Positions 1 to 64,000 of a DNA stretch of 64,000 bases are shown piece after piece. Positions within the stretch are counted from its first letter, which is position 1; each line of letters opens with the position of its first letter. The position numbers and the translations under genes were made by a program. The notes below the pieces were generated by a model, which made no database searches, had not been told where the DNA came from, and worked only from the letters and a program-made list of their open reading frames with translations. Source of the stretch: an uncultured bacterium (GTDB lineage: Bacteria; Acidobacteriota; HRBIN11; JAKEFK01); the NCBI GenBank assembly GCA_963777505.1, contig CAVZQN010000008.1, positions 256,001-320,000 on the forward strand, written 5' to 3'.

Positions 1-167
1 GCATTTACAGCCGGCAGATTTTCTGGAATTCCATTTTTGAAATACAGTTGAAGTTTGAAACGTTCCGGTAGTTTCAGTTCTTCAAGAATTCCACGCAAAT
101 ATGCCCCGACACCTGTCGGCTTCCCTTCCAATTCCCGTGCATCAACGCCAATAATTCGTTGAACCAT
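1..167 (-). CDS. GT4-family glycosyltransferase, 5' part only (runs off window)
   Basis: Manual translation from ATG at 167: MVQRIIGVDARELEGKPTGVGAYLRGILEEL, the I-x-I-D-x-R...TGVG-x-Y N-terminus also seen in the adjacent GT4. Confidence 0.8.
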   Translation of the reverse strand, partial: MVQRIIGVDARELEGKPTGVGAYLRGILEELKLPERFKLQLYFKNGIPENLPAVN

Positions 168-197
168 CTATTTTTTAACCACAAAGACACGAAGCAT

Positions 198-1289
198 TTA
201 CAGACTCTTGTAAAGCTCCAGTGTTTTTTGGGCGGTTTCGGTCCAGGAAAATTTCTTTACCCGTTCGTTACCCAAACGAACAAGACTTTCGCGTCTCTCA
301 GGTTTTAAAAGCATTAGACGCATTGCTTGGGAGACAGCTTCTACATTGTTGAATGGAACAGGGTAGAATGAATCTCCACTTACTTCATGAAATACCGGCA
401 AATCTGACCCGATTATTGCGGTCCCTGCGGACATTGCTTCAAGCAAAGGAATACCGAAACCTTCTTCCCTTGAAGGCATAACGAGAGCCACAGATTGTCT
501 GTATAGAGCTCTCAGTTCTTCCCGCGATACATACCCGATCCGTTTAATGCGCCCATTCCCATTCATAGAAGGAGCAGGCCATCGTTGCGGTCCCACAATA
601 ATCAACTGGACATCTTCTTTTAATGCATCAACAGCTTGAAGCACAACAGCAAGATTTTTTCTTGGTTCGAAATCACCGACAAACAAAAAATAAGGACAAG
701 AAACACCTAGCCGTTGAAGGGGTTCTTTTAAGTCCGTGTCGCTGACGGCTTGCGAAAAAAATGGATCGGCAGCAAGACGGATTGTATAAACACGAGACGG
801 ATGAATGTTCAAATATTCAATCAAGATCTGCCGTGTATGTTCTGAAATCGCAATGATTGCATCACTTTTCTGACAATGTTTTTGAAGCAGAGCCTTGTAG
901 TCACGCTTCACTTCACCTGTTGTATCTTCAGGATGAAAATAAAAATACAAATCCATCACGGTTGTAACTCGATGAGCGTTGGATGAAGGAAGGAGTAAAG
1001 GTCCAGGCGAGTGAGCGACATCAAGATCCTGGCCAACGAGCCGGTCAACAGTCGGCCAGCCCAACCGATGCCACGCAAAATTTAATGCAGAAACGGGCAA
1101 CCGGATATCATGCATCTTAAAATTAGGGCCGAAATTCGTATGTGGAAATCGTTCCTTCCAGGAACTTGAAAAAAGGTGATATTCATTTTGTCTATCAATT
1201 GCTGCAAGGGACTTTACAAGATTCTCAACATAAACTCCAACACCAGTTGCCTGAGAAAGTGCAGGACGCATATCAATGCAAATTTTCAT
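198..1289 (-). CDS. Glycosyltransferase family 4 (group 1)
   Basis: MKICIDMR..TGVGVY N-terminus, RKN motif, EGFGIPLLEAM (EX7E); ATG 1289 follows AAGGAAG. Confidence 0.92.
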   Translation of the reverse strand: MKICIDMRPALSQATGVGVYVENLVKSLAAIDRQNEYHLFSSSWKERFPHTNFGPNFKMHDIRLPVSALNFAWHRLGWPTVDRLVGQDLDVAHSPGPLLLPSSNAHRVTTVMDLYFYFHPEDTTGEVKRDYKALLQKHCQKSDAIIAISEHTRQILIEYLNIHPSRVYTIRLAADPFFSQAVSDTDLKEPLQRLGVSCPYFLFVGDFEPRKNLAVVLQAVDALKEDVQLIIVGPQRWPAPSMNGNGRIKRIGYVSREELRALYRQSVALVMPSREEGFGIPLLEAMSAGTAIIGSDLPVFHEVSGDSFYPVPFNNVEAVSQAMRLMLLKPERRESLVRLGNERVKKFSWTETAQKTLELYKSL

Positions 1290-1323
1290 CTTCCTTTTTA
1301 CCGCAGACACTCAGAGACTGGGG

Positions 1324-3444
1324 TTACACTTTGAAAATGGAGATTTCCTGTTTGAGGATGCTGGTTTGCTCCAGCAGTAAAGACAATGCGCGATTCATTG
1401 CGGCTACACTGTCCACATTTTTTTGATTTATTTCTTTGAAGAACTCCACGATTTTTACTATTTGATCGCTGCCTTTCGCCTGTTCTCCGGTTGCTTTCAT
1501 AATATGAGTTACCATTTCTGTTACGTTTTCGATAGCCATTGTTATTTGCTTGCTTCCCTTGGATTGCTCTAACGTGGCGCGGTTTACATAACCTGTCATT
1601 TCACGCATATTTTCAACAGCAGAAATAATCTGTTCACTTCCACCTTTTTGTTCTGTTGTGGCTTTTGTGATTTGCATTGTCATTTCGCGAACTTGTTCGA
1701 TTGCCTGGTTGATCGAACGGATTCCGCGGGATTGTTCCTCGGTGGCATTTGCGATTTCTTTTGCCATATCGGAAGAATTTCGTGCAGAGTCCAGAATTTT
1801 TTTCAAATTCTCGCCCGCTTGAACGGAGAGTTTCACACCTTCTTCAACTGCTTGAGATCCACCGCTCATTGTTTGAACCGCGTTTCCAACATCACGCTGA
1901 ACAGCCCTAATTAAGGTATCAATTTCTTTTGTGGACGATCCTGTACGTTCCGCCAGACCTCGAATTTCCTCTGCAACTACGGCAAAACCTTTACCATGTT
2001 CTCCCGCTTGCGCAGCAATGATTGCAGCATTCAACGCAAGCAGATTCGTTTGTTCGGCGACATCATCAATTACGTTTAAAATCTTGCCGATCTCTTCCGA
2101 ACTGTTGCCAAGTTTTGTTATGACATCACTTGAACGGAATACTGCTTGCTTGATTTTCTCCATTCCTCCGATTGTCATTTCAACTGATCTCATTCCCATT
2201 TCAGCATTCGTTGTAACTTGTTCGCTGAGTGTGTGAGAGCTTGCCGCGCTCTTTTCAACCTGGCGTATTGAACTTTCCATTTCTTTTATAGATACAGCCG
2301 TATCTGAAATGAGATTGCTCAACAATTCAATGCTCTTGTCCACTTGCTGGATTGAAGAAACCATTTCGGCAATCGATGACGCTGTATCATCTACGGATTC
2401 GGAAAGGCTTCTTATATGTCCACTAACCTGCTCAATTGTCGCTGCCATTTCCATGATTGAAGAAGATGTTTCCTCTGAAGAGGCTGAAAGATTTTCAACA
2501 TTTCCCGCAACGCCTTTCAATGATGAATTCATTTCTGTTATGGCGGACGAGATTTCTTCAAGTGATGCAACCTGTGAACGTGATCCTTCAAGAACCTGTA
2601 AAGCATTTGTCTGAATTTGTTCCCGTCCTTCATCGACACGTTTATATGCTTCGCGGATTCCACGAATCATATTTGCAAGGTTTGCTGCCATTGCATTGAA
2701 TGATTCTGCGAGTGTTCCAAGTTCATCCTTGGACGTCGCTTCAACTTGCTGATTCAAATCACCTCTAGCAAGACCCGATGCTGCTTCAGCTACACGGATG
2801 ACAGGCGTGGTTGTAAAAGTTCTTAACAAGTATGCAGCTGCGGCACCAAATAAAATGGCCACAAGAATTACGCCGAGGCACCAATATATTAGGCGGTTGC
2901 GAGCAGCATCAAGAGTATTCGGCTCCATCGCCATACGAACTACACCAATTGTTCTCTTTTGCAGTGCTCCATTCTGTGTAGAAGCCGTGACTTCAACTTG
3001 AGCATGAAAGTCGTATAGCTCTACTCCGTCTTTGCCTAAAACTCGCGCACCTTCAGGTCTTCGTAATAAGGAATCTAAAATAAATCTGGAATAATCTGCG
3101 GGTCTGTGAGCTGGATCGCTTTGTGCCTTGTACTGTCCATCCCCTGTTTGAATAATGTTGCCATCAGGATCAATAAATTCCACATATCTAATTCCTTCTT
3201 CCTGCATCAATTTGTTAATGATCGGTTTGAGCTCATCCGCCAAGCCGAGACTAACTTGATAGGAATGTGATTCTGCCAAACGACGGACGATTACCTGTCC
3301 ACGATTTAACAATTCAGTTTGAAGGCTGCGGTATGAAATAACGATTAAAACGACGCCAAGAGCAACCATCAAGGCGATAAAAGTGAGGACGAGCAGGTTT
3401 ATCTTGAAACGAATACTCTTATTACGGAACCAGGTTATTGCCAT
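1324..3444 (-). CDS. Methyl-accepting chemotaxis protein (2 TM, HAMP, long signalling domain)
   Basis: Two TM segments, HAMP (DELGTLAESFNAM), hairpin tip QTNLLALNAAIIAAQAGEHGKGFAVVAEEIRGLAERT. Confidence 0.95.
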   Translation of the reverse strand: MAITWFRNKSIRFKINLLVLTFIALMVALGVVLIVISYRSLQTELLNRGQVIVRRLAESHSYQVSLGLADELKPIINKLMQEEGIRYVEFIDPDGNIIQTGDGQYKAQSDPAHRPADYSRFILDSLLRRPEGARVLGKDGVELYDFHAQVEVTASTQNGALQKRTIGVVRMAMEPNTLDAARNRLIYWCLGVILVAILFGAAAAYLLRTFTTTPVIRVAEAASGLARGDLNQQVEATSKDELGTLAESFNAMAANLANMIRGIREAYKRVDEGREQIQTNALQVLEGSRSQVASLEEISSAITEMNSSLKGVAGNVENLSASSEETSSSIMEMAATIEQVSGHIRSLSESVDDTASSIAEMVSSIQQVDKSIELLSNLISDTAVSIKEMESSIRQVEKSAASSHTLSEQVTTNAEMGMRSVEMTIGGMEKIKQAVFRSSDVITKLGNSSEEIGKILNVIDDVAEQTNLLALNAAIIAAQAGEHGKGFAVVAEEIRGLAERTGSSTKEIDTLIRAVQRDVGNAVQTMSGGSQAVEEGVKLSVQAGENLKKILDSARNSSDMAKEIANATEEQSRGIRSINQAIEQVREMTMQITKATTEQKGGSEQIISAVENMREMTGYVNRATLEQSKGSKQITMAIENVTEMVTHIMKATGEQAKGSDQIVKIVEFFKEINQKNVDSVAAMNRALSLLLEQTSILKQEISIFKV

Positions 3445-3482
3445 TTATTTATTTGTAGTGATGCCAAGCGGATCGCCATTAA

Positions 3483-4385
3483 TTATTGGTACACCTTATG
3501 AGCCGCATCCTGCACATTTTTCGGAATTGTTAATCCCAGCAATCCTGCTGCGCGAGTGTTGATGATGATCCTGGAACGTTGCATCTCTTGAATAGGGAGT
3601 TTTGATGGAGATGTTCCTTGTAAAATCTTATTTGCTAATTCGCCTGCCATACGCCCCGCCTCTACTGAATCAATCGTCATTGAGAAAATAGCCCCCGATC
3701 TCACGTATCTTTCACTTGGACCTACACACGGAATTTGTTTCGTAAGTGAAGTTTGACCAATGTAACGGATCACTTCCTCTGAGTTTAACGAAGGATCAGG
3801 TGGAATCCAAAGAGCATCTATTTTGTCGATTATTTCTCCCATTGCTTTCTGAATCTCCTGACCATTCGTGATACGTGCCGTGACAAGATCCAGATCCATG
3901 CCGGTTGCAGTAGTCTTTGCTGTGGCAATCAAAGAGTCGTTCGCAGGTTGCGTATAGATAACCCCGAGACGTTTTATTTTTTTATTAATGTTTTTCAGAA
4001 TCGTAAACTGCTCTTTCACCCGGACGTCGACACTGATTCCAGTAACGTTGTCGGCTTTCAATGAATTCGCTTGCGGACTTACAACCATACAAAAAACAAC
4101 AGGCAAAGTTGGGAAAGTATTTTTAGCATATTCTGCAGCCCGCGCGCCTAGAGCCAATACAATCTGATACTTTCCGGACCGTATTTCTGTTGTAATTTCA
4201 TTGTGGTTCGAAAGATCATCCTGGAGCGTAAACTCTTTAGCAGTTTCAAAACAGATGCTAGAAAATCCGTTTCGTGCTTCGTCAAATACAGCAACGCCGG
4301 GGGTTTTTATGATTGCAACGTCAGCATATGACGCCTGAACAATCAGGATCAGGATCATTGAAGAAAGCTTCAGAACATTTATCAT
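3483..4385 (-). CDS. ABC-type substrate-binding protein (ABC_sub_bind family), exported
   Basis: Signal peptide; LPVVFCMV, NVTGIS, DALWIPPD, IINTRAAGLLGLTIP motifs. Confidence 0.85.
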   Translation of the reverse strand: MINVLKLSSMILILIVQASYADVAIIKTPGVAVFDEARNGFSSICFETAKEFTLQDDLSNHNEITTEIRSGKYQIVLALGARAAEYAKNTFPTLPVVFCMVVSPQANSLKADNVTGISVDVRVKEQFTILKNINKKIKRLGVIYTQPANDSLIATAKTTATGMDLDLVTARITNGQEIQKAMGEIIDKIDALWIPPDPSLNSEEVIRYIGQTSLTKQIPCVGPSERYVRSGAIFSMTIDSVEAGRMAGELANKILQGTSPSKLPIQEMQRSRIIINTRAAGLLGLTIPKNVQDAAHKVYQ

Positions 4386-4439
4386 CCGCTCTGGACTCCC
4401 TCCGTTAAATACCTGAAAAGACGCGGGAAAGACGGAAAA

Positions 4440-4468
4440 ATTGTATAACCCCTGAATATTCGAGTCAA
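4440..4468 (-). promoter_or_regulatory. sigma70-type promoter for the SBP-MCP-GT4 run
   Basis: Minus strand TTGACT-N17-TACAAT. Confidence 0.65.
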
Positions 4469-4474
4469 GGACGC

Positions 4475-5326
4475 TTACATTCGAAAACGTGGATCAAGCC
4501 GATCGCGCAATGCATCGCCCAACAAATTGAACATCAAAACAGAAAGAAAAATTGATAAACCTGGGAACATCATAAGGTAAGGAGCATCGAGCAAATGATT
4601 TTTCCCTTCGTTTAACATTGTCCCCCATGATGGATGTGGAGGCTGCACACCAAGACCAAGAAAACTGAGTGAGGATTCTGCAAGGATTACACCTGCAAAA
4701 CTGAAACTAGCATGGACGATCAACGAGGGCATGACATTGGGAAAAATGTGATGAATCAAAATACGCGAGGGGTTTGAACCTAGATTGATTGCAGCGCGGA
4801 CAAAATCTAACTCTCTTAGCTTTAAGGTCAGCCCACGAGCCAGACGTGCATAAGAAACCCACCCGATCGTTACAAGTGCTATGACGACATTTTGCAAACT
4901 GGGTCCGAGTATCGCCATCAGCGCAATTGCCAGCAAGATTCCAGGAAACGCGAGAAGCACATCAGCAAGTCTCATCACTACTTCATCCAGCAAACCGCCT
5001 CGAAATCCTGCAATAAGGCCGACTGAGACACCGAAAACCATGGAAAGAAGTACAACGACGAATGAGACAAAGAATGAAATCCGCCCTCCATACAACAACC
5101 GCGTCAAGATGTCTCGTCCCAATTCATCGGTTCCAAGCCAGTGTTTGCTCGAGGGGACTTGAAGCCTTGAGGGCAGATCAATCGTATCGTAAGCAAAAGG
5201 AGAAAGAACCGGCGCAAGAATTGAGAGGAATAAGATTGCAAAAAGGCCCACGGCGCACAATTGGGCTATCCTGTTTTTAACTGGCAAACTGACAGGTACG
5301 GTACTTTGTTCTGAGACTTCCAGCAT
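4475..5326 (-). CDS. Peptide/nickel ABC transporter permease (DppC/OppC type)
   Basis: HWLGTDELGRDILTRLLYGGR, EAA-like loop, ESSLSFLGLG, FNLLGDALRDRLDPR; likely start ATG 5326. Confidence 0.92.
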   Translation of the reverse strand: MLEVSEQSTVPVSLPVKNRIAQLCAVGLFAILFLSILAPVLSPFAYDTIDLPSRLQVPSSKHWLGTDELGRDILTRLLYGGRISFFVSFVVVLLSMVFGVSVGLIAGFRGGLLDEVVMRLADVLLAFPGILLAIALMAILGPSLQNVVIALVTIGWVSYARLARGLTLKLRELDFVRAAINLGSNPSRILIHHIFPNVMPSLIVHASFSFAGVILAESSLSFLGLGVQPPHPSWGTMLNEGKNHLLDAPYLMMFPGLSIFLSVLMFNLLGDALRDRLDPRFRM

Positions 5327-5384
5327 GGTTTTATTGTAATGGAATGTGTTAATCATCCTCGGATCCGCTCCAATGGCCAAAAAT

Positions 5385-5414
5385 TTGACATTTCCGGCGA
5401 CGTTCCGCTACAAT
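5385..5414 (+). promoter_or_regulatory. sigma70-type promoter for pilB
   Basis: TTGACA-N18-TACAAT upstream of pilB. Confidence 0.6.
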
Positions 5415-5491
5415 CTACAAGTCCAGATACCGACGGAAATTGTTCCGAAATCTAGGATTAGGCTTGTCTCTGGACATTTGTCTTTACATAA

Positions 5492-7222
5492 ATGCCGTTA
5501 AAACTTGGCGAACTGCTTCTCAGAAATAAGCTGGTAACTAAAGAACAGCTTGATAAAGCCCTCGAGCTTCAAAAAACAAACAACAGCAAGCTTGGATATA
5601 ACCTCGTTAAAATGGGGTTCGTTTCGGATGAAGAGATCGCGACCTGCCTCAGCAAACAATTCGGAATTTCTGCAATCAATTTATCGCATTTCGAAATAGA
5701 TCAAAGTGTTTTGGATCTGGTTCCTGTTGAAGTCTGCCGAAAATACGATTTGCTTCCGGTGAACCGCACAGGCGCAGTTCTCACTGTTGCGATGTCGGAT
5801 CCAACGAATATCCGCGCGATGGATGAAATCAACTTTATCTGCGGTTATCAAGTGGAACCTGTTGTTGCATCTGAATATGCAATCAAAGAATCCATTGATA
5901 AATATTATGGCTCAACACACGCTCTAGAATTAAAACAAGCAATGCAAGCCGCGATTGCTGAACGTGATCTTGACACCGATATTGAGGACCTTGAAGTCCT
6001 TGAAGAATCTGCGGAGTTGGATCTTGCAACTCTTGAAAAACAAACTGAAGATGCTCCCGTCGTTAAGCTTGTCAACAAAGTTCTTTACGATGCCCTGAAC
6101 GAAGGCGCAAGCGATATTCACGTTGAACCTTATGAGAAGGAATTTCGCGTACGTTACCGCATTGACGGCGTTTTGTACGTAAAAATAAATCCTCCATTGA
6201 AACTTCGCGATGCCATCACTTCACGTATCAAAATCATGGCAAAGCTGGACATTGCGGAAAAAAGATTGCCACAAGATGGCCGTATCAAGATCAAAACGAA
6301 ACATCAAGGCCGTATGAAGGAATTAGATTATCGTGTCTCCGTTATTCCAACCTTGTACGGTGAGAAAATCGTTTTACGACTGCTTGATAAAGACAACTTA
6401 AAGCTGGATATGACAAAGCTTGGTCTTGAAGCTGACTCGCTGCGGCGTTTGGAAAAAGCAATATTAAAGCCTTATGGAATGATTCTCGTTACAGGACCAA
6501 CTGGCAGCGGAAAGACGAATACTCTTTATTCAGCAATGTCACGTATCAACACTCCGGAAATTAACATCTTAACTGCAGAAGATCCGGTTGAATTCAATAT
6601 CACCGGAATCAATCAAGTTCAGATGAAAGAACAGATCGGATTAAATTTTGCAGCGGCATTGCGTTCTTTCCTGCGACAGGATCCGAATATCATCCTGGTT
6701 GGCGAGATCCGTGATTTTGAAACTGCTGAAATTGCCATTAAAGCAGCATTGACGGGCCATCTTGTTTTAAGCACGCTTCACACAAACGATGCACCAAGCA
6801 CCGTTAACCGCCTGATGAACATGGGAATTGAACCATTTCTTGTAGCATCATCAGTCTTACTCATCGTCGCTCAGCGCTTAATTCGTAAAATTTGTGGCGA
6901 ATGTAAGGAAGAATATCGAGTTCCACTGGAAGCGCTCATCGATATTGGGTTTTCCGAAGATGAAGCAGGTGGAGTTACGATTTACAAAGGGCGGGGATGT
7001 CCGTTATGCGGCAATACTGGGTATAAGGGTAGGGTAGGCTTGTTTGAAGTACTTGAAGTGACGGATAATATCCGTGAATTGATTCTGGTAGGCGCCTCCG
7101 CAATAGAGATACGCCGGAAAGCGGTTGAAGAAGGGATGGTTTCATTGCGTGCCAGCGGCCTGGAAAAGTTGAAAGTGGGACTTACCACAATCGAAGAGGT
7201 ACTACGGGAAACAGTTGCCTAA
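5492..7222 (+). CDS. pilB: Type IV-A pilus assembly ATPase
   Basis: MshEN-like KLGELL N-terminus, Walker A GPTGSGKT, LRQDPNIILVGEIRD, Zn-binding CxxC pairs. Confidence 0.96.
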   Translation: MPLKLGELLLRNKLVTKEQLDKALELQKTNNSKLGYNLVKMGFVSDEEIATCLSKQFGISAINLSHFEIDQSVLDLVPVEVCRKYDLLPVNRTGAVLTVAMSDPTNIRAMDEINFICGYQVEPVVASEYAIKESIDKYYGSTHALELKQAMQAAIAERDLDTDIEDLEVLEESAELDLATLEKQTEDAPVVKLVNKVLYDALNEGASDIHVEPYEKEFRVRYRIDGVLYVKINPPLKLRDAITSRIKIMAKLDIAEKRLPQDGRIKIKTKHQGRMKELDYRVSVIPTLYGEKIVLRLLDKDNLKLDMTKLGLEADSLRRLEKAILKPYGMILVTGPTGSGKTNTLYSAMSRINTPEINILTAEDPVEFNITGINQVQMKEQIGLNFAAALRSFLRQDPNIILVGEIRDFETAEIAIKAALTGHLVLSTLHTNDAPSTVNRLMNMGIEPFLVASSVLLIVAQRLIRKICGECKEEYRVPLEALIDIGFSEDEAGGVTIYKGRGCPLCGNTGYKGRVGLFEVLEVTDNIRELILVGASAIEIRRKAVEEGMVSLRASGLEKLKVGLTTIEEVLRETVA

Positions 7223-7275
7223 TAGGTAACGTCGGCGTATGCCGGCACTGATCTTAGAACTATGAGGGAGTGATT

Positions 7276-8403
7276 ATGGCGGTTACATTACATCAGCTTT
7301 TAAAGCAAATGATCGATATGGGGGGCACCGATCTTCATGTTACGACCCACTGCCCTCCGCAAGTTCGTGTAGATGGTGTTTTAAAACCTCTGACCGAACA
7401 TCCACCTTTAACACCTGTTGATACAAAACGTCTTGCGTATAGCGTTTTAACTGACGCTCAAAAGCATCGTTTTGAAGAAAATCTTGAATTGGATTTTTCA
7501 TTCGGTGTAAAAGGACTTGCCCGTTTCCGCGCGAACGTTTTTAGTCAACGTGGCGCAGTTGCAGCAGCCTATAGAAGAATTCCTTATGAAATTATGAGTT
7601 TTCGCGAATTAGGTTTGCCGCCAATTGTTGAAAAACTCTGCGAAAAACCTCGTGGCCTTGTTCTTGTAACGGGTCCGACCGGTAGCGGTAAGTCAACGAC
7701 ACTTGCTGCGATGCTCGATAAGGTCAATCGTGAGCGTCATGATCACATTGTGACAATTGAGGATCCAATTGAATATTTTCATCAACATCAGAATTGCATT
7801 GTGAATCAGCGTGAATTACATGCGGATACACATTCATTTGGGAATGCATTGCGATCCGTTCTTCGTGAAGATCCGGATGTAGTGCTGATCGGAGAAATGC
7901 GTGATCTAGAAACAATCGAATCCGCATTACGAATCGCAGAAACAGGCCATCTTACGTTCGCAACGTTGCACACGAACTCTGCGAGTCAAACCATCAACCG
8001 TATTATTGACGTCTTTCCGGCGCATCAGCAGTCACAGGTTCGTGCTCAGCTTTCGTTGATTCTTGAAGGAATTATGTGTCAATCACTTTTGCCACGAGCC
8101 AGTGGAAAGGGACGCAGTCTTGCGCTTGAAATTTTGATTCCGAATGCAGCTATACGGAACTTGATTCGTGAAGATAAGGTTCACCAGATTTATTCTTCAA
8201 TGCAATCAGGCCAGTTGAAATTCGGAATGCAGACTTTTAATCAGTCTCTAGCGACTCTTTATTTTAGAAAAGAGATTACGCTGGAGTTAGCGTTAAGCCG
8301 TTCCTCACATCCTGAGGAATTGCAAGAAATGATCAATCGTGGAGCCGGTATTATCACGGGGAATGCTGCTCAAACAACAGGGGCAGGAAGGGCTCGAGGC
8401 TAA
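7276..8403 (+). CDS. pilT: Type IV pilus retraction ATPase
   Basis: GPTGSGKST, LREDPDVVLIGEMRD, AIRNLIRE motif. Confidence 0.97.
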   Translation: MAVTLHQLLKQMIDMGGTDLHVTTHCPPQVRVDGVLKPLTEHPPLTPVDTKRLAYSVLTDAQKHRFEENLELDFSFGVKGLARFRANVFSQRGAVAAAYRRIPYEIMSFRELGLPPIVEKLCEKPRGLVLVTGPTGSGKSTTLAAMLDKVNRERHDHIVTIEDPIEYFHQHQNCIVNQRELHADTHSFGNALRSVLREDPDVVLIGEMRDLETIESALRIAETGHLTFATLHTNSASQTINRIIDVFPAHQQSQVRAQLSLILEGIMCQSLLPRASGKGRSLALEILIPNAAIRNLIREDKVHQIYSSMQSGQLKFGMQTFNQSLATLYFRKEITLELALSRSSHPEELQEMINRGAGIITGNAAQTTGAGRARG

Positions 8404-8423
8404 TAAGGGAGGTACAAAAAACC

Positions 8424-9623
8424 ATGCCTAGCTTTGAATGGAAAGGTAGAAGAGGAGACAAAATCGAGGCAGGCGTACTTGTCGCAGAAAACAAAGAAGC
8501 AGTCCGAGCGCGTTTACGCCGGCAGCAAATTGTTGTAACGCAAGTTCGCGAACAAGGCAAAGAAGTTTCATTTCCGCTGTTACGCGGCGGTGTTTCACAA
8601 AAAGAATTAGCGATCTTTACGCGTCAATTTTCGGTCATGATTGATGCCGGTTTGCCGCTTGTTCAATGTCTCGAAATTCTAGGAACTCAAGCTGAGAACA
8701 AAGTCTTCCAAAAAACACTGCTGCAGGTCCGGCAGGATGTTGAAAGTGGCGCAACTCTGGCCGATTCAATGCGGAAACATCCGCGAGTATTCGATGATCT
8801 TTTCTGCAACATGATTGCAGCAGGTGAAGCGGGCGGTATCCTTGATACAATTCTCCAGCGGCTTGCAACCTATATTGAAAAGATTGTTAAATTGCGACGA
8901 GCCGTTCGGTCTGCAATGATTTATCCAATTGCAGTACTTTCAATCGCTGCAATTGTTGTAGCCGTCATCCTGTGGAAAGTTATTCCAACATTTGCTGCGT
9001 TGTTTGCAGGATTGGGAGCTGAACTTCCTTTACCAACTCGTATCGTAATTGCAGCCAGCAATTTCGTCGGCCGCTACTCTATCTTGATTGTCCTTCTGAT
9101 TATTGCGCTCATCTATGCTTTGAAAAAGTACCATGACACATACAAAGGGAGACGAGTTATAGATGGGCTCCTTTTGAAGTTGCCCGTCCTTGGCACCGTA
9201 TTGCGTAAGATTGCGGTAGCTCGATTCTGCCGTACATTAGCAACTCTAGTTAGTTCCGGTGTTCCGATCCTTGAAGCTCTTGAAATCACTGCCAAAACTT
9301 CAGGAAACGCAATTGTAGAAGATGCGGTTATGGCAACTCGAAAGAGCATTGAAGAAGGAAAAACGATTTCCGAACCATTAAAGGATACTGAAGTTTTTCC
9401 CCCAATGGTCGTTCATATGATTGCAGTCGGCGAGCAAACGGGCGCACTCGATGCAATGCTTTCCAAGATTGCTGATTTTTATGAAGAGGAAGTTGATGCA
9501 GCCGTTGAAAACATGCTGACGTTGATTGAACCGATCATGATTCTATTTCTTGGAATCATCATCGGCGGAATCGTCATATCGATGTATTTGCCGATGTTCT
9601 CCTTACTTAGCAAGATCGGCTAA
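8424..9623 (+). CDS. pilC: Type IV pilus platform protein (GspF family)
   Basis: FTRQFSVMIDAGLPL, GEAGGILD, GEQTGALD, two GspF repeats. Confidence 0.96.
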   Translation: MPSFEWKGRRGDKIEAGVLVAENKEAVRARLRRQQIVVTQVREQGKEVSFPLLRGGVSQKELAIFTRQFSVMIDAGLPLVQCLEILGTQAENKVFQKTLLQVRQDVESGATLADSMRKHPRVFDDLFCNMIAAGEAGGILDTILQRLATYIEKIVKLRRAVRSAMIYPIAVLSIAAIVVAVILWKVIPTFAALFAGLGAELPLPTRIVIAASNFVGRYSILIVLLIIALIYALKKYHDTYKGRRVIDGLLLKLPVLGTVLRKIAVARFCRTLATLVSSGVPILEALEITAKTSGNAIVEDAVMATRKSIEEGKTISEPLKDTEVFPPMVVHMIAVGEQTGALDAMLSKIADFYEEEVDAAVENMLTLIEPIMILFLGIIIGGIVISMYLPMFSLLSKIG

Positions 9624-9660
9624 ACAAAATTGAAGAAATAAAAACCAGGGGGCGGCCTCA

Positions 9661-11370
9661 ATGGCCGCCCTCAAATTTTTTAGGAAAAAAACGATTAACG
9701 GAACAATAACAAGACAAGATGAAGAACTAAAACAAAAAATTGTCATGATGATGACCTTCCGTATGGTCATTATCATCACATTGTTGGGTTCAGCGATCTT
9801 AATTCAGCTTGTTTCACGCACTATCCTTCCGATTAATCCGCTCTATTTTCTGATCTTTCTCACATCATTTTTTACTCTTGTTTCCGCAGTGTGGTTTGCG
9901 AAAGTTCAAAATTTGCGGGTGCTTGCCTATTTGCAACTTTCCGGCGATGTCATTGTTATAACCCTCTTGCTTTACTTTACGGGAGGTGTGCGAAGTCCAT
10001 TTTCATTTCTCTACATTCTTGTAATTATTGCTGCAAGTATCCTGCTGTACCGGAAAGGAAGCCTTTACATTGCTTCTATCAGCAGCATCCTTTATGGTTC
10101 ACTGGTCGATCTTTTATATTACGGATTCATTCCTTATTACGATCTTCAACCCTCTGAAATCGCGGAAATTTCTACTCCTTTGATTTATTACTACATCTTT
10201 ATTCACATTTTTGGTTTTTACACGACCGCTCTTTTGAGCAGTTATCTTTCCGAGCGTTTGCGCCGCACGAGTACTGAATTGCGCGTGGTGGATGAAGATT
10301 TACTCGATTTGAAAATTCTTCATCAAAAAATCATTGAAAGCATGAATACCGGACTTGTGCTTACAGATTTGGAAGGGCACGTCAATTTCATTAATGGAGC
10401 CGGCCTTCAGATTTTGGATCGTTCTACACATCAAATATTAGGCGAGAACATTCAGACCTTATTTATGGAAGGGATCGATCTTGAACATATTCGGAATGAA
10501 CTTGAAACCAGCAAGCAGGTCCGTTTAGAACGCCGCTTTTTGAAGAATCAGGAAATTTTCATCATTGGTATGAATCTGGCTTATCTTCCAACTTTAAAAG
10601 ATTCTCCTTATGGAATGATTTTGATTTTCCAGGACATTACAGAGGTTCACAGAAAGGAACAACAATTTCGCATTCAAGAGCGGATGGCAGCTATTGGAAC
10701 AATGGCTGCAGGGATTGCTCATGAAATTAGAAATCCTCTTGCGGCAATCCATGGCTCAGTTCAGATGTTAAAAAACGAGCTGCATCTTTCTGATGATCAG
10801 CTAAAACTGATGGAAATTGTTCTTACTGAATCTGTGCGGCTCGATCATACAATTCAATACTTTTTGAATTACGCAAAACCAAAACGTTTTAATCCAGGAC
10901 GTGATGATTTTCTTCTCGTAGTTACCGACACGTTAAGTTTCATTCAAAAGAGTCCGGAATTTAAGCCTGAACATCACATCACATTTTCAAAAAGCTCAGA
11001 AGAATTCATCCATGAATTCGACAGCAATCAAATCAAACAAGTCATTTGGAATCTGGCAGTGAATGCTCTTCACGCAATGCCTTCAGGTGGAACACTTCGG
11101 GTTTCATTGGAGCATGACTTACAGGGAAGTGTTGTACTTTCTTTCCGGGATGAAGGGCAAGGGATTGAGCGCGAACGGTTGGATTCAATTTTCGACCCAT
11201 TTCAAACATCAACGACTGGTGGAAGCGGTCTTGGAATGGCGATTGTTTATCGAATCGTTCAAGACCATCATGGAAGAATTTCGATTGATTCAAAGCCCGG
11301 AGCAGGGACGACAATTACAGTGCATTTTCCGGCTAAAAACACACGCTATGCGTTACCTCTGGTACAATAA
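9661..11370 (+). CDS. pilS: PilS-like sensor histidine kinase (multi-TM, PAS); start uncertain
   Basis: Multiple N-terminal TMs, H-box AHEIRNPL, N/G boxes, position between pilC and pilR. Confidence 0.88.
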   Translation: MAALKFFRKKTINGTITRQDEELKQKIVMMMTFRMVIIITLLGSAILIQLVSRTILPINPLYFLIFLTSFFTLVSAVWFAKVQNLRVLAYLQLSGDVIVITLLLYFTGGVRSPFSFLYILVIIAASILLYRKGSLYIASISSILYGSLVDLLYYGFIPYYDLQPSEIAEISTPLIYYYIFIHIFGFYTTALLSSYLSERLRRTSTELRVVDEDLLDLKILHQKIIESMNTGLVLTDLEGHVNFINGAGLQILDRSTHQILGENIQTLFMEGIDLEHIRNELETSKQVRLERRFLKNQEIFIIGMNLAYLPTLKDSPYGMILIFQDITEVHRKEQQFRIQERMAAIGTMAAGIAHEIRNPLAAIHGSVQMLKNELHLSDDQLKLMEIVLTESVRLDHTIQYFLNYAKPKRFNPGRDDFLLVVTDTLSFIQKSPEFKPEHHITFSKSSEEFIHEFDSNQIKQVIWNLAVNALHAMPSGGTLRVSLEHDLQGSVVLSFRDEGQGIERERLDSIFDPFQTSTTGGSGLGMAIVYRIVQDHHGRISIDSKPGAGTTITVHFPAKNTRYALPLVQ

Positions 11371-11436
11371 CTGGTTAATAAGAGGAGGAGAGGTCCGCCC
11401 AAGGGGGGCTCGAACCATCTCATGGAGAATTAAATA

Positions 11437-12822
11437 GTGAGTACGATTCTGGTCATTGATGATGAAAAGAGCATGCGAGATTTTCTCGCAATCATGCTCA
11501 AAAAAGAAGGGTATCAGGTTACCCTTGCTGAAAATGGCAAAACAGCGTTGAATGCCATTAATAAGAATGTTTTTGATCTAATTATTTCCGATATAAGGCT
11601 TCCGGATTCAGATGGATTGGAACTTCTACGGCAATCCAAAAAAATTTCACCCGATACCGATTTTATTCTGATCACCGCGTATGCTTCCACAGAAACTGCG
11701 GTCGAAGCTGTAAAGATTGGCGCCGCAGATTACATTTACAAACCATTCGACATCGAAGAGATGAAAATTATCATCCATCGATGTTTTTCCAAAAAGAAGC
11801 TCGAACGCGAAAACGTTTACCTGAAAAAATCGGTTGAGCGGCAGTTTCAATTTGAAAACATCATCGGACATAGTCCCAAGATGCAAAATATTTTTGATTT
11901 AATCCGTAAGATCAGTAACACAAACAGCACAATCCTGATCACAGGCGAAAGTGGAACGGGGAAAGGCATTCTAGCCAAAGCAATTCACTACAATAGCCTT
12001 CGAAAAGATAATTCGTTTATTTCGATCAATTGCGGCGCTATGCCTGAAAGCCTTTTGGAAAGTGAACTATTTGGTCACGTTAAAGGTTCTTTTACGGGAG
12101 CGGTTCATAACAAGAAGGGATTATTTGAGGTAGCCGATAAAGGTACTTTGTTGCTGGATGAAATTGGCGAAACCAGCCAGGCCATGCAGGTAAAGCTTTT
12201 GCAGGCGTTGCAAGAAAAAACGATCCGTCCAGTTGGTGGGACCGAAGAGATTCCAGTAGATGTGCGAGTTATTGCAGCTACAAATCAGGATCTGCAAAAA
12301 GCAGTTGCGGAAGGACGTTTCCGTGAAGATATGTATTACAGGATCAATGTTATCCCGATCAAGATTCCGCCATTACGTGAACGGAAAGAGGATACGCATC
12401 CGCTTGCTGAGGGATTTTTGCGCAAATTTGCGCAGGAAATGAACAAGAATATTTCGCGCATTTCTCCTGAAGCGATGAAGTGTCTTGAAAATTATGACTG
12501 GCCAGGAAATGTTCGTGAACTAGAAAATGCTGTTGAAAGAGCCATCGCGCTTGAAGTATCTGACGTCATTACGGTTGAAAGTTTGCCTGAAAAAGTGAGC
12601 CGTCTTCCTCAGCGCGGCGAAGTCGATGTTCTACATCTGCCGCAGCATGGAATCGATCTGGAAGGACATATTGAGCAGATACGAAAAGAAATTTTGATCG
12701 AAGCATTGCGTCGCAGCAAAGGTGTACAAAAAGAAGCTGCCAAGTTTGTCGGTATGTCATTCCGTTCCTTCCGCTATTACGCCAAAAAATACCGCCTGAC
12801 CAAAACAATGGCCCTGCGATAG
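11437..12822 (+). CDS. pilR: sigma54-dependent response regulator (PilR/NtrC type)
   Basis: REC domain, GESGTGK, ESELFGH-KGSFTGA, WPGNVREL, C-terminal HTH. Confidence 0.88.
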   Translation: MSTILVIDDEKSMRDFLAIMLKKEGYQVTLAENGKTALNAINKNVFDLIISDIRLPDSDGLELLRQSKKISPDTDFILITAYASTETAVEAVKIGAADYIYKPFDIEEMKIIIHRCFSKKKLERENVYLKKSVERQFQFENIIGHSPKMQNIFDLIRKISNTNSTILITGESGTGKGILAKAIHYNSLRKDNSFISINCGAMPESLLESELFGHVKGSFTGAVHNKKGLFEVADKGTLLLDEIGETSQAMQVKLLQALQEKTIRPVGGTEEIPVDVRVIAATNQDLQKAVAEGRFREDMYYRINVIPIKIPPLRERKEDTHPLAEGFLRKFAQEMNKNISRISPEAMKCLENYDWPGNVRELENAVERAIALEVSDVITVESLPEKVSRLPQRGEVDVLHLPQHGIDLEGHIEQIRKEILIEALRRSKGVQKEAAKFVGMSFRSFRYYAKKYRLTKTMALR

Positions 12823-12838
12823 CTCTGAGTCTCTGCGG

Positions 12839-14722
12839 TTAATTTTCTTCTTTTTCTTTACGCGCCGAGGCAATCAAGCTTTTGGCTTCGCCATTATGAG
12901 CGTCGATGCTCAGGACTCGTTCCCCGATTTGGATCGCATCATCGTATTTGCGATCCATCATTAACGTTCGCCAGCCCAAATTTAATAGCTGCTTCACGAA
13001 TTCTACTTTCTTTTTTTCTTCAATATACGAAATCACCATTTTCGCAGTTTCGTTCGCTGGCTCTAATTGTAAGATTTCATCAAATGTACCTTGAGCATCA
13101 TCATAACTGCCAAGTTCCATTTGTTTATTTCCACGAAAAACAAGCTTATCAATTTGTCGCTTACGCATAGAATCATTTAAAGCTTCCATACGTTTCAACG
13201 CGACAGGATGCTGGGGAAGAATTTTCAAAGCTTTTTCAAGAGCTTTCTTTGCGGTTTCAAACTGCGATTCGTTTATGAAGTGTTCTGCGCTTCGTAAATA
13301 TTCATTAAATTCTTCTAATGTTACGCGTTCCCTGATCAAAACTTGCAGCTCATAAGCTCCTTGATGTTCCGGTACAGCCTTGAGTACGTCTTCAACATAC
13401 CTATGAGCTAATTGATATTTCTTCTGCTCAATCGCGAGTCTCGCTTGCTGTACTAACTCTTCGATCTCAGGCTGGACCATTTCACTTTTCACTGTTTCAA
13501 GTAACATTCGCGCTTTCGAATGATTGGGCTGGATCTTCAAAATTTTTTCGAAAGCCTTCATCGCGATGTCATATCTTCCTTCGCGCATGTAATTCTGTCC
13601 CTGTCGCAGCAAGTCTTCTGCCTCTGCTTTTTTGATATCTTGCTCAACCATTTGCAGAAGTTGACTTGCATCGCGATCGTTTGGATCGATCTGGAGCGCT
13701 TGTTTGATGAATGAAATTGCCTGAACAGTGTGCCCTTCCACAATGTGCTTTTTTGCGGTGCGAAGAAAATTCGTGATTCGAGGGTCCGATTTCTGAGGCG
13801 TTAAAGGCTCCTGCACCGCCTTCTCCGCTGCCGTGGGCGTGTCCTTACTGGAACTTGGAGCGACTAATTCCTGAGTGGTGGCTTGTTGTGTACTTGAGCG
13901 CTCTGGTGAAAAGGAACGCAAAAAGTTTTCTAGATCATCAGCCATTTCATCTGCGGAAAAGTAACGCCTGGCAGGATCCTTATCAAGGGCTTTTCTTAAA
14001 ACACGGCCGATCGGAGCAAATTGCTCATCAATGGGCGGATCCATTTTTTGATATGGTTCATGAAGAATATGATAAAGAATCGTTGCAGTATTATCTCCAT
14101 CAAATGGTTTGCGTCCACTTAACAACTCATAAAAAATAATCCCGACTGCGAAGATATCTGATTTCCGGTCTACATGTGCGCCTTTAATCTGTTCAGGCGC
14201 CATATACTGAATCGTTCCAAGCACCATTCCACCCGAAGTCATTGTTGTACTTGTTACGAGTCGTGCAATTCCGAAATCCAGAACTTTTACATGAAAGTCA
14301 TCCGTAAGACGAACGTTTGAAGGTTTAATATCTCGATGCACAATTCCTGACTTATGTGCATAAGCAAGTCCACGGCAAAGTTGGATTACGATTCTGACTT
14401 TTTGTTCGAGTGAGACTTCTTGTTTGCTTTTGATAACAGCATGAATATCCGATCCGTGGATGTATTCCATACCAATGTATGGAACGCTGTTTTCTTCGCC
14501 CAGTTCATAGATTGTTACTATATTCGGATGGCGAAGCCTTCCGGCGGCGCGCGCTTCTCGATAGAAACGCTCTTTCAGAACAGGATCTTTCAACCCTTCC
14601 GCCGTCATTGTTTTCAGGGCGATTTCTCTATCGAGGATCGGATCGTAAGCCTTATAAACGACCCCCATACCGCCCCGACCAAGGACTTCGAGAATCTCAT
14701 ACTTCCCGATTTTGGAGGACAT
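12839..14722 (-). CDS. Hanks-type Ser/Thr protein kinase with C-terminal TPR repeats, no TM
   Basis: GRGGMGVVY, HRDIKPSN, DFGIA, YMAPE; repeated A...F...L.I.P TPR units. Confidence 0.94.
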   Translation of the reverse strand: MSSKIGKYEILEVLGRGGMGVVYKAYDPILDREIALKTMTAEGLKDPVLKERFYREARAAGRLRHPNIVTIYELGEENSVPYIGMEYIHGSDIHAVIKSKQEVSLEQKVRIVIQLCRGLAYAHKSGIVHRDIKPSNVRLTDDFHVKVLDFGIARLVTSTTMTSGGMVLGTIQYMAPEQIKGAHVDRKSDIFAVGIIFYELLSGRKPFDGDNTATILYHILHEPYQKMDPPIDEQFAPIGRVLRKALDKDPARRYFSADEMADDLENFLRSFSPERSSTQQATTQELVAPSSSKDTPTAAEKAVQEPLTPQKSDPRITNFLRTAKKHIVEGHTVQAISFIKQALQIDPNDRDASQLLQMVEQDIKKAEAEDLLRQGQNYMREGRYDIAMKAFEKILKIQPNHSKARMLLETVKSEMVQPEIEELVQQARLAIEQKKYQLAHRYVEDVLKAVPEHQGAYELQVLIRERVTLEEFNEYLRSAEHFINESQFETAKKALEKALKILPQHPVALKRMEALNDSMRKRQIDKLVFRGNKQMELGSYDDAQGTFDEILQLEPANETAKMVISYIEEKKKVEFVKQLLNLGWRTLMMDRKYDDAIQIGERVLSIDAHNGEAKSLIASARKEKEEN

Positions 14723-14787
14723 AGGATGCCTTGAGCGGAAGTATACCAGATTCCAATCGAGTGTAAGGCAAGTCTAAAACCATCAGG

Positions 14788-15804
14788 TCAAACACTGGAG
14801 CCGGCGTATTTTCGCGCTTTTAGAAGATGAACCAGATACATGCTCCAATGTCGATCATAATTTCGGAGTATCCAGGGAACGTCAAATTGCTGTTGTAGAA
14901 TTTTGTACTTCAATTCCATTTTGGGAATGTAATCGTCTTCGAGAATTTTTTGCAGCATTTCAGGCGCAGTCATGACTTCGTTTTCGAGCCATTCATCGAC
15001 TTTCGAAATATCAGTATGCCAATCATAGGGAGAGGATAAAATCAGGTCGCCATCCACTTTTAATAGAGCATCCATTTGTCCGATCAAAATCAGAGGCACC
15101 GCGACATTGTCCAAAATATTTAATCCAGACACAACATCGAATGAATAGGCTTTGAATGGAGGATTCAATGCATCTGCAACGAGAAACAGTGCGTTCGCCG
15201 GTGCAAGATAGGGTTCGTGAATGCTCTGATAGTACTCTCCCCGTATTCTTCTTTTGTATGTAGCTGTTTGGGTGCGTTGAGTACGCTCAGCGGCGGCCAA
15301 CGCGATAAAGTTCAAATCGATTCCAACAGCTAACTGGCTGCAACGTGCCAATTCAAATGTGTAACGTCCAACAGAACATCCAATATCCAGCGCGAATTCA
15401 TAATGATTTGAATCAATCAACTCAATTGCCTTTTTCCAAAATTCATCCAGTGATGAAACGGGATAATGCGAATCCATGTATGCAGAGAGGGCACCCTCAT
15501 TTACTTCAACTGGCTGATTCTTAAGGTCATAAAAATTCCGGATCTCCGGAGTTTTTTCAAGAAATGTAGAAAGCTGAAGCGAATCGGATCTCATCCATTT
15601 ATCAATATCTTTTAGGACGATTGGTACACCCGCTAGAACAGGAAATTTCTTTTCACAGGAAGGATTGGAACAAGAAAGGAATCCAGTTTGGACAAAATCT
15701 TCATCTTTTTTAAAGATGGAATCCAGCTTTAGTGGAGATTGTAATTCAGGCTTTCGACACTCAGGACAAATGATTGAAATCTGTTCGAAAGCCTCTTCTC
15801 GCAA
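14788..15804 (-). CDS. Class I SAM methyltransferase with Trm112-like Cys-rich N-terminus; resembles the OvoA C-terminal histidine N-methyltransferase domain
   Basis: CPEC...CSNPSC..FPVLAGVP; ALDIGCSVGRYTFELAR; ADA; LILSSPYDW; DVPWILR. Confidence 0.8.
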   Translation of the reverse strand: MREEAFEQISIICPECRKPELQSPLKLDSIFKKDEDFVQTGFLSCSNPSCEKKFPVLAGVPIVLKDIDKWMRSDSLQLSTFLEKTPEIRNFYDLKNQPVEVNEGALSAYMDSHYPVSSLDEFWKKAIELIDSNHYEFALDIGCSVGRYTFELARCSQLAVGIDLNFIALAAAERTQRTQTATYKRRIRGEYYQSIHEPYLAPANALFLVADALNPPFKAYSFDVVSGLNILDNVAVPLILIGQMDALLKVDGDLILSSPYDWHTDISKVDEWLENEVMTAPEMLQKILEDDYIPKMELKYKILQQQFDVPWILRNYDRHWSMYLVHLLKARKYAGSSV

Positions 15805-15813
15805 GAATTTTTA

Positions 15814-16315
15814 CTATTTCTTTTCTTCATCGAGACGTGTTGCCGGCTTATCGTTTACTAATTTGCTTGGTGGCGCGGAAATAGGAAGTTCCATATTCGG
15901 GTGAGGCGGCGATGAAGTGCCAGGCGACCATTTATCAGGCATTGCAGTACCGGGCAGATGTACGTCCGGATGCAGCGGCGCGGAAGGATGAGTGGGTGTG
16001 CCATTTTTCGGCGTTAGCGGATCCAGGAAGATTTATGTCCGGATGCAGCGGTGCTGAAGGATGAGGAGGCGACCATTTATCAGGTATGGCAGTGCCTGCA
16101 TCACCAGCTGTTTTCAAATTCCCTTGTAGCTTTACTTTCATCAGTTCAGCTTGAGAATCCATTACCCCTTTGGCTTCAGTAGCACTACTGGGATTGCCCG
16201 GTTGAGGCGTAATTTTTTCGGGAAGTGCTTCTTTCACACTCGGCGTTGTTTGGTTGTTCTCAAACTCAGGCATAGATGGCTTAATCGGGCCACCTGGAGA
16301 TCCAATCTTGGTCAT
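15814..16315 (-). CDS. Hypothetical Pro/His-rich protein with three ~24-aa repeats; 1-nt frameshift near 16000
   Basis: GGAGGT RBS; removing one base near 16000 gives a 166-aa ORF that restores repeats 2-3; DNA repeat spacings 73 and 145 nt equal 72n+1. Confidence 0.7.
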
Positions 16316-16504
16316 CGACGCACCTCCGTGCTATCATCAATAGAGTATCACTTACCCTTACGTACGTCGCCACTTATGGAGGTAGTTCTGTCCTCATCCC
16401 CTTCGCTCCTCCGCTCCCCTGCTCCCCTGCATTCATCCATACACGAAACAGTTTTTGTAATTTCATAGAGGATATTGTTATAATCTCGGCTTTCCCTTAT
16501 ATTT

Positions 16505-16576
16505 AGGCGCGTAGCTCAGTGGGAGAGCGCTTCCTTGACACGGAAGAGGTTGGCGGTTCGATCCCGCCCGCGCCTA
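16505..16576 (+). tRNA. tRNA-Val(GAC), CCA not encoded
   Basis: Acceptor AGGCGCG/CGCGCCT, D arm GCTC/GAGC, anticodon arm CTTCC-TTGACAC-GGAAG, T arm GGCGG-TTCGATC-CCGCC. Confidence 0.97.
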
Positions 16577-16645
16577 TAGCTGATAATGAACATAAAAATG
16601 ATTTTTAAGACCACGTATTAATCCCGCCTTTCGTGCACTCGAACT

Positions 16646-18571
16646 ATGCCTGAAATCAACATCAAAATTAATAGTGTTTTAAGACAAGTTCCGGAAGGAA
16701 CTTCCGTTACAGATCTTTTAAAAGATCAGCCGGAAGAAGTACGTCAAAATGCTATTGCTGCCAAAATAAATGGGCGTCCGGTAGATTTGTCGCACTCATT
16801 AAAAGAATCCGGTGAACTGAAATTTATTTTGCCATCATCTCCGGAAGGGCTGGAAGTCATCCGTCATAGCACTTCACACTTGATGGCTCATGCAGTCACT
16901 GAATTATTTCCAGACACACAAGTTGGAATTGGTCCTGTCATCGAAGATGGCTTTTATTACGACTTCAAGCGTGAAGTTCCATTCACACCACAGGATCTTG
17001 AAAAAATTGAACAACGGATGAAAGAAATCGTGAAACGGAATTTTGCTGTTTCACGAATCGATTATTCCAAAAATGAAGCACTGGATTACTGGCGCAAACA
17101 AAATGAGCCTATGAAGGTTGAACTCATTGAAGAACGCGGCGGAGAAACAGTAAGTTTTTATAAGCAAGATTCTTTCATGGATTTGTGTCTCGGCCCACAT
17201 GTTCCAAGCACAGGACGTCTCGGAGTATTCAAGCTGCTGCATACAGCGGGAGCATATTGGCGTGGTGATGAACGAAACGCAATGCTTCAGCGCATTTACG
17301 GGACTGCATGGCTAACCGTTGAAGAATTGCAGGAATATCTCCACAGGTTAGAAGAATCAAAAAAGCGTGATCATCGCAAACTTGGAAAAGAACTGGAATT
17401 ATTCACAATTAATGATGAGATCGGCCCCGGTCTAGTTATCTGGCTGCCAAACGGAGCACGCATCCGAAGACAAATTGAAGATTATCTCTATGGTGAGCTG
17501 TACAAACGCGGCTATGAGGTAACTTATACTCCGCACATTGCGCGTTTAAGTTATTGGGGCACAAGCGGTCATCTTGGCTACTATCGGGAAAATATGTATG
17601 CCCCAATGGAAAGTGATGAAGAAAGTTATCAACTAAAACCGATGAACTGTCCAATTCATATTGCAGTTTATCGAAATACTCTTCGAAGTTATCGTGATTT
17701 GCCGATGCGGCTTGCTGAATTTGGAACTGTGTACAGATTCGAAAGGTCCGGAGTACTGCATGGTTTGATGCGAACAAGAGGCTTCACAGTAGATGATGCA
17801 CATCTTTTTTGTACAATCGAACAATTAGAAAGTGAAATCAGTGGACTTTTAGATTTTACATTTTCGTTTTGGAACACATTCGGGTTCAAAGATATTCAAG
17901 TGTTTTTGGCAACTCGTCCTGAAAAAGCTGTTGGAGCTGTTGAAATTTGGGATACTGCAATTGAAATTGCCAGGAAGACTCTCGAGAAAAACAATGTAAA
18001 GTATGAAGTTGAAGAAGGCGGCGGCGCATTTTATGGCCCTAAAATCGATTTCAAAATCAGGGATGCAATCGGCCGCTGGTGGCAATGCAGTACAACTCAG
18101 GTGGATTTTCAACTTCCTGAACGTTTCAAGCTCGAATATATAGGAGCTGATGGTCAGCCTCACCGGCCGATCATGTTACATCGCGCCATTACAGGCTCGA
18201 TGGAACGCTTTTTTGGAGTATTAATTGAACATTTTGCGGGGGCATTCCCATTGTGGCTAGCTCCTGTTCAGGTCGCAATTCTTCCAATTGCTGAAAGGCA
18301 TCATACATATGGCGCAGAGCTGAAAACCTTGCTAGAATCTCGACAAATTCGAGTTATTCTTGACAGCAGAAAAGAGAAAATCGGAGCTAAAATTCGAGAT
18401 TCACAATTGCAAAAAGTTCCGTATATGATTATCCTTGGCGATAAAGAAGTGGAAAACCAGACTATTTCTGTCCGTCATCGCACACGCGGGGATTTAGGTG
18501 CGCGTTCCGTTCAGGATTTTGTGGACGAATTACTTCCTTTAATTACAAGCCGTGCTGTGGAAACTAATTAA
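16646..18571 (+). CDS. thrS: Threonine--tRNA ligase
   Basis: TGS domain, HSTSH, DLCLGPH, RDHRKLGKEL, KPMNCP, anticodon domain. Confidence 0.98.
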   Translation: MPEINIKINSVLRQVPEGTSVTDLLKDQPEEVRQNAIAAKINGRPVDLSHSLKESGELKFILPSSPEGLEVIRHSTSHLMAHAVTELFPDTQVGIGPVIEDGFYYDFKREVPFTPQDLEKIEQRMKEIVKRNFAVSRIDYSKNEALDYWRKQNEPMKVELIEERGGETVSFYKQDSFMDLCLGPHVPSTGRLGVFKLLHTAGAYWRGDERNAMLQRIYGTAWLTVEELQEYLHRLEESKKRDHRKLGKELELFTINDEIGPGLVIWLPNGARIRRQIEDYLYGELYKRGYEVTYTPHIARLSYWGTSGHLGYYRENMYAPMESDEESYQLKPMNCPIHIAVYRNTLRSYRDLPMRLAEFGTVYRFERSGVLHGLMRTRGFTVDDAHLFCTIEQLESEISGLLDFTFSFWNTFGFKDIQVFLATRPEKAVGAVEIWDTAIEIARKTLEKNNVKYEVEEGGGAFYGPKIDFKIRDAIGRWWQCSTTQVDFQLPERFKLEYIGADGQPHRPIMLHRAITGSMERFFGVLIEHFAGAFPLWLAPVQVAILPIAERHHTYGAELKTLLESRQIRVILDSRKEKIGAKIRDSQLQKVPYMIILGDKEVENQTISVRHRTRGDLGARSVQDFVDELLPLITSRAVETN

Positions 18572-18612
18572 TTGCAATCAAGCTGAACAAGCTTAAAACG
18601 GAGGGTGTTCGT

Positions 18613-19125
18613 ATTCAGCAGAATGTAAGAGCAAACGAAAGGATTAGGGCGAGAGAAGTCAGAGTTATTGATGAAGATGGATCTCAAGTCGGCGTTCTAC
18701 CGATTCGGGATGCATTAAATCTGGCGCGTGAACGGGAATTAGATCTTGTAGAAATTGCGCCAACGGCTCAACCGCCTGTTTGTCGAATCATGAATCTGGG
18801 CAAATTCATGTACGAGGCAAGCAAGAAGGCACAGAAAGCCAGAAAAAAACAAAAAACGATTCAGGTAAAGGAAGTTAAATTCCGGCCTAAGATTGATGAA
18901 CATGATTATCTGTTCAAGAAGAAACATATTGAGCGATTTATGGAAGATGGACACAAGGTTAAAGCGGTCATTATGTTTCGTGGACGTGAATTGGCGCATC
19001 CAGAAATTGGTAGACGAATTTTGGAACGCCTTATGGATGAACTAAAAGAGATCATCGATATTGAACGTCCACCAAGGCAGGAAGGTAACAATATGATTGC
19101 TATCTTTACCGCAAAACGTACGTAA
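18613..19125 (+). CDS. infC: Translation initiation factor IF-3, ATT start
   Basis: ATT at 18613 after GGAGGG is in frame with ORF 18790 and gives IQQNVRANERIRAREVRVIDEDG; KEVKFRPKIDEHD. Confidence 0.95.
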   Translation: MQQNVRANERIRAREVRVIDEDGSQVGVLPIRDALNLARERELDLVEIAPTAQPPVCRIMNLGKFMYEASKKAQKARKKQKTIQVKEVKFRPKIDEHDYLFKKKHIERFMEDGHKVKAVIMFRGRELAHPEIGRRILERLMDELKEIIDIERPPRQEGNNMIAIFTAKRT

Positions 19126-19191
19126 TGCGGTAGATCGGTAAGATCGCGTAACGCGCATTCCGCAATTACGCATCTTGCATCAGGAGTTCAA

Positions 19192-19386
19192 ATGAAACAG
19201 AAAACACATCGCGGAGCAGCGAAACGCTTCAAGAAGACTAAATCTGGAAAGATTAAGCGCTCCTCCGCCTACAAGCGTCACATTCTTACGAAGAAGAGGC
19301 CGAAGAGAAAGCGCCATTTACGTGGCTCAACAATTCTCTCAAAAGCGGAAACTCCGAAAGTAAAACGGATGCTGCCATACGCTTGA
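19192..19386 (+). CDS. rpmI: 50S ribosomal protein L35
   Basis: [13 protein letters not shown]; infC-rpmI-rplT synteny. Confidence 0.97.
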
Positions 19387-19435
19387 TTTTTTTTACAGCA
19401 GTAGTCTCGCTGTAAATATTGAAAGGTGAAAGAAA

Positions 19436-19786
19436 ATGCCGAGAGTAAAAAGAGGAAATAAACGGAGACAGAGACGGAAAAAAATTCTGGATCGAGCCTC
19501 CGGTTACAGACTGACTAAAGGGAAACTATATCGCGCGGCGCGTGAAGCTGTTCAAAAAGGATTAGCTTATGCGTATCGGGATCGCCGGAATAAAAAACGG
19601 GACTTCCGTGCTTTATGGATTGTTCGTATTAATGCAGAAGCAAGAAAACACGAACTTTCTTATAGCCGCTTGATCGCCGGCTTGAAAAAAGCAGGGATCA
19701 ATATCAACCGTAAGATGCTGGCCGAACTGGCTGTTTTTGATTCAGCTGGATTTGGTCATCTTGCGCAAATCGCAAAAACTGCGTAA
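19436..19786 (+). CDS. rplT: 50S ribosomal protein L20
   Basis: [30 protein letters not shown]. Confidence 0.98.
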
Positions 19787-19868
19787 AAATCCATTCTCCA
19801 TCATGGGGCGAGGCCAACCTTGCCCCGCTGGAATGGATGTCTCAGTGACTCTGCGGTAAAAACAAACA

Positions 19869-20897
19869 ATGGACATTCCAAAACTATCTCAGGAATTCCA
19901 ACAACGCCTTGCTTCTATAAATACTCAGACAGAACTCGATGAAGTTCGCAATGATTATTTAGGAAGAAAGCGCGGCCATATCACAGCTCTGTTAAAAGAG
20001 CTTCCATCTTTAACAACAGATCAAAAAGCTACCGCAGGAAAAGAGATCAACGAATTCAAAAAATTTGTTGAAGAATCCATTGAATTGAAAGCTGCACAGC
20101 TGACACAGCCTCAAGCTGAATCGAAATTTGATTTTAGTTTGCCAGGACGTGATGTCCAGATAGGAGCGATTCACCCTCTTACAAAGACGCGACAGATGAT
20201 TGAAGAGATTTTCAGAGAGATGGGATATGCGATTGCCGAAGGTCCAGAAATCGATACTGATTTCAACAACTTTGCAGCACTGAATTTCCCTCCGGATCAT
20301 CCGGCTCGTGACATGCAGGACACTCTTTTCGTTGAGACTCCGCCAAACAGCGAACCATTGTTGCTTCGAACTCATACTTCTCCGGTACAAATCCGTACAA
20401 TGCTTCAAACTCAGCCACCAGTGCGGATCTTATGTCCCGGCCGTGTTTATAGAAAAGATGAAATGGATGCCACACATTCCCCTATTTTTCATCAGATGGA
20501 AGGGCTTGCCGTTGACGATCGAATTACGTTCGCGGATCTGAAAGGCACATTGCACCATTTTGCAAAACGTCTTTTTGATCAAGATGTCAAAGTCCAATTT
20601 CGACCCAGCTTTTTCCCATTCACCGAACCGAGTGCAGAAATGGATTGCTCTTGCGTGAATTGCAAAGGAAAGGGATGCAACGTATGTAAGCAAACCGGTT
20701 GGTTGGAAATTCTTGGTTCTGGAATGGTTCACCCGAATGTATTGGAAGCTGTTGGGTATGATTCTGAAAAATATTCAGGCTTTGCGTTTGGAATGGGCAT
20801 CGATCGCATAGCGATCTTGTTTTATGGAATCCCAGATATTCGGCTGCTTTACAATAACGACCTGCGATTTCTTTCACAGTTCAGAGTCATTGCATGA
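19869..20897 (+). CDS. pheS: Phenylalanine--tRNA ligase alpha subunit
   Basis: HPARDMQDT, LRTHTSPVQ, FPFTEPS, GFAFGMG. Confidence 0.98.
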   Translation: MDIPKLSQEFQQRLASINTQTELDEVRNDYLGRKRGHITALLKELPSLTTDQKATAGKEINEFKKFVEESIELKAAQLTQPQAESKFDFSLPGRDVQIGAIHPLTKTRQMIEEIFREMGYAIAEGPEIDTDFNNFAALNFPPDHPARDMQDTLFVETPPNSEPLLLRTHTSPVQIRTMLQTQPPVRILCPGRVYRKDEMDATHSPIFHQMEGLAVDDRITFADLKGTLHHFAKRLFDQDVKVQFRPSFFPFTEPSAEMDCSCVNCKGKGCNVCKQTGWLEILGSGMVHPNVLEAVGYDSEKYSGFAFGMGIDRIAILFYGIPDIRLLYNNDLRFLSQFRVIA

Positions 20898-22828
20898 AGA
20901 TCAGCTACAACTGGATCAAAGAAATTGCCGGCGTAGATGTGAGTCCTGATGTTTTCATCAACAAGCTTACAAATATCGGGCTTAAACTCGAGGATCGAGA
21001 AAATATCGGCAACGATGTTTCTCTAGATCTTGAAATAACTGTAAACAGGCCCGACTGTTTAAGCCACGTTGGAGTTGCACGAGAAGTTGCTGCAGCCTTC
21101 GATCTTCCGGCGATTAAACAGCCGGAGATTCATTCTTCCAAAACAATACATTCATCCGGCACTCAAGGCAGTTATGAAAACAAACTCAAGATCATTTTAG
21201 ATGATTCTGAATTATGCCCGCGTTATTGCGGACAACTTTTAACGAACGTAAAAATTGCACCTTCGCCTGATTGGCTGAAAGAACGTCTTGAAGCTTGCGG
21301 CATACGAAGCATCAATAACGCGGCTGATGTAACAAATTATGTGATGCTTGAACTTGGACAGCCCTTACATGCTTTTGATTTTGACAAACTTGCGAGCGGC
21401 ACAATTCGGGTCCGCCGTGCAAGAAATGAAAAGCTTGTAATGATCGATGGTAAGGAGAGGCTATTAACCGAATCAATGCTTGCCATTGCAGATACAGAAA
21501 AAGCACAAGCAGTTGGCGGAGTTATGGGCGGTCTTGAATCAGAAGTCTCTGAACAAACGAAAAACATTCTGCTTGAAGCTGCATATTTTCTACCTTCGTC
21601 GGTTAGAAAAACTCGCCGCGCTCTCGATCTTTCAACAGACGCTTCCTTCCGTTTTGAACGCGGTGTCGATCCAAACTTACAAGATATTGCAATTAAGCGG
21701 GCTGCGTACCTGCTTGAAAAAATTGCAGGCGCAACAGTTCATCCAGTATTAGATGTAAACGTATTGAATGTCCCAAAAAAGCGAATGACGCTGAGGCCTG
21801 AACGCATCACACGGATTTTAGGTGAAGCAATCGATCCAAAGTTCGTTCAACATATTTTGACCTCCTTAGGATTTATCCCAGGGCCTGACAATAAATGGGA
21901 AGTTCCATCCTTTCGTGTCGATGTGAATCGCGAAATTGACCTGATCGAAGAAGTCGCACGGCATTTTGGCTACAACAACTTTCCCAGCACTTTGCCTTCT
22001 GCTGGAAAAAAATATCAAGATGATTATCCGACGTACAGGTTGGAACAAGCATTTTCGCGCTTTCTTCAGGCTGCAGGAATTAATGAGGGAAATTCATATT
22101 CTTTTGTAAATCCATTATCTCGATTCATGGATAATTCAAAACGGATCCGCATCCTGAACCCGATTTCTGAAACAGCTCAGGAATTGAGATCCAGCTTGAT
22201 TCCAGGTTTACTTGACGCAGTTGATTTGAACTTACGCCATCGAAGCCGGGAAATCCGGCTGTATGAAATTGGCCGTACGTTTCATGTTGATGGTGAAAAG
22301 ACCAGGCTCGGAATTGTAATGATTGGTGAATATCAGGATTTGAAAGGGATTTTGGAAAGCGCTCTGCCAGCATTAGAGTATCCTCGTCCGGCAATTCAGA
22401 ATGGCCAGATCCAGGTCAATAACGTTAATCTCGGAAGCATCACTCAACATGAAATTGAAGGATACACAGTACAGGCCGCCGAATTGTCGTTATCTGATTT
22501 AATCAAGATTCCAAAAATCAAAAAGAAATATCAGCCGATCATTGCATATCCTGATATAGAAAGGGATGTGACCTTCATTATTGATGAGACAGTTTCTTAC
22601 TCAGCGATGCAGAATACAATTGAACGGCTTCAGATTCCGGATCTCCGTTCCTATAAACTGATTGACCGTTACAAAGGTAAAAACACTCCTGCTGGAAAGA
22701 TAAGCTTAACTTTCCGTTTTGTGTTTCAGTCCGAAAACCGGACTCTTCTGTCAGAGGAAGTAGATGCTCTTTATGTTAAAATAGTTTCCGAATTTGCGAA
22801 GGATTTTAGCGCGGAACTCAGAAAATAA
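20894..22828 (+). CDS. pheT: Phenylalanine--tRNA ligase beta subunit (short form, no B2 OB-fold)
   Basis: NRPDCLS, B3/4 domain, RFERGVD, DLIEEVAR, C-terminal FDX-ACB. Confidence 0.96.
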   Translation: MKISYNWIKEIAGVDVSPDVFINKLTNIGLKLEDRENIGNDVSLDLEITVNRPDCLSHVGVAREVAAAFDLPAIKQPEIHSSKTIHSSGTQGSYENKLKIILDDSELCPRYCGQLLTNVKIAPSPDWLKERLEACGIRSINNAADVTNYVMLELGQPLHAFDFDKLASGTIRVRRARNEKLVMIDGKERLLTESMLAIADTEKAQAVGGVMGGLESEVSEQTKNILLEAAYFLPSSVRKTRRALDLSTDASFRFERGVDPNLQDIAIKRAAYLLEKIAGATVHPVLDVNVLNVPKKRMTLRPERITRILGEAIDPKFVQHILTSLGFIPGPDNKWEVPSFRVDVNREIDLIEEVARHFGYNNFPSTLPSAGKKYQDDYPTYRLEQAFSRFLQAAGINEGNSYSFVNPLSRFMDNSKRIRILNPISETAQELRSSLIPGLLDAVDLNLRHRSREIRLYEIGRTFHVDGEKTRLGIVMIGEYQDLKGILESALPALEYPRPAIQNGQIQVNNVNLGSITQHEIEGYTVQAAELSLSDLIKIPKIKKKYQPIIAYPDIERDVTFIIDETVSYSAMQNTIERLQIPDLRSYKLIDRYKGKNTPAGKISLTFRFVFQSENRTLLSEEVDALYVKIVSEFAKDFSAELRK

Positions 22829-22856
22829 TTTGGCCCTTTACCCAACAAGAGGAAGC

Positions 22857-23139
22857 ATGGATTTTCAACAACTGGAAGCTACTCGAAGACAAAATCAAAA
22901 AGCTAATCTCTTCTGTGAAAGTTCTTCAAAGTGAAAATGAAACTTTGAATAAACGAAATGATGAACATGAAAAAACCATACGCCAGTTGAAACAAGATCT
23001 TGATAAATGGTCGAAATCAGCTGAAGCACAGGATTCGCTTCAAGACCAGATCAAATCACTTCAACACGAGCGTGATGAAGTTCGTGGAAAGATTGAACGT
23101 TTAATCTCCAACCTTGAAGATATCGAAACGAAGCTATAA
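22857..23139 (+). CDS. zapB: ZapB-like coiled-coil cell division protein; 1-nt frameshift near 22875
   Basis: ATG 22857 with RBS gives MDFQQL; removing one base continues LLEDKIKKLISSVKVLQSEN..RDEVRGKIERLI; pheT-zapB-zapA synteny. Confidence 0.75.
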
Positions 23140-23177
23140 CCGCAGAGCCACAGAGTCAGCTTAGCGTCTTTGTGGTT
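23138..23177. repeat. Inverted pair of the dispersed 18-bp element (AACCRCARAGNCACAGAG)
   Basis: aaccgcagagccacagag / cttagcgtctttgtggtt; left arm overlaps the zapB stop. Confidence 0.8.
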
Positions 23178-23295
23178 CAAAACCTCTCTTGTGACTAAGG
23201 CCCCCGGAACGTGGCGTAGTTTTCCCCGAAATAGCGCCTGTATAAAAGACGCCGGATAAAACCGGCGAACAACAGCATTAGATCGGAGGTCGATC

Positions 23296-24009
23296 ATGAG
23301 AATCCTATTCAATTTATCAGTAGCACCCATTTTGGCGAGTGAACTTGTAGCGTCGCCGCAAAGCGCTCCAAAAACTCAGGATAATCCAAGCAACAATTCC
23401 ATCATTAAAGACATTTTCTGGCATCCAAATGGCATCGGACAAAGATCGAGCATTGGAAACCGGATGTTCACGCCCGAGCAGATCCAGAATATGACTCCAG
23501 AACAACTCGAAGATTGGCAAAAGCAGCAAAAGAGAGCCAATGCAGGTATGGAGGCAATGAAGGAAACAGCGAATTCAGTTGGGAATCTCTTACCAACCAG
23601 CGAAGTTGTCACAATCATTCCTCAGATCGTGATCTCCGAAGGAGTAGAAAGAATCGTTGATGCCAATACGAAAGCTCCTGCTCAACCACCGGCACAGGGT
23701 AAGAAGGAAGCTGAGTCTAAAACACCTTCAACAGAATCTGGAAGCGTGGGGGATACTGTTCCTAGAACGCAACCGAATCCGCCTCAGCAGGACAAGAGCG
23801 GATTAAAGTTGAATCCAGATTATAGGGGCAACTTCGATGATCATGGTCCAACCGAAAAACCAAGATTCTGGCCAGAAGGTCCAGTTCAGAAGCCATCAAC
23901 TCCCAAGGATCCAAAGAAGAAAGTTTCCATAAAAATAACGTTATCACCTGATAAAAACCTTCAGCAACAGCAGATTCAATTGAAAGCACGAGGTCTTGTA
24001 TCAAAATGA
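23296..24009 (+). CDS. Hypothetical low-complexity (P/Q/S/K-rich) protein inserted between zapB and zapA
   Basis: 237-aa ORF with GGAGGT RBS; no recognisable domain. Confidence 0.7.
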   Translation: MRILFNLSVAPILASELVASPQSAPKTQDNPSNNSIIKDIFWHPNGIGQRSSIGNRMFTPEQIQNMTPEQLEDWQKQQKRANAGMEAMKETANSVGNLLPTSEVVTIIPQIVISEGVERIVDANTKAPAQPPAQGKKEAESKTPSTESGSVGDTVPRTQPNPPQQDKSGLKLNPDYRGNFDDHGPTEKPRFWPEGPVQKPSTPKDPKKKVSIKITLSPDKNLQQQQIQLKARGLVSK

Positions 24010-24082
24010 GAAAACGACTCTGCGCCTTCGTGGTAAAAGTTTAACTTTGACGCAGGGTGAAAAGTGATAAAATTAACTTGAG

Positions 24083-24364
24083 ATGGAAACAAATACAAAG
24101 GTTCAGGTTGAAATTTACGGCCAGCCCTATTTCATTAAAGCTGGGGCTGATCCTGATTACATAAAGAATGTCGCTCAGTATGTTGATTTGAAAATGCGCG
24201 AAATCGCCTCTTCCCTCACAACTGTGGATTCTTTAAAGATTGCTGTTTTAGCCGCACTTAATATTACAGATGAGTTTTTACAACTCAAAAAGCAAAACCA
24301 GGATGTGGACCGGGAATTTGAGCGACGCACGGAAGAAATGAAACGAATTTTGGATTCGATATAG
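24083..24364 (+). CDS. zapA: Cell division protein ZapA
   Basis: VEIYGQPY, YVDLKMREI, IAVLAALNITDE. Confidence 0.95.
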   Translation: METNTKVQVEIYGQPYFIKAGADPDYIKNVAQYVDLKMREIASSLTTVDSLKIAVLAALNITDEFLQLKKQNQDVDREFERRTEEMKRILDSI

Positions 24365-24418
24365 GCCCGGAATAGGCGAATGCCTATCCGGTTTGGAAAA
24401 AAAAGTTATGTTCCCAAA

Positions 24419-24599
24419 GAGCTCCCCTGCTAAGTTCGTGTTGGTAACGGGATTCTTGAACCAACATATCAAGAATCGGGAGCCTGTGTCAGATTACGGT
24501 GAGCATGCCTCTGCGTTGAGGAAGCCTGAAGTAATCGCTGGGCACCCACCTGACTTGTTCAGGTTCAATAACCTGCCGCACGGCAGTGCGGGGGAGCTT
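24419..24599 (+). ncRNA. ssrS: 6S RNA
   Basis: About 180 nt with complementary ends GAGCTCCCCTGC/GCGGGGGAGCT, internal TTGAACC..GGTTCAA pairing, canonical position after zapA. Confidence 0.85.
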
Positions 24600-24706
24600 A
24601 TATTCCAGCCTCGATCTACCCACCACAGCCTTTGACAACGGGGCAGTAACATGGGACCGAGGATTCTCTCGGCTCGTGCCTCCTCAACCGAAAAAGGAGG
24701 TGACGA

Positions 24707-26269
24707 GTGGCATATGCGATTCACGCCGCCATTCTAATCACTACAGGGTCCGTTTTACTTCTAGTCTGGTTCCTGATTAGAAAAAAAACGATTCATGGAA
24801 TGATTTCTCAGGCTGAACTTCATGCGAAACAATTGGCCGAAGATTCAGCAAGATATGCTGAAACAATTCAACGCGAAGCAAACCTGGAGGCAAAAGATAA
24901 ATTTTATTCGCTAAAAAATGATCTTGAGAAACAGTTTCAGAGTAAGAAACAAGAATTACAAACACTGGAACGCCGTCTTCATCAGAAGGAAGAAAATTTA
25001 GAAAGAAAGGTTCTTTTCATGGAAACAAAAGAACGGGACCTGACAACGAAAGAACACAATCTAGAAACGCGCGAGAAAGAATTGCACGATGCGCATAAGC
25101 GGATTGATCATGTGATTGTTGAACACAAGCGAAGTATGGAACGAATTGCAGGTCTGTCAACAGAAGATGCACGGCGCATGCTTCTAAAGAGTATTGAAGG
25201 AGAAGCGAGACAAGAAGCCGCCACATTAGTCCGCAAATTAGAAGAAGAAGCAAAAGAGCGAAGCAAGGAATTTGCGCGTGACGTCATCGTACAGGCGATT
25301 CAAAGAACTGCTGCAGAAAATGTAATTGAGACTTGCGTATCGGTTGTTCCTTTGCCAAGTGATGATTTGAAGGGACGCATCATTGGAAGAGAAGGACGGA
25401 ATATTCGTGCGCTTGAAATGGCTACAGGGGTCGATTTAATCGTAGATGATACTCCTGAAGCAATTCTTTTATCTGCTTTTGATGGATTTCGCCGCGAAGT
25501 TGCAAAAGTCTCAATACAAAGATTAATTTCAGATGGACGCATCCATCCGGCGCGCATTGAAGAAGTTGTTGATAAAACCCGTCAGGATCTTGAATTACAA
25601 GTTTTGCGCGATGGTCAAGACGCAGCAACCGAATTGGAAATTCATGATATTCATCCGGAGATTTTGAAACTTCTTGGACGTTTGAGATATCGCACAAGCT
25701 ATGGACAAAATTGTTTAAATCATTCCAAAGAAGTCGCATTGTTGTGCGCCTTGATGGCTTCTGAAATCGGCGCAAAACAGGAAGTCGCCAAACGCGCAGG
25801 CCTTTTGCATGACATCGGGAAAGCTGTCGATAAAGAAGCTGGAGGCACCCATCTTGAATGGAGCATTGAATATGCCAAACGCTACAATGAAACTCCCGAA
25901 GTTGTGCACGCAATCGCCTGCCATCATATGGATATCCCGTTTGAAACACCTGAAGCATTCCTTGTCCAGGCAGGCGACACGATTTCTGCAGCAAGGCCAG
26001 GTGCTCGACGAGAAATATTAGAAAGTTATATACAACGACTGGAAAAACTCGAAAAAATTGCCGACTCTTTTCAAGGAGTCCAAAAAGCATATGCTTTGCA
26101 GGCCGGCCGTGAAATTCGCATTCTTGTAGATTCAGCACGAATCGGAGATCGCGAAGCGATCTGGCTTTCAAAAGATATAGCAAAAAAAATCGAATCTGAA
26201 TTGCAATATCCCGGTCAAATCAAAGTGACTGTAATCCGTGAAATGCGCGCGGTCGACTACGCTAAATGA
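24707..26269 (+). CDS. rny: Ribonuclease Y
   Basis: N-terminal TM, coiled coil, KH (KGRIIGREGRNIR), HD (LLHDIGK). Confidence 0.97.
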   Translation: MAYAIHAAILITTGSVLLLVWFLIRKKTIHGMISQAELHAKQLAEDSARYAETIQREANLEAKDKFYSLKNDLEKQFQSKKQELQTLERRLHQKEENLERKVLFMETKERDLTTKEHNLETREKELHDAHKRIDHVIVEHKRSMERIAGLSTEDARRMLLKSIEGEARQEAATLVRKLEEEAKERSKEFARDVIVQAIQRTAAENVIETCVSVVPLPSDDLKGRIIGREGRNIRALEMATGVDLIVDDTPEAILLSAFDGFRREVAKVSIQRLISDGRIHPARIEEVVDKTRQDLELQVLRDGQDAATELEIHDIHPEILKLLGRLRYRTSYGQNCLNHSKEVALLCALMASEIGAKQEVAKRAGLLHDIGKAVDKEAGGTHLEWSIEYAKRYNETPEVVHAIACHHMDIPFETPEAFLVQAGDTISAARPGARREILESYIQRLEKLEKIADSFQGVQKAYALQAGREIRILVDSARIGDREAIWLSKDIAKKIESELQYPGQIKVTVIREMRAVDYAK

Positions 26270-26312
26270 GATCTTTGTGCCTTTGCGGTGAAAAAAACAA
26301 AAGGAGCAATTT

Positions 26313-27101
26313 TTGAACGTATTGATGATTGGAGACATTGTCTCCAAGCCTGGAAGAAAAGTTATAGAAATGAATCTTCCATCTTTAATAGAAAAATATG
26401 ATTTAGATTTCGTGGTCGCGAATGCGGAAAATGTCGCACATGGCTTTGGTGTGACGCCCGATACAGCGGACGAATTGTTACGAATGGGGATTGATGTTCT
26501 TACTTCCGGAAATCATATCTGGGACAAAAAAGAGATTATCGAATATATGAAAGGAGATAGCCGCCTTCTCAGGCCTGCGAATTATTCCAAATCCGTTCCT
26601 GGAAAAGGACATATCATTGCTTTAAGTCGAAGAGGTTTGAAAGTCGGAGTGATCAATCTTCAGGGTAGAGTTTTTATGGGACCTTCCGAAGATCCATTCG
26701 CAATCGGACTGGAACTTGTAAATCAACTCCGCAGAGAAACTCCCATCATACTTGTTGATATGCATGGAGAAGCATCTTCTGAAAAGCAAGCCATGGGATG
26801 GTTTCTTGATGGCAAAGTGTCCGCAGTTTGCGGAAGTCATACGCACGTCCCTACTGCCGATCAAAGGGTTCTCCCTGGTGGAACGGCATATGTAACTGAT
26901 GTCGGGATGACAGGACCCTATGATTCGGTCATTGGAGTCGACAAAGAACAAATCATTCAGAAATTTTTAGATCAAATGCCAACCCGCTTTGAACCCGCAA
27001 AAGAGAACCCAATTTTGCAATCAATGTTGATTCAAATCGATGAACAAAATGGGATGTCACAAACGATACAACGGGTCACTGTACACGGAGAAGAAGATTA
27101 A
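26313..27101 (+). CDS. ymdB: YmdB-like metallophosphoesterase (TIGR00282)
   Basis: GDIV, NAEN, TSGNH, DMHGEASSEK, GSHTHV; follows rny. Confidence 0.93.
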   Translation: MNVLMIGDIVSKPGRKVIEMNLPSLIEKYDLDFVVANAENVAHGFGVTPDTADELLRMGIDVLTSGNHIWDKKEIIEYMKGDSRLLRPANYSKSVPGKGHIIALSRRGLKVGVINLQGRVFMGPSEDPFAIGLELVNQLRRETPIILVDMHGEASSEKQAMGWFLDGKVSAVCGSHTHVPTADQRVLPGGTAYVTDVGMTGPYDSVIGVDKEQIIQKFLDQMPTRFEPAKENPILQSMLIQIDEQNGMSQTIQRVTVHGEED

Positions 27102-28537
27102 TGCAGCAACGTTCTCTATTTGGTGGACCAGGCCGCACGCCTTCTAAACCAAAAGAAAATACCCAACCAACACTTGATGCTGCACCAACAACAAGCGCAT
27201 ATCCAGACAAAAAAGTCTATACGGTTTCAGAACTGAATACAGAATTGCGTTTCCTGGTTGAAAGTACTTTTCCAATGATATGGGTTGAAGGTGAGATCTC
27301 GAACTTCAAACCGGCCAGTTCAGGACATTGGTATTTTTCTTTAAAAGATAATTCATCACAGCTCCGTGTTGTCATGTGGGCATCTTCGCATCGTTTTATG
27401 AAATGGAAACCAAAAGATGGAATGAAGGTTTTGGTACACGGACGGCTCACTGTTTTTGAACCTCGCGGAGAATATCAAATTGATATCGTTCAGATTGTGC
27501 CACATGGCAAAGGGGATCTTTTTGCAGCGTTCGAACAATTGAAGGAAAAGTTGCAGAAGGAAGGCCTGTTTGATCCGAAAAGAAAACGGCCCATTCCCAT
27601 GCTTCCTAAGAAAATCGGTATCGTTACTTCGCGACAAGGCGCTGTGATCCGCGATATTTTGAACGTATTGAATCGCAGATATGCAAATTTGCATGTGCTT
27701 TTATATCCTGCAAAAGTTCAAGGTGAAGAGGCAGCTCCGATGATTGTTGAAGGCATCCGGGCTTTGAATGGATTTCGCGATATCGATGTGTTGATTGTTG
27801 CAAGAGGAGGCGGTTCGCTGGAAGACTTATGGCCGTTTAATGAAGAAATTGTTGCTCGCGCGATCGTTGCCTCAAAGATCCCTGTCATTTCTGCAGTCGG
27901 TCATGAAACCGATACCACGATTTCGGATTTTGTTGCGGATTTACGCGCTCCAACACCGTCTGCTGCTGCAGAACTTGTAGTGTCAAAGAAAGAAGAACTG
28001 GCAGAACGACTCATGAATTGCTCCAAACATATTTTGAGCAGCGCACAGCATAGGATTTTGTCGATGAAGCATCGGACACAAACTTTGGCTCAACACCGCG
28101 CACTTGCAGGTTTGCCGCACAGAGTCCATACATTTCAACAGCGCGTTGATGATTTTGATCATCGTGTTCGAACAGGCTTAACTCGATATAACCAAATTGT
28201 TACACGGCGTTACCTGATGGCTGGACAAAAACTTAGTGCCAGCCAGTTACGACATTTGATTGAAGTAAAACGTTCAAAGCTCAATAAAATGTTAGGCGAT
28301 ATGAAAAATGTTTTTGAAAAAAGAAATAATTTGCGAAAGAATGTTTTATCGCGAGGCGCTGGAAAACTCGATTCACTCAGTCCGCTTGCTGTTCTGGAGC
28401 GAGGTTATAGCATTGCATGTTTGGAAGAGGGTGAAATCTTAAAATACAGTTCCCAAACCGCACCTGGAGAAAATATCCGTATCCGGCTGCATCGCGGCCG
28501 TTTGAAATGCCAGGTCACGGAGGTTGAAAATGAATGA
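27101..28537 (+). CDS. xseA: Exodeoxyribonuclease VII large subunit
   Basis: WVEGEISN, SGHWYFSLKD, RGGGSLEDLWPFN, GHETD, LSPLAVLERGYS. Confidence 0.97.
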   Translation: MQQRSLFGGPGRTPSKPKENTQPTLDAAPTTSAYPDKKVYTVSELNTELRFLVESTFPMIWVEGEISNFKPASSGHWYFSLKDNSSQLRVVMWASSHRFMKWKPKDGMKVLVHGRLTVFEPRGEYQIDIVQIVPHGKGDLFAAFEQLKEKLQKEGLFDPKRKRPIPMLPKKIGIVTSRQGAVIRDILNVLNRRYANLHVLLYPAKVQGEEAAPMIVEGIRALNGFRDIDVLIVARGGGSLEDLWPFNEEIVARAIVASKIPVISAVGHETDTTISDFVADLRAPTPSAAAELVVSKKEELAERLMNCSKHILSSAQHRILSMKHRTQTLAQHRALAGLPHRVHTFQQRVDDFDHRVRTGLTRYNQIVTRRYLMAGQKLSASQLRHLIEVKRSKLNKMLGDMKNVFEKRNNLRKNVLSRGAGKLDSLSPLAVLERGYSIACLEEGEILKYSSQTAPGENIRIRLHRGRLKCQVTEVENE

Positions 28538-28778
28538 AAAACAAGAACAGGATCCCGTTTCATTTGAAGCAGCGTTAAAAGAGTTGGAAGGAATTGTAAA
28601 ACAATTGGAAACAGGAGAAGCAAAATTGGAGGAATCCCTGCAGTTATTTGAGCGAGGGATCCGTCTTTCGCGCTTTTGTTCTCAAAAGTTAGAAGAAGCA
28701 GAAAAGAAAATTGAAATGCTTGTGAAGGATTCGCGCGGCGAATATACAGCTGTTCCCTTTGAACCTGAGGACCGATGA
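28524..28778 (+). CDS. xseB: Exodeoxyribonuclease VII small subunit
   Basis: SFEAALKELEGIVKQLE, LEESLQLFERG. Confidence 0.96.
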   Translation: MKMNEKQEQDPVSFEAALKELEGIVKQLETGEAKLEESLQLFERGIRLSRFCSQKLEEAEKKIEMLVKDSRGEYTAVPFEPEDR

Positions 28779-28830
28779 TCCACAATCCCGCATCCCGCAT
28801 CTCGCATCCCGTAACCCGCATCGCGCATCG
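28779..28830 (+). repeat. Degenerate heptamer tandem array (TCCCGCA x7)
   Basis: tccacaa tcccgca tcccgca tctcgca tcccgta acccgca tcgcgca fills the xseB-ispA spacer. Confidence 0.85.
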
Positions 28831-28835
28831 CTAAC

Positions 28836-29708
28836 ATGCTTCCGCCGCGGTTCGCAGAATTTCAGGAAATGATCAATGTGGAACTCGACCGCAGAGTTCC
28901 ATCTGAAAACAGTCCGCCAGATCCGATCCATCGTTCAATTCGATACAGCCTCCTTGCGGGAGGAAAAAGGCTTCGTCCGATTTTATGTTTGGCTAGCGCC
29001 GAATCTCTTGGAGGCAAACCAGAAATATTTTTACCGGCAGCAGTAGCAGTCGAAATGGTTCATACATATTCGCTTGTGCATGATGATTTACCTTGCATGG
29101 ATGATGACGATTTCCGCCGCGGAAAGCCAACCAACCACAAAGTTTTTGGTGAAGCGATTGCTGTCCTTACAGGTGACGCCCTTCTAACGATGTCAATGGA
29201 AGTACTCGCAGGCTCAGAGTACGAAGGTTCGGTGCGAAGCCGGCTGATCCAGTCGCTTGCTGAAGCAGCAGGAACGAATGGAATGATTGGTGGACAGGTC
29301 ATTGACATGTTGAATTCGTCGGGAAATTTAACGGAGAAAGAATTAAGAAATCTACATTTGATGAAAACTGCCGCACTCATTCGATTTGCTACGACCGCGG
29401 CCCCAATCATTTTGCAATCTCCAGAAGAAGTTCACGATGCTTTTGCCTCATACGGAACATTCATCGGTCTGGCTTTTCAAATTCGCGACGATATTCTTGA
29501 CATAGAAGGAACTACTGAAATACTTGGCAAAACGGCAGGCAAAGACCGCAAACATGATAAAGTCACCTATCCGTCGCTCATTGGAATAGAAAATAGTCAC
29601 ACGCTCGCTCAAAATCTCGTTGATAGCGCGTGTGCCGCAATTTCAAAACATGATCCACATCACTACTTACAGTCTCTCGCCCGCCACATCCTGGAAAGAG
29701 AAAAATAA
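28836..29708 (+). CDS. ispA: Farnesyl/geranylgeranyl diphosphate synthase
   Basis: GGKRLRP, HDDLPCMDDDDFRRG, FQIRDDILD. Confidence 0.95.
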   Translation: MLPPRFAEFQEMINVELDRRVPSENSPPDPIHRSIRYSLLAGGKRLRPILCLASAESLGGKPEIFLPAAVAVEMVHTYSLVHDDLPCMDDDDFRRGKPTNHKVFGEAIAVLTGDALLTMSMEVLAGSEYEGSVRSRLIQSLAEAAGTNGMIGGQVIDMLNSSGNLTEKELRNLHLMKTAALIRFATTAAPIILQSPEEVHDAFASYGTFIGLAFQIRDDILDIEGTTEILGKTAGKDRKHDKVTYPSLIGIENSHTLAQNLVDSACAAISKHDPHHYLQSLARHILEREK

Positions 29709-29712
29709 TTGA

Positions 29713-30486
29713 ATGGCAAAGGTTCGTATTGATCAGTTACTCGTCAAGCGCGGATTAGTTGAGAGCCGGGAAACGGCTCAACGATTAATTCTTGCCAGGA
29801 AGATTCTTGTCAATGGCTTACCTCCCGACAAAGCGAGTCAGCAATATTCTGAGGATGTTGAATTAAAACTGATTGAAGGGATGAAGTTTGTCAGCCGTGG
29901 CGGCTTAAAATTAGAAGCAGCTCTCGATCGATTTAGAATTGATGTTACAAATATAATTACAGCCGATATTGGATCTTCAACAGGTGGATTTACGGATTGC
30001 CTGCTCCAACGAGGCGCAAAACGAGTGTATGCAGTCGATGTAGGTTACGGACAGCTTTCCTGGAAGCTGCGTGAAGATCCAAGAGTGACCATTATGGAAC
30101 GCAAAAATGCGAGATACCTAACCTCCGAAAACTTTCCTGAATCAATTCAACTTGCTGTAGTCGATGTGTCTTTTATCGGCGCTGCGAAAATTTTAGAACC
30201 GCTAGCCTCTATTACTTCGGAAACTGTTTTGCTTCTAAAACCTCAGTTCGAAGCAGGGCCTCAGGATGTTCCTCGCGGTGGAGTCATTAAAGATCCTTCT
30301 ATTCATCGAAAAGTGCTGCAAGATTTCTCTAAAGAGTTACGTCATTGGACAATCACAGGCCTGATGGAATCCCCTATTTCAGGAACAAGTGGAAATCGCG
30401 AGTTTCTTGTACACTTAAAGAGATCTCCATCAGTTGGACTTAATAATGAAGAATTGCAGAAACAAATTCAGGAGCTGACAGAGTGA
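29713..30486 (+). CDS. tlyA: TlyA family rRNA 2'-O-methyltransferase
   Basis: S4 domain, VSRGGLKL, DIGSSTGGFTD, KPQFEA. Confidence 0.96.
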   Translation: MAKVRIDQLLVKRGLVESRETAQRLILARKILVNGLPPDKASQQYSEDVELKLIEGMKFVSRGGLKLEAALDRFRIDVTNIITADIGSSTGGFTDCLLQRGAKRVYAVDVGYGQLSWKLREDPRVTIMERKNARYLTSENFPESIQLAVVDVSFIGAAKILEPLASITSETVLLLKPQFEAGPQDVPRGGVIKDPSIHRKVLQDFSKELRHWTITGLMESPISGTSGNREFLVHLKRSPSVGLNNEELQKQIQELTE

Positions 30487-31346
30487 CATTTCCATATAAA
30501 GTCGTTGGACTCTTTACCAAACCTTCCTATCCGAAAATCGAAGAGCTGATGGCCAAAATCAGTGATTGGATGAAGTCACGAAATTGTCAGTTAGTTGCAA
30601 TCGAAGGTGCCGCTGCTTTTCCTGGTGTGAGGTATGTAACGAAAGAAGAATTCTTAAAAAATGTTCAAATGATTCTCGTTTTGGGGGGAGATGGAACATT
30701 TTTAGGAGCCGGACGCATCTCACTGTCTCGTAACATTCCTGTGCTTGGTGTAAATCTGGGGCGTCTTGGATTTTTAACGGAAATTACAATTGAAGAATTA
30801 TTCCCGGTATTAGAACGGATTGAAAAGGGTCAAATCTTATTGGAAACACGCGATGCTTTGCAAGTGCGTGTAAAAAGAAAAGATGAAATTTTATTTGAAG
30901 ATCATGTAATCAACGATGCCGTGGTTTCCAAAACCGCAATTTCAAGACTTCTGGAGATTGAAACCAGAGTTAATCATAACTTTCTGGCGCTTTTTAAAGC
31001 CGATGGATTGATCATTTCAACACCAACGGGATCAACAGCATATTCTCTTGCTGCCGGCGGTCCGATTGTGTTTCCAACGATGGATGCAATCATTATGACG
31101 CCAATCTGTCCTCATAGTTTGAATCAACGTCCGCTGGTGATTCCAGATACATTTACAATTTCTGTTCATATTCAAACCCCTCCGGAAAACTCCACGCTGA
31201 CCCTTGATGGTCAAATTGGAAGATCTTTGGAGGTAGAGGAATACGTTGAAATCGAACGCAGCCCTTTCTCGTTCAATGTCATCAAATCCCCTTTCCGGTC
31301 CTACTTCGATATTCTGAAAAGCAAACTCCGCTGGGCAGAAATCTGA
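30483..31346 (+). CDS. nadK: NAD kinase
   Basis: GGDGT, GRLGFL, ND, DGLIISTPTGSTAYSLAAGG. Confidence 0.97.
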   Translation: MTFPYKVVGLFTKPSYPKIEELMAKISDWMKSRNCQLVAIEGAAAFPGVRYVTKEEFLKNVQMILVLGGDGTFLGAGRISLSRNIPVLGVNLGRLGFLTEITIEELFPVLERIEKGQILLETRDALQVRVKRKDEILFEDHVINDAVVSKTAISRLLEIETRVNHNFLALFKADGLIISTPTGSTAYSLAAGGPIVFPTMDAIIMTPICPHSLNQRPLVIPDTFTISVHIQTPPENSTLTLDGQIGRSLEVEEYVEIERSPFSFNVIKSPFRSYFDILKSKLRWAEI

Positions 31347-31623
31347 ACCGCAAAGACACAAAAAAAATTGCTACATAGTGAAAAGATCATAGCGAGTATA
31401 AGGGGCAGTCTCGGGGAAATGTACGACCGTATAAATCCTAGGTTGACAACGCATCAACCCCGTGTCATTAGTCATAAACTTGCATCTGGATAATTAGTGG
31501 TTCCAACCGTAGTGAGTTATGATTGCGAAGGAAATGAAGACGAGCCCTTCATGCTCCCATTTATGACGAGACAAACTGTCTAAAATCAACGAGCTAACAT
31601 TCTCTTTGAGCGGAGTTACTGAC

Positions 31624-32766
31624 ATGAGATTTTTAATTTTGTTCATGGTTCTTGCATTGCCTTTTGCAAACGCCGACGTCAGGTTCGAGGGTGCAGAAGG
31701 TGGAAGTAGAGACGTTTACCTTGAGAAAGGACAGGTATGGGAAAAAAGGGACATACAGAACATCAATATTTTGCTTGGGCCTAGCAGCTCGAATCCAATT
31801 CTTCCAGGGGCCGAAATTCGGTGTCGTTACGTAGAATGGAAGAAACCTCCTGTCGGCGCAACACAGAAATTTAATTGTGCACTCGAAAGCGGGGAGATTG
31901 TTCGGATTAAATATGGAATAGACAATCGAGAAATATTTGCCGAAGTGGTTGCTTCACGGCTTTTTTGGGCCTTGGGCTTCTCCCCGGATGAAGTTTATTC
32001 TGTAAAAGTAATTTGCTCAGGATGCCCTGAGAAAAATCCATTTAAACCGGAAAAAAATGAACGACGAATTGAGCGGACATTTGATTCCTCCACGATGGAA
32101 GGAAGATATGCAGGTTACACCATTGAAGATGAAGATGATGAAGATCAAGGATGGAAGTGGAAAGAATTGGAGAAAGTTGACGCCAGTAAGGGAGGCGCCG
32201 GTTCGGATCAAATCGACGCTTTAAAGTTACTGGCAGTTTTTGTTCAGCATGGCGATAGTAAGCCTCAACAACAACGGATGGTCTGCAGCAAGGAAGATGT
32301 TGAGTTCAGTGCAGACAAAAAGACAGCAACGTGTAAAAGACCCATTTTGATGGTGCAGGATTTAGGTGCAACCTTTGGAAAAGCAGATAAAACCACTTCG
32401 AAGAACGCAAAATTCGATTACGAGCGGTGGTCCGAGATCTCAATCTGGGATCAGTCCAAAGAGACGGAACACTATCAACGAAACAAACGCAGGGTTTGTA
32501 TTGGCAATTTGACTTCTTCTATGTCGGCAAGTGGGGGTCTCTCTGATCCAGTCATCACGGAGGGTGGTAGAAAATTTCTGGCAGATCAATTGATGCAACT
32601 CAGTGATGCTCAAATCCGTGATCTATTTATGAGCATTCCAGTTGAAAAAGCTGACGAAACCATCGAAGTCGACGGAACAGAAAGACCGGTTAGTGTTGAT
32701 GATTGGGTCAATGCATTTAAGAAGAAACGTCAAGAGATTGTAGAACGAGATTGTACTGCGAAGTAG
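31624..32766 (+). CDS. Exported hypothetical protein with atypical protein-kinase-like motifs
   Basis: Signal peptide MRFLILFMVLALPFANA; IKYG, EIFAEVVASRLFWALG, HGDSKPQQ, QDLGATFG. Confidence 0.7.
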   Translation: MRFLILFMVLALPFANADVRFEGAEGGSRDVYLEKGQVWEKRDIQNINILLGPSSSNPILPGAEIRCRYVEWKKPPVGATQKFNCALESGEIVRIKYGIDNREIFAEVVASRLFWALGFSPDEVYSVKVICSGCPEKNPFKPEKNERRIERTFDSSTMEGRYAGYTIEDEDDEDQGWKWKELEKVDASKGGAGSDQIDALKLLAVFVQHGDSKPQQQRMVCSKEDVEFSADKKTATCKRPILMVQDLGATFGKADKTTSKNAKFDYERWSEISIWDQSKETEHYQRNKRRVCIGNLTSSMSASGGLSDPVITEGGRKFLADQLMQLSDAQIRDLFMSIPVEKADETIEVDGTERPVSVDDWVNAFKKKRQEIVERDCTAK

Positions 32767-32773
32767 AAGCTTG

Positions 32774-32808
32774 AACCGCAGAGACACAAGCTCTGTGACT
32801 TTGTGGTT
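32774..32808. repeat. Inverted pair of the dispersed 18-bp element
   Basis: aaccgcagagacacaag / ctctgtgactttgtggtt; right arm overlaps the frr stop. Confidence 0.8.
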
Positions 32809-33365
32809 CAGGAGTGCAGAATTTCTTCTTCTTTGGCCTTGGCTACATCATCCAGTCTTTTGATGTACTCATCATGAAGTTTCTGTACAAAATCGAGGCC
32901 CTTCTTTTCCTCATCCTGGGAAATTTGTTTCGCCTTTTCCAATTTCTTTAAATCATCATTACCATGACGTCGGATCTGGCGTATTTCATTGTGGCCATGT
33001 TCTGTGACTTTTCCAAGGTGTTTTGCAAGCTGTTGACGGCGTTCTTCTGTTAAGGGTGGGATTGGGATGCGGATGATTTTTCCATCATTTGCGGGATTCA
33101 AACCTAAATCACTTTTACGGATCGCTTTTTCAATTTCCGCGATAATGCTCACATCGTAGGGTTTCACTGTAATGAGATTTGCCTCCGGAGTATTCAAAGC
33201 CCCGACCTGGTTGATCGGAGTTGGAGTTCCGTAGTACTCCACCATAATGCCATCGAGCAAACTGATTGAAGCCTTCCCGGTGCGCACACCAGCAAGCTCT
33301 TTACGATGCGCTTCAACTGCTGAATCCATACGTCTCCGAAGGTCTTTTAAAAGTTCTTCATACAT
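32808..33365 (-). CDS. frr: Ribosome recycling factor
   Basis: RTGKAS, YYGTPTP, DLGLNP, PPLTEERR; start ATG 33365. Confidence 0.97.
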   Translation of the reverse strand: MYEELLKDLRRRMDSAVEAHRKELAGVRTGKASISLLDGIMVEYYGTPTPINQVGALNTPEANLITVKPYDVSIIAEIEKAIRKSDLGLNPANDGKIIRIPIPPLTEERRQQLAKHLGKVTEHGHNEIRQIRRHGNDDLKKLEKAKQISQDEEKKGLDFVQKLHDEYIKRLDDVAKAKEEEILHS

Positions 33366-33369
33366 AGTG

Positions 33370-34101
33370 TCACCCCTTAATCCAAGAACCGATCGACTCA
33401 CCCATAATAACGCGTTTGATGTTTCCTCTGGTTTTCAAATTAAATACTACAATCGGCATACTGTTGTCCATGCACAAAGAAATTGCAGTTGAATCCATGA
33501 CTTTGATTTGCTTACTCAAAATGTCCATGTAATTCAGTTCATGAAACATGACAGCGTCTGAATGTTTGGCTGGATCTTTATCATAGATGCCTTCAACTTT
33601 TGTTGCTTTCAAAATGATTTCGGCGTGAATTTCCATTGCTCGAAGTGCGGCCGCAGTATCGGTTGAAAAATAGGGATTGCCTGTACCGGCTGCAAAGATG
33701 ACAACGCGTTTTTTTTCAAGGTGACGGATTGCGCGGCGACGAATAAAAGGTTCGGCTACACTTCGAACTTCGATTGCAGAGATCAAGCGCGTCACAAGCC
33801 CGCGCTTTTCAAGCCCATCTTGAAGAGCAATTGCATTGATCAGAGTTGCTAACATACCCATCTGATCACCTGCAACACGATCCAGGCCGGTAGAGCTGGC
33901 AGATAAACCACGGAAAATATTTCCACCGCCAATAACAAGTCCTATCTCAACATCGAGTTTGGCAACTTCAACAATTTCATCGGCAAGATAACTAACGATT
34001 TTTGGATCAATGCCGAAGCTCTGTTCACCCATCAAAGCTTCGCCGCTTAATTTCAACAGAACACGTTTGAAGTGCGGTGTAACTTCAGTTTCTGCTGCCA
34101 T
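33370..34101 (-). CDS. pyrH: UMP kinase
   Basis: [29 protein letters not shown]; start ATG 34101. Confidence 0.98.
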
Positions 34102-34105
34102 GCTT

Positions 34106-34711
34106 TTATTGTGAGGACTCTCCAAGTTTGTAGCGGGCAAAACGGCGAACAACAATGTTTTCCCCGAATTTTGCAATGTGGTCTTGAATTAATTGATTGA
34201 CTTTAATGCTTTCGTCCTTAACAAAGGCTTGATCCATCAAAACGTACTCGATGTACCATTTATCCAAACGGCCTTCCACAATTTGCTTCTTAATGTTTTC
34301 AGGCTTTTTTGTGTCATCGAGTTGTCCTAGTAAGATTTCACGTTCCTTATTTAGAACTTCTTGTGGAACATCTTCACGGTTCAAATAACGTGGATTCATT
34401 GCCGCAATCTGGACTGCAATATCGTGTGCGAAAGCCTGAAACTCAGCTGTACGCGCCACAAAATCGGTTTCACAATTAACCTCAACGAGCACACCGATTT
34501 TGCTGCCAGGATGAATATAGGATGTAACCACACCTTCACTGGCCGTACGTCCAGCTTTTCGTGCTGCCGTTGCGACTCCTTTTTTGCGAAGGATTGTGAT
34601 TGCTTCTTCAAAATCACCTTTCGATTCCTGTAAGGCAGCCTTACAATCCATCATTCCCGCGCCGGTTTGATCGCGCAGTCTCTTTACCATTTCTGCAGAA
34701 ATTTCGCTCAC
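34106..34711 (-). CDS. tsf: Elongation factor Ts (short form)
   Basis: [23 protein letters not shown]. Confidence 0.98.
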
Positions 34712-34729
34712 AGAAAAATCCTCCTTCTG

Positions 34730-35572
34730 TTACCGGACGAAGTCTTCTTCATCTTCATGATCATCTGTAAAAGACCGCGATAGATTCATTTCCAGCAAAT
34801 CCTGGTCCACTATCTCAGGCGTTACTTCTGCTTCGACTACCTCCGGTTGAGATGCTTCCACCATGGGCATTGGTACACCTGTCGAAGCAAACTGATTCTT
34901 GCCTTCAATTACAGCTTCTGAGATGCGGGAGGCAAACAGTTTGATTGCTCGAATCGCATCATCATTGCCGGGGATTACAAAATCAATCATGTCGGGATCG
35001 CAATTCGTATCCACAACTGCGACCACTGGAATATTTAATTTCTTTGCTTCACCTACAGCGATATCTTCCTTTCTTGGATCAATCACAAACAACGCTTCAG
35101 GTAATGCTTCCATATCCTTGATACCCTGGAAAAGTTTGTCCATCTTCTTGTATTTCTTTTCCAATTTGGAAGCATCTTTCTTGCTGAAATGTTCAAAATC
35201 GCCGTCCAATTTCATTTTCTGAAGCTCTTTGAACTTTTTCATGCTCTTTTTCAAAGTCACGAAATTTGTCAGCAAACCACCGAGCCATCTTTGATTCACA
35301 TATGGCATTCCGGCGCGTTCAGCTTCTTCAGCGATCGCATCCTGAGCTTGTTTTTTTGTACCAACAAAGAGAACGTTTCTTCCTTGTGCAGCAATATTGC
35401 TCATAAAGCGTGACGCTTCATCAAACAATTTAATCGTTTGCTGTAGGTCGATAATATGGATCCCGTTCCTTTCGTTATAAATATATTTTTTCATTTTGGG
35501 ATTGCGTTTTTTGGTCTGATGACCAAAATGCACACCTGCTTCTAATAACTCTTTTAAACTGATACTAACCAA
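34730..35572 (-). CDS. rpsB: 30S ribosomal protein S2
   Basis: [28 protein letters not shown]. Confidence 0.98.
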
Positions 35573-35709
35573 AGTGTTTTACCTCCTGTATCTTCTTCCA
35601 CGCGCCATCTAGCGCAAAGTGCGGAAGAAAAGTTTCGCGCCATCCTTAAATGGATTTTGCGTATTTTAGAACCACACTCAGCACTGAGCTTCATTGCTCA
35701 GCACTATTG

Positions 35710-36102
35710 TTAACGTTTTGAGAATTGGAACTTTTTACGGGCGCCAGGTTGTCCGTATTTCTTGCGTTCTTTTATTCTGGAATCACGTGTAAGAAATCCG
35801 GCATCTTTCAGCTTCTTTCTTAACTCCACATTAAATTTCAGTAACGCACGGGCAACACCAAGACGAACAGCTTCAGCTTGACCTGCAACGCCGCCGCCTT
35901 GTGCAAAGGCCATAACGTTGAATTTATCAGCAGTTTCTGTAACCAGAAGCGGCTGTTTTACAACGATTTTTAAAGCCTCACTCGGGAAATATTCTTCCAT
36001 TTTTTTCCGGTTGATCGTAAATCCACCCGGACCGGGCTTTAAAAAAACACGGGCTATTGCCTTCTTTCGCTTCCCTGTCCCGTAATAACGAGTTTCAGGC
36101 AC
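35710..36102 (-). CDS. rpsI: 30S ribosomal protein S9
   Basis: [30 protein letters not shown]; GTG start after AAGGAGG. Confidence 0.98.
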
Positions 36103-36177
36103 TTTTTCCTCCTTACATGCCGGCAAATATCCGGCATACATCCAAATCAATCAACGGATTATTAAGATAACGGAATG

Positions 36178-36615
36178 CTAACGAGAGCGAGGCGCAAGAG
36201 GTTCAGGTCTTTGGGCCTCATGGGGATGTTCATTGCCGCTATAGACCTTCAATTTCTTGAGATACACCGATCGCAGTTTGTTTTTCGGCAACATGCCGTC
36301 AACTGCTTCCAGGATCACTCTTTCCGGGGCTTTCTTTTGCAGTTCGGTGATTCCTACCGTTTTTAAACCACCAGGATAACCCGAATGATGGCGATACACT
36401 TTCTCAATTCCTTTTTTTCCAGTGAGCACCACTTTATCGGCATTAACAATGACTACAAAATCTCCAACATCTTCATGCTTTGTATAAACCGGTTTTACTT
36501 TTCCGGTTAAAACCTTGGCTACAAATGTTGCAAGTCTGCCCAGAATCTGCCCTTCAGCATTAATCAGATACCACTTCTTCTGGATTTCTCCCGCTTTCGG
36601 GAAATACGTACTCAT
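36178..36615 (-). CDS. rplM: 50S ribosomal protein L13
   Basis: LGRLAT, GDFVVIVNA, HSGYPGG, GMLPKN, HPHEAQ; start ATG 36615. Confidence 0.98.
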   Translation of the reverse strand: MSTYFPKAGEIQKKWYLINAEGQILGRLATFVAKVLTGKVKPVYTKHEDVGDFVVIVNADKVVLTGKKGIEKVYRHHSGYPGGLKTVGITELQKKAPERVILEAVDGMLPKNKLRSVYLKKLKVYSGNEHPHEAQRPEPLAPRSR

Positions 36616-36709
36616 TACACTCCTCAATCTCCGCAAGAGGCTAGTTGTAAATATTTGCGGACAAAAAATGCCCGCACCTCGAGCGGAACAGACGTTTTGA
36701 TCAGACCTA

Positions 36710-36738
36710 AATGTATCGTATGCCCTCGATCTTGTCAA
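36710..36738 (-). promoter_or_regulatory. sigma70 promoter of the rplM operon
   Basis: Minus strand TTGACA-N17-TACATT. Confidence 0.7.
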
Positions 36739-36819
36739 GAAAAGGGGTCTTTAGCCCAGGTGAACAAAAGACTTATCAAAATAGCGGAATATTTCTTTTG
36801 ACGCTCATTGAAGCCGCAG

Positions 36820-37146
36820 TTATTTTACGAGGTTAAACGTTTCGAGCATGGCCCAGCGAATGATTCGAGTTTTCGTTCCGTAGGCATCCAAATAATGCTG
36901 CCGCAATCGAGCTCCTTCGTCGCTTTTTACATATTTGTCGTAGGCTGCTTGATTGCGCAGTTCATACAAAACAAAATACTCTGCTTCCTGGCTGCTGTTG
37001 GAAATACACTTGAATTTCCGGACAGTCATAAAGCCGGGCTGACTCAAAACCATTGGGATGTGTTCTTCGTTGTGCCAGCGGTTCCAATCCTTTTCGAACT
37101 TGGAAGGAATTCTGCAGCTCACAACATACATCACTCGTGAAGACAT
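36820..37146 (-). CDS. Small dimeric alpha/beta-barrel protein (DUF4286/EthD-like)
   Basis: WNRWHNEEHIPMVLSQPGF..YFVLYEL pattern; likely start ATG 37146. Confidence 0.65.
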   Translation of the reverse strand: MSSRVMYVVSCRIPSKFEKDWNRWHNEEHIPMVLSQPGFMTVRKFKCISNSSQEAEYFVLYELRNQAAYDKYVKSDEGARLRQHYLDAYGTKTRIIRWAMLETFNLVK

Positions 37147-37222
37147 ACCGCTCCGAGGAACTACGATATTGTGAGTATACACCTTCATTGTCTATGAGGC
37201 ATCTAGCATCTAACACCGAGAT

Positions 37223-39539
37223 GTGAATATATTTACCGACATGATTGACCCTGTTTGTGGAATGAAAGTTGATCCTGCACGCGCGGCAGGATCGGTGGAT
37301 TACAAAGGAACTACGTACTATTTTTGTAGTACGCATTGTGTTCAAAAATTCCGTGAGAATCCTGAATCTTTTCTAAAGCCAAAGCCTGAACCACCCGCTG
37401 CAACGGATAAGAAAAGTCCACAAGATACCCAAATTTATACATGTCCGATGCATCCGGAGATCGAGCAGATGGGACCTGGATCTTGCCCGATCTGTGGAAT
37501 GGCTTTGGAAGTAAAAAACATCACTCTCGGTTCGGAAACAGAGAACCATGAACTGAAGGACATGACGCGCCGGTTTTGGATCAGCGCAATTTTGACTGTC
37601 CCGGTTTTCCTGATCGGCATGTCTGAGATGATTCCAGGTCAGCCTTTGCAACATACAGTTTCTCCACGAATTCTGTCCTGGATTCAACTGTTGTTAACGT
37701 GTCCGGTTGTATTGTGGGGTGGATATCCATTTTTTGTGCGGGGCTGGGCATCGATTCGCAACCGCAGTGCAAACATGTTTACGCTTATCGCACTGGGTAC
37801 AGGTGCAGCCTTCATATATAGCGTGATTGCAACTCTATTTCCTGATTTCTTTCCGGGTTCGTTTCGAGGTCATAACGGCGAAGTACCTGTTTACTTTGAA
37901 GCCGCATCAGTAATAACAACTCTTGTTTTGTTAGGTCAGGTGTTGGAGCTTCATGCAAGGGATCGCACGAGTCATGCGATCCGTGACCTTATTGAAGCTC
38001 GCGCCAAATTCTGCTCGCGTGATCGAATCGAATAACACTGAAATCGATGTGCCGATTGAGCGGATCCATATGGGAGACCGGCTGCGCGTTCGTCCAGGCG
38101 AAAAAGTTCCCACCGATGGCATAGTGATTGAAGGCCAGAGCTTCGTTGATGAATCGATGATCTCTGGTGAACCAATTCCGGTTGAAAAGAAATCAGGCAG
38201 CCCTGTAACTGGTGGAACTTTGAACGGCACAGGAAGCTTTGTAATGGAAGCAACCCGCGTTGGCAGTGAAACAATGCTTGCGCAAATTGTGCGAATGGTC
38301 AGCGAGGCACAAAGAACACGAGCACCGATTCAAAGACTTGCCGATGTTGTTTCTGCCTACTTTGTTCCAATCGTAATCGTAATCGCAGTCCTTACTTTTA
38401 TTACCTGGAGTTTATTGGGTCCCGAGCCACGCATAATTCATGCGCTCGTGAATGCTGTCGCAGTTTTAATTATCGCTTGCCCCTGCGCACTTGGGCTTGC
38501 TACGCCAATGTCAATCATGGTTGGAATGGGACGTGGCGCGAAATCAGGCGTATTAATCCGGAATGCTGAAGCACTTGAAACCATGGAAGGTGTCGACACT
38601 CTTCTTGTTGATAAAACTGGTACCTTGACTGAAGGAAAGCCTCAGGTTGTCAGCATCCTACCTGAAAATTCAGAAGAAGTTTTGTCAATTGCAGCAGCAA
38701 TCGAGAAAGGAAGCGAACATCCGCTTGGGAATGCAATCATAGAAGCGGCATTGCAAAAAAAATATGAAATCCCTGTTGCATCCGAATTCCAATCAATTAC
38801 AGGCAAAGGTGTTACCGCAACAATCAATGGAAAGAAAGCTGCAGTGGGTAACGAACGATTCATGCAAGAGTTTGGAACAGAATTCAATCCGTATGTTGAA
38901 AAAACGGAAGGACTTCGAAACGACGGACAGACTGTCGTTTTCGTTGCACTGGATAAAAAAGTGATTGGAATCATTGGAATTGCTGATCCGATAAAAACGT
39001 CAGCAGTCGAAGCAGTAGAAATGCTCCGCAACGAAGGCCTTCGTTTTATCATGCTGACTGGAGATAACAGAAAAACAGCAATGAAAGTTGCAGAGAAACT
39101 AAATATTTCTGAGGTTGAAGCAGAAATTCTTCCGTCACAAAAGCAAGAAGTAGTAAAGAAACTGCAGAATCAAAATCGGAAAGTTGCAATGGCAGGAGAT
39201 GGAATCAATGACGCGCCCGCTCTCGCTCAGGCAGATGTTGGAATCGCAATGGGGACAGGCACCGACATTGCGATAGAAAGTTCTGATATTACTTTGTTGA
39301 AAGGAGACGTGCGAGGAGTGGTGAGGGCACGCCGGTTAAGCAAAGCAACGATGCGGAACATTCGCCAAAATCTGTTGTTCGCTTTCATATACAACATTCT
39401 TGGTGTTCCAATCGCCGCGGGGTTACTGTATCCATGGACTGGTCTGTTATTGAGTCCGATGATCGCAAGCGCAGCGATGACATTCAGTTCAGTTTCGGTG
39501 ATTCTTAATGCGCTTCGATTGCGCAAAGTTCGTTTGTAG
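37223..39539 (+). CDS. copA: Cu(+)-translocating P1B-type ATPase with YHS and CPMH metal-binding domains; 1-nt frameshift near 37986
   Basis: DPVCGM..YYFCS, YTCPMHP..CPICGM, CPC, DKTGT, SEHP, GDGIND, YN and MxxSS; two overlapping ORFs join as AIRALLKLAP if one base is removed. Confidence 0.92.
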
Positions 39540-39659
39540 TAAGGCACGCAGTTCTGGTGCATTTATGCACCTGAACAGTGCCGTTAAATAGGGATGATGC
39601 AAGACAATTGACTGACGGCACTGCTTCGCATTCGCTCAGCTGCGTGCCTAACTACAAAC
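39532..39659. repeat. REP-doublet/MITE-like element with 20-bp terminal inverted repeats
   Basis: GTTTGTAGTAAGGCACGCAG (39532-51) vs CTGCGTGCCTAACTACAAAC (39640-59), 1 mismatch; inner CAGTGCCGT/ACGGCACTG. Confidence 0.8.
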
Positions 39660-40435
39660 TACCCTTTCCCGCTCTTAGCTTCTGTTGATTTAGGCATTAC
39701 GAGTGTGGCTTTCAGATAATCACGGTTCAAGAGTCTAATGAAATCGATACTGATTTCCTTTGGACAGACTGCTTCGCATTCGCGGTGATTTGTACAATTT
39801 CCAAAGCCTTCATCATCCATTTGTTTCACCATATTTAAAACACGGCGGTAACGTTCAGGTTGACCTTGCGGAAGCAGCGCAAGGTGTGAAACCTTCGCTG
39901 ATGTAAACAGCATTGCGGAGCCATTCGGACAAGCTGCGACACAAGCGCCGCACCCAATACATGAAGCAGCATCCATCGCGCGTTCAGCATTTTCCTTAGG
40001 CACAGGAATTATGTTTGCATCAGGTGAGCAACCGGTAGAAACAGAAATGAAACCACCTGCTTCAATGATTCTGTCAAAAGCGGAACGATCTACAGTCAGA
40101 TCTCGAATAACTGGAAATGCACCTGCACGCCATGGTTCTATATAGATGGAATCCCCATCTTTGAAAGATCGCATATGTAACTGACAGGCGGTTGTCGCCT
40201 TGCGAGGTCCATGTGCAACACCATTAATCACCATTCCGCACATGCCACAGATGCCTTCGCGGCAATCATGATCAAACGCGATGGGATCATCACCTTTTGC
40301 AATCAATCTTTCATTAACAACATCCAGCATTTCAAGAAAAGACATTTCCGGGCTGATGTCAGGTGCTTCATAACGCACCATCCGACCTTTGTCGTTTGCA
40401 TTCTTTTGCCGCCAGACGTGCAAAGTAACATTCAT
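39659..40435 (-). CDS. sdhB: Succinate dehydrogenase/fumarate reductase Fe-S subunit
   Basis: [33 protein letters not shown]. Confidence 0.96.
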
Positions 40436-42349
40436 TTATTTATAACTCCGTTGTGTGAGCGGAACATATTCAAATTTCAATTCCTCTTTATGCATAGTTG
40501 GAGATTTGGTTGATCCTTGATACTCCCATGCAGCTACATGACAAAACTGGTCGTCATTCCGAAGAGCTTCGCCTTCCGGTGTTTGAAATTCTTCGCGGAA
40601 ATGTCCACCACACGATTCTTTACGTTGAAGCGCATCCAGACACATTAATTCGGCAAGTTCAAAAAAGTCTGCAACACGTCCCGCTTTTTCCAGCGATTGA
40701 TTCATCTCTTCATTCGATCCCAAAACATTTACATCTCGCCAGAATTCTTCACGCAGCTCCGGAATTTTACCCAAAGCTAACTTCAATCCTTTTTCGTTCC
40801 GGGCCATACCACAATGGTCCCACATCAATTTACCAAGTTCACGATGAAAATCATCAACTGTGCGTTTACCGCGAGTGTTTAGCAATTTCTGTGTCAGTTC
40901 CTGAATCTGTTGTTCATTTTGTTTGAACGCGGAATGAGAAGAATCCGCCTTTTCCAACTTTGTATTCGCAAGATAATCACCGATTGTATAAGGAAGAATA
41001 AAGTATCCATCAGCAAGTCCTTGCATTAGCGCGCTTGCTCCAAGACGATTGGCTCCGTGGTCAGAAAAATTTGCTTCCCCAATGACGTACAATCCTGGAA
41101 GCGTACTCATTAAGTTGTAATCGACCCATAAGCCGCCCATTGTGTAATGAATTGCGGGAAAAATACGCATTGGGACTTTATAGGGATTTTCATCAGTGAT
41201 CCGCTCATACATATCGAAAAGATTTCCGTAGCGTTCTCTAATTGCAGCTTCACCGAGTCGTTGGATCGCATCGGCAAAATCAAGATAAACACCAAAGCCA
41301 GTTTCACCAACTCCACGTCCTTCATCGCAAACATCTTTTGCATTGCGTGATGCAACATCTCGCGGCACAAGGTTTCCGAAGCTTGGATATTTTCGTTCGA
41401 GAAAATAATCTCGTTCTTGTTCAGGAATTTGGCTTGGTGGACGCTTATCCCCTTTTTGTTTTGGGACCCATATCCTGCCGTCATTGCGCAATGATTCACT
41501 CATCAATGTGAGTTTGGATTGATATTCACCTGAAACTGGAATGCAGGTTGGATGAATTTGAGTAAAGCACGGATTTCCAAAAATTGCGCCTTTCTTGTAA
41601 GCGCGCCAGATTGCGGTTGTATTGCAACCTTTTGCGTTTGTGGAAAGATAAAAAACGTTTCCATATCCCCCTGTCCCAAGTACAACGGCATCACCGACAT
41701 GAGATTCAATTTTGCCTGTTACAAGATCACGGCTGATAATTCCACGCGCTTTACCATCGATTACAACAAGATCCAACATTTCAGTTCTTGGATACATTTT
41801 CACTTTGCCCAATCCGATCTGACGGCAAAGTGCTTGATACGCACCAAGAAGCAGTTGTTGTCCAGTTTGACCGCGCGCATAAAATGTTCGTGACACCTGC
41901 GCGCCTCCAAAAGAACGATTCGCCAATAATCCACCATATTCTCGCGCGAATGGAACACCCTGCGCCGCACACTGGTCTATGATGCTTACACTAATCTGAG
42001 CGAGTCTATATACGTTCGCTTCTCTTGCGCGAAAGTCTCCCCCCTTTACAGTGTCGTAAAACAATCGATAAATAGAATCGCCATCGTTCTGATAATTTTT
42101 CGCAGCATTGATGCCGCCTTGTGCGGCGATACTGTGTGCGCGCCTTGGACTATCTTGATAACAAAAACATTTAACGGCGTATCCCAATTCGGCAAGTGAA
42201 GCAGCGGCAGAAGCGCCTGCCAGACCGCTTCCAACAACAATGACTGTGTACTTACGTTTGTTTGCAGGATTTACAAGCTTCAAATCAAATCGATGTTTGT
42301 CCCATTTGTCTTGAATGATTCCGGAAGGTACTTTTGACTTCAAATCCAT
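40436..42349 (-). CDS. sdhA: Succinate dehydrogenase/fumarate reductase flavoprotein
   Basis: [41 protein letters not shown]. Confidence 0.97.
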
Positions 42350-42362
42350 TCGTTATCCTGCA

Positions 42363-43028
42363 TCAACGTATGTAACCGGTTAGTACTGCAATTGGAATAG
42401 AAATATTGACAAGTGCAATCACAATTGCCGAGATGGCTGAAAATCGATGAAGCAATTGATTGTAAGAAAGATTATTCAAACTCAGAGTCTGAAACATACT
42501 CCAAATTCCATGATACAAATGAAGTGCCAAGGCAATCATCGCTACGATATAAAAAGCCGATACATACCAAACCTTAAATCCGCTCACAAGATTTGCGTAT
42601 ACATCACCATGTTGAAAATTCGGATGAGCATTGCCAAATGTTAAATGCATCAGATGATACACAATGAAAAACAACAGGATCGGCCCGCTCCAACGCATTG
42701 TACGTGAAGCATAGTCGGAGCCTCGAGGCACCCAGCGTTTATAATTTTCGGTCCGATTTTTAAGGCTTAGTCGTGAAAGTTGATACGCTGCAACAATATG
42801 CAGCACGACAGCTACAAGTAAAGTTAATCTGGCTAAGTAAAGAAGGGGTCCAAGTTTTCTAAGAGCGACTGCGTAGGAATTAAGAGCTTCAGCTCCACCT
42901 AGAAAAGGAAAGGCTTGAAGATTTCCAATCATGTGGCCGATAACAAAACCAAATCCGATAAAGCCTGTGATTGCCATCACGACTTTTTTTCCGATGGTCG
43001 ATTGATATACAGCCGCAACTGAGATCAA
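42363..43028 (-). CDS. sdhC: Succinate dehydrogenase cytochrome b subunit (5-TM, b558 type)
   Basis: STIGKKVVMAITG, conserved His in TMs, HLYHGIWSMFQTL; first gene of sdhCAB. Confidence 0.93.
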   Translation of the reverse strand: MISVAAVYQSTIGKKVVMAITGFIGFGFVIGHMIGNLQAFPFLGGAEALNSYAVALRKLGPLLYLARLTLLVAVVLHIVAAYQLSRLSLKNRTENYKRWVPRGSDYASRTMRWSGPILLFFIVYHLMHLTFGNAHPNFQHGDVYANLVSGFKVWYVSAFYIVAMIALALHLYHGIWSMFQTLSLNNLSYNQLLHRFSAISAIVIALVNISIPIAVLTGYIR

Positions 43029-43195
43029 CGCTAACTCCAGAATGTCAGAGGTACTTAGCTTTACTGCACTTTCTATGCAAAAATGTGGTCGGGTTAAGAG
43101 AAAATGTTAATCGGTTTGGGGTTTAACCGCAACCCAATAAGGGGTACACGAACAATTTTTGTCTCTAGAAAAAAGTGTCTCGTCGAGAGAGGCTG

Positions 43196-43211
43196 TGGCA
43201 CTGAGTTTGCT
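43196..43211 (+). promoter_or_regulatory. sigma54 (-24/-12) promoter
   Basis: TGGCACTGAGTTTGCT = GG-N10-GC, just upstream of GGAGGG RBS and TTG 43237. Confidence 0.75.
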
Positions 43212-43236
43212 TTACGAAATAATCCGGAGGGTTCAT

Positions 43237-44934
43237 TTGCGATCTACTGTAACTATTTTTGTTGTCTCTGCGATTTTTCTCTTTGCGTTTGGAATCTCAA
43301 ACGCAGGTGCTCAAACAATTACAATCACCGAAATTGCTAACAATTTGGTTCGCCCTATTGCAATTGCAAATGCAGGAGACAACTCCGGGCGTCTCTTCAT
43401 CGTCCAGCAAAGCGGACAAATTCTTATTCACGATGGCACTCAAGTATTAGGAACGCCTTTTCTAGATATTTCCGCGTTGATTTCTTGCTGCGGTGAACGA
43501 GGCCTGCTCAGTGTAGCATTTCATCCTAATTATGAAAGTAATGGCTTCTTTTATGTTTTTTATACGGCTGGATCTCCAAATACTGGAGATTTGAAAATCG
43601 ATCGTTTTACGGTTTCTGGAAATCCGAATATTGCAAACCCAATGTCACGGCAGCCGATCATAAGCATTGATCATTCGGATCACGGTAATCACAATGGCGG
43701 CCAGCTTAAATTTGGTCCGGATGGAATGCTTTATGCCTCGACTGGTGATGGTGGAGGAAGTGGGGATCCGAATGAGAATGGACAAAACATCAATACACTT
43801 CTTGGAAAAATTCTGCGCTTGAATGTAAGTACCTTGCCTTACACAAATCCAGGCGACAACCCATTTGTTGGTCAAGCAGGTGCTGATGAAATCTGGGCCT
43901 ACGGCTTGAGAAATCCGTGGCGATTTACTTTTGATCGTGTGACTGGAGACATGTTTATTGGCGATGTTGGTCAAGGCTGTTATGAAGAAGTAAGTCAACA
44001 GCCCGCTAGCAGTAATGGTGGTGAGAATTATGGCTGGGACGAATTAGAAGGAAACAAGTGTTACGACGATCTTGGAGGAAGTAATTGCAATCTTCCGCCT
44101 ACATGTAACTTCGCAAATAAGGTCATGCCCATCTTTACTTATGCTCATGCAGACAATCCTGCTTATCAAGCTGTAACAGGTGGTTATGTCTATCGCGGAG
44201 TTGGAAGTCCAGCTTTAGCTGGAAAGTATATTTACGCAGATTATGGTTCAGGTCATCTTTGGGCGGCAACAAAAACCGGTGGAAATTGGACGACACAATT
44301 GTTGGAAGATACTCCCTACTTTATTAGTAGTTTCGGAGAAGCTGAAAACGGCGAAATTTATTTTGCTCATAATAGTGATATTGATGGCAGAGTGTTTCAC
44401 ATCAGCGCAGCACCTGAACTTCCATATATCGATAATTTTTCAGATGGCGATGCCAGTGATTGGACTGTTGTAAAAGGAAACTGGGCGGTGGTCAGCGAAA
44501 ATCTGCAAGGGGAACACACTAAAAAAGCTGAAGTGATATCTCCTTTTAGTGGATGTGGAGATTGCACAATCGACACTGATGTCCAGGTAATTACACCAGG
44601 CGCCCGTGTTTCTTTAATTGGTTGGTATCAAGGAAAACGAGATCTTGTTGAACTAATTGTTTATGAAGAACAAAACAAGATCGTTTTGAAACAAAAATCC
44701 AATCAGGCAACTGTCGCAAAGAAAAAAGCCGAAGTGATCGTAAATCCGGGTGTAGATTATCACGTAAAAATTGACTTTGATGGTTCGGTATTTACAGTTT
44801 TTTGGGACGGAGGTATGACGCCTGTAATTACATTGAACTCACAAGCTCCTTCTGTAGGAAGTGTGGGGTTCAGAGTGAAGTCTACGACTAAAACAAGCGT
44901 CACAGGGAGTTTCCGCGAAATTGCGGTAAATTGA
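43237..44934 (+). CDS. Exported PQQ-dependent sugar dehydrogenase (GSDH beta-propeller) with extra C-terminal beta-sandwich domain
   Basis: Signal peptide; GERGLLSVAFHP, NHNGGQLKFGPDG, YGLRNPWR, GDVGQ, NYGW. Confidence 0.88.
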   Translation: MRSTVTIFVVSAIFLFAFGISNAGAQTITITEIANNLVRPIAIANAGDNSGRLFIVQQSGQILIHDGTQVLGTPFLDISALISCCGERGLLSVAFHPNYESNGFFYVFYTAGSPNTGDLKIDRFTVSGNPNIANPMSRQPIISIDHSDHGNHNGGQLKFGPDGMLYASTGDGGGSGDPNENGQNINTLLGKILRLNVSTLPYTNPGDNPFVGQAGADEIWAYGLRNPWRFTFDRVTGDMFIGDVGQGCYEEVSQQPASSNGGENYGWDELEGNKCYDDLGGSNCNLPPTCNFANKVMPIFTYAHADNPAYQAVTGGYVYRGVGSPALAGKYIYADYGSGHLWAATKTGGNWTTQLLEDTPYFISSFGEAENGEIYFAHNSDIDGRVFHISAAPELPYIDNFSDGDASDWTVVKGNWAVVSENLQGEHTKKAEVISPFSGCGDCTIDTDVQVITPGARVSLIGWYQGKRDLVELIVYEEQNKIVLKQKSNQATVAKKKAEVIVNPGVDYHVKIDFDGSVFTVFWDGGMTPVITLNSQAPSVGSVGFRVKSTTKTSVTGSFREIAVN

Positions 44935-45004
44935 TTCTAAAGTATTAGTGAGGAGAATAAGGGGATTAGGCGGATTCGGAGGGGGTCTCGGAATCCGTTA
45001 TAGT

Positions 45005-45050
45005 GGCCCGATCGGCGTTCAGGGGCGCGTATCGGGCCCTTTATTTTTTT
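45005..45050 (+). terminator. Rho-independent terminator
   Basis: GGCCCGAT..ATCGGGCC stem followed by a T-rich tract. Confidence 0.7.
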
Positions 45051-45149
45051 CTAAAAACATTTTTCTCTGAAACGTTCCGAGTAGCACTTTTTGTCAGCTC
45101 CAGGGTAGAAAACTGTCATTGCAGGTTTGTTCCACCTCGACTGACATCG

Positions 45150-45165
45150 TGGCATTAGGTTTGCT
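45150..45165 (+). promoter_or_regulatory. sigma54 (-24/-12) promoter
   Basis: TGGCATTAGGTTTGCT = GG-N10-GC, upstream of AGGAGG and ATG 45194. Confidence 0.7.
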
Positions 45166-45193
45166 CAGTAAAAGCCTGTCCAGGAGGTCCCGC

Positions 45194-46909
45194 ATGGGAA
45201 TATTGAGGACTCACCCTTATTCTGTTGCAAAAATTGCTGTATTTTTTGCATTTTTTGCCGCGATCTTTTGTTTTGCATTCGTCAGCGATGTTTTTGCAGC
45301 TGACTCAAAAAGAAATAACCGTCAAAGAACCGAAGAGCCAAGCATTGCTTCACCCACCAAGATATTTACGGGCAGAGCTCCGCTTCCAGCTCCAACCGGT
45401 GCAGTTCCTTTGATTGACGCAACATCAGCCGTAGAACCGATTACGATCGAAGGCGGTCATGTGCTTCGAAGAATTGGTTTTGGGCCTAACAAAAAGGATC
45501 TCAAGAACTACAAAAAGAAAGGCTTCAGCAGCTATATCAATGAACAGTTGAATCCGGGATCCATCAATGATTCTAAAGCCGATAAAAAACTGCCGAAGAT
45601 ACCAAATAACGAGGACAATATCCTTGATTCCGATATGATCCGGCGTTGGTATATTCGAATGATTTTTACTCGCCGTGTTCTTTTGGAAAAGATGACCCTT
45701 GTTTGGCACGAACATTTCTCCACATCACAGGAAAAAGTTTTATCTGGTGCGCTGATGCTGGAGCATGAAAATAATTTGCGTGCGTATGCGCTAGGAAACT
45801 TTCGCGATTTCCTTATTAAGATGTCACAAGACCAGGCGATGTTGATCTGGCTGGATAACAATAATAATCGCGGGGATCTTTACGACATACCAACAGATAT
45901 AGGCAGCAAGCCTAATGAAAATTATGCACGCGAATTTCTTCAATTATTTTCAACGGGTACTACTTTATTAAACATTGACGGCACTCCAATTCTTGACGGT
46001 GTCGGTAACCCTGTGCCGGCCTACACCGAAGAAGATATTCTTCACGTATCTCTGGCAATGAGTGGATGGGCTACTCCATGGCCGCGACGATTCAACAATG
46101 TCGAATTCCGGTCATGTATCCACAATGATGACACCAAAACTTTGTTCACAACTGATCCTCAAGGTGGAATCGTCATTCCAGGACATGCGGAATGTAATCC
46201 TGCAGGTGAAGATGAAACTACAGCCGTTGTTGATGCAGTTCTGACGCGTCGCGCAGACACAGTTGCAGCATTTATTTCAAAAATGCTGATTCAAAAGCTT
46301 GTGACTGAAACGCCGTCACCTGCATATGTTGCAGCAGTTGCAACAGTTTTTCGTGACACAGGTTGGAATATTAAGGAAGCAGTTCGCACAATTCTCACTT
46401 ACTCTTCCGATGGTGTTGGTGGAACGCCTGAAATTCTGAAAGCTGAAAATATTCGTTCCATGCATAAGGAACCAATTGAATATGTAATCGGTGCCGTTCG
46501 AGCTTTCAATGCTAAAACCAAGGATTATGAAATGCTTGATTGGACCTTTGATATGGGTCAACTCGCATATTGGCCTCCATCAGTTTTCAGTTTTTACCCA
46601 CCCGGAAACAAAGGAGCTTTAGTCAGCACGGCGTATGTATTTATTCGCGACAGAGTTGCTGATGAATATGTTCGGGGCTGGTCAGACACGTATATTCAGA
46701 TCGAAAAATTGATGTCGAAATTTAATCTAGACACAGCTGAAGATGCAGTGGCTTACCTTGAAACTCAAATGCTGGCTCATCCAATTTCGGAACCCAATAG
46801 AACTACCTTGCTGAATTATGCAGGAGGTCCTACTGCACAGATGGATGAAACAACACTTCGAGGTTTAATCTGGATGGTTATGTGCTCGCCGGATTATCAG
46901 AGGAACTAA
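45194..46909 (+). CDS. DUF1800 family protein, exported
   Basis: HVLRRIGFG, LEKMTLVWHEHF, MLIWLDN, PNENYAREFLQLF, SPDYQ; precedes DUF1501. Confidence 0.9.
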   Translation: MGILRTHPYSVAKIAVFFAFFAAIFCFAFVSDVFAADSKRNNRQRTEEPSIASPTKIFTGRAPLPAPTGAVPLIDATSAVEPITIEGGHVLRRIGFGPNKKDLKNYKKKGFSSYINEQLNPGSINDSKADKKLPKIPNNEDNILDSDMIRRWYIRMIFTRRVLLEKMTLVWHEHFSTSQEKVLSGALMLEHENNLRAYALGNFRDFLIKMSQDQAMLIWLDNNNNRGDLYDIPTDIGSKPNENYAREFLQLFSTGTTLLNIDGTPILDGVGNPVPAYTEEDILHVSLAMSGWATPWPRRFNNVEFRSCIHNDDTKTLFTTDPQGGIVIPGHAECNPAGEDETTAVVDAVLTRRADTVAAFISKMLIQKLVTETPSPAYVAAVATVFRDTGWNIKEAVRTILTYSSDGVGGTPEILKAENIRSMHKEPIEYVIGAVRAFNAKTKDYEMLDWTFDMGQLAYWPPSVFSFYPPGNKGALVSTAYVFIRDRVADEYVRGWSDTYIQIEKLMSKFNLDTAEDAVAYLETQMLAHPISEPNRTTLLNYAGGPTAQMDETTLRGLIWMVMCSPDYQRN

Positions 46910-46921
46910 GGGAGAATAACG

Positions 46922-48247
46922 ATGAAAAAATACACAAGACGAGACTTCGTTAAAAGTGCGGCACTCGCTGCAGCGGGATTAAGTCTTCGAAATCCAGTAA
47001 TTGAAGCGGCTGCTAAAACTGCAAGAAAAGCTGTTGCTCCCGGGATCGTATCAGCTAACGAAAAAGTGGTTGTTGTCATCAATTTGTTCGGTGGAAATGA
47101 CGGCCTTAATACAGTCGTTCCAATTGCCCCTGCAAGTGTGTACAACGAATATCTCGCATTGAGACCAATTTCAGGTCTGGGGTTTGATTTATCTGAAGTT
47201 TTACCGCTGACTGGAGTAACGAACTATGGCCTACGACCCCATATGCAAGCTTTCCAGACATTATTTAACTCTGGAAATCTTTCAATCATTAATGGCGTAG
47301 GAGTTCCTCTGAACGCAATCCGAAAATATGATCACGATGCGCAGCAAAATACATTTCAAAGCTGTAATACGGGATCTGGTGGATTGCAGGTACCCTCCGG
47401 TTGGATGGGTCGCTATTGTGATGCTGCCCCATTAGGTGCAATTCCTCCAGGAATCGACCTCGGTGGCGGACGACTAATGGTGAGCGGACAGGTTCGTCAA
47501 CCAGTCAGTATTTACACCCTGGATGATTTTCAGCTTCAAATTTCAGTAGGGAATCCAGAATACAGCATGAGACTTGCCACCTATGAAGCCATTATGAACA
47601 CTCCGGTTCCAGAAGGTGGCGTCGGTGAACAAAATCGATTGTATCGCGTTGAAGCGATGGCGCAGTCTGAAGCGATTTTTGAAGCGATTGAAGGATATCC
47701 AACTCCACAAGCAGGACAACCCGGATCGCCATATAAAAATACGTGGCTTGCTAGACAGCTTCAAGAAGCAGCGAAATTAATTTATGGAAATATAGGCGCA
47801 CAATGTATGGCACTTGGGATTGGAGGATTCGATTCACATAGTGCTCAGGAAGCTCTTGTTGGAAACCCACCGATGCCATGGCATGGGTATTTGATGAATC
47901 GCGTGGCCGAATCAGTTAAAGCAATGTTTGATGATTTAACAACGCTTGGACTTGCGAATCGTGTACTGATACTCACGATTTCAGAATTCGGAAGAACTCC
48001 TTGGGAAAACATCGATGGCGGAACAGATCATGGAATCGCATCCTCAGCTTTCGTTGTAGGAACCACTGCGAACATAAATGGGGGGATCTATGGGACCTAT
48101 CCAAGTTTGACTAATTTTGGAAATGAGGATGGTCTCTTAACGTCTGTTGACTTCAGATCGGTGTATTCAACCATCGTAGCCAACTTTTTGAATGCAGATC
48201 CAAATCCAGTGTGCGGCGGAAATTTCCCACTCCTTACATTTTGTTAG
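46922..48247 (+). CDS. DUF1501 family protein with Tat signal
   Basis: TRRDFVK Tat motif; GGNDGLNTVVP, GGFDSH, SEFGRT..N..GGTDHG, VDFRSVY. Confidence 0.92.
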   Translation: MKKYTRRDFVKSAALAAAGLSLRNPVIEAAAKTARKAVAPGIVSANEKVVVVINLFGGNDGLNTVVPIAPASVYNEYLALRPISGLGFDLSEVLPLTGVTNYGLRPHMQAFQTLFNSGNLSIINGVGVPLNAIRKYDHDAQQNTFQSCNTGSGGLQVPSGWMGRYCDAAPLGAIPPGIDLGGGRLMVSGQVRQPVSIYTLDDFQLQISVGNPEYSMRLATYEAIMNTPVPEGGVGEQNRLYRVEAMAQSEAIFEAIEGYPTPQAGQPGSPYKNTWLARQLQEAAKLIYGNIGAQCMALGIGGFDSHSAQEALVGNPPMPWHGYLMNRVAESVKAMFDDLTTLGLANRVLILTISEFGRTPWENIDGGTDHGIASSAFVVGTTANINGGIYGTYPSLTNFGNEDGLLTSVDFRSVYSTIVANFLNADPNPVCGGNFPLLTFC

Positions 48248-48308
48248 CAAAAATATCATGGAGGGGGCTCTATGATAATCCTGCGTGAGGAGCGGTGGCT
48301 TCCGCTCC

Positions 48309-48707
48309 TCACCAGGAGATCAGCTTCTCTCTGACCTCTGGTGGCACCGGACTCGATTTCTTCTCTTTGTGATTGTAAAAAACTTGAATCGTTTTCCCAA
48401 TAGCAAACAATTCCGAAGATTCTGAGTTTTTGATTTCATAATCCCAGACAAAGCTGCTTTTGCCGATTGAAGATGTGCGAAGTCCAACCTCGATTTGATC
48501 CCCGAAATGCGCCGGTTTCTTGAAATCGCACTCCGCATGTACAACAATAAAATTCAAATCATACAAATCTTTACCGCCAAAAACTTTCAGCCAGAATTCC
48601 GTGCGGGCGGATTCCATGTACGTAAAATAACTTGCATTATTTACATGGCCCAGGACATCAATATCGCGGAATCGAACTGCAAAACAAATTGTGAATTGCT
48701 TGCTCAT
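48309..48707 (-). CDS. Acyl-CoA thioesterase (4HBT/YbgC hot-dog fold)
   Basis: [24 protein letters not shown]. Confidence 0.9.
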
Positions 48708-49777
48708 TCAAATTGCATCCGCGAGCGAAGAAGTTTCATCAACTCCTCCCGCCGATCATAAAGACGTTTCAAAGGTCTGGGTTCATGTTTCGCAAGTGAA
48801 TATGCAGTTAAGATTGGAAGCGCAATCGTCGTGTCTACATAACACACGACAGAGCCAGGAAGTTTATCAGGATCCACTTTCCCCCATGAAACAGCTTCAC
48901 CTGGTGTTGCACCGGAAAGCCCGCCAGTATCAGGTCTTGCATCCGTAAATTGTAAGAAATAATCATGGCCCTTTTCTTCAATGCCAAGAACTTCCTGCAA
49001 CTGTGGCTCAGTTTGAAGTACAAAATTTTTTGGAGAACCGCCTCCAACTAACATTACCCCGCTCTTTCCGCCCGATGCTTTTGCGCTTAATACGATGGAT
49101 GCCGTTTCATTGACATCTATGTTCGGATCGATGACGAGTTTATTACCTTTCAGCGACATCGCAGCAATGTTCATTCCGATCGAACTATCGCCTGGTGAGG
49201 AAGTATAAATAGGAATTCCACACTGATAAGCTGTTGTCAAAATTGATTTATGCTGGCCCAGAGCTTTTTCCTTTTCCGCAACAAACTTTCCTGCCAAATA
49301 ATGAAATTCAGCAGTACCCATCGCCTTTTGAAATTCTTCCCCTTGAATAAGCTTTCTGTAAAATGCATCCGTGGAAAGCAAAACCTGATATTCAAAAAAG
49401 ATGTCATAAATCCGCACGATGCCTTCTGCGCGTAGTTTTACATCATCTACAAACGCACTTCCCTGATGTAGATCCAGGCCGATACCAAAATGCGTATCAT
49501 GGTAAACATTTGCGCCGGTACTAACAATCCAATCGATGAATCCTGCTTCCATTAATGGAATCAAACAAGACATTCCAACCCCTGCAGGGGTTAACGCGCC
49601 TGTCAAGCTCACACCAACAGTCACATCACTCTGAAGCATCCGTTCAGTAAACAACTGGCATCCTTCACGAAGACGCCCTGCGTTGTAAGACAAAAATGTT
49701 TGATCAACAAGATCAGAAAGCGGAATATTTTTTTCGATTTTTTTAGGGTGAATTTTCTTGCCGTGTAATTTGGCCAT
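48704..49777 (-). CDS. Deoxyhypusine synthase-family protein (likely homospermidine synthase, SpeY-like)
   Basis: [45 protein letters not shown] (catalytic Lys). Confidence 0.9.
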
Positions 49778-49850
49778 AAATGTATCCAATCAGGAATGTT
49801 GGGATCTAAACTCAACCGCAGGGCGGCTTAGTTTCGTTTTCAAATGGAAA

Positions 49851-50072
49851 TTAATTTTTGCAACCGCAAGAGCTCGGAGTACAGCAGCAACCACCTTTAT
49901 ATACAGGCAACGGTTCGTATTTTTGACCGGATGAATTTGCCATTCCGAAACGGGAAAATTGCTTGGTCAGAAGATCGCTTTTGCAGTTCGGGCAATTTAC
50001 ATCTTCGTTTCGCTGAACCAGCTTCTCAAATGTTTTGCTGCAATCATCGCAAACATATTCGTAAATCGGCAT
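49851..50072 (-). CDS. FmdB-family zinc-ribbon protein
   Basis: MPIYEYVCDDC..FE....CPNC; Cys-rich tail. Confidence 0.88.
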   Translation of the reverse strand: MPIYEYVCDDCSKTFEKLVQRNEDVNCPNCKSDLLTKQFSRFGMANSSGQKYEPLPVYKGGCCCTPSSCGCKN

Positions 50073-50203
50073 GAAGCCTCCGAACGGACATTATACTGTC
50101 AGAATAGAGCCCATGCTACAGCGGTAGCCCAACTGCCAGGAAGTGTCCACTAATTAGTACAGATCCAGATACGTAAATGCTTGTTAAATAAGAACATAGC
50201 AAA

Positions 50204-50219
50204 TGGCACGTACGTTGCT
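50204..50219 (+). promoter_or_regulatory. sigma54 (-24/-12) promoter
   Basis: TGGCACGTACGTTGCT, a perfect TGGCACG-N4-TTGC; IHF-like site (minus TAACAAGCATTTA) just upstream. Confidence 0.85.
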
Positions 50220-50237
50220 TAAATTGGAGTCGGAGGT

Positions 50238-52121
50238 ATGACCATGAACATCATAAAGAAAGCGGTAATGGTTCTCGCAATTGTTATAGGGATAGGAACG
50301 ATACAACCTGCATCCGCGGGTCTTTCGTTTTCCGTAGGCACGGATGATTTTTATCTATCCGTTGGAAATTACGATTATTTGCCTTACACCTACAATCACT
50401 CTCCTCAATACGCGCCGCGTGTCAATTTTCACGATGTGATGAGCGATTACGGTGCTTGGGTTAGTGTTTCACCTTTTGGCCGTGCTTGGCGTCCTTACGC
50501 CGATTATGGTTGGAGGCCCTACGTACACGGACATTGGATGAATACGAGATACGGAATGACTTGGCAAGGCTATGAACCCTGGGCATGGGCCGGATATCAC
50601 TATGGTAACTGGATCTGGACTCGCAATTATGCTTGGGTTTGGATTCCTGGTTACGAGTGGCACCCTGGTCGTGTTACCTGGTCGCATGGTTATGACACCA
50701 TTGGATGGTCTCCTCAACCTCCGAATGGATATGACTATTCACGAGGATATTTGAGCCACCGTGGCCAATATAACCAGTACAATTACGACGATCCAGATTT
50801 TTACGATGATCGTTATGATGATGACGATGATTACTATGAGGGCCGATATGACGATCGCTATAACGATAACTATAGTTACGGCGGGCCCTATTACGATTCC
50901 CGTTACAGGGATCTTTACTACAACCCTGCATATTCAAACATCAGCGTAAATCTGTGGGTGTTTGTTAACAATAGCAACTTTGGATATGACAATTATGCCG
51001 ACTACTACCTGGACCGTGATTACACTCACAACGTATTTCAGCGCAGATTGGCGCGAATCTCATCTCGCCCAATCCAAGCTCAACAGGTAGAACGCATCGT
51101 AAAACAAAGATTGCCTGTTGTTGAAGTACAAGAACACGAACTGCAGACCGAAAAGCAGAAAGTAAAAGTGATCGTTCCTGTTGGTCAAGAAGAACGGATC
51201 AGGAAACACGCGAATAGAACAGTACGTGACGTGATCGCTCCTGCATTTGTAAAAAACCAAAAGGTTTTTAAAGGTCAAACAGCTCAGAATGAAAAAGCAG
51301 TTGAGAAGATTTTCCGACAAGAAAATCGACAGCCAAAAATTGAAAAGGTAGATTCGACTGAAATCATTCGAAGAGCAGAGCAATCAAAAAAAGAACACGA
51401 GACCAAACGGGTACAGCTCACGAAGCGGCAAGTGGTAGAAGTCGAGCGGATCGATAAAGCAGCGAAGACTCGTCCGCCGAGAAATGACAAGCAGTTGGAA
51501 AATATCCAACCAAAACAGAAGGTGGAACCCAAGCAAGAACGGAATCAACAGTTCGAGCGTGAACAAAAAGTAGAGCCAAAGAAATCGAATGAGCCTGCTA
51601 AACGGCAGGAGCTCGAGCAACAAAAGCAACAAGAATTAGATCAACAGAAAAAGAGTAAGGAACGCGAAATCCAGCAGCAGAATCAGTTGCAGCAACAAAA
51701 GCAACGACAGCGTGAAATCGAGCAGCAAAGAGATCGCGAGATTCAACAACAAAAACAGCGCGAAATCGAGCAGCAACAAAAGCAGCGCGATACTGAGCAG
51801 CAGAAGAAACGTGATCTTGACAACCAGTTAGAGCAGCAAAGACAGCGCGATATTGAAAAACAACAGCAAGAAGTTGAACAGCAGAAGAACAAACAACGCG
51901 AAATCGAACAGGAAAAACAGCGCCAAGAAGATGAGGCTGCAGAATCGGATGTAAAGCGTTCCGAACGTAATAAGGATGCGGATGCTGAAAAGCAAAAACA
52001 GCAGGAAGAAGAAAAGAAGAAGCAGAATGAAAAGTCTAAAAAAGACAAAAAGAAACAGCAGGATTCTCAAAATCAAAACAGCGATGATGACAAGAGAATC
52101 CGCAGTCACCGCTCCTTCTAA
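50238..52121 (+). CDS. Exported DUF6600-like protein with Y/D-rich linker and Q/E/R/K repeat tail
   Basis: Signal peptide; YGAW..WRPY..GHW..EPWAW..YHYGNW..WVWIPG..W.PG.V.W..IGW.P.PP; QQKQREIEQQ repeats. Confidence 0.8.
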   Translation: MTMNIIKKAVMVLAIVIGIGTIQPASAGLSFSVGTDDFYLSVGNYDYLPYTYNHSPQYAPRVNFHDVMSDYGAWVSVSPFGRAWRPYADYGWRPYVHGHWMNTRYGMTWQGYEPWAWAGYHYGNWIWTRNYAWVWIPGYEWHPGRVTWSHGYDTIGWSPQPPNGYDYSRGYLSHRGQYNQYNYDDPDFYDDRYDDDDDYYEGRYDDRYNDNYSYGGPYYDSRYRDLYYNPAYSNISVNLWVFVNNSNFGYDNYADYYLDRDYTHNVFQRRLARISSRPIQAQQVERIVKQRLPVVEVQEHELQTEKQKVKVIVPVGQEERIRKHANRTVRDVIAPAFVKNQKVFKGQTAQNEKAVEKIFRQENRQPKIEKVDSTEIIRRAEQSKKEHETKRVQLTKRQVVEVERIDKAAKTRPPRNDKQLENIQPKQKVEPKQERNQQFEREQKVEPKKSNEPAKRQELEQQKQQELDQQKKSKEREIQQQNQLQQQKQRQREIEQQRDREIQQQKQREIEQQQKQRDTEQQKKRDLDNQLEQQRQRDIEKQQQEVEQQKNKQREIEQEKQRQEDEAAESDVKRSERNKDADAEKQKQQEEEKKKQNEKSKKDKKKQQDSQNQNSDDDKRIRSHRSF

Positions 52122-52131
52122 TGTAATGTTT

Positions 52132-52163
52132 AAGCCCGGCTTCTAACGAAGCCGGGCTTTTTT
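52132..52163 (+). terminator. Rho-independent terminator between convergent genes
   Basis: AAGCCCGGCTTC-TAAC-GAAGCCGGGCTT followed by T-tract. Confidence 0.85.
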
Positions 52164-52571
52164 CTTTGCCTCTCGCTTTCCTGATACGGCAGCAGATTTC
52201 ATTTTTGTCGAAGATTTGCTTGCATTCCCGCCAATTGAATCTCTTAACTTTTTCGGTAGGCCTTCCAACACAAGCTTGTAAGACCCCTCAAGTAGTTTCT
52301 CGAGTTCAGCTTTGCGAATAGCCTCCAAATTAGTTACTGAAACCCAGTGATGGCGAGCTAGATATGGTGCGGGAATAACACCATTTCTTAACGTGAGCTC
52401 AGAAAACTCTTCCGGCGTGCATTTAAAGGCAACGTTGTCCGGTTCTGGTTCTAAGCCCACAACAGCAAACATTTTTCCCCCAACACGGAACAAGAGATCC
52501 TTTTCCCATTGAATGTCTTCTGTTGCGCCAGAAAACGAAAGACATACCTTGCGAATGGACTCAAAATTCAT
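52143..52571 (-). CDS. MmcQ/YjbR family DNA-binding protein
   Basis: FRVGGKMFA, FKC, PAPYLARHHWV, SYKLV; likely start ATG 52571. Confidence 0.9.
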   Translation of the reverse strand: MNFESIRKVCLSFSGATEDIQWEKDLLFRVGGKMFAVVGLEPEPDNVAFKCTPEEFSELTLRNGVIPAPYLARHHWVSVTNLEAIRKAELEKLLEGSYKLVLEGLPKKLRDSIGGNASKSSTKMKSAAVSGKREAKKKARLR

Positions 52572-52804
52572 AATTTGACTGTACCGCAGCTCGATTCCAT
52601 ATTCCAGATGCCGGATGATTGAGACCATCAAAGGACGATAAGATCGTTCCTGGGATCCAGTATCCAGTATCTAGCATCCAGTTCCGGCGTTGTGGTATGC
52701 TGATGCTTCCTAAAATGCGCCTCATTCGAGGAGCGATTTATTTACCTGCTGGAACGCCTTAAGGAGCATTGTGCCTCACCAACGGTGCACATTCTGAAGG
52801 GTTC

Positions 52805-53287
52805 ATGTTTTCAAAATCAGTCGAAAAAGAATTTCAGGAATTGCTAAATCGGTATCCCTCGAAACGGAGCGCCCTCATCCCCGCCCTTCATATTGTTCAA
52901 AGGGAGCTCGGATATTTGACCAGCGAGGGACTTGAATACGTTGCAAATTTGATTGGGTTAACTCCTGCTCAGGTTACTGAAGTTGCAACATTCTATTTGA
53001 TGTTCTTTACAAAACCTGTCGGAAAGAATGTGCTATGGGTATGTCATAACCTTTCTTGTGATCTCCGCGGTGCTGAAGAGATTATCGAACACATTCAGAA
53101 TCGATTAAAAATCAATGTCGGCGATACGACAACGGATGGCAAATTCACTCTCTTACGCCAGGAGTGTCTTGCTTCGTGTGATACAGCACCCGTAATGCAG
53201 GTCAATGATGATTATGAAGAAAATCTTACTCCTGAAAAAGTTGAAAAGATCTTAACGAAACTTCAAAACAAACCCGAAGACAAATGA
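52805..53287 (+). CDS. nuoE: NADH-quinone oxidoreductase subunit E (2Fe-2S)
   Basis: RYPSKRSALIPALH, EVATFY, CHNLSC, ECLASC; likely start ATG 52805. Confidence 0.93.
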   Translation: MFSKSVEKEFQELLNRYPSKRSALIPALHIVQRELGYLTSEGLEYVANLIGLTPAQVTEVATFYLMFFTKPVGKNVLWVCHNLSCDLRGAEEIIEHIQNRLKINVGDTTTDGKFTLLRQECLASCDTAPVMQVNDDYEENLTPEKVEKILTKLQNKPEDK

Positions 53288-53775
53288 TTGAAGTAATATT
53301 TTTCACGTTTTTTTCAATGATGGCAGTCGCTGCGGCGTTGAGTGTCATTCTACAAAGGAATCCTGTTTACAGCGCCCTTTCATTAATCATTGTTATTGCG
53401 AGTATGGGCGGTCTTTTTTTGCTTTTAAATGCCGCATTTTTAGCTGTTCTTCAAATCATCATATACGCCGGCGCGATCATGGCTCTATTCCTTTTTGTAA
53501 TTATGATGGTGGAGATACCTGATGATGCAATACCGACAACATTTCATTTGTACGGAAAATTGGCGCTCTTGCTTCTTATTTTAATTGCAGGGGCAACAAT
53601 CTGGTCGATACGCACAATGAACGATCCGTTCCCTGCTTTGACTGCTGATTTTTCTGTGCGCAATTTGTCAATGCTCATTTTTACAACACATCTTTTTCCA
53701 TTTGAGGCAATTGGCATTTTGATCGTATCTGCAGTGGTTGGCGCTCTTTACATCGCAAAGAAGGAGGCAGCTTGA
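53284..53775 (+). CDS. nuoJ: NADH-quinone oxidoreductase subunit J
   Basis: NPVYSALSL, QIIIYAGAIMALFLFVIMM, PFE. Confidence 0.94.
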   Translation: MIEVIFFTFFSMMAVAAALSVILQRNPVYSALSLIIVIASMGGLFLLLNAAFLAVLQIIIYAGAIMALFLFVIMMVEIPDDAIPTTFHLYGKLALLLLILIAGATIWSIRTMNDPFPALTADFSVRNLSMLIFTTHLFPFEAIGILIVSAVVGALYIAKKEAA

Positions 53776-54074
53776 TTCAGCCTTCCTACTACATAATTCT
53801 TAGCCTGCTGCTTTTTTTTATCGGAGTACTTGGTATTTTTCTCCGCAAAAATTTGCTTGTAATGTTCATGTGTATTGAATTGATGTTGAATTCAGTCAAT
53901 CTTGCGCTTGTCGCATTTTCCAGGTTCTATCAAAACCTCGAAGGGCAGCTTCTTGTATTTTTTGTTATTACTGTAGCTGCCGCCGAAGCAACCGTGGGTC
54001 TTGCAATCATTTTATTGGTGCACCGGAACCGTAAAGCCCATGACATTGATCAGTTAACGACCTTGAAGGGGTAA
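53772..54074 (+). CDS. nuoK: NADH-quinone oxidoreductase subunit K
   Basis: MCIELMLNSVNL, VAAAEATVGLA. Confidence 0.96.
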   Translation: MIQPSYYIILSLLLFFIGVLGIFLRKNLLVMFMCIELMLNSVNLALVAFSRFYQNLEGQLLVFFVITVAAAEATVGLAIILLVHRNRKAHDIDQLTTLKG

Positions 54075-54078
54075 ATAA

Positions 54079-55973
54079 ATGGCTCCCACGCTAATGCCAT
54101 GGATCATTCTTTTCCCTGCCATCGGCGTTTTAACAATCGCTTTTCTTGTTCATCGAAAACCGCACATAGCTTCTCTTGTTTCTTGTTCTGCGACTGGAAT
54201 TTCATTTATTTTGTCCGTTGTTTGTGTGTTGCAACTTCTTCAATTAACACCGTCATCGCGTGTGATCGATGTCGATTATTTTAGCTGGATACAAGCTGGC
54301 TCTTTTCATGCAACCTTCGGACTTTACCTGGATCCGCTTTCGTCAGTCATGATCCTTGTAGTTACAGGGGTTGGATTTCTCATTCATGTTTATTCAATCG
54401 GATACATGCATGGAGATCCATACTACAGCCGTTTCTTTGCCTACCTGAACCTATTCATTTTTTCAATGTTAATTCTTGTTCTGGCAAACAACTATTTGCT
54501 TCTATTTGTCGGTTGGGAACTTGTTGGATTGAGTTCCTATTTGCTGATCGGGTTCTGGTTCGAAAAGAAAAGTGCAGCAGATGCAGGAAAAAGGCATTCA
54601 TCGTAAATCGGATTGGTGACTTCGGATTTCTGATTGGCATTTTTACTTTGTTTGCATTGTTCGGCTCCGTCCATTTCGGCGCAATATTTAGCAAAGCGGA
54701 AACGGCGTCTACGGCCATGATAACTTTTGCTTGCTTGTGGTTGTTTTGCGGGGCTGTTGGAAAGTCTGCACAAGTCCCACTTTACGTATGGCTCCCGGAT
54801 GCTATGGAAGGCCCAACACCCGTTTCAGCACTCATTCACGCAGCAACGATGGTTACAGCGGGTGTCTATATGGTAGGACGCTCATTTCCACTTTATTCCC
54901 TTTCCGAAACGGCTCTAACGGTAGTTGCTGTAACAGGCACATTCACCGCAATCTTTGCTGCTTCAATGGCTCTTGCACAATTCGATATCAAACGCGTTCT
55001 TGCATACTCAACGGTTTCTCAGCTTGGATATATGTTCATGGCCCTGGGCGTCGGAGCGTTTACTGCAGGAATTTTTCATTTGATGACTCATGCATTCTTC
55101 AAAGCTTTGCTCTTTTTATGCGCAGGAAGTGTAATGCATGCAGTGAATGGTGAAACTGATTTTCGAAAAATGGGAGGCTTGAAACAACCTCTGAATAAAA
55201 CGTATGTTCGTTTTCTTGTTGGTGGTCTTGCAATTTCCGGAATCATTCCATTTGCCGGTTTTTTCAGCAAGGATGCAATTTTACTGGGTGCATTTGCAGC
55301 ACATCGCTACACAATTTATGCGATCGGTTTAGTGACGGCTGTCTTAACTGCTTACTATACATTCCGTGTGATCTTCCGCGTATTTTTCGTTCCACCAAAA
55401 GATCCACACGCAGTTGAACATGCTCACGAATCCCCTCCCGTCATGCTGCGTCCATTAACGGTGCTGATGATCCTTTCAATTATCGGTGGCTGGGTTGCCA
55501 CACCATGGTATGCGCCATTTAATACTTTTTTGGAACCAGTATTTGGTAAAGCACACCATCCAATCTCACATACTCTTGAATATACCTTGATGGCTGTTGC
55601 TCTCCTGATTGCCATTCTAGGAATTGGAGTCGCTGCAATTTTCCACTACAAAAAGCCTGAACTCGCGGAAGGCCTGGCAGCTGAAAATTCGTTAATCAAA
55701 GGTGTGCATAAAGTGCTTCATAACAAATGGTACGTAGACGAAATCTACAATGCACTCTTTGTTAAACCCATTTATTGGTTCTCCGATCGTGTTCTGTTCA
55801 GAATCGTTGATGTCAACATTATTGACGGCATTGTAAATGATATCGCCGCATTCTTACGCGGTTCCGGCAAAATCTTACGTTCACTGCAGACTGGTGATGC
55901 TCGCGCGTACGCAGTTGCAATTCTCATTGGGACTTTAGGATTGGTCGCCTACTTTATCTGGATGGTGAAATGA
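54079..55973 (+). CDS. nuoL: NADH-quinone oxidoreductase subunit L; 1-nt deletion in the A-run at 54588-54592
   Basis: [16 protein letters not shown] then [10 protein letters not shown] in another frame; [28 protein letters not shown]. Confidence 0.93.
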
Positions 55974-57475
55974 GCGGTTTCCCTTTGTTGACTCTCGTTG
56001 TATTTGTTCCAATGGTCGGTGGGTTATTGATCCTTCTTTGGAAGAAAGCGAGCGATGAAACAATTCGAAACATAGCTCTCAGCGTTTCATTACTCAATTT
56101 TGTTTTCTCTCTTCCATTGTTCGTTTTTTTCAACACCGCTTTAACCGAACCTCAGTTCGTTGAAAAACTCCCATGGATTCCGTCTCTTGGTGTTGAATAT
56201 TTTATCGGTATCGATGGGTTGAGTATTTTGCTTGTCCTGCTTACAACGTTTCTCACACCACTGTGTGTTCTGATCTCTTGGAATGAAATTCAGAAAAAGG
56301 CTAGACAGTTTTTTGCTTTGCTTCTTTTGCTTGAAACTGGAGTTATCGGCGTATTTGTTTCGCTCGATCTATTCTTGTTTTATCTGTTCTGGGAAGTGAT
56401 GTTAATCCCGATGTATTTCTTAATTGGGATTTGGGGCGGCCCCAATCGAATTTATGCAGCAGTAAAATTCTTTTTATATACGATTGCAGGCAGCCTTCTG
56501 ATGCTCGTTGCAATTCTTTTTGTATTCAATACACATCAGAGCACCACAGGGATTACAACATTCAATCTGTTTGATTTGTATCAGACGCAATTTCCGCCCA
56601 ATCAAAAGTTCTTACTATTCCTGGCATTTTTTGTGGCGTTTGCAATTAAAGTACCCGTTTTCCCATTCCACACATGGCTTCCTGATGCACATACCGAAGC
56701 TCCAACCGCAGGTTCTGTAATGCTTGCAGGTGTGCTGTTGAAGATGGGCACTTATGCGATGCTGCGAATCGCCATCCCTCTATTTCCTGATACTGCACAG
56801 CAGGCAGCACCCGTCATAATTATTCTCGCATTGATCGGAATTGTGTATGGCGCACTCGTAGCAATGGTGCAACCCGATATCAAAAAGCTTGTTGCATATT
56901 CAAGCGTCAGCCATCTTGGTTTTGTGATTCTTGGAATGTTTGTGTTTAACCAGCAGGGATTACACGGCGCTTCGATTCAAATGGTTAATCATGGTCTGAG
57001 CACTGGCGGACTCTTTTTGCTTGTCGGAATGCTTTATGAAAGAAGACATACGCGGATGATTACAGAATTCGGCGGCATCGCAAAACAAATGCCGATTTAT
57101 TTTTTTATGTTTTTGATTGTTCTTCTTTCTTCAATAGGATTGCCATTGTTAAACGGCTTTGTTGGAGAGTATCTTGTGCTGCTCGGTGCATATCAAGCTA
57201 ATCTCTGGTTCGCAATTATTGGAACGAGCGGCATAATCTGGGGTGCTGTATACATGTTGTGGATGTTTCAGCGCGTTATGTTTGGGCCGTTGGATAAGCA
57301 AGAAAACAAAGAGTTAAAAGATCTCGATAAAAGAGAAATCGCAATCCTGGTTCCGATTATCCTTGCAATGTTCTGGATCGGAATTTACTCCAATCCGTTT
57401 TTGCGAAGAATGGATACAGCCATCAATCAAACACTTGAGCGAGTTCACCAGTCTCAAGCAGCAGGAACAAAGTAA
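55970..57475 (+). CDS. nuoM: NADH-quinone oxidoreductase subunit M
   Basis: FWEVMLIPMY, HTWLPDAHTEAP, AYSSVSH, NGFVGE. Confidence 0.96.
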   Translation: MSGFPLLTLVVFVPMVGGLLILLWKKASDETIRNIALSVSLLNFVFSLPLFVFFNTALTEPQFVEKLPWIPSLGVEYFIGIDGLSILLVLLTTFLTPLCVLISWNEIQKKARQFFALLLLLETGVIGVFVSLDLFLFYLFWEVMLIPMYFLIGIWGGPNRIYAAVKFFLYTIAGSLLMLVAILFVFNTHQSTTGITTFNLFDLYQTQFPPNQKFLLFLAFFVAFAIKVPVFPFHTWLPDAHTEAPTAGSVMLAGVLLKMGTYAMLRIAIPLFPDTAQQAAPVIIILALIGIVYGALVAMVQPDIKKLVAYSSVSHLGFVILGMFVFNQQGLHGASIQMVNHGLSTGGLFLLVGMLYERRHTRMITEFGGIAKQMPIYFFMFLIVLLSSIGLPLLNGFVGEYLVLLGAYQANLWFAIIGTSGIIWGAVYMLWMFQRVMFGPLDKQENKELKDLDKREIAILVPIILAMFWIGIYSNPFLRRMDTAINQTLERVHQSQAAGTK

Positions 57476-58896
57476 TGGACATCCTTTTAGCGCTGCTCCT
57501 TCCGATTGTCTTAGCAGCCGGAATGCTGCTGATTATTATCGTTGACGCTTTTTCTGGAAAGCCGAAGACAATTTGCCATGCGCTTTCGATCGCTACACTT
57601 ATTGCAGGAATGATCGCTTGCATATTTCATTGGCAGGCGAAAACTCAAACGTTCGCTGGAATGATCATCTTTGATTCCTTCAGCCTTACTGCATCATTCA
57701 TCTTTTGTCTTGCTGCACTGATCACGACCCTTCTTGTACAGGGAACAGAGTATGAATCGCCTCAATTCCATTCCCTGCTGATCCTGACACTTATTGGAAT
57801 GGTCTTTTTGGCTGCCGGTTCCCATTTCGTTGTGATTTTTATCGGGCTAGAAATTCTGTCACTTTCAGTTTACGTCCTTGCTGCATTCGCAAAAAAAGAC
57901 CCTCTTTCTTCTGAAAGTGGTTTGAAATATTTTTTACTTGGCTCCTTTGCTTCTGCATTCTTTTTATATGGAGTGGCATTTGTCTATGGAGCGTCAGGTT
58001 CTCTTCAGCTAAACGGTATCGCGAAAGCGTTGTCCGCAACAGGGTTTGATAATCATGCGCTTCTTTACCTTGGATTAATTTTTCTCATCGTAGGTTACGC
58101 ATTCAAAATTTCAGTTGCACCATTTCATATGTGGACGCCTGATGTTTATGAAGGTGCGCCAACGCCTGTAACCGCATTCATGGCTTCGACTGTCAAGGCT
58201 GCTGCGCTTGCGAGTCTTCTTCGTGTTTTTCAGATCGCTTTTCCATCAGCCGGAAATTTTTGGCAGCCTTTAATTTGGGTTTTGGCTGCAGCAACGATGT
58301 TTCTCGGAAATCTTTCTGCGTTATCGCAAAACAATTTGAAACGACTGCTTGCTTATTCCAGTATTGCGCATGCTGGTTACATGTTAGCGGGCTTGCTTGC
58401 AGCACCTCTACAAGCGCAACAAACACTTCTGTATTACTTTGCTACGTATGCCTTTATGAACCTGGGAGCCTTTGCTGTCGTTGCATGGCTCGAAAGAACC
58501 GCTGGCATTCATGAAATCTCACAATATCAGAGCATGGCTTATACGCGTCCATATCTGGCAATTTTGATGACCCTCTTCCTTGTATCTTTGGGCGGACTTC
58601 CACCAACCGCAGGCTTCTTCGGAAAATTTTATCTTTTCCGCGCCATCCTTGAACAAAATCATGTCTGGATTGTAGTTCTGGCCGTAATTAATAGTGCGAT
58701 CTCCTTCTATTACTATTTGCGCGTAGTAATCTCAATGTTCACACCTGAGAAGGAAACGATAGCCGCACCATCACCGCGTGTATCGCTGCCAGTATTTCTT
58801 GTTCTCGTTCTTACAGTAATTGGAAGTCTGTGGCTTGGTTTATTCCCTGAAGTCTTTCTTAATCTAGCACGTGCTATTTCAATGGCAGCTTCATAA
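57475..58896 (+). CDS. nuoN: NADH-quinone oxidoreductase subunit N
   Basis: ESGLKYFLLG, PFHMWTPDVYEGAP, KRLLAYSSIAHAGY, GFFGKF. Confidence 0.96.
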   Translation: MDILLALLLPIVLAAGMLLIIIVDAFSGKPKTICHALSIATLIAGMIACIFHWQAKTQTFAGMIIFDSFSLTASFIFCLAALITTLLVQGTEYESPQFHSLLILTLIGMVFLAAGSHFVVIFIGLEILSLSVYVLAAFAKKDPLSSESGLKYFLLGSFASAFFLYGVAFVYGASGSLQLNGIAKALSATGFDNHALLYLGLIFLIVGYAFKISVAPFHMWTPDVYEGAPTPVTAFMASTVKAAALASLLRVFQIAFPSAGNFWQPLIWVLAAATMFLGNLSALSQNNLKRLLAYSSIAHAGYMLAGLLAAPLQAQQTLLYYFATYAFMNLGAFAVVAWLERTAGIHEISQYQSMAYTRPYLAILMTLFLVSLGGLPPTAGFFGKFYLFRAILEQNHVWIVVLAVINSAISFYYYLRVVISMFTPEKETIAAPSPRVSLPVFLVLVLTVIGSLWLGLFPEVFLNLARAISMAAS

Positions 58897-58901
58897 TTTT
58901 C

Positions 58902-59396
58902 ATGAAGCCAATTTCTGAAGTTCCGCGAACAATACCGCTCGGCATTAAACTCATCATTACATTTTTTTATGTAGGTCACATTCCTTTTGCTCCCGGAACG
59001 TTTGCATCGCTTGCAGCCTTCATTCTTTATTTTCCTTTGCTTGCACTCAATCATTGGATCATTTACCTGGCGGCAATCATTCTGGTTACGCTTGCGGGAG
59101 TGTGGGCTTCCGGAAGAGCTGAAAAAATCAGCGGCATAACAGATCCGTCTTTTGTGGTAATCGATGAAGTTGCTGGACAATTGATCACTCTCTTTCTGCT
59201 TCCATTTTCATGGAAGATTCTTATTGCAGGTTTTATTTTGTTTCGAGTCTTTGACGTAATCAAACCATTTCCAGCCCGCCGCGCAGAGCAACTTCATGGC
59301 GGATGGGGTATCATGATGGATGATGTTCTCGCAGGATTGTACGGAAACATTTTGCTCCAACTGACACATTATTTTTGGCCTAACTTCCTGAGTTAA
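58902..59396 (+). CDS. pgpA: Phosphatidylglycerophosphatase A
   Basis: APGTFAS, DPSFVVIDEVAG, FRVFDVIKP, GIMMDD. Confidence 0.95.
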   Translation: MKPISEVPRTIPLGIKLIITFFYVGHIPFAPGTFASLAAFILYFPLLALNHWIIYLAAIILVTLAGVWASGRAEKISGITDPSFVVIDEVAGQLITLFLLPFSWKILIAGFILFRVFDVIKPFPARRAEQLHGGWGIMMDDVLAGLYGNILLQLTHYFWPNFLS

Positions 59397-59440
59397 GTAT
59401 TATTCCTCATAGCGCCTTTTGAGTTTAGAGTTTTTCGCCC

Positions 59441-60658
59441 ATGCTGAAATCAGAAATAATTGCTATCGGTTCAGAACTCCTTACTCCTTTCCGCTCTGAT
59501 ACAAACTCGCTCTATCTCACAAGATCTCTCGAAGAACGCGGCATAAAAGTCGTAGCAAAGAGCATTATCGGCGATGATCTCCCAGATATTGTCCGTGCAT
59601 TCTCAATTGCCTTTGATCGAAGTGACATCATCATTATTACCGGAGGACTCGGTCCTACTGTTGATGATCTTACCCGTGATGCACTTTCAGAGTTTCTATC
59701 TGTAAAGCTTGTACTCGATGAAAAAGTGCTTCAATCAATTGCAGATCGTTTTAACATTCGCGGGATACGCATGCCGGAGATTAACAAAAAGCAGGCGATG
59801 GTCCCTGAAGGTGCGGTTGTACTTGAAAATCACAACGGCACTGCTCCTGGGCTTTTCCTGGAAACACGTGGCAAGCAAGTTTTCTTGCTTCCAGGTCCAC
59901 CGTTTGAAATGGAGCCTATGTGGGAGAAGTATTGCATTGCGCGGCTAAAAACAGATGATCCATTTATTCGGCATATTTTTCGAATTGCGATGATGCCGGA
60001 ATCCAGAGTCGATGAACTTGTAAAGCCTGTAACTGAAAAACTGAAAGAGACTCAATACACAATTCTTGCCTCACCTGCTGAAATTGAAATTCATTTGTTA
60101 GCGCAAAGCCGTTCTGCCAGCGAACTTTCCTGGGCACGTGATGAAATAAAAAATATTTTGGGAAACAGAATTTATACAGAAGGGCTTTTCAAATTGGAAG
60201 AAGTAGTCGCGGCGATGCTAACGAAGGCCAGGTTGACTGTCAGTGTAGCTGAATCATGCACTGGAGGATTGCTAGCTCATCGTTTAACCCAAATTCCGGG
60301 AAGTTCTAAATATTTTGACCGCGGAGTTGTTGTCTATAGCAACAGAGCCAAAGTACAAATGCTTGAGATTCCAATGGAATTAATTGAACTACATGGAGCT
60401 GTCAGTGCGCCGGTTGCAATCGAAATGAGCGAGGAAATCAGGGCACTCTCACGGTCCGATATTGGAATCGGAATTACAGGTATTGCCGGCCCAGATGGAG
60501 GAACTCCTGAAAAACCAGTTGGACTCGTTTATATTGCACTTGCTGACTTACACACCACTCGTGTTGAAAAGTATCACTTCCCACAGGGACGTGATCGCGT
60601 AAAATTTATGTCAACTCAAGCTGCGTTAAATCTTCTGCGATTGCGCTTACTTCAATAA
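59441..60658 (+). CDS. cinA: Competence/damage-inducible protein CinA (MoCF domain + PncC)
   Basis: GSELL..DTNS, GGLGPT.DDLT, AESCTGG, GIAGPDGG..KPVG. Confidence 0.95.
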   Translation: MLKSEIIAIGSELLTPFRSDTNSLYLTRSLEERGIKVVAKSIIGDDLPDIVRAFSIAFDRSDIIIITGGLGPTVDDLTRDALSEFLSVKLVLDEKVLQSIADRFNIRGIRMPEINKKQAMVPEGAVVLENHNGTAPGLFLETRGKQVFLLPGPPFEMEPMWEKYCIARLKTDDPFIRHIFRIAMMPESRVDELVKPVTEKLKETQYTILASPAEIEIHLLAQSRSASELSWARDEIKNILGNRIYTEGLFKLEEVVAAMLTKARLTVSVAESCTGGLLAHRLTQIPGSSKYFDRGVVVYSNRAKVQMLEIPMELIELHGAVSAPVAIEMSEEIRALSRSDIGIGITGIAGPDGGTPEKPVGLVYIALADLHTTRVEKYHFPQGRDRVKFMSTQAALNLLRLRLLQ

Positions 60659-60682
60659 ATTTTGCATCTCCATGGTGAATAG

Positions 60683-61234
60683 ATGAGGCTCTTTGTTGCG
60701 ATCGGATTGCCACAAGAAATTGAAAAGATGATTGAAGAGTTTCAAAATGATTTCAAGCCATTTGCGCGCGACGCAAAATGGGTAAACCCGAAAAATATTC
60801 ATTTAACACTAAAATTTCTCGGCGAAGTTAAAGAAGAAAAAATTCCAGAGCTTCAGGAAGTTCTTACGAAAGCTGCCGAAGGTTCTACATCAGTCCCAAT
60901 CGCAGTTCAAGGGTGCGGCTTTTTTCCAAATTCGCGCAGACCTTCTGTATTCTGGGCAGGTGTTGTTTCAGAGCCGTTGCATGCTTTGCAGAAAAGCATC
61001 GAAGACTCCACAGAGCGTCTGGGATTTGAAGGAGAAAACCGGCCATACAGTCCGCATCTTACTCTCGCACGTTTTAAAGATCCGCACGGTCGACTCCCAA
61101 TCGCACAGGAAGCGGAAAAACGAAAAGATTTTCAATTTGGTAACTTCATCGCATCCAACTTTTCGCTGTATCAAAGTGTTTTAAAACGGACCGGCGCAGA
61201 ATATAGCGTGCTGAGATCTTTTTCACTAAGCTAA
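60683..61234 (+). CDS. thpR: RNA 2',3'-cyclic phosphodiesterase (2H family)
   Basis: MRLFVAI, two HxT motifs (HLTLKFLG, PHLTLAR). Confidence 0.95.
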   Translation: MRLFVAIGLPQEIEKMIEEFQNDFKPFARDAKWVNPKNIHLTLKFLGEVKEEKIPELQEVLTKAAEGSTSVPIAVQGCGFFPNSRRPSVFWAGVVSEPLHALQKSIEDSTERLGFEGENRPYSPHLTLARFKDPHGRLPIAQEAEKRKDFQFGNFIASNFSLYQSVLKRTGAEYSVLRSFSLS

Positions 61235-61235
61235 G

Positions 61236-62531
61236 TCACATCCGAGTCACGGATATTTTCTTAAATCCAGCATAAATTCGTTTGAATCCAACTGCAGCAA
61301 AAATTGCAATCAGCGGTGTAAGGGGGAATCGATAGCGTCCGAGGGGGAAAAAAGCAAGAGTATGAAACAACGTCCAGGCAACAATAAACAAAAGGAATAA
61401 ATAGACACGGGGATCTTCGGCGTTTTTGATTGATACGAAAATTCCCGCAGCACAACCAAGCAAAATGAACATGTAATAGGCTTGGGAAACCATAAAAAGC
61501 AACAACTTGATATAGCCTGGGGCAGGAATTTCCAATCTATTTACAATGGACAAGACTTCACCGGCAGAAAAAATGCGTGGAAGTCCCGCATTATGTAAAA
61601 GTCCATCAATGTCTGCGTACCAAAACTTGTATAGTTTTTTCGGAAAGTTCAACACTGGAGCTGCAGGATGTTGTTTCAAGAAATCGAAGGCTTCACGGTA
61701 AGCGAGTTTCTCAGCTGCAAGTTCCTCTTTAGGCGATGAAGCACGCCTGAGCCAGTTTGCCGTGAACCGCTCCGGTGTCTCTACGAATCTTCCTTGAACC
61801 TGGCCGAGCCAGAAGTTCACACCACCATTGGTCGAAACTAAAACAAAATTGTTAAAGACCAAAGCATTTCTGATTACCCATGGAAGAAGGACACTCGTCA
61901 TTCCAAGTACGACCACAACAAACGCATTTACTACTTTTTTGACAGGAAGCGTTTTGATCCACTTCCAGTAAATCAAAAATATGAATGGCATGAAAATCGG
62001 GACTGATCGAATAAGGCACGTCAATCCTAAAAACACGCCTCCCAAAAACAATGCTCCGCCGCTGAGTTCCTCGCTTTTGCTTGTTGTAACCAAATACATG
62101 GTGATCAGAAGAAAAGTTGCAAATAAAACTTCAGTTGTAAGAAGGCTTGTAAAAAAAATCTGACTTGGAAAGATAGTCATTATCGCTAGAGTGATTCTCG
62201 CAGTCTGCCTTTCAAATACCTGCTTCGCAAGCAAGTACGCAAAAAGACAGATAAACGTACTAAGGACAACATTTGCAATTTTCGCAGCAATCGGATGGGG
62301 TCCTGCAATCCAATAAATAACCGCGAGAAATGCTGGATAACCGACCGGAAAAAATGCAGTGGGTGTCCCCTCATAATGATATTTGTGCACACTTACCAGG
62401 CCCTTTGCAGTCATATCAAACCATGGGGCATCTCCAAGAAGCTGATTGTTTATTGTAAGCACCCATGCAAGACGTAGAAGAAATGCTATAGAGAGCATTA
62501 TGAAAATCTCTTTTTTTTCCGAAGGGCTCAT
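61236..62531 (-). CDS. GT-C fold membrane glycosyltransferase (ArnT/PMT family 39-like)
   Basis: Multi-TM; GDA..F, PVGYPAFLA, TEVLF, PW..RN, STNGGVNFW.G, RYRFP. Confidence 0.8.
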   Translation of the reverse strand: MSPSEKKEIFIMLSIAFLLRLAWVLTINNQLLGDAPWFDMTAKGLVSVHKYHYEGTPTAFFPVGYPAFLAVIYWIAGPHPIAAKIANVVLSTFICLFAYLLAKQVFERQTARITLAIMTIFPSQIFFTSLLTTEVLFATFLLITMYLVTTSKSEELSGGALFLGGVFLGLTCLIRSVPIFMPFIFLIYWKWIKTLPVKKVVNAFVVVVLGMTSVLLPWVIRNALVFNNFVLVSTNGGVNFWLGQVQGRFVETPERFTANWLRRASSPKEELAAEKLAYREAFDFLKQHPAAPVLNFPKKLYKFWYADIDGLLHNAGLPRIFSAGEVLSIVNRLEIPAPGYIKLLLFMVSQAYYMFILLGCAAGIFVSIKNAEDPRVYLFLLFIVAWTLFHTLAFFPLGRYRFPLTPLIAIFAAVGFKRIYAGFKKISVTRM

Positions 62532-62624
62532 AATATTTTTTGAATGATAACATTCCACACTCTTCAGACAAAGTTTCGGTTCATTCTTGGCTTTTCTTCT
62601 TGTTTAATGTGAAACTCATATTGT

Positions 62625-63227
62625 ATGAATTGGAAGCTTGCTGCCATTCCTGTTGTGGCTTACTTCATTGGCGCGATTCCATTTTCCTATGTTGTTACGC
62701 GATGGAAAACTGGAGGCGACATTCGTTTGATGGGCAGCAAGAACGTAGGGGCGACCAATGTTCTACGGACGTCCGGCAAAGTGGCAGGATTCGCGGCTCT
62801 AATTCTGGATGTGCTGAAAGGGGCCGCCGCCGTTTATATCGGCAAGTTACTTGGAGGATCAGAATTCTGGGCAGCTTTTGCAGGATTTTGTTCGGTTGTT
62901 GGTCACAGTTTTCCAATCTTTCTTAACTTCCGCGGAGGAAGGAGCGTGGCTACGGGAGCCGGCTCATTTTTAGTCCTGTGTCCTTTTGGAATTCTGTCAG
63001 CAATCGGAATATTTATTGTTCTGTTGTTTTCATTTCGCATTGTTTCTCTCGCTTCAATTATCGCTTCGGCTTCCTTTCCATTCTTTGCATGGCTCTACGG
63101 CGAACAAAATAGTGTTATTTTGTGGGGTGGCATTTCCGCCGGATGGATTATCTTAAGGCATTGGGAAAATCTAGTACGATTAGTTCAAGGAAGCGAAAGA
63201 AAAATGGGAGAAGGCAAAAATGCCTAA
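62625..63227 (+). CDS. plsY: Glycerol-3-phosphate acyltransferase
   Basis: GSKNVGATN, DVLKG, GHSFPIF..FRGGRSVAT, RHWEN. Confidence 0.96.
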   Translation: MNWKLAAIPVVAYFIGAIPFSYVVTRWKTGGDIRLMGSKNVGATNVLRTSGKVAGFAALILDVLKGAAAVYIGKLLGGSEFWAAFAGFCSVVGHSFPIFLNFRGGRSVATGAGSFLVLCPFGILSAIGIFIVLLFSFRIVSLASIIASASFPFFAWLYGEQNSVILWGGISAGWIILRHWENLVRLVQGSERKMGEGKNA

Positions 63228-64000
63228 ACAAACTGCAATCGTAGGTGCTGGAAGCTGGGGCACTGCCCTCGCGATTCACGCAGCCAGGTGCAGCCACGAC
63301 GTAAAATTATGGGTTCATAGCGAGGACACGCTTAAAACCCTGACGGATAGACGAGAAAATGAAATCTATCTTCCAGGATTTCCACTGCCTGAAAACGTTA
63401 CCACAACGTCAGATAAATCCTGCGTTTCAAACGCAGATTACGTAATTTTTGCTGTCCCCTCAATCCATTTTCGGGAGACGTTCAAAAATATCCTCCCTTA
63501 CTTGCGCGACGGATCTATTCTTATTAGTTCCATTAAAGGGATGGAACCCGATAGCAGTATGCGCATTTCCGAAATTGTAAAAGAAATATCAGGAGAGCGA
63601 TTTGTTTATTCAGTTCTATCAGGTCCTAGTTTTGCGAAAGAAGTAGCAGAACAAAATCCGACTGCCGTAGTAATCGGTAGTGATCACAAAGAAATAGGAA
63701 AAGAAATTCAAAATAATTTTAAATCGTCCTATTTCAGACTTTATTACAACCCTGATGTTCTTGGGATCGAAATCGGCGGAAGTGTGAAAAATATTATTGC
63801 GATTGCTGGTGGCGTTGTCAGCGGTCTGGGCTATGGCTACAATACTCTATCCGGTTTGATTACCAGAGGACTTACCGAAGTCAACAGGCTTGCCGTGAAC
63901 CTTGGAGCAAATCAATCTACATTAATGGGATTGGCAGGACTCGGCGATTTAGTTCTAACATGCACCGGTCACTTAAGCAGGAACAGGCAAGTTGGCGTCG
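63220..64000 (+). CDS. gpsA: NAD(P)H-dependent glycerol-3-phosphate dehydrogenase, partial (runs off window)
   Basis: Manual translation MPKQTAIVGAGSWGTALA..SGPSFAKEV..KNIIAIA..GLAGLGDLVLTC..SRNR. Confidence 0.95.
   Translation, partial: MPKQTAIVGAGSWGTALAIHAARCSHDVKLWVHSEDTLKTLTDRRENEIYLPGFPLPENVTTTSDKSCVSNADYVIFAVPSIHFRETFKNILPYLRDGSILISSIKGMEPDSSMRISEIVKEISGERFVYSVLSGPSFAKEVAEQNPTAVVIGSDHKEIGKEIQNNFKSSYFRLYYNPDVLGIEIGGSVKNIIAIAGGVVSGLGYGYNTLSGLITRGLTEVNRLAVNLGANQSTLMGLAGLGDLVLTCTGHLSRNRQVGV

Follow-up and report, generated by a model that had tools for sequence, protein, structure and literature searches.

This locus, in the genome of an uncultured acidobacterium, raises the question of whether a small gene for a His/Pro-rich protein and the methyltransferase gene directly 3' of it encode a substrate and its enzyme, and from what kind of system such a pair may have come. 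Within the window (the whole stretch of 64,000 nucleotides analyzed here), the two genes occupy an insertion beside a tRNA gene:

14753 to 16451, no strand assigned: two-gene insertion of approximately 1.7 kb, missing at the syntenic position of G001, a genome of the same genus (blastn comparison with locus L117)
16504 to 16577, plus strand: tRNA-Val(GAC), which borders the insertion (Rfam; the corresponding G001 sequence shares 90% identity)

The insertion holds these two genes only and, as a preliminary description of this DNA had remarked, no protease or transporter adjoins them; nor is there a cyclase. Rfam returned the tRNA and no other RNA family. The same description had entertained a co-oriented kinase-TPR protein as a partner of the small protein, a link which is not supported because G001, where neither member of the pair is present, has the kinase approximately 80 nt away from its tRNA-Val/ThrRS block. 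Judged by this synteny, the neighboring kinase is ancestral and unrelated to the gene pair, which entered between the kinase gene and tRNA-Val.

The upstream member, gene 1, has the following features:

15814 to 16315, minus strand: gene 1, His/Pro-rich small protein ('mini-PAAR'), a split ORF (intact homologues of 131-159 aa; frame kept in related contigs)
16323 to 16327, minus strand: GGAGG, Shine-Dalgarno-like, 7 nt 5' of the ATG at 16315
15999 to 16000, minus strand: single extra base which breaks the frame of gene 1, its exact place within 'CACA' being ambiguous (contigs X3 and X2)
15880 to 16096, minus strand: tandem repeat of three units, 72, 73, and 72 nt long (unit identity against shuffles; the X2 relative has a different number of units)
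15826 to 15921, minus strand: stretch at the C-terminus, PHP ... LVN-x-KPA-x-R-x-D/E, which resembles the His-Pro loop of PAAR together with its first motif (custom PAAR HMM; hhalign)

As assembled, gene 1 is divided between a 126-aa ORF (16315..15935, minus strand) and a 60-residue frame (15996..15817, minus strand), and its stop codon at 15816-15814 ends frame +1 read from 15996. Setting the extra base aside yields 105 + 1 + 60 = 166 codons, in agreement with the earlier proposal that a 1-nt insertion near 16000 splits an ORF of that length, and the stop lies 9 nt upstream of the TTG start of the enzyme gene, just as first reported. That the base is extra in the window copy is supported, at contig level, by two related metagenome contigs which lack it, in a comparison that comprises the assembled contigs of four runs, each with at most 0.10 of the stretch. 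The X3 contig (151 nt, depth 2.1, four other letters different) is one base short at 15999. The X2 contig (15.4 kb, depth 108, approximately 90% alike) skips 73 nt, from 15979 to 16053, which corresponds to a 72-nt unit together with the extra base. Further indels in the X2 copy of the ORF are of +6 and -3, and those that are not multiples of three lie only 5' of the start codon.

The three His/Pro repeats quoted in the preliminary description are present in the translation at 24 residues each, and every unit encodes [AM]-P-D/E-K-W ... H-P ... H-P ... L-P. Identity at the DNA level between the first unit and the second (55/74) or third (54/75) exceeds the maxima reached by shuffles (47 and 46, respectively, in 300 shuffles each), and that between the second and third (45/77) falls inside the shuffle range (maximum 48); Tandem Repeats Finder called no repeat in this region. 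The predicted protein consists of a conserved N-terminal leader of approximately 75 residues with one helix (predicted at residues 47-69 of P0059), a variable Pro/His core, with three His-Pro-rich units in the window copy, and a single PAAR motif, and its AF2 model is mostly disordered (pLDDT 58). Approximately ten members make up the ORF family, in which homologues of 131-159 aa have the leader in common together with nine invariant columns, including two His (residues 85 and 129 of P0059) and P..L.N..PA, and at least six such diverged homologues retain leader, core, and tail. The ORF adjoins the enzyme gene on the X2 contig, and in three cases ORF and enzyme occur on equally long contigs (9624, 3138, and 54393 nt), adjacency for P0003, P0059, P0061, P0063, and P0060 being deduced from equal contig sizes; P0003 with P0059, and P0063 with P0061, make intact natural pairs. 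Because its homologues share a leader and invariant columns, its frame is kept in related contigs, and a GGAGG precedes its ATG, the case that gene 1 is a genuine gene, which relatives retain together with the enzyme, is supported. Two further resemblances carry little information. The 3245-aa protein P0068 matches the gene 1 family at E 2e-6 over a 30-residue stretch, probably through composition, and the best ESM Atlas match for P0059, an 'EspF repeat' (0.81), was rejected as compositional and below the lead threshold.

The downstream gene, gene 2, encodes the enzyme:

14788 to 15804, minus strand: methyltransferase gene, 338 aa, TTG start (ORF list, HMM, alignment, AF2, Foldseek)
15613 to 15774, minus strand: N-terminal Cys4 zinc ribbon, Trm112-like, residues 11-64 (invariant Cys; NF038101; PDB matches)
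14824 to 15489, minus strand: OvoM/OvsM-like class I SAM methyltransferase domain, residues 106-327 (TIGR04345, PDB profiles, Foldseek)

On profile matches and its structural model, the predicted product joins a Cys4 zinc ribbon to an imidazole N-methyltransferase resembling OvoM and OvsM. The preliminary description had recognized an enzyme like the OvoA C-terminal domain, with a fused Trm112-like Cys module and no sulfoxide synthase, and TIGR04345, the Cys4 alignment, PDB profiles, and Foldseek all bear this out; the four enzyme motifs which it quoted are all in the translation. The protein matches TIGR04345 (ovoA_Cterm) over model positions 7-237 of 242 (E 4.5e-26), and HMM searches found no sulfoxide synthase domain in it. 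The family profile matches OvsM (9bxh, E 6.8e-29), OvoM (9bxl, E 1.4e-25), and OvoA (8khq, E 3.7e-24) in the PDB, and Foldseek ranks OvoA, OvsM, and OvoM highest for the AF2 model (pLDDT 86.7), with TM scores of 0.77-0.80 (normalized to target) and rmsd of 2.8-3.3 Å to 9bxh/j/k and 9bxl/m/n. The whole catalytic domain is thus homologous to OvoM, OvsM, and the C-terminal domain of OvoA, with the same fold and with the Y-x-D-x-H-Y and SPY motifs common to both. Next in rank is the carnosine N-methyltransferase CARNMT1 (5yf0; E 3.4e-9, TM approximately 0.5), which has a related fold but is a much weaker match than OvoM or OvsM, and for which the PDB profile search of the enzyme family listed no sequence-level match. 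CARNMT1 also methylates the N-pi of histidine, including zinc-finger histidines in proteins. Among 22 sequences, that of the window included, the SAM motif and 38 further columns are invariant, as are C13, C16, C45, and C50 of the zinc ribbon. The latter matches NF038101 (archaeal Trm112) at E 0.003, with 17.7 bits against a cut-off of 77, and PDB entries 6zxw_H and 2kpi at E approximately 5e-3; Pfam Trm112p was matched only by the homologue at L024 (E 2.8e-4). Some homologues are named 'YbaR (Trm112 family)' in JGI records. Trm112 is likewise a small Cys4 ribbon beside a class I methyltransferase, but here the ribbon is fused in cis. The known partners of Trm112 methylate tRNA, rRNA, and release factors, and no imidazole methyltransferase is known among them.

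If the enzyme followed its characterized relatives in substrate as well as fold, then its methyl acceptor would be a free derivative of histidine, as on the pathways to ovothiol and ovoselenol, and gene 1 would be a neighbor unrelated to it. We regard this as very unlikely. It is true that OvoM, OvsM, and OvoA, the closest characterized relatives, act on 5-thio- or 5-selenohistidine, and the substrate of OvsM is a free amino acid rather than a protein (PMC11030361). The window enzyme differs from these N-pi-methyltransferases, however, in its additional N-terminal Cys4 ribbon and in scoring 91.9 bits against the curated equivalog cut-off of 170 for TIGR04345; given this score, its substrate need not be the histidine ring. 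Nor does the window's genome contain a sulfoxide or selenoxide synthase partner reaching cut-off, the best match to the OvoA-type sulfoxide synthase model TIGR04344 scoring 121.9 bits (on another contig, C1) against a cut-off of 400. The conserved neighbor of the enzyme is a PAAR or mini-PAAR gene, not a thiol-histidine pathway gene, and this linkage persists in two deep clades.

The partnership with PAAR proteins emerges from the wider distribution of the enzyme. A search of 185,579 species genomes found 510 places related to the enzyme, whose family adjoins PAAR genes in many phyla; cultivable carriers with records among them are Limnoglobus roseus PX52 and Plastoroseomonas hellenica LMG 31523. 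A metagenome profile scan with alignment A2 found 12 enzyme loci, none above 55% identity, and a scan with the single enzyme protein found no relative. By a custom HMM, 35/80 genome loci of the enzyme family have a co-oriented PAAR ORF no more than 400 nt upstream, 11 of these ORFs being confirmed by Pfam PF05488. Such linkage holds for 13/15 loci at 36% identity or more and 21/28 at 25-31%, versus 1/37 in a separate Desulfobacterales subfamily; among the metagenome loci it was seen in 6/12, and five of the remaining six have less than 110 nt of upstream sequence. In the enzyme tree, the window protein forms a clade with P0003 and P0063 (SH-aLRT 100), nested in a clade of 21 rows (SH-aLRT 97), 15 of them PAAR-linked. 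Genes for VgrG, DUF4123, DUF2169, and B12-radical-SAM proteins are often neighbors in these PAAR-enzyme cassettes. The preliminary description had named the lack of a linked repeat ORF beside homologous enzymes as grounds for refutation, and here the answer is divided: the ORF accompanies close homologues, and a PAAR gene stands in for it beside more distant ones. By sequence comparison, PAAR, in VgrG-PAAR cassettes, is the family's usual partner and gene 1 is homologous to its N-terminal part, both of which that description overlooked.

Gene 1 occupies the same place directly upstream of the enzyme as the PAAR spike-tip gene, and its tail can be aligned with enzyme-linked members of the PAAR family (PF05488; solved members 4jiv, 4jiw, and SalCis10, 9rce_c). 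An hhalign comparison of the gene 1 family (eight rows) with 13 PAARs gave a probability of 79% (P 1.5e-5) over 31 columns, against 8.7% (P 0.0038) with an earlier six-row alignment of gene 1. The gene 1 profile matches the N-terminus of a complete 128-aa PAAR in G134 (E 6.9e-8), where the PAAR gene precedes a 370-aa enzyme gene, and when the custom PAAR HMM was run on the six-frame ORFs of the window, the tail of gene 1 ranked first (E 0.0075; next best 2.8). A Pfam search with both frames of gene 1 returned no family, the PAAR model included, and the similarity covers approximately 31 columns of Pro-rich sequence, in which one of three PAAR motifs aligns. Gene 1 otherwise departs from PAAR proteins in having lost the Cys/His cluster of the loop and in having gained the leader, a multiplied His-Pro segment, and a disordered AF2 model. 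We also considered, and rejected, a relationship between gene 1 and the conserved 280-aa protein encoded 3' of the enzyme in cassettes (HMM E 0.86 and 3.2, both in the window; hhalign P 0.063). Taken at the level of sequence, the tail of gene 1 is homologous to the N-terminal part (His-Pro loop and first motif) of enzyme-linked PAARs, and the gene pair descends from a PAAR-methyltransferase pair of type VI secretion gene clusters.

This descent could also mean that the pair is the decaying remnant of a horizontally acquired cassette, with gene 1 a functionless, truncated PAAR pseudogene and the enzyme idle or being lost. The frameshift in the window copy is what one might expect of such decay, as are the damaged-looking relatives P0062 (79 aa) and P0033 (198 aa), both truncated and on contigs of the same size, and P0060 with its internal frame changes. 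The gene pair was not found in the six same-family genomes searched, and the window's genome (G000, 95.9% complete) yielded 0 matches to PF05954, PF05943, PF09937, and PF05488, so that PAAR, VipB, DUF2169, Phage_GPD, and VgrG were not found there. Decay alone, however, does not explain the gain of a conserved leader absent from PAAR proteins, nor the maintenance of leader, core, tail, and nine invariant columns across at least six diverged homologues. The extra base aside, the X2 indels in the ORF are multiples of three, the X3 contig omits that base, and the enzyme retains every family-invariant residue. On balance a mere remnant seems unlikely.

We favor, at a probability of roughly 0.5, the reading that the two genes, which derive from a PAAR cassette, encode an enzyme that methylates protein histidines and the substrate on which it acts. 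The same enzyme family stands 3' of a full PAAR spike-tip gene, and gene 1 would retain from that ancestral PAAR just its His-Pro loop and the first of its motifs. With SAM, the enzyme would place a methyl group on a ring nitrogen of conserved His in the P-H-P type motifs of gene 1, and in the ancestral cassettes the same PAAR loop would be the target; descent from such cassettes suggests that these enzymes methylate the histidines of their partner. Weighing against this reading are the TIGR04345 score under the cut-off, the free amino acid on which OvsM acts, the short Pro-rich overlap of gene 1 with PAAR, the frameshift of the window copy and the damaged look of some relatives, and a second single-motif ORF in the window's genome that has no methyltransferase beside it. 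Of the RiPP-like or protein-histidine methylation pair envisaged in the preliminary description, the protein-histidine substrate is a reasonable inference, and all that stands of the RiPP is a leader-like N-terminus.

A RiPP-type pathway would have gene 1 serve as a leader-core precursor whose His are methylated before the peptide sheds its leader and is exported. The order of conserved leader with predicted helix and variable Pro/His core recalls such precursors, and a B12-radical-SAM enzyme stands beside the pair in more distant cassettes, but an insertion of two genes only, with none for proteolysis, transport, or cyclization, offers little of the required machinery, and the conserved C-terminal PAAR motif, like the origin in a structural spike protein, speaks more for a protein partner than for a peptide released by cleavage. 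We thus consider this pathway improbable.

An association other than catalysis might account for the linkage, if the enzyme used its zinc ribbon to bind the N-terminal loop of PAAR, as spike cargo or assembly factor. Gene 1 would then have been reduced to the epitope that is bound, and the enzyme would methylate something else. Genes 3' of PAAR in type VI clusters often encode cargo or accessory proteins, and the cassettes also carry the adaptors DUF4123 and DUF2169; proteins of the latter family are described as stabilizing PAAR-like proteins (PMC13373197). Against this, there are PAAR-enzyme pairs with no secretion genes in their 6-kb flanks (at L026-L029 and L032, for example), and the catalytic motifs are invariant in both clades. 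Docking without methylation of the partner therefore strikes us as doubtful.

Returning to methylation of the partner, the closest clade of the enzyme sits inside type VI accessory cassettes (VgrG, DUF4123, PAAR, DUF2169/Tvp), whereas none of the secretion genes searched for was found in the window's genome. A broader and more tentative proposal is that the PAAR tips of type VI or other contractile injection systems are modified by cassette enzymes, the OvoM-like enzyme acting on the His of the tip loop and B12-radical-SAM enzymes adding further methyls, and that gene 1 is a free-standing, single-motif 'mini-PAAR' in which the modified loop was kept and multiplied after the injection machinery was lost. 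The mini-PAAR may assemble as a trimer. The His of the PAAR loop that aligns with gene 1 occurs in SalCis10 too, a PAAR of known structure beside which we know of no enzyme, and is consequently not specific to enzyme-linked PAARs. We found no paper placing a methyltransferase in type VI accessory cassettes nor, at the level of titles and abstracts, one on enzymatic modification of the type VI spike at its PAAR tip, and few protein-histidine methyltransferases are known to us in bacteria. If the favored reading is true, then the pair would provide a small, soluble, two-gene system for studying the methyltransferase family beside PAAR genes, and would suggest that contractile injection machines are chemically modified at their very tip. 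Even as a remnant only, the pair would document the reduction of a spike-tip gene to one motif. At L026-L029 and L032, the recurring third member beside PAAR and enzyme is a B12-radical-SAM gene.

The best-supported account of this locus is that an enzyme which in its relatives accompanies PAAR, the type VI secretion spike-tip protein, has been retained here together with a shrunken form of PAAR, encoded by the small His/Pro-rich ORF that we term gene 1; the homology, synteny and open frames set out below are observed. The ATG of gene 1 is preceded by GGAGG with a gap of 7 nt, and the features concerned are as follows:

16315..15935, minus strand: ORF of 126 aa, the first of three consecutive ORFs in the ORF listing of the window
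15804..14788, minus strand: ORF of 338 aa, the enzyme (same listing)
14722..12839, minus strand: kinase-TPR gene of 627 aa (same listing)
16096-16025, 16024-15952 and 15951-15880, minus strand: repeat units u1, u2 and u3 of gene 1, from DNA-level comparison
16504-16577, plus strand: tRNA-Val(GAC), which the two-gene insertion adjoins

From 15996 the +1 frame adds 60 residues that carry the repeat pattern on to a stop at 15816-15814, 9 nt upstream of the enzyme's TTG start codon, and the 166 codons proposed in the preliminary description are recovered by this reading (105 + 1 + 60). At the DNA level, u1 matches u2 at 55/74 positions (maximum of 47 in 300 shuffles) and u3 at 54/75 (shuffle maximum 46), u2 and u3 agree at 45/77, inside the shuffle range, and Tandem Repeats Finder reported nothing. 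The frame was compared with contigs, rather than reads, from four metagenome runs, each covering a small share of the stretch. A contig from run X3 (151 nt, depth 2.1, 4 other letters changed) has one base fewer at 15999, which restores the frame. The contig from run X2 (15.4 kb, depth 108, approximately 90% alike) spans 14871-15979 and 16053-16500, skipping 73 nt, the length of a 72-nt unit together with the extra base; its other indels within the ORF are +6 and -3, and those of 2, 1, 11, 1, 1 and 1 nt lie only upstream of the ATG. This pattern indicates that the gene 1 frame is open in relatives and that repeat number varies. The extra base in the window reflects either an error of assembly or a change confined to this strain; a programmed shift at 15999/16000 was ruled out, because the base is not conserved in the related contigs.

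The preliminary description had likened the enzyme to the C-terminal domain of OvoA, correctly: TIGR04345 (ovoA_Cterm) matches with E 4.5e-26 over model positions 7-237 of 242, at 91.9 bits against a 170-bit cut-off, which places the enzyme outside the ovothiol equivalog, and the enzyme-family profile retrieves OvsM (9bxh, E 6.8e-29), OvoM (9bxl, E 1.4e-25) and OvoA (8khq, E 3.7e-24) from the PDB. Pfam reports generic class I methyltransferase domains only, and an archaeal Trm112 model of NCBIfam matches residues 11-64 (E 0.003). Invariant positions among 22 aligned homologues include four ribbon Cys, a Y..H motif and a G-C-x-V-G SAM motif. The predicted AF2 structure (pLDDT 86.7, pTM 0.89) best resembles OvoA, OvsM and OvoM (TM 0.77-0.80 to the latter two), followed by RlmA(I) and CARNMT1. 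OvsM is reported to methylate 5-selenohistidine at N-pi and to reject free histidine (PMC11030361); no OvoA-type synthase scored above cut-off in the genome of the window. A small-molecule substrate of the enzyme is a rival explanation to be weighed with these likenesses.

In 185,579 species genomes, scanning identified 510 places related to the enzyme, and PAAR genes recur upstream among the best 80.

PAAR ORFs immediately upstream of enzyme relatives (PAAR ORF end at most 400 nt upstream, same strand, purpose-built HMMs; genome counts are from the best 80 of 510)
Genome loci, best 80 of 510: 35/80; elsewhere in the locus 4, none 41
Genome loci, at least 36% identity: 13/15; PAAR 5 kb away in L012, none in L011
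Genome loci, 25-31% identity: 21/28; elsewhere 3, none 4
Genome loci, Desulfobacterales, a separate subfamily in which enzyme matches are only partial: 1/37
Metagenome loci: 6/12; one approximately 850 nt away, five with less than 110 nt of upstream sequence

By Pfam, the 15 closest loci (36-51% identity, among the best 80) share a recurrent cassette of VgrG, sometimes DUF4123, a PAAR of approximately 106-118 aa, the enzyme, an approximately 280-aa protein, DUF2169, an O-methyltransferase and a B12-radical-SAM protein, and some adjoin TssG/ClpV or sheath genes. The 25-31% clade has a recurring trio of PAAR, enzyme and B12-radical-SAM genes; secretion genes are often absent within 6 kb, and one locus lies beside contractile-injection tube and hub genes. 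In a rapidly built maximum-likelihood tree with 56 rows, rooted at the midpoint and supported by SH-aLRT values only (L025 was excluded for its short length, and 7/37 rows of L054-L090 were taken in), the window groups with the homologues P0003 and P0063 (SH-aLRT 100) inside a 21-row clade (SH-aLRT 97) of which 15 rows are PAAR-linked, composition heterogeneity being flagged for the row of the window.

The approximately 280-aa protein that follows the methyltransferase is conserved, with Pro-rich motifs (e.g., L013:7245-8093), has no Pfam or NCBIfam family, and occurs in 11/15 closest genome loci (among the best 80) and 8/12 metagenome loci (L011-L022, L025, L030, L031, L045, L091-L094, L097-L100). 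B12-binding radical SAM genes lie in the PAAR-methyltransferase cassettes of L012, L013, L017, L024 and L026-L028, and a Methyltransf_2 O-methyltransferase also in L012, L013 and L017, a recurrence that may point to one target being modified in several ways. In L025, a VgrG ending in a Peptidase_M91 domain (2381-4981) lies upstream of a methyltransferase split into 236-aa and 98-aa frames (6001-7028). Resolvase, TnpB-like (Cas12f1-like TNB) and PPK2 genes (567-2646) lie upstream in the PAAR-less L011, from Poribacteria, which holds the closest genome homologue.

Pfam's PAAR model found no match in gene 1. An HMM made from nine PAAR ORFs upstream of enzyme relatives matched the second frame at 15817-16032 (E 0.0075), the top score among six-frame ORFs of the window (runner-up 2.8), and matched the gene 1 tail to the PAAR His-Pro loop plus the first PAAR motif. 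Profile-profile comparison with PAAR was weak with six gene 1 rows (probability 8.7%, P 0.0038) and reached a probability of 79% (P 1.5e-5, 31 columns) with the eight-row family. Protein searches had recovered the intact homologues P0059 (159 aa), P0061 (146 aa), P0060 (144 aa, with internal frame changes) and the truncated P0062 (79 aa); the gene 1 profile, run against 1.84 billion representatives, gave seven matches at E 1e-3 or better, one of them the 3245-aa P0068, and added P0064 (137 aa), P0065 (148 aa), P0066 (131 aa), P0067 (90 aa) and P0069 (140 aa). All of the homologues begin with an MTKIGS-type sequence and have a helix-forming segment, a core rich in His-Pro that varies in length and a P..L[IV]N..PA tail, with nine invariant columns, two of them His, in the eight-row alignment. 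For P0059, AF2 predicts a disordered protein (pLDDT 58) with a single helix at residues 47-69. A RiPP pathway is a further rival to be read against these features.

Among 401 genomes of the phylum, the gene 1 profile matched two, that of the window and G134. In G134 the match (E 6.9e-8) falls on the N-terminal part of a full 128-aa PAAR that contains an insert rich in His and Pro, and the gene immediately after it encodes a 370-aa enzyme homologue. Outside the window, its own genome holds a second small ORF (C8:415018-415242; locus L121 1468-1728, plus strand; E 8.9e-6), whose 86-aa product starts with MTKI, carries the same HGCPACPHP loop as the cassette PAARs and terminates after a single PAAR motif. 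It is flanked by RidA-like and aquaporin genes with no methyltransferase beside it, has one homologue on record (P0071, 87 aa, 80% identity) and was not found in five same-family genomes. The common start and single motif of this ORF and the gene 1 homologues mark such mini-PAAR proteins as a small separate family rather than a one-off truncation; decay without function is the rival here.

If the shrunken-PAAR account holds, gene 1 would have retained and multiplied the His-Pro loop of PAAR. The simplest mechanism would be SAM-dependent methylation of the histidines of these loops by the enzyme, because its catalytic domain belongs to the type that methylates imidazole nitrogens; we infer both the substrate role of the gene 1 product and this chemistry, and docking without catalysis on the partner is a competing possibility. 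At title and abstract level, mostly without subscription journals, no published description of this linkage between PAAR and the enzyme was found.

PF05488, PF05943, PF09937 and PF05954 had no matches in the genome of the window (95.9% complete), and the enzyme was not found in six same-family genomes, the same genus included. The window and the same-genus genome G001 are syntenic across a response regulator, the kinase (79% amino acid identity), an approximately 80-nt spacer, a tRNA-Val block and ThrRS; the segment exclusive to the window (14753-16451) contains exactly gene 1 and the enzyme, with GC content resembling its surroundings. As the G001 kinase lies approximately 80 nt from the tRNA block without either gene, the kinase is an old neighbor of the tRNA outside the module, and the link to the pair proposed in the preliminary description is not supported. 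Identity with G001 over 16452-16576 is 90%, above the 74-82% of flanking genes, and approximately 870 nt between response regulator and kinase in G001 (L117 4623-5493) are missing from the window. The related genomes G001-G004 and G006 each have 93-149 kinase-domain matches at E 1e-20 or better, and by these matches the lineage is very rich in Ser/Thr kinases.
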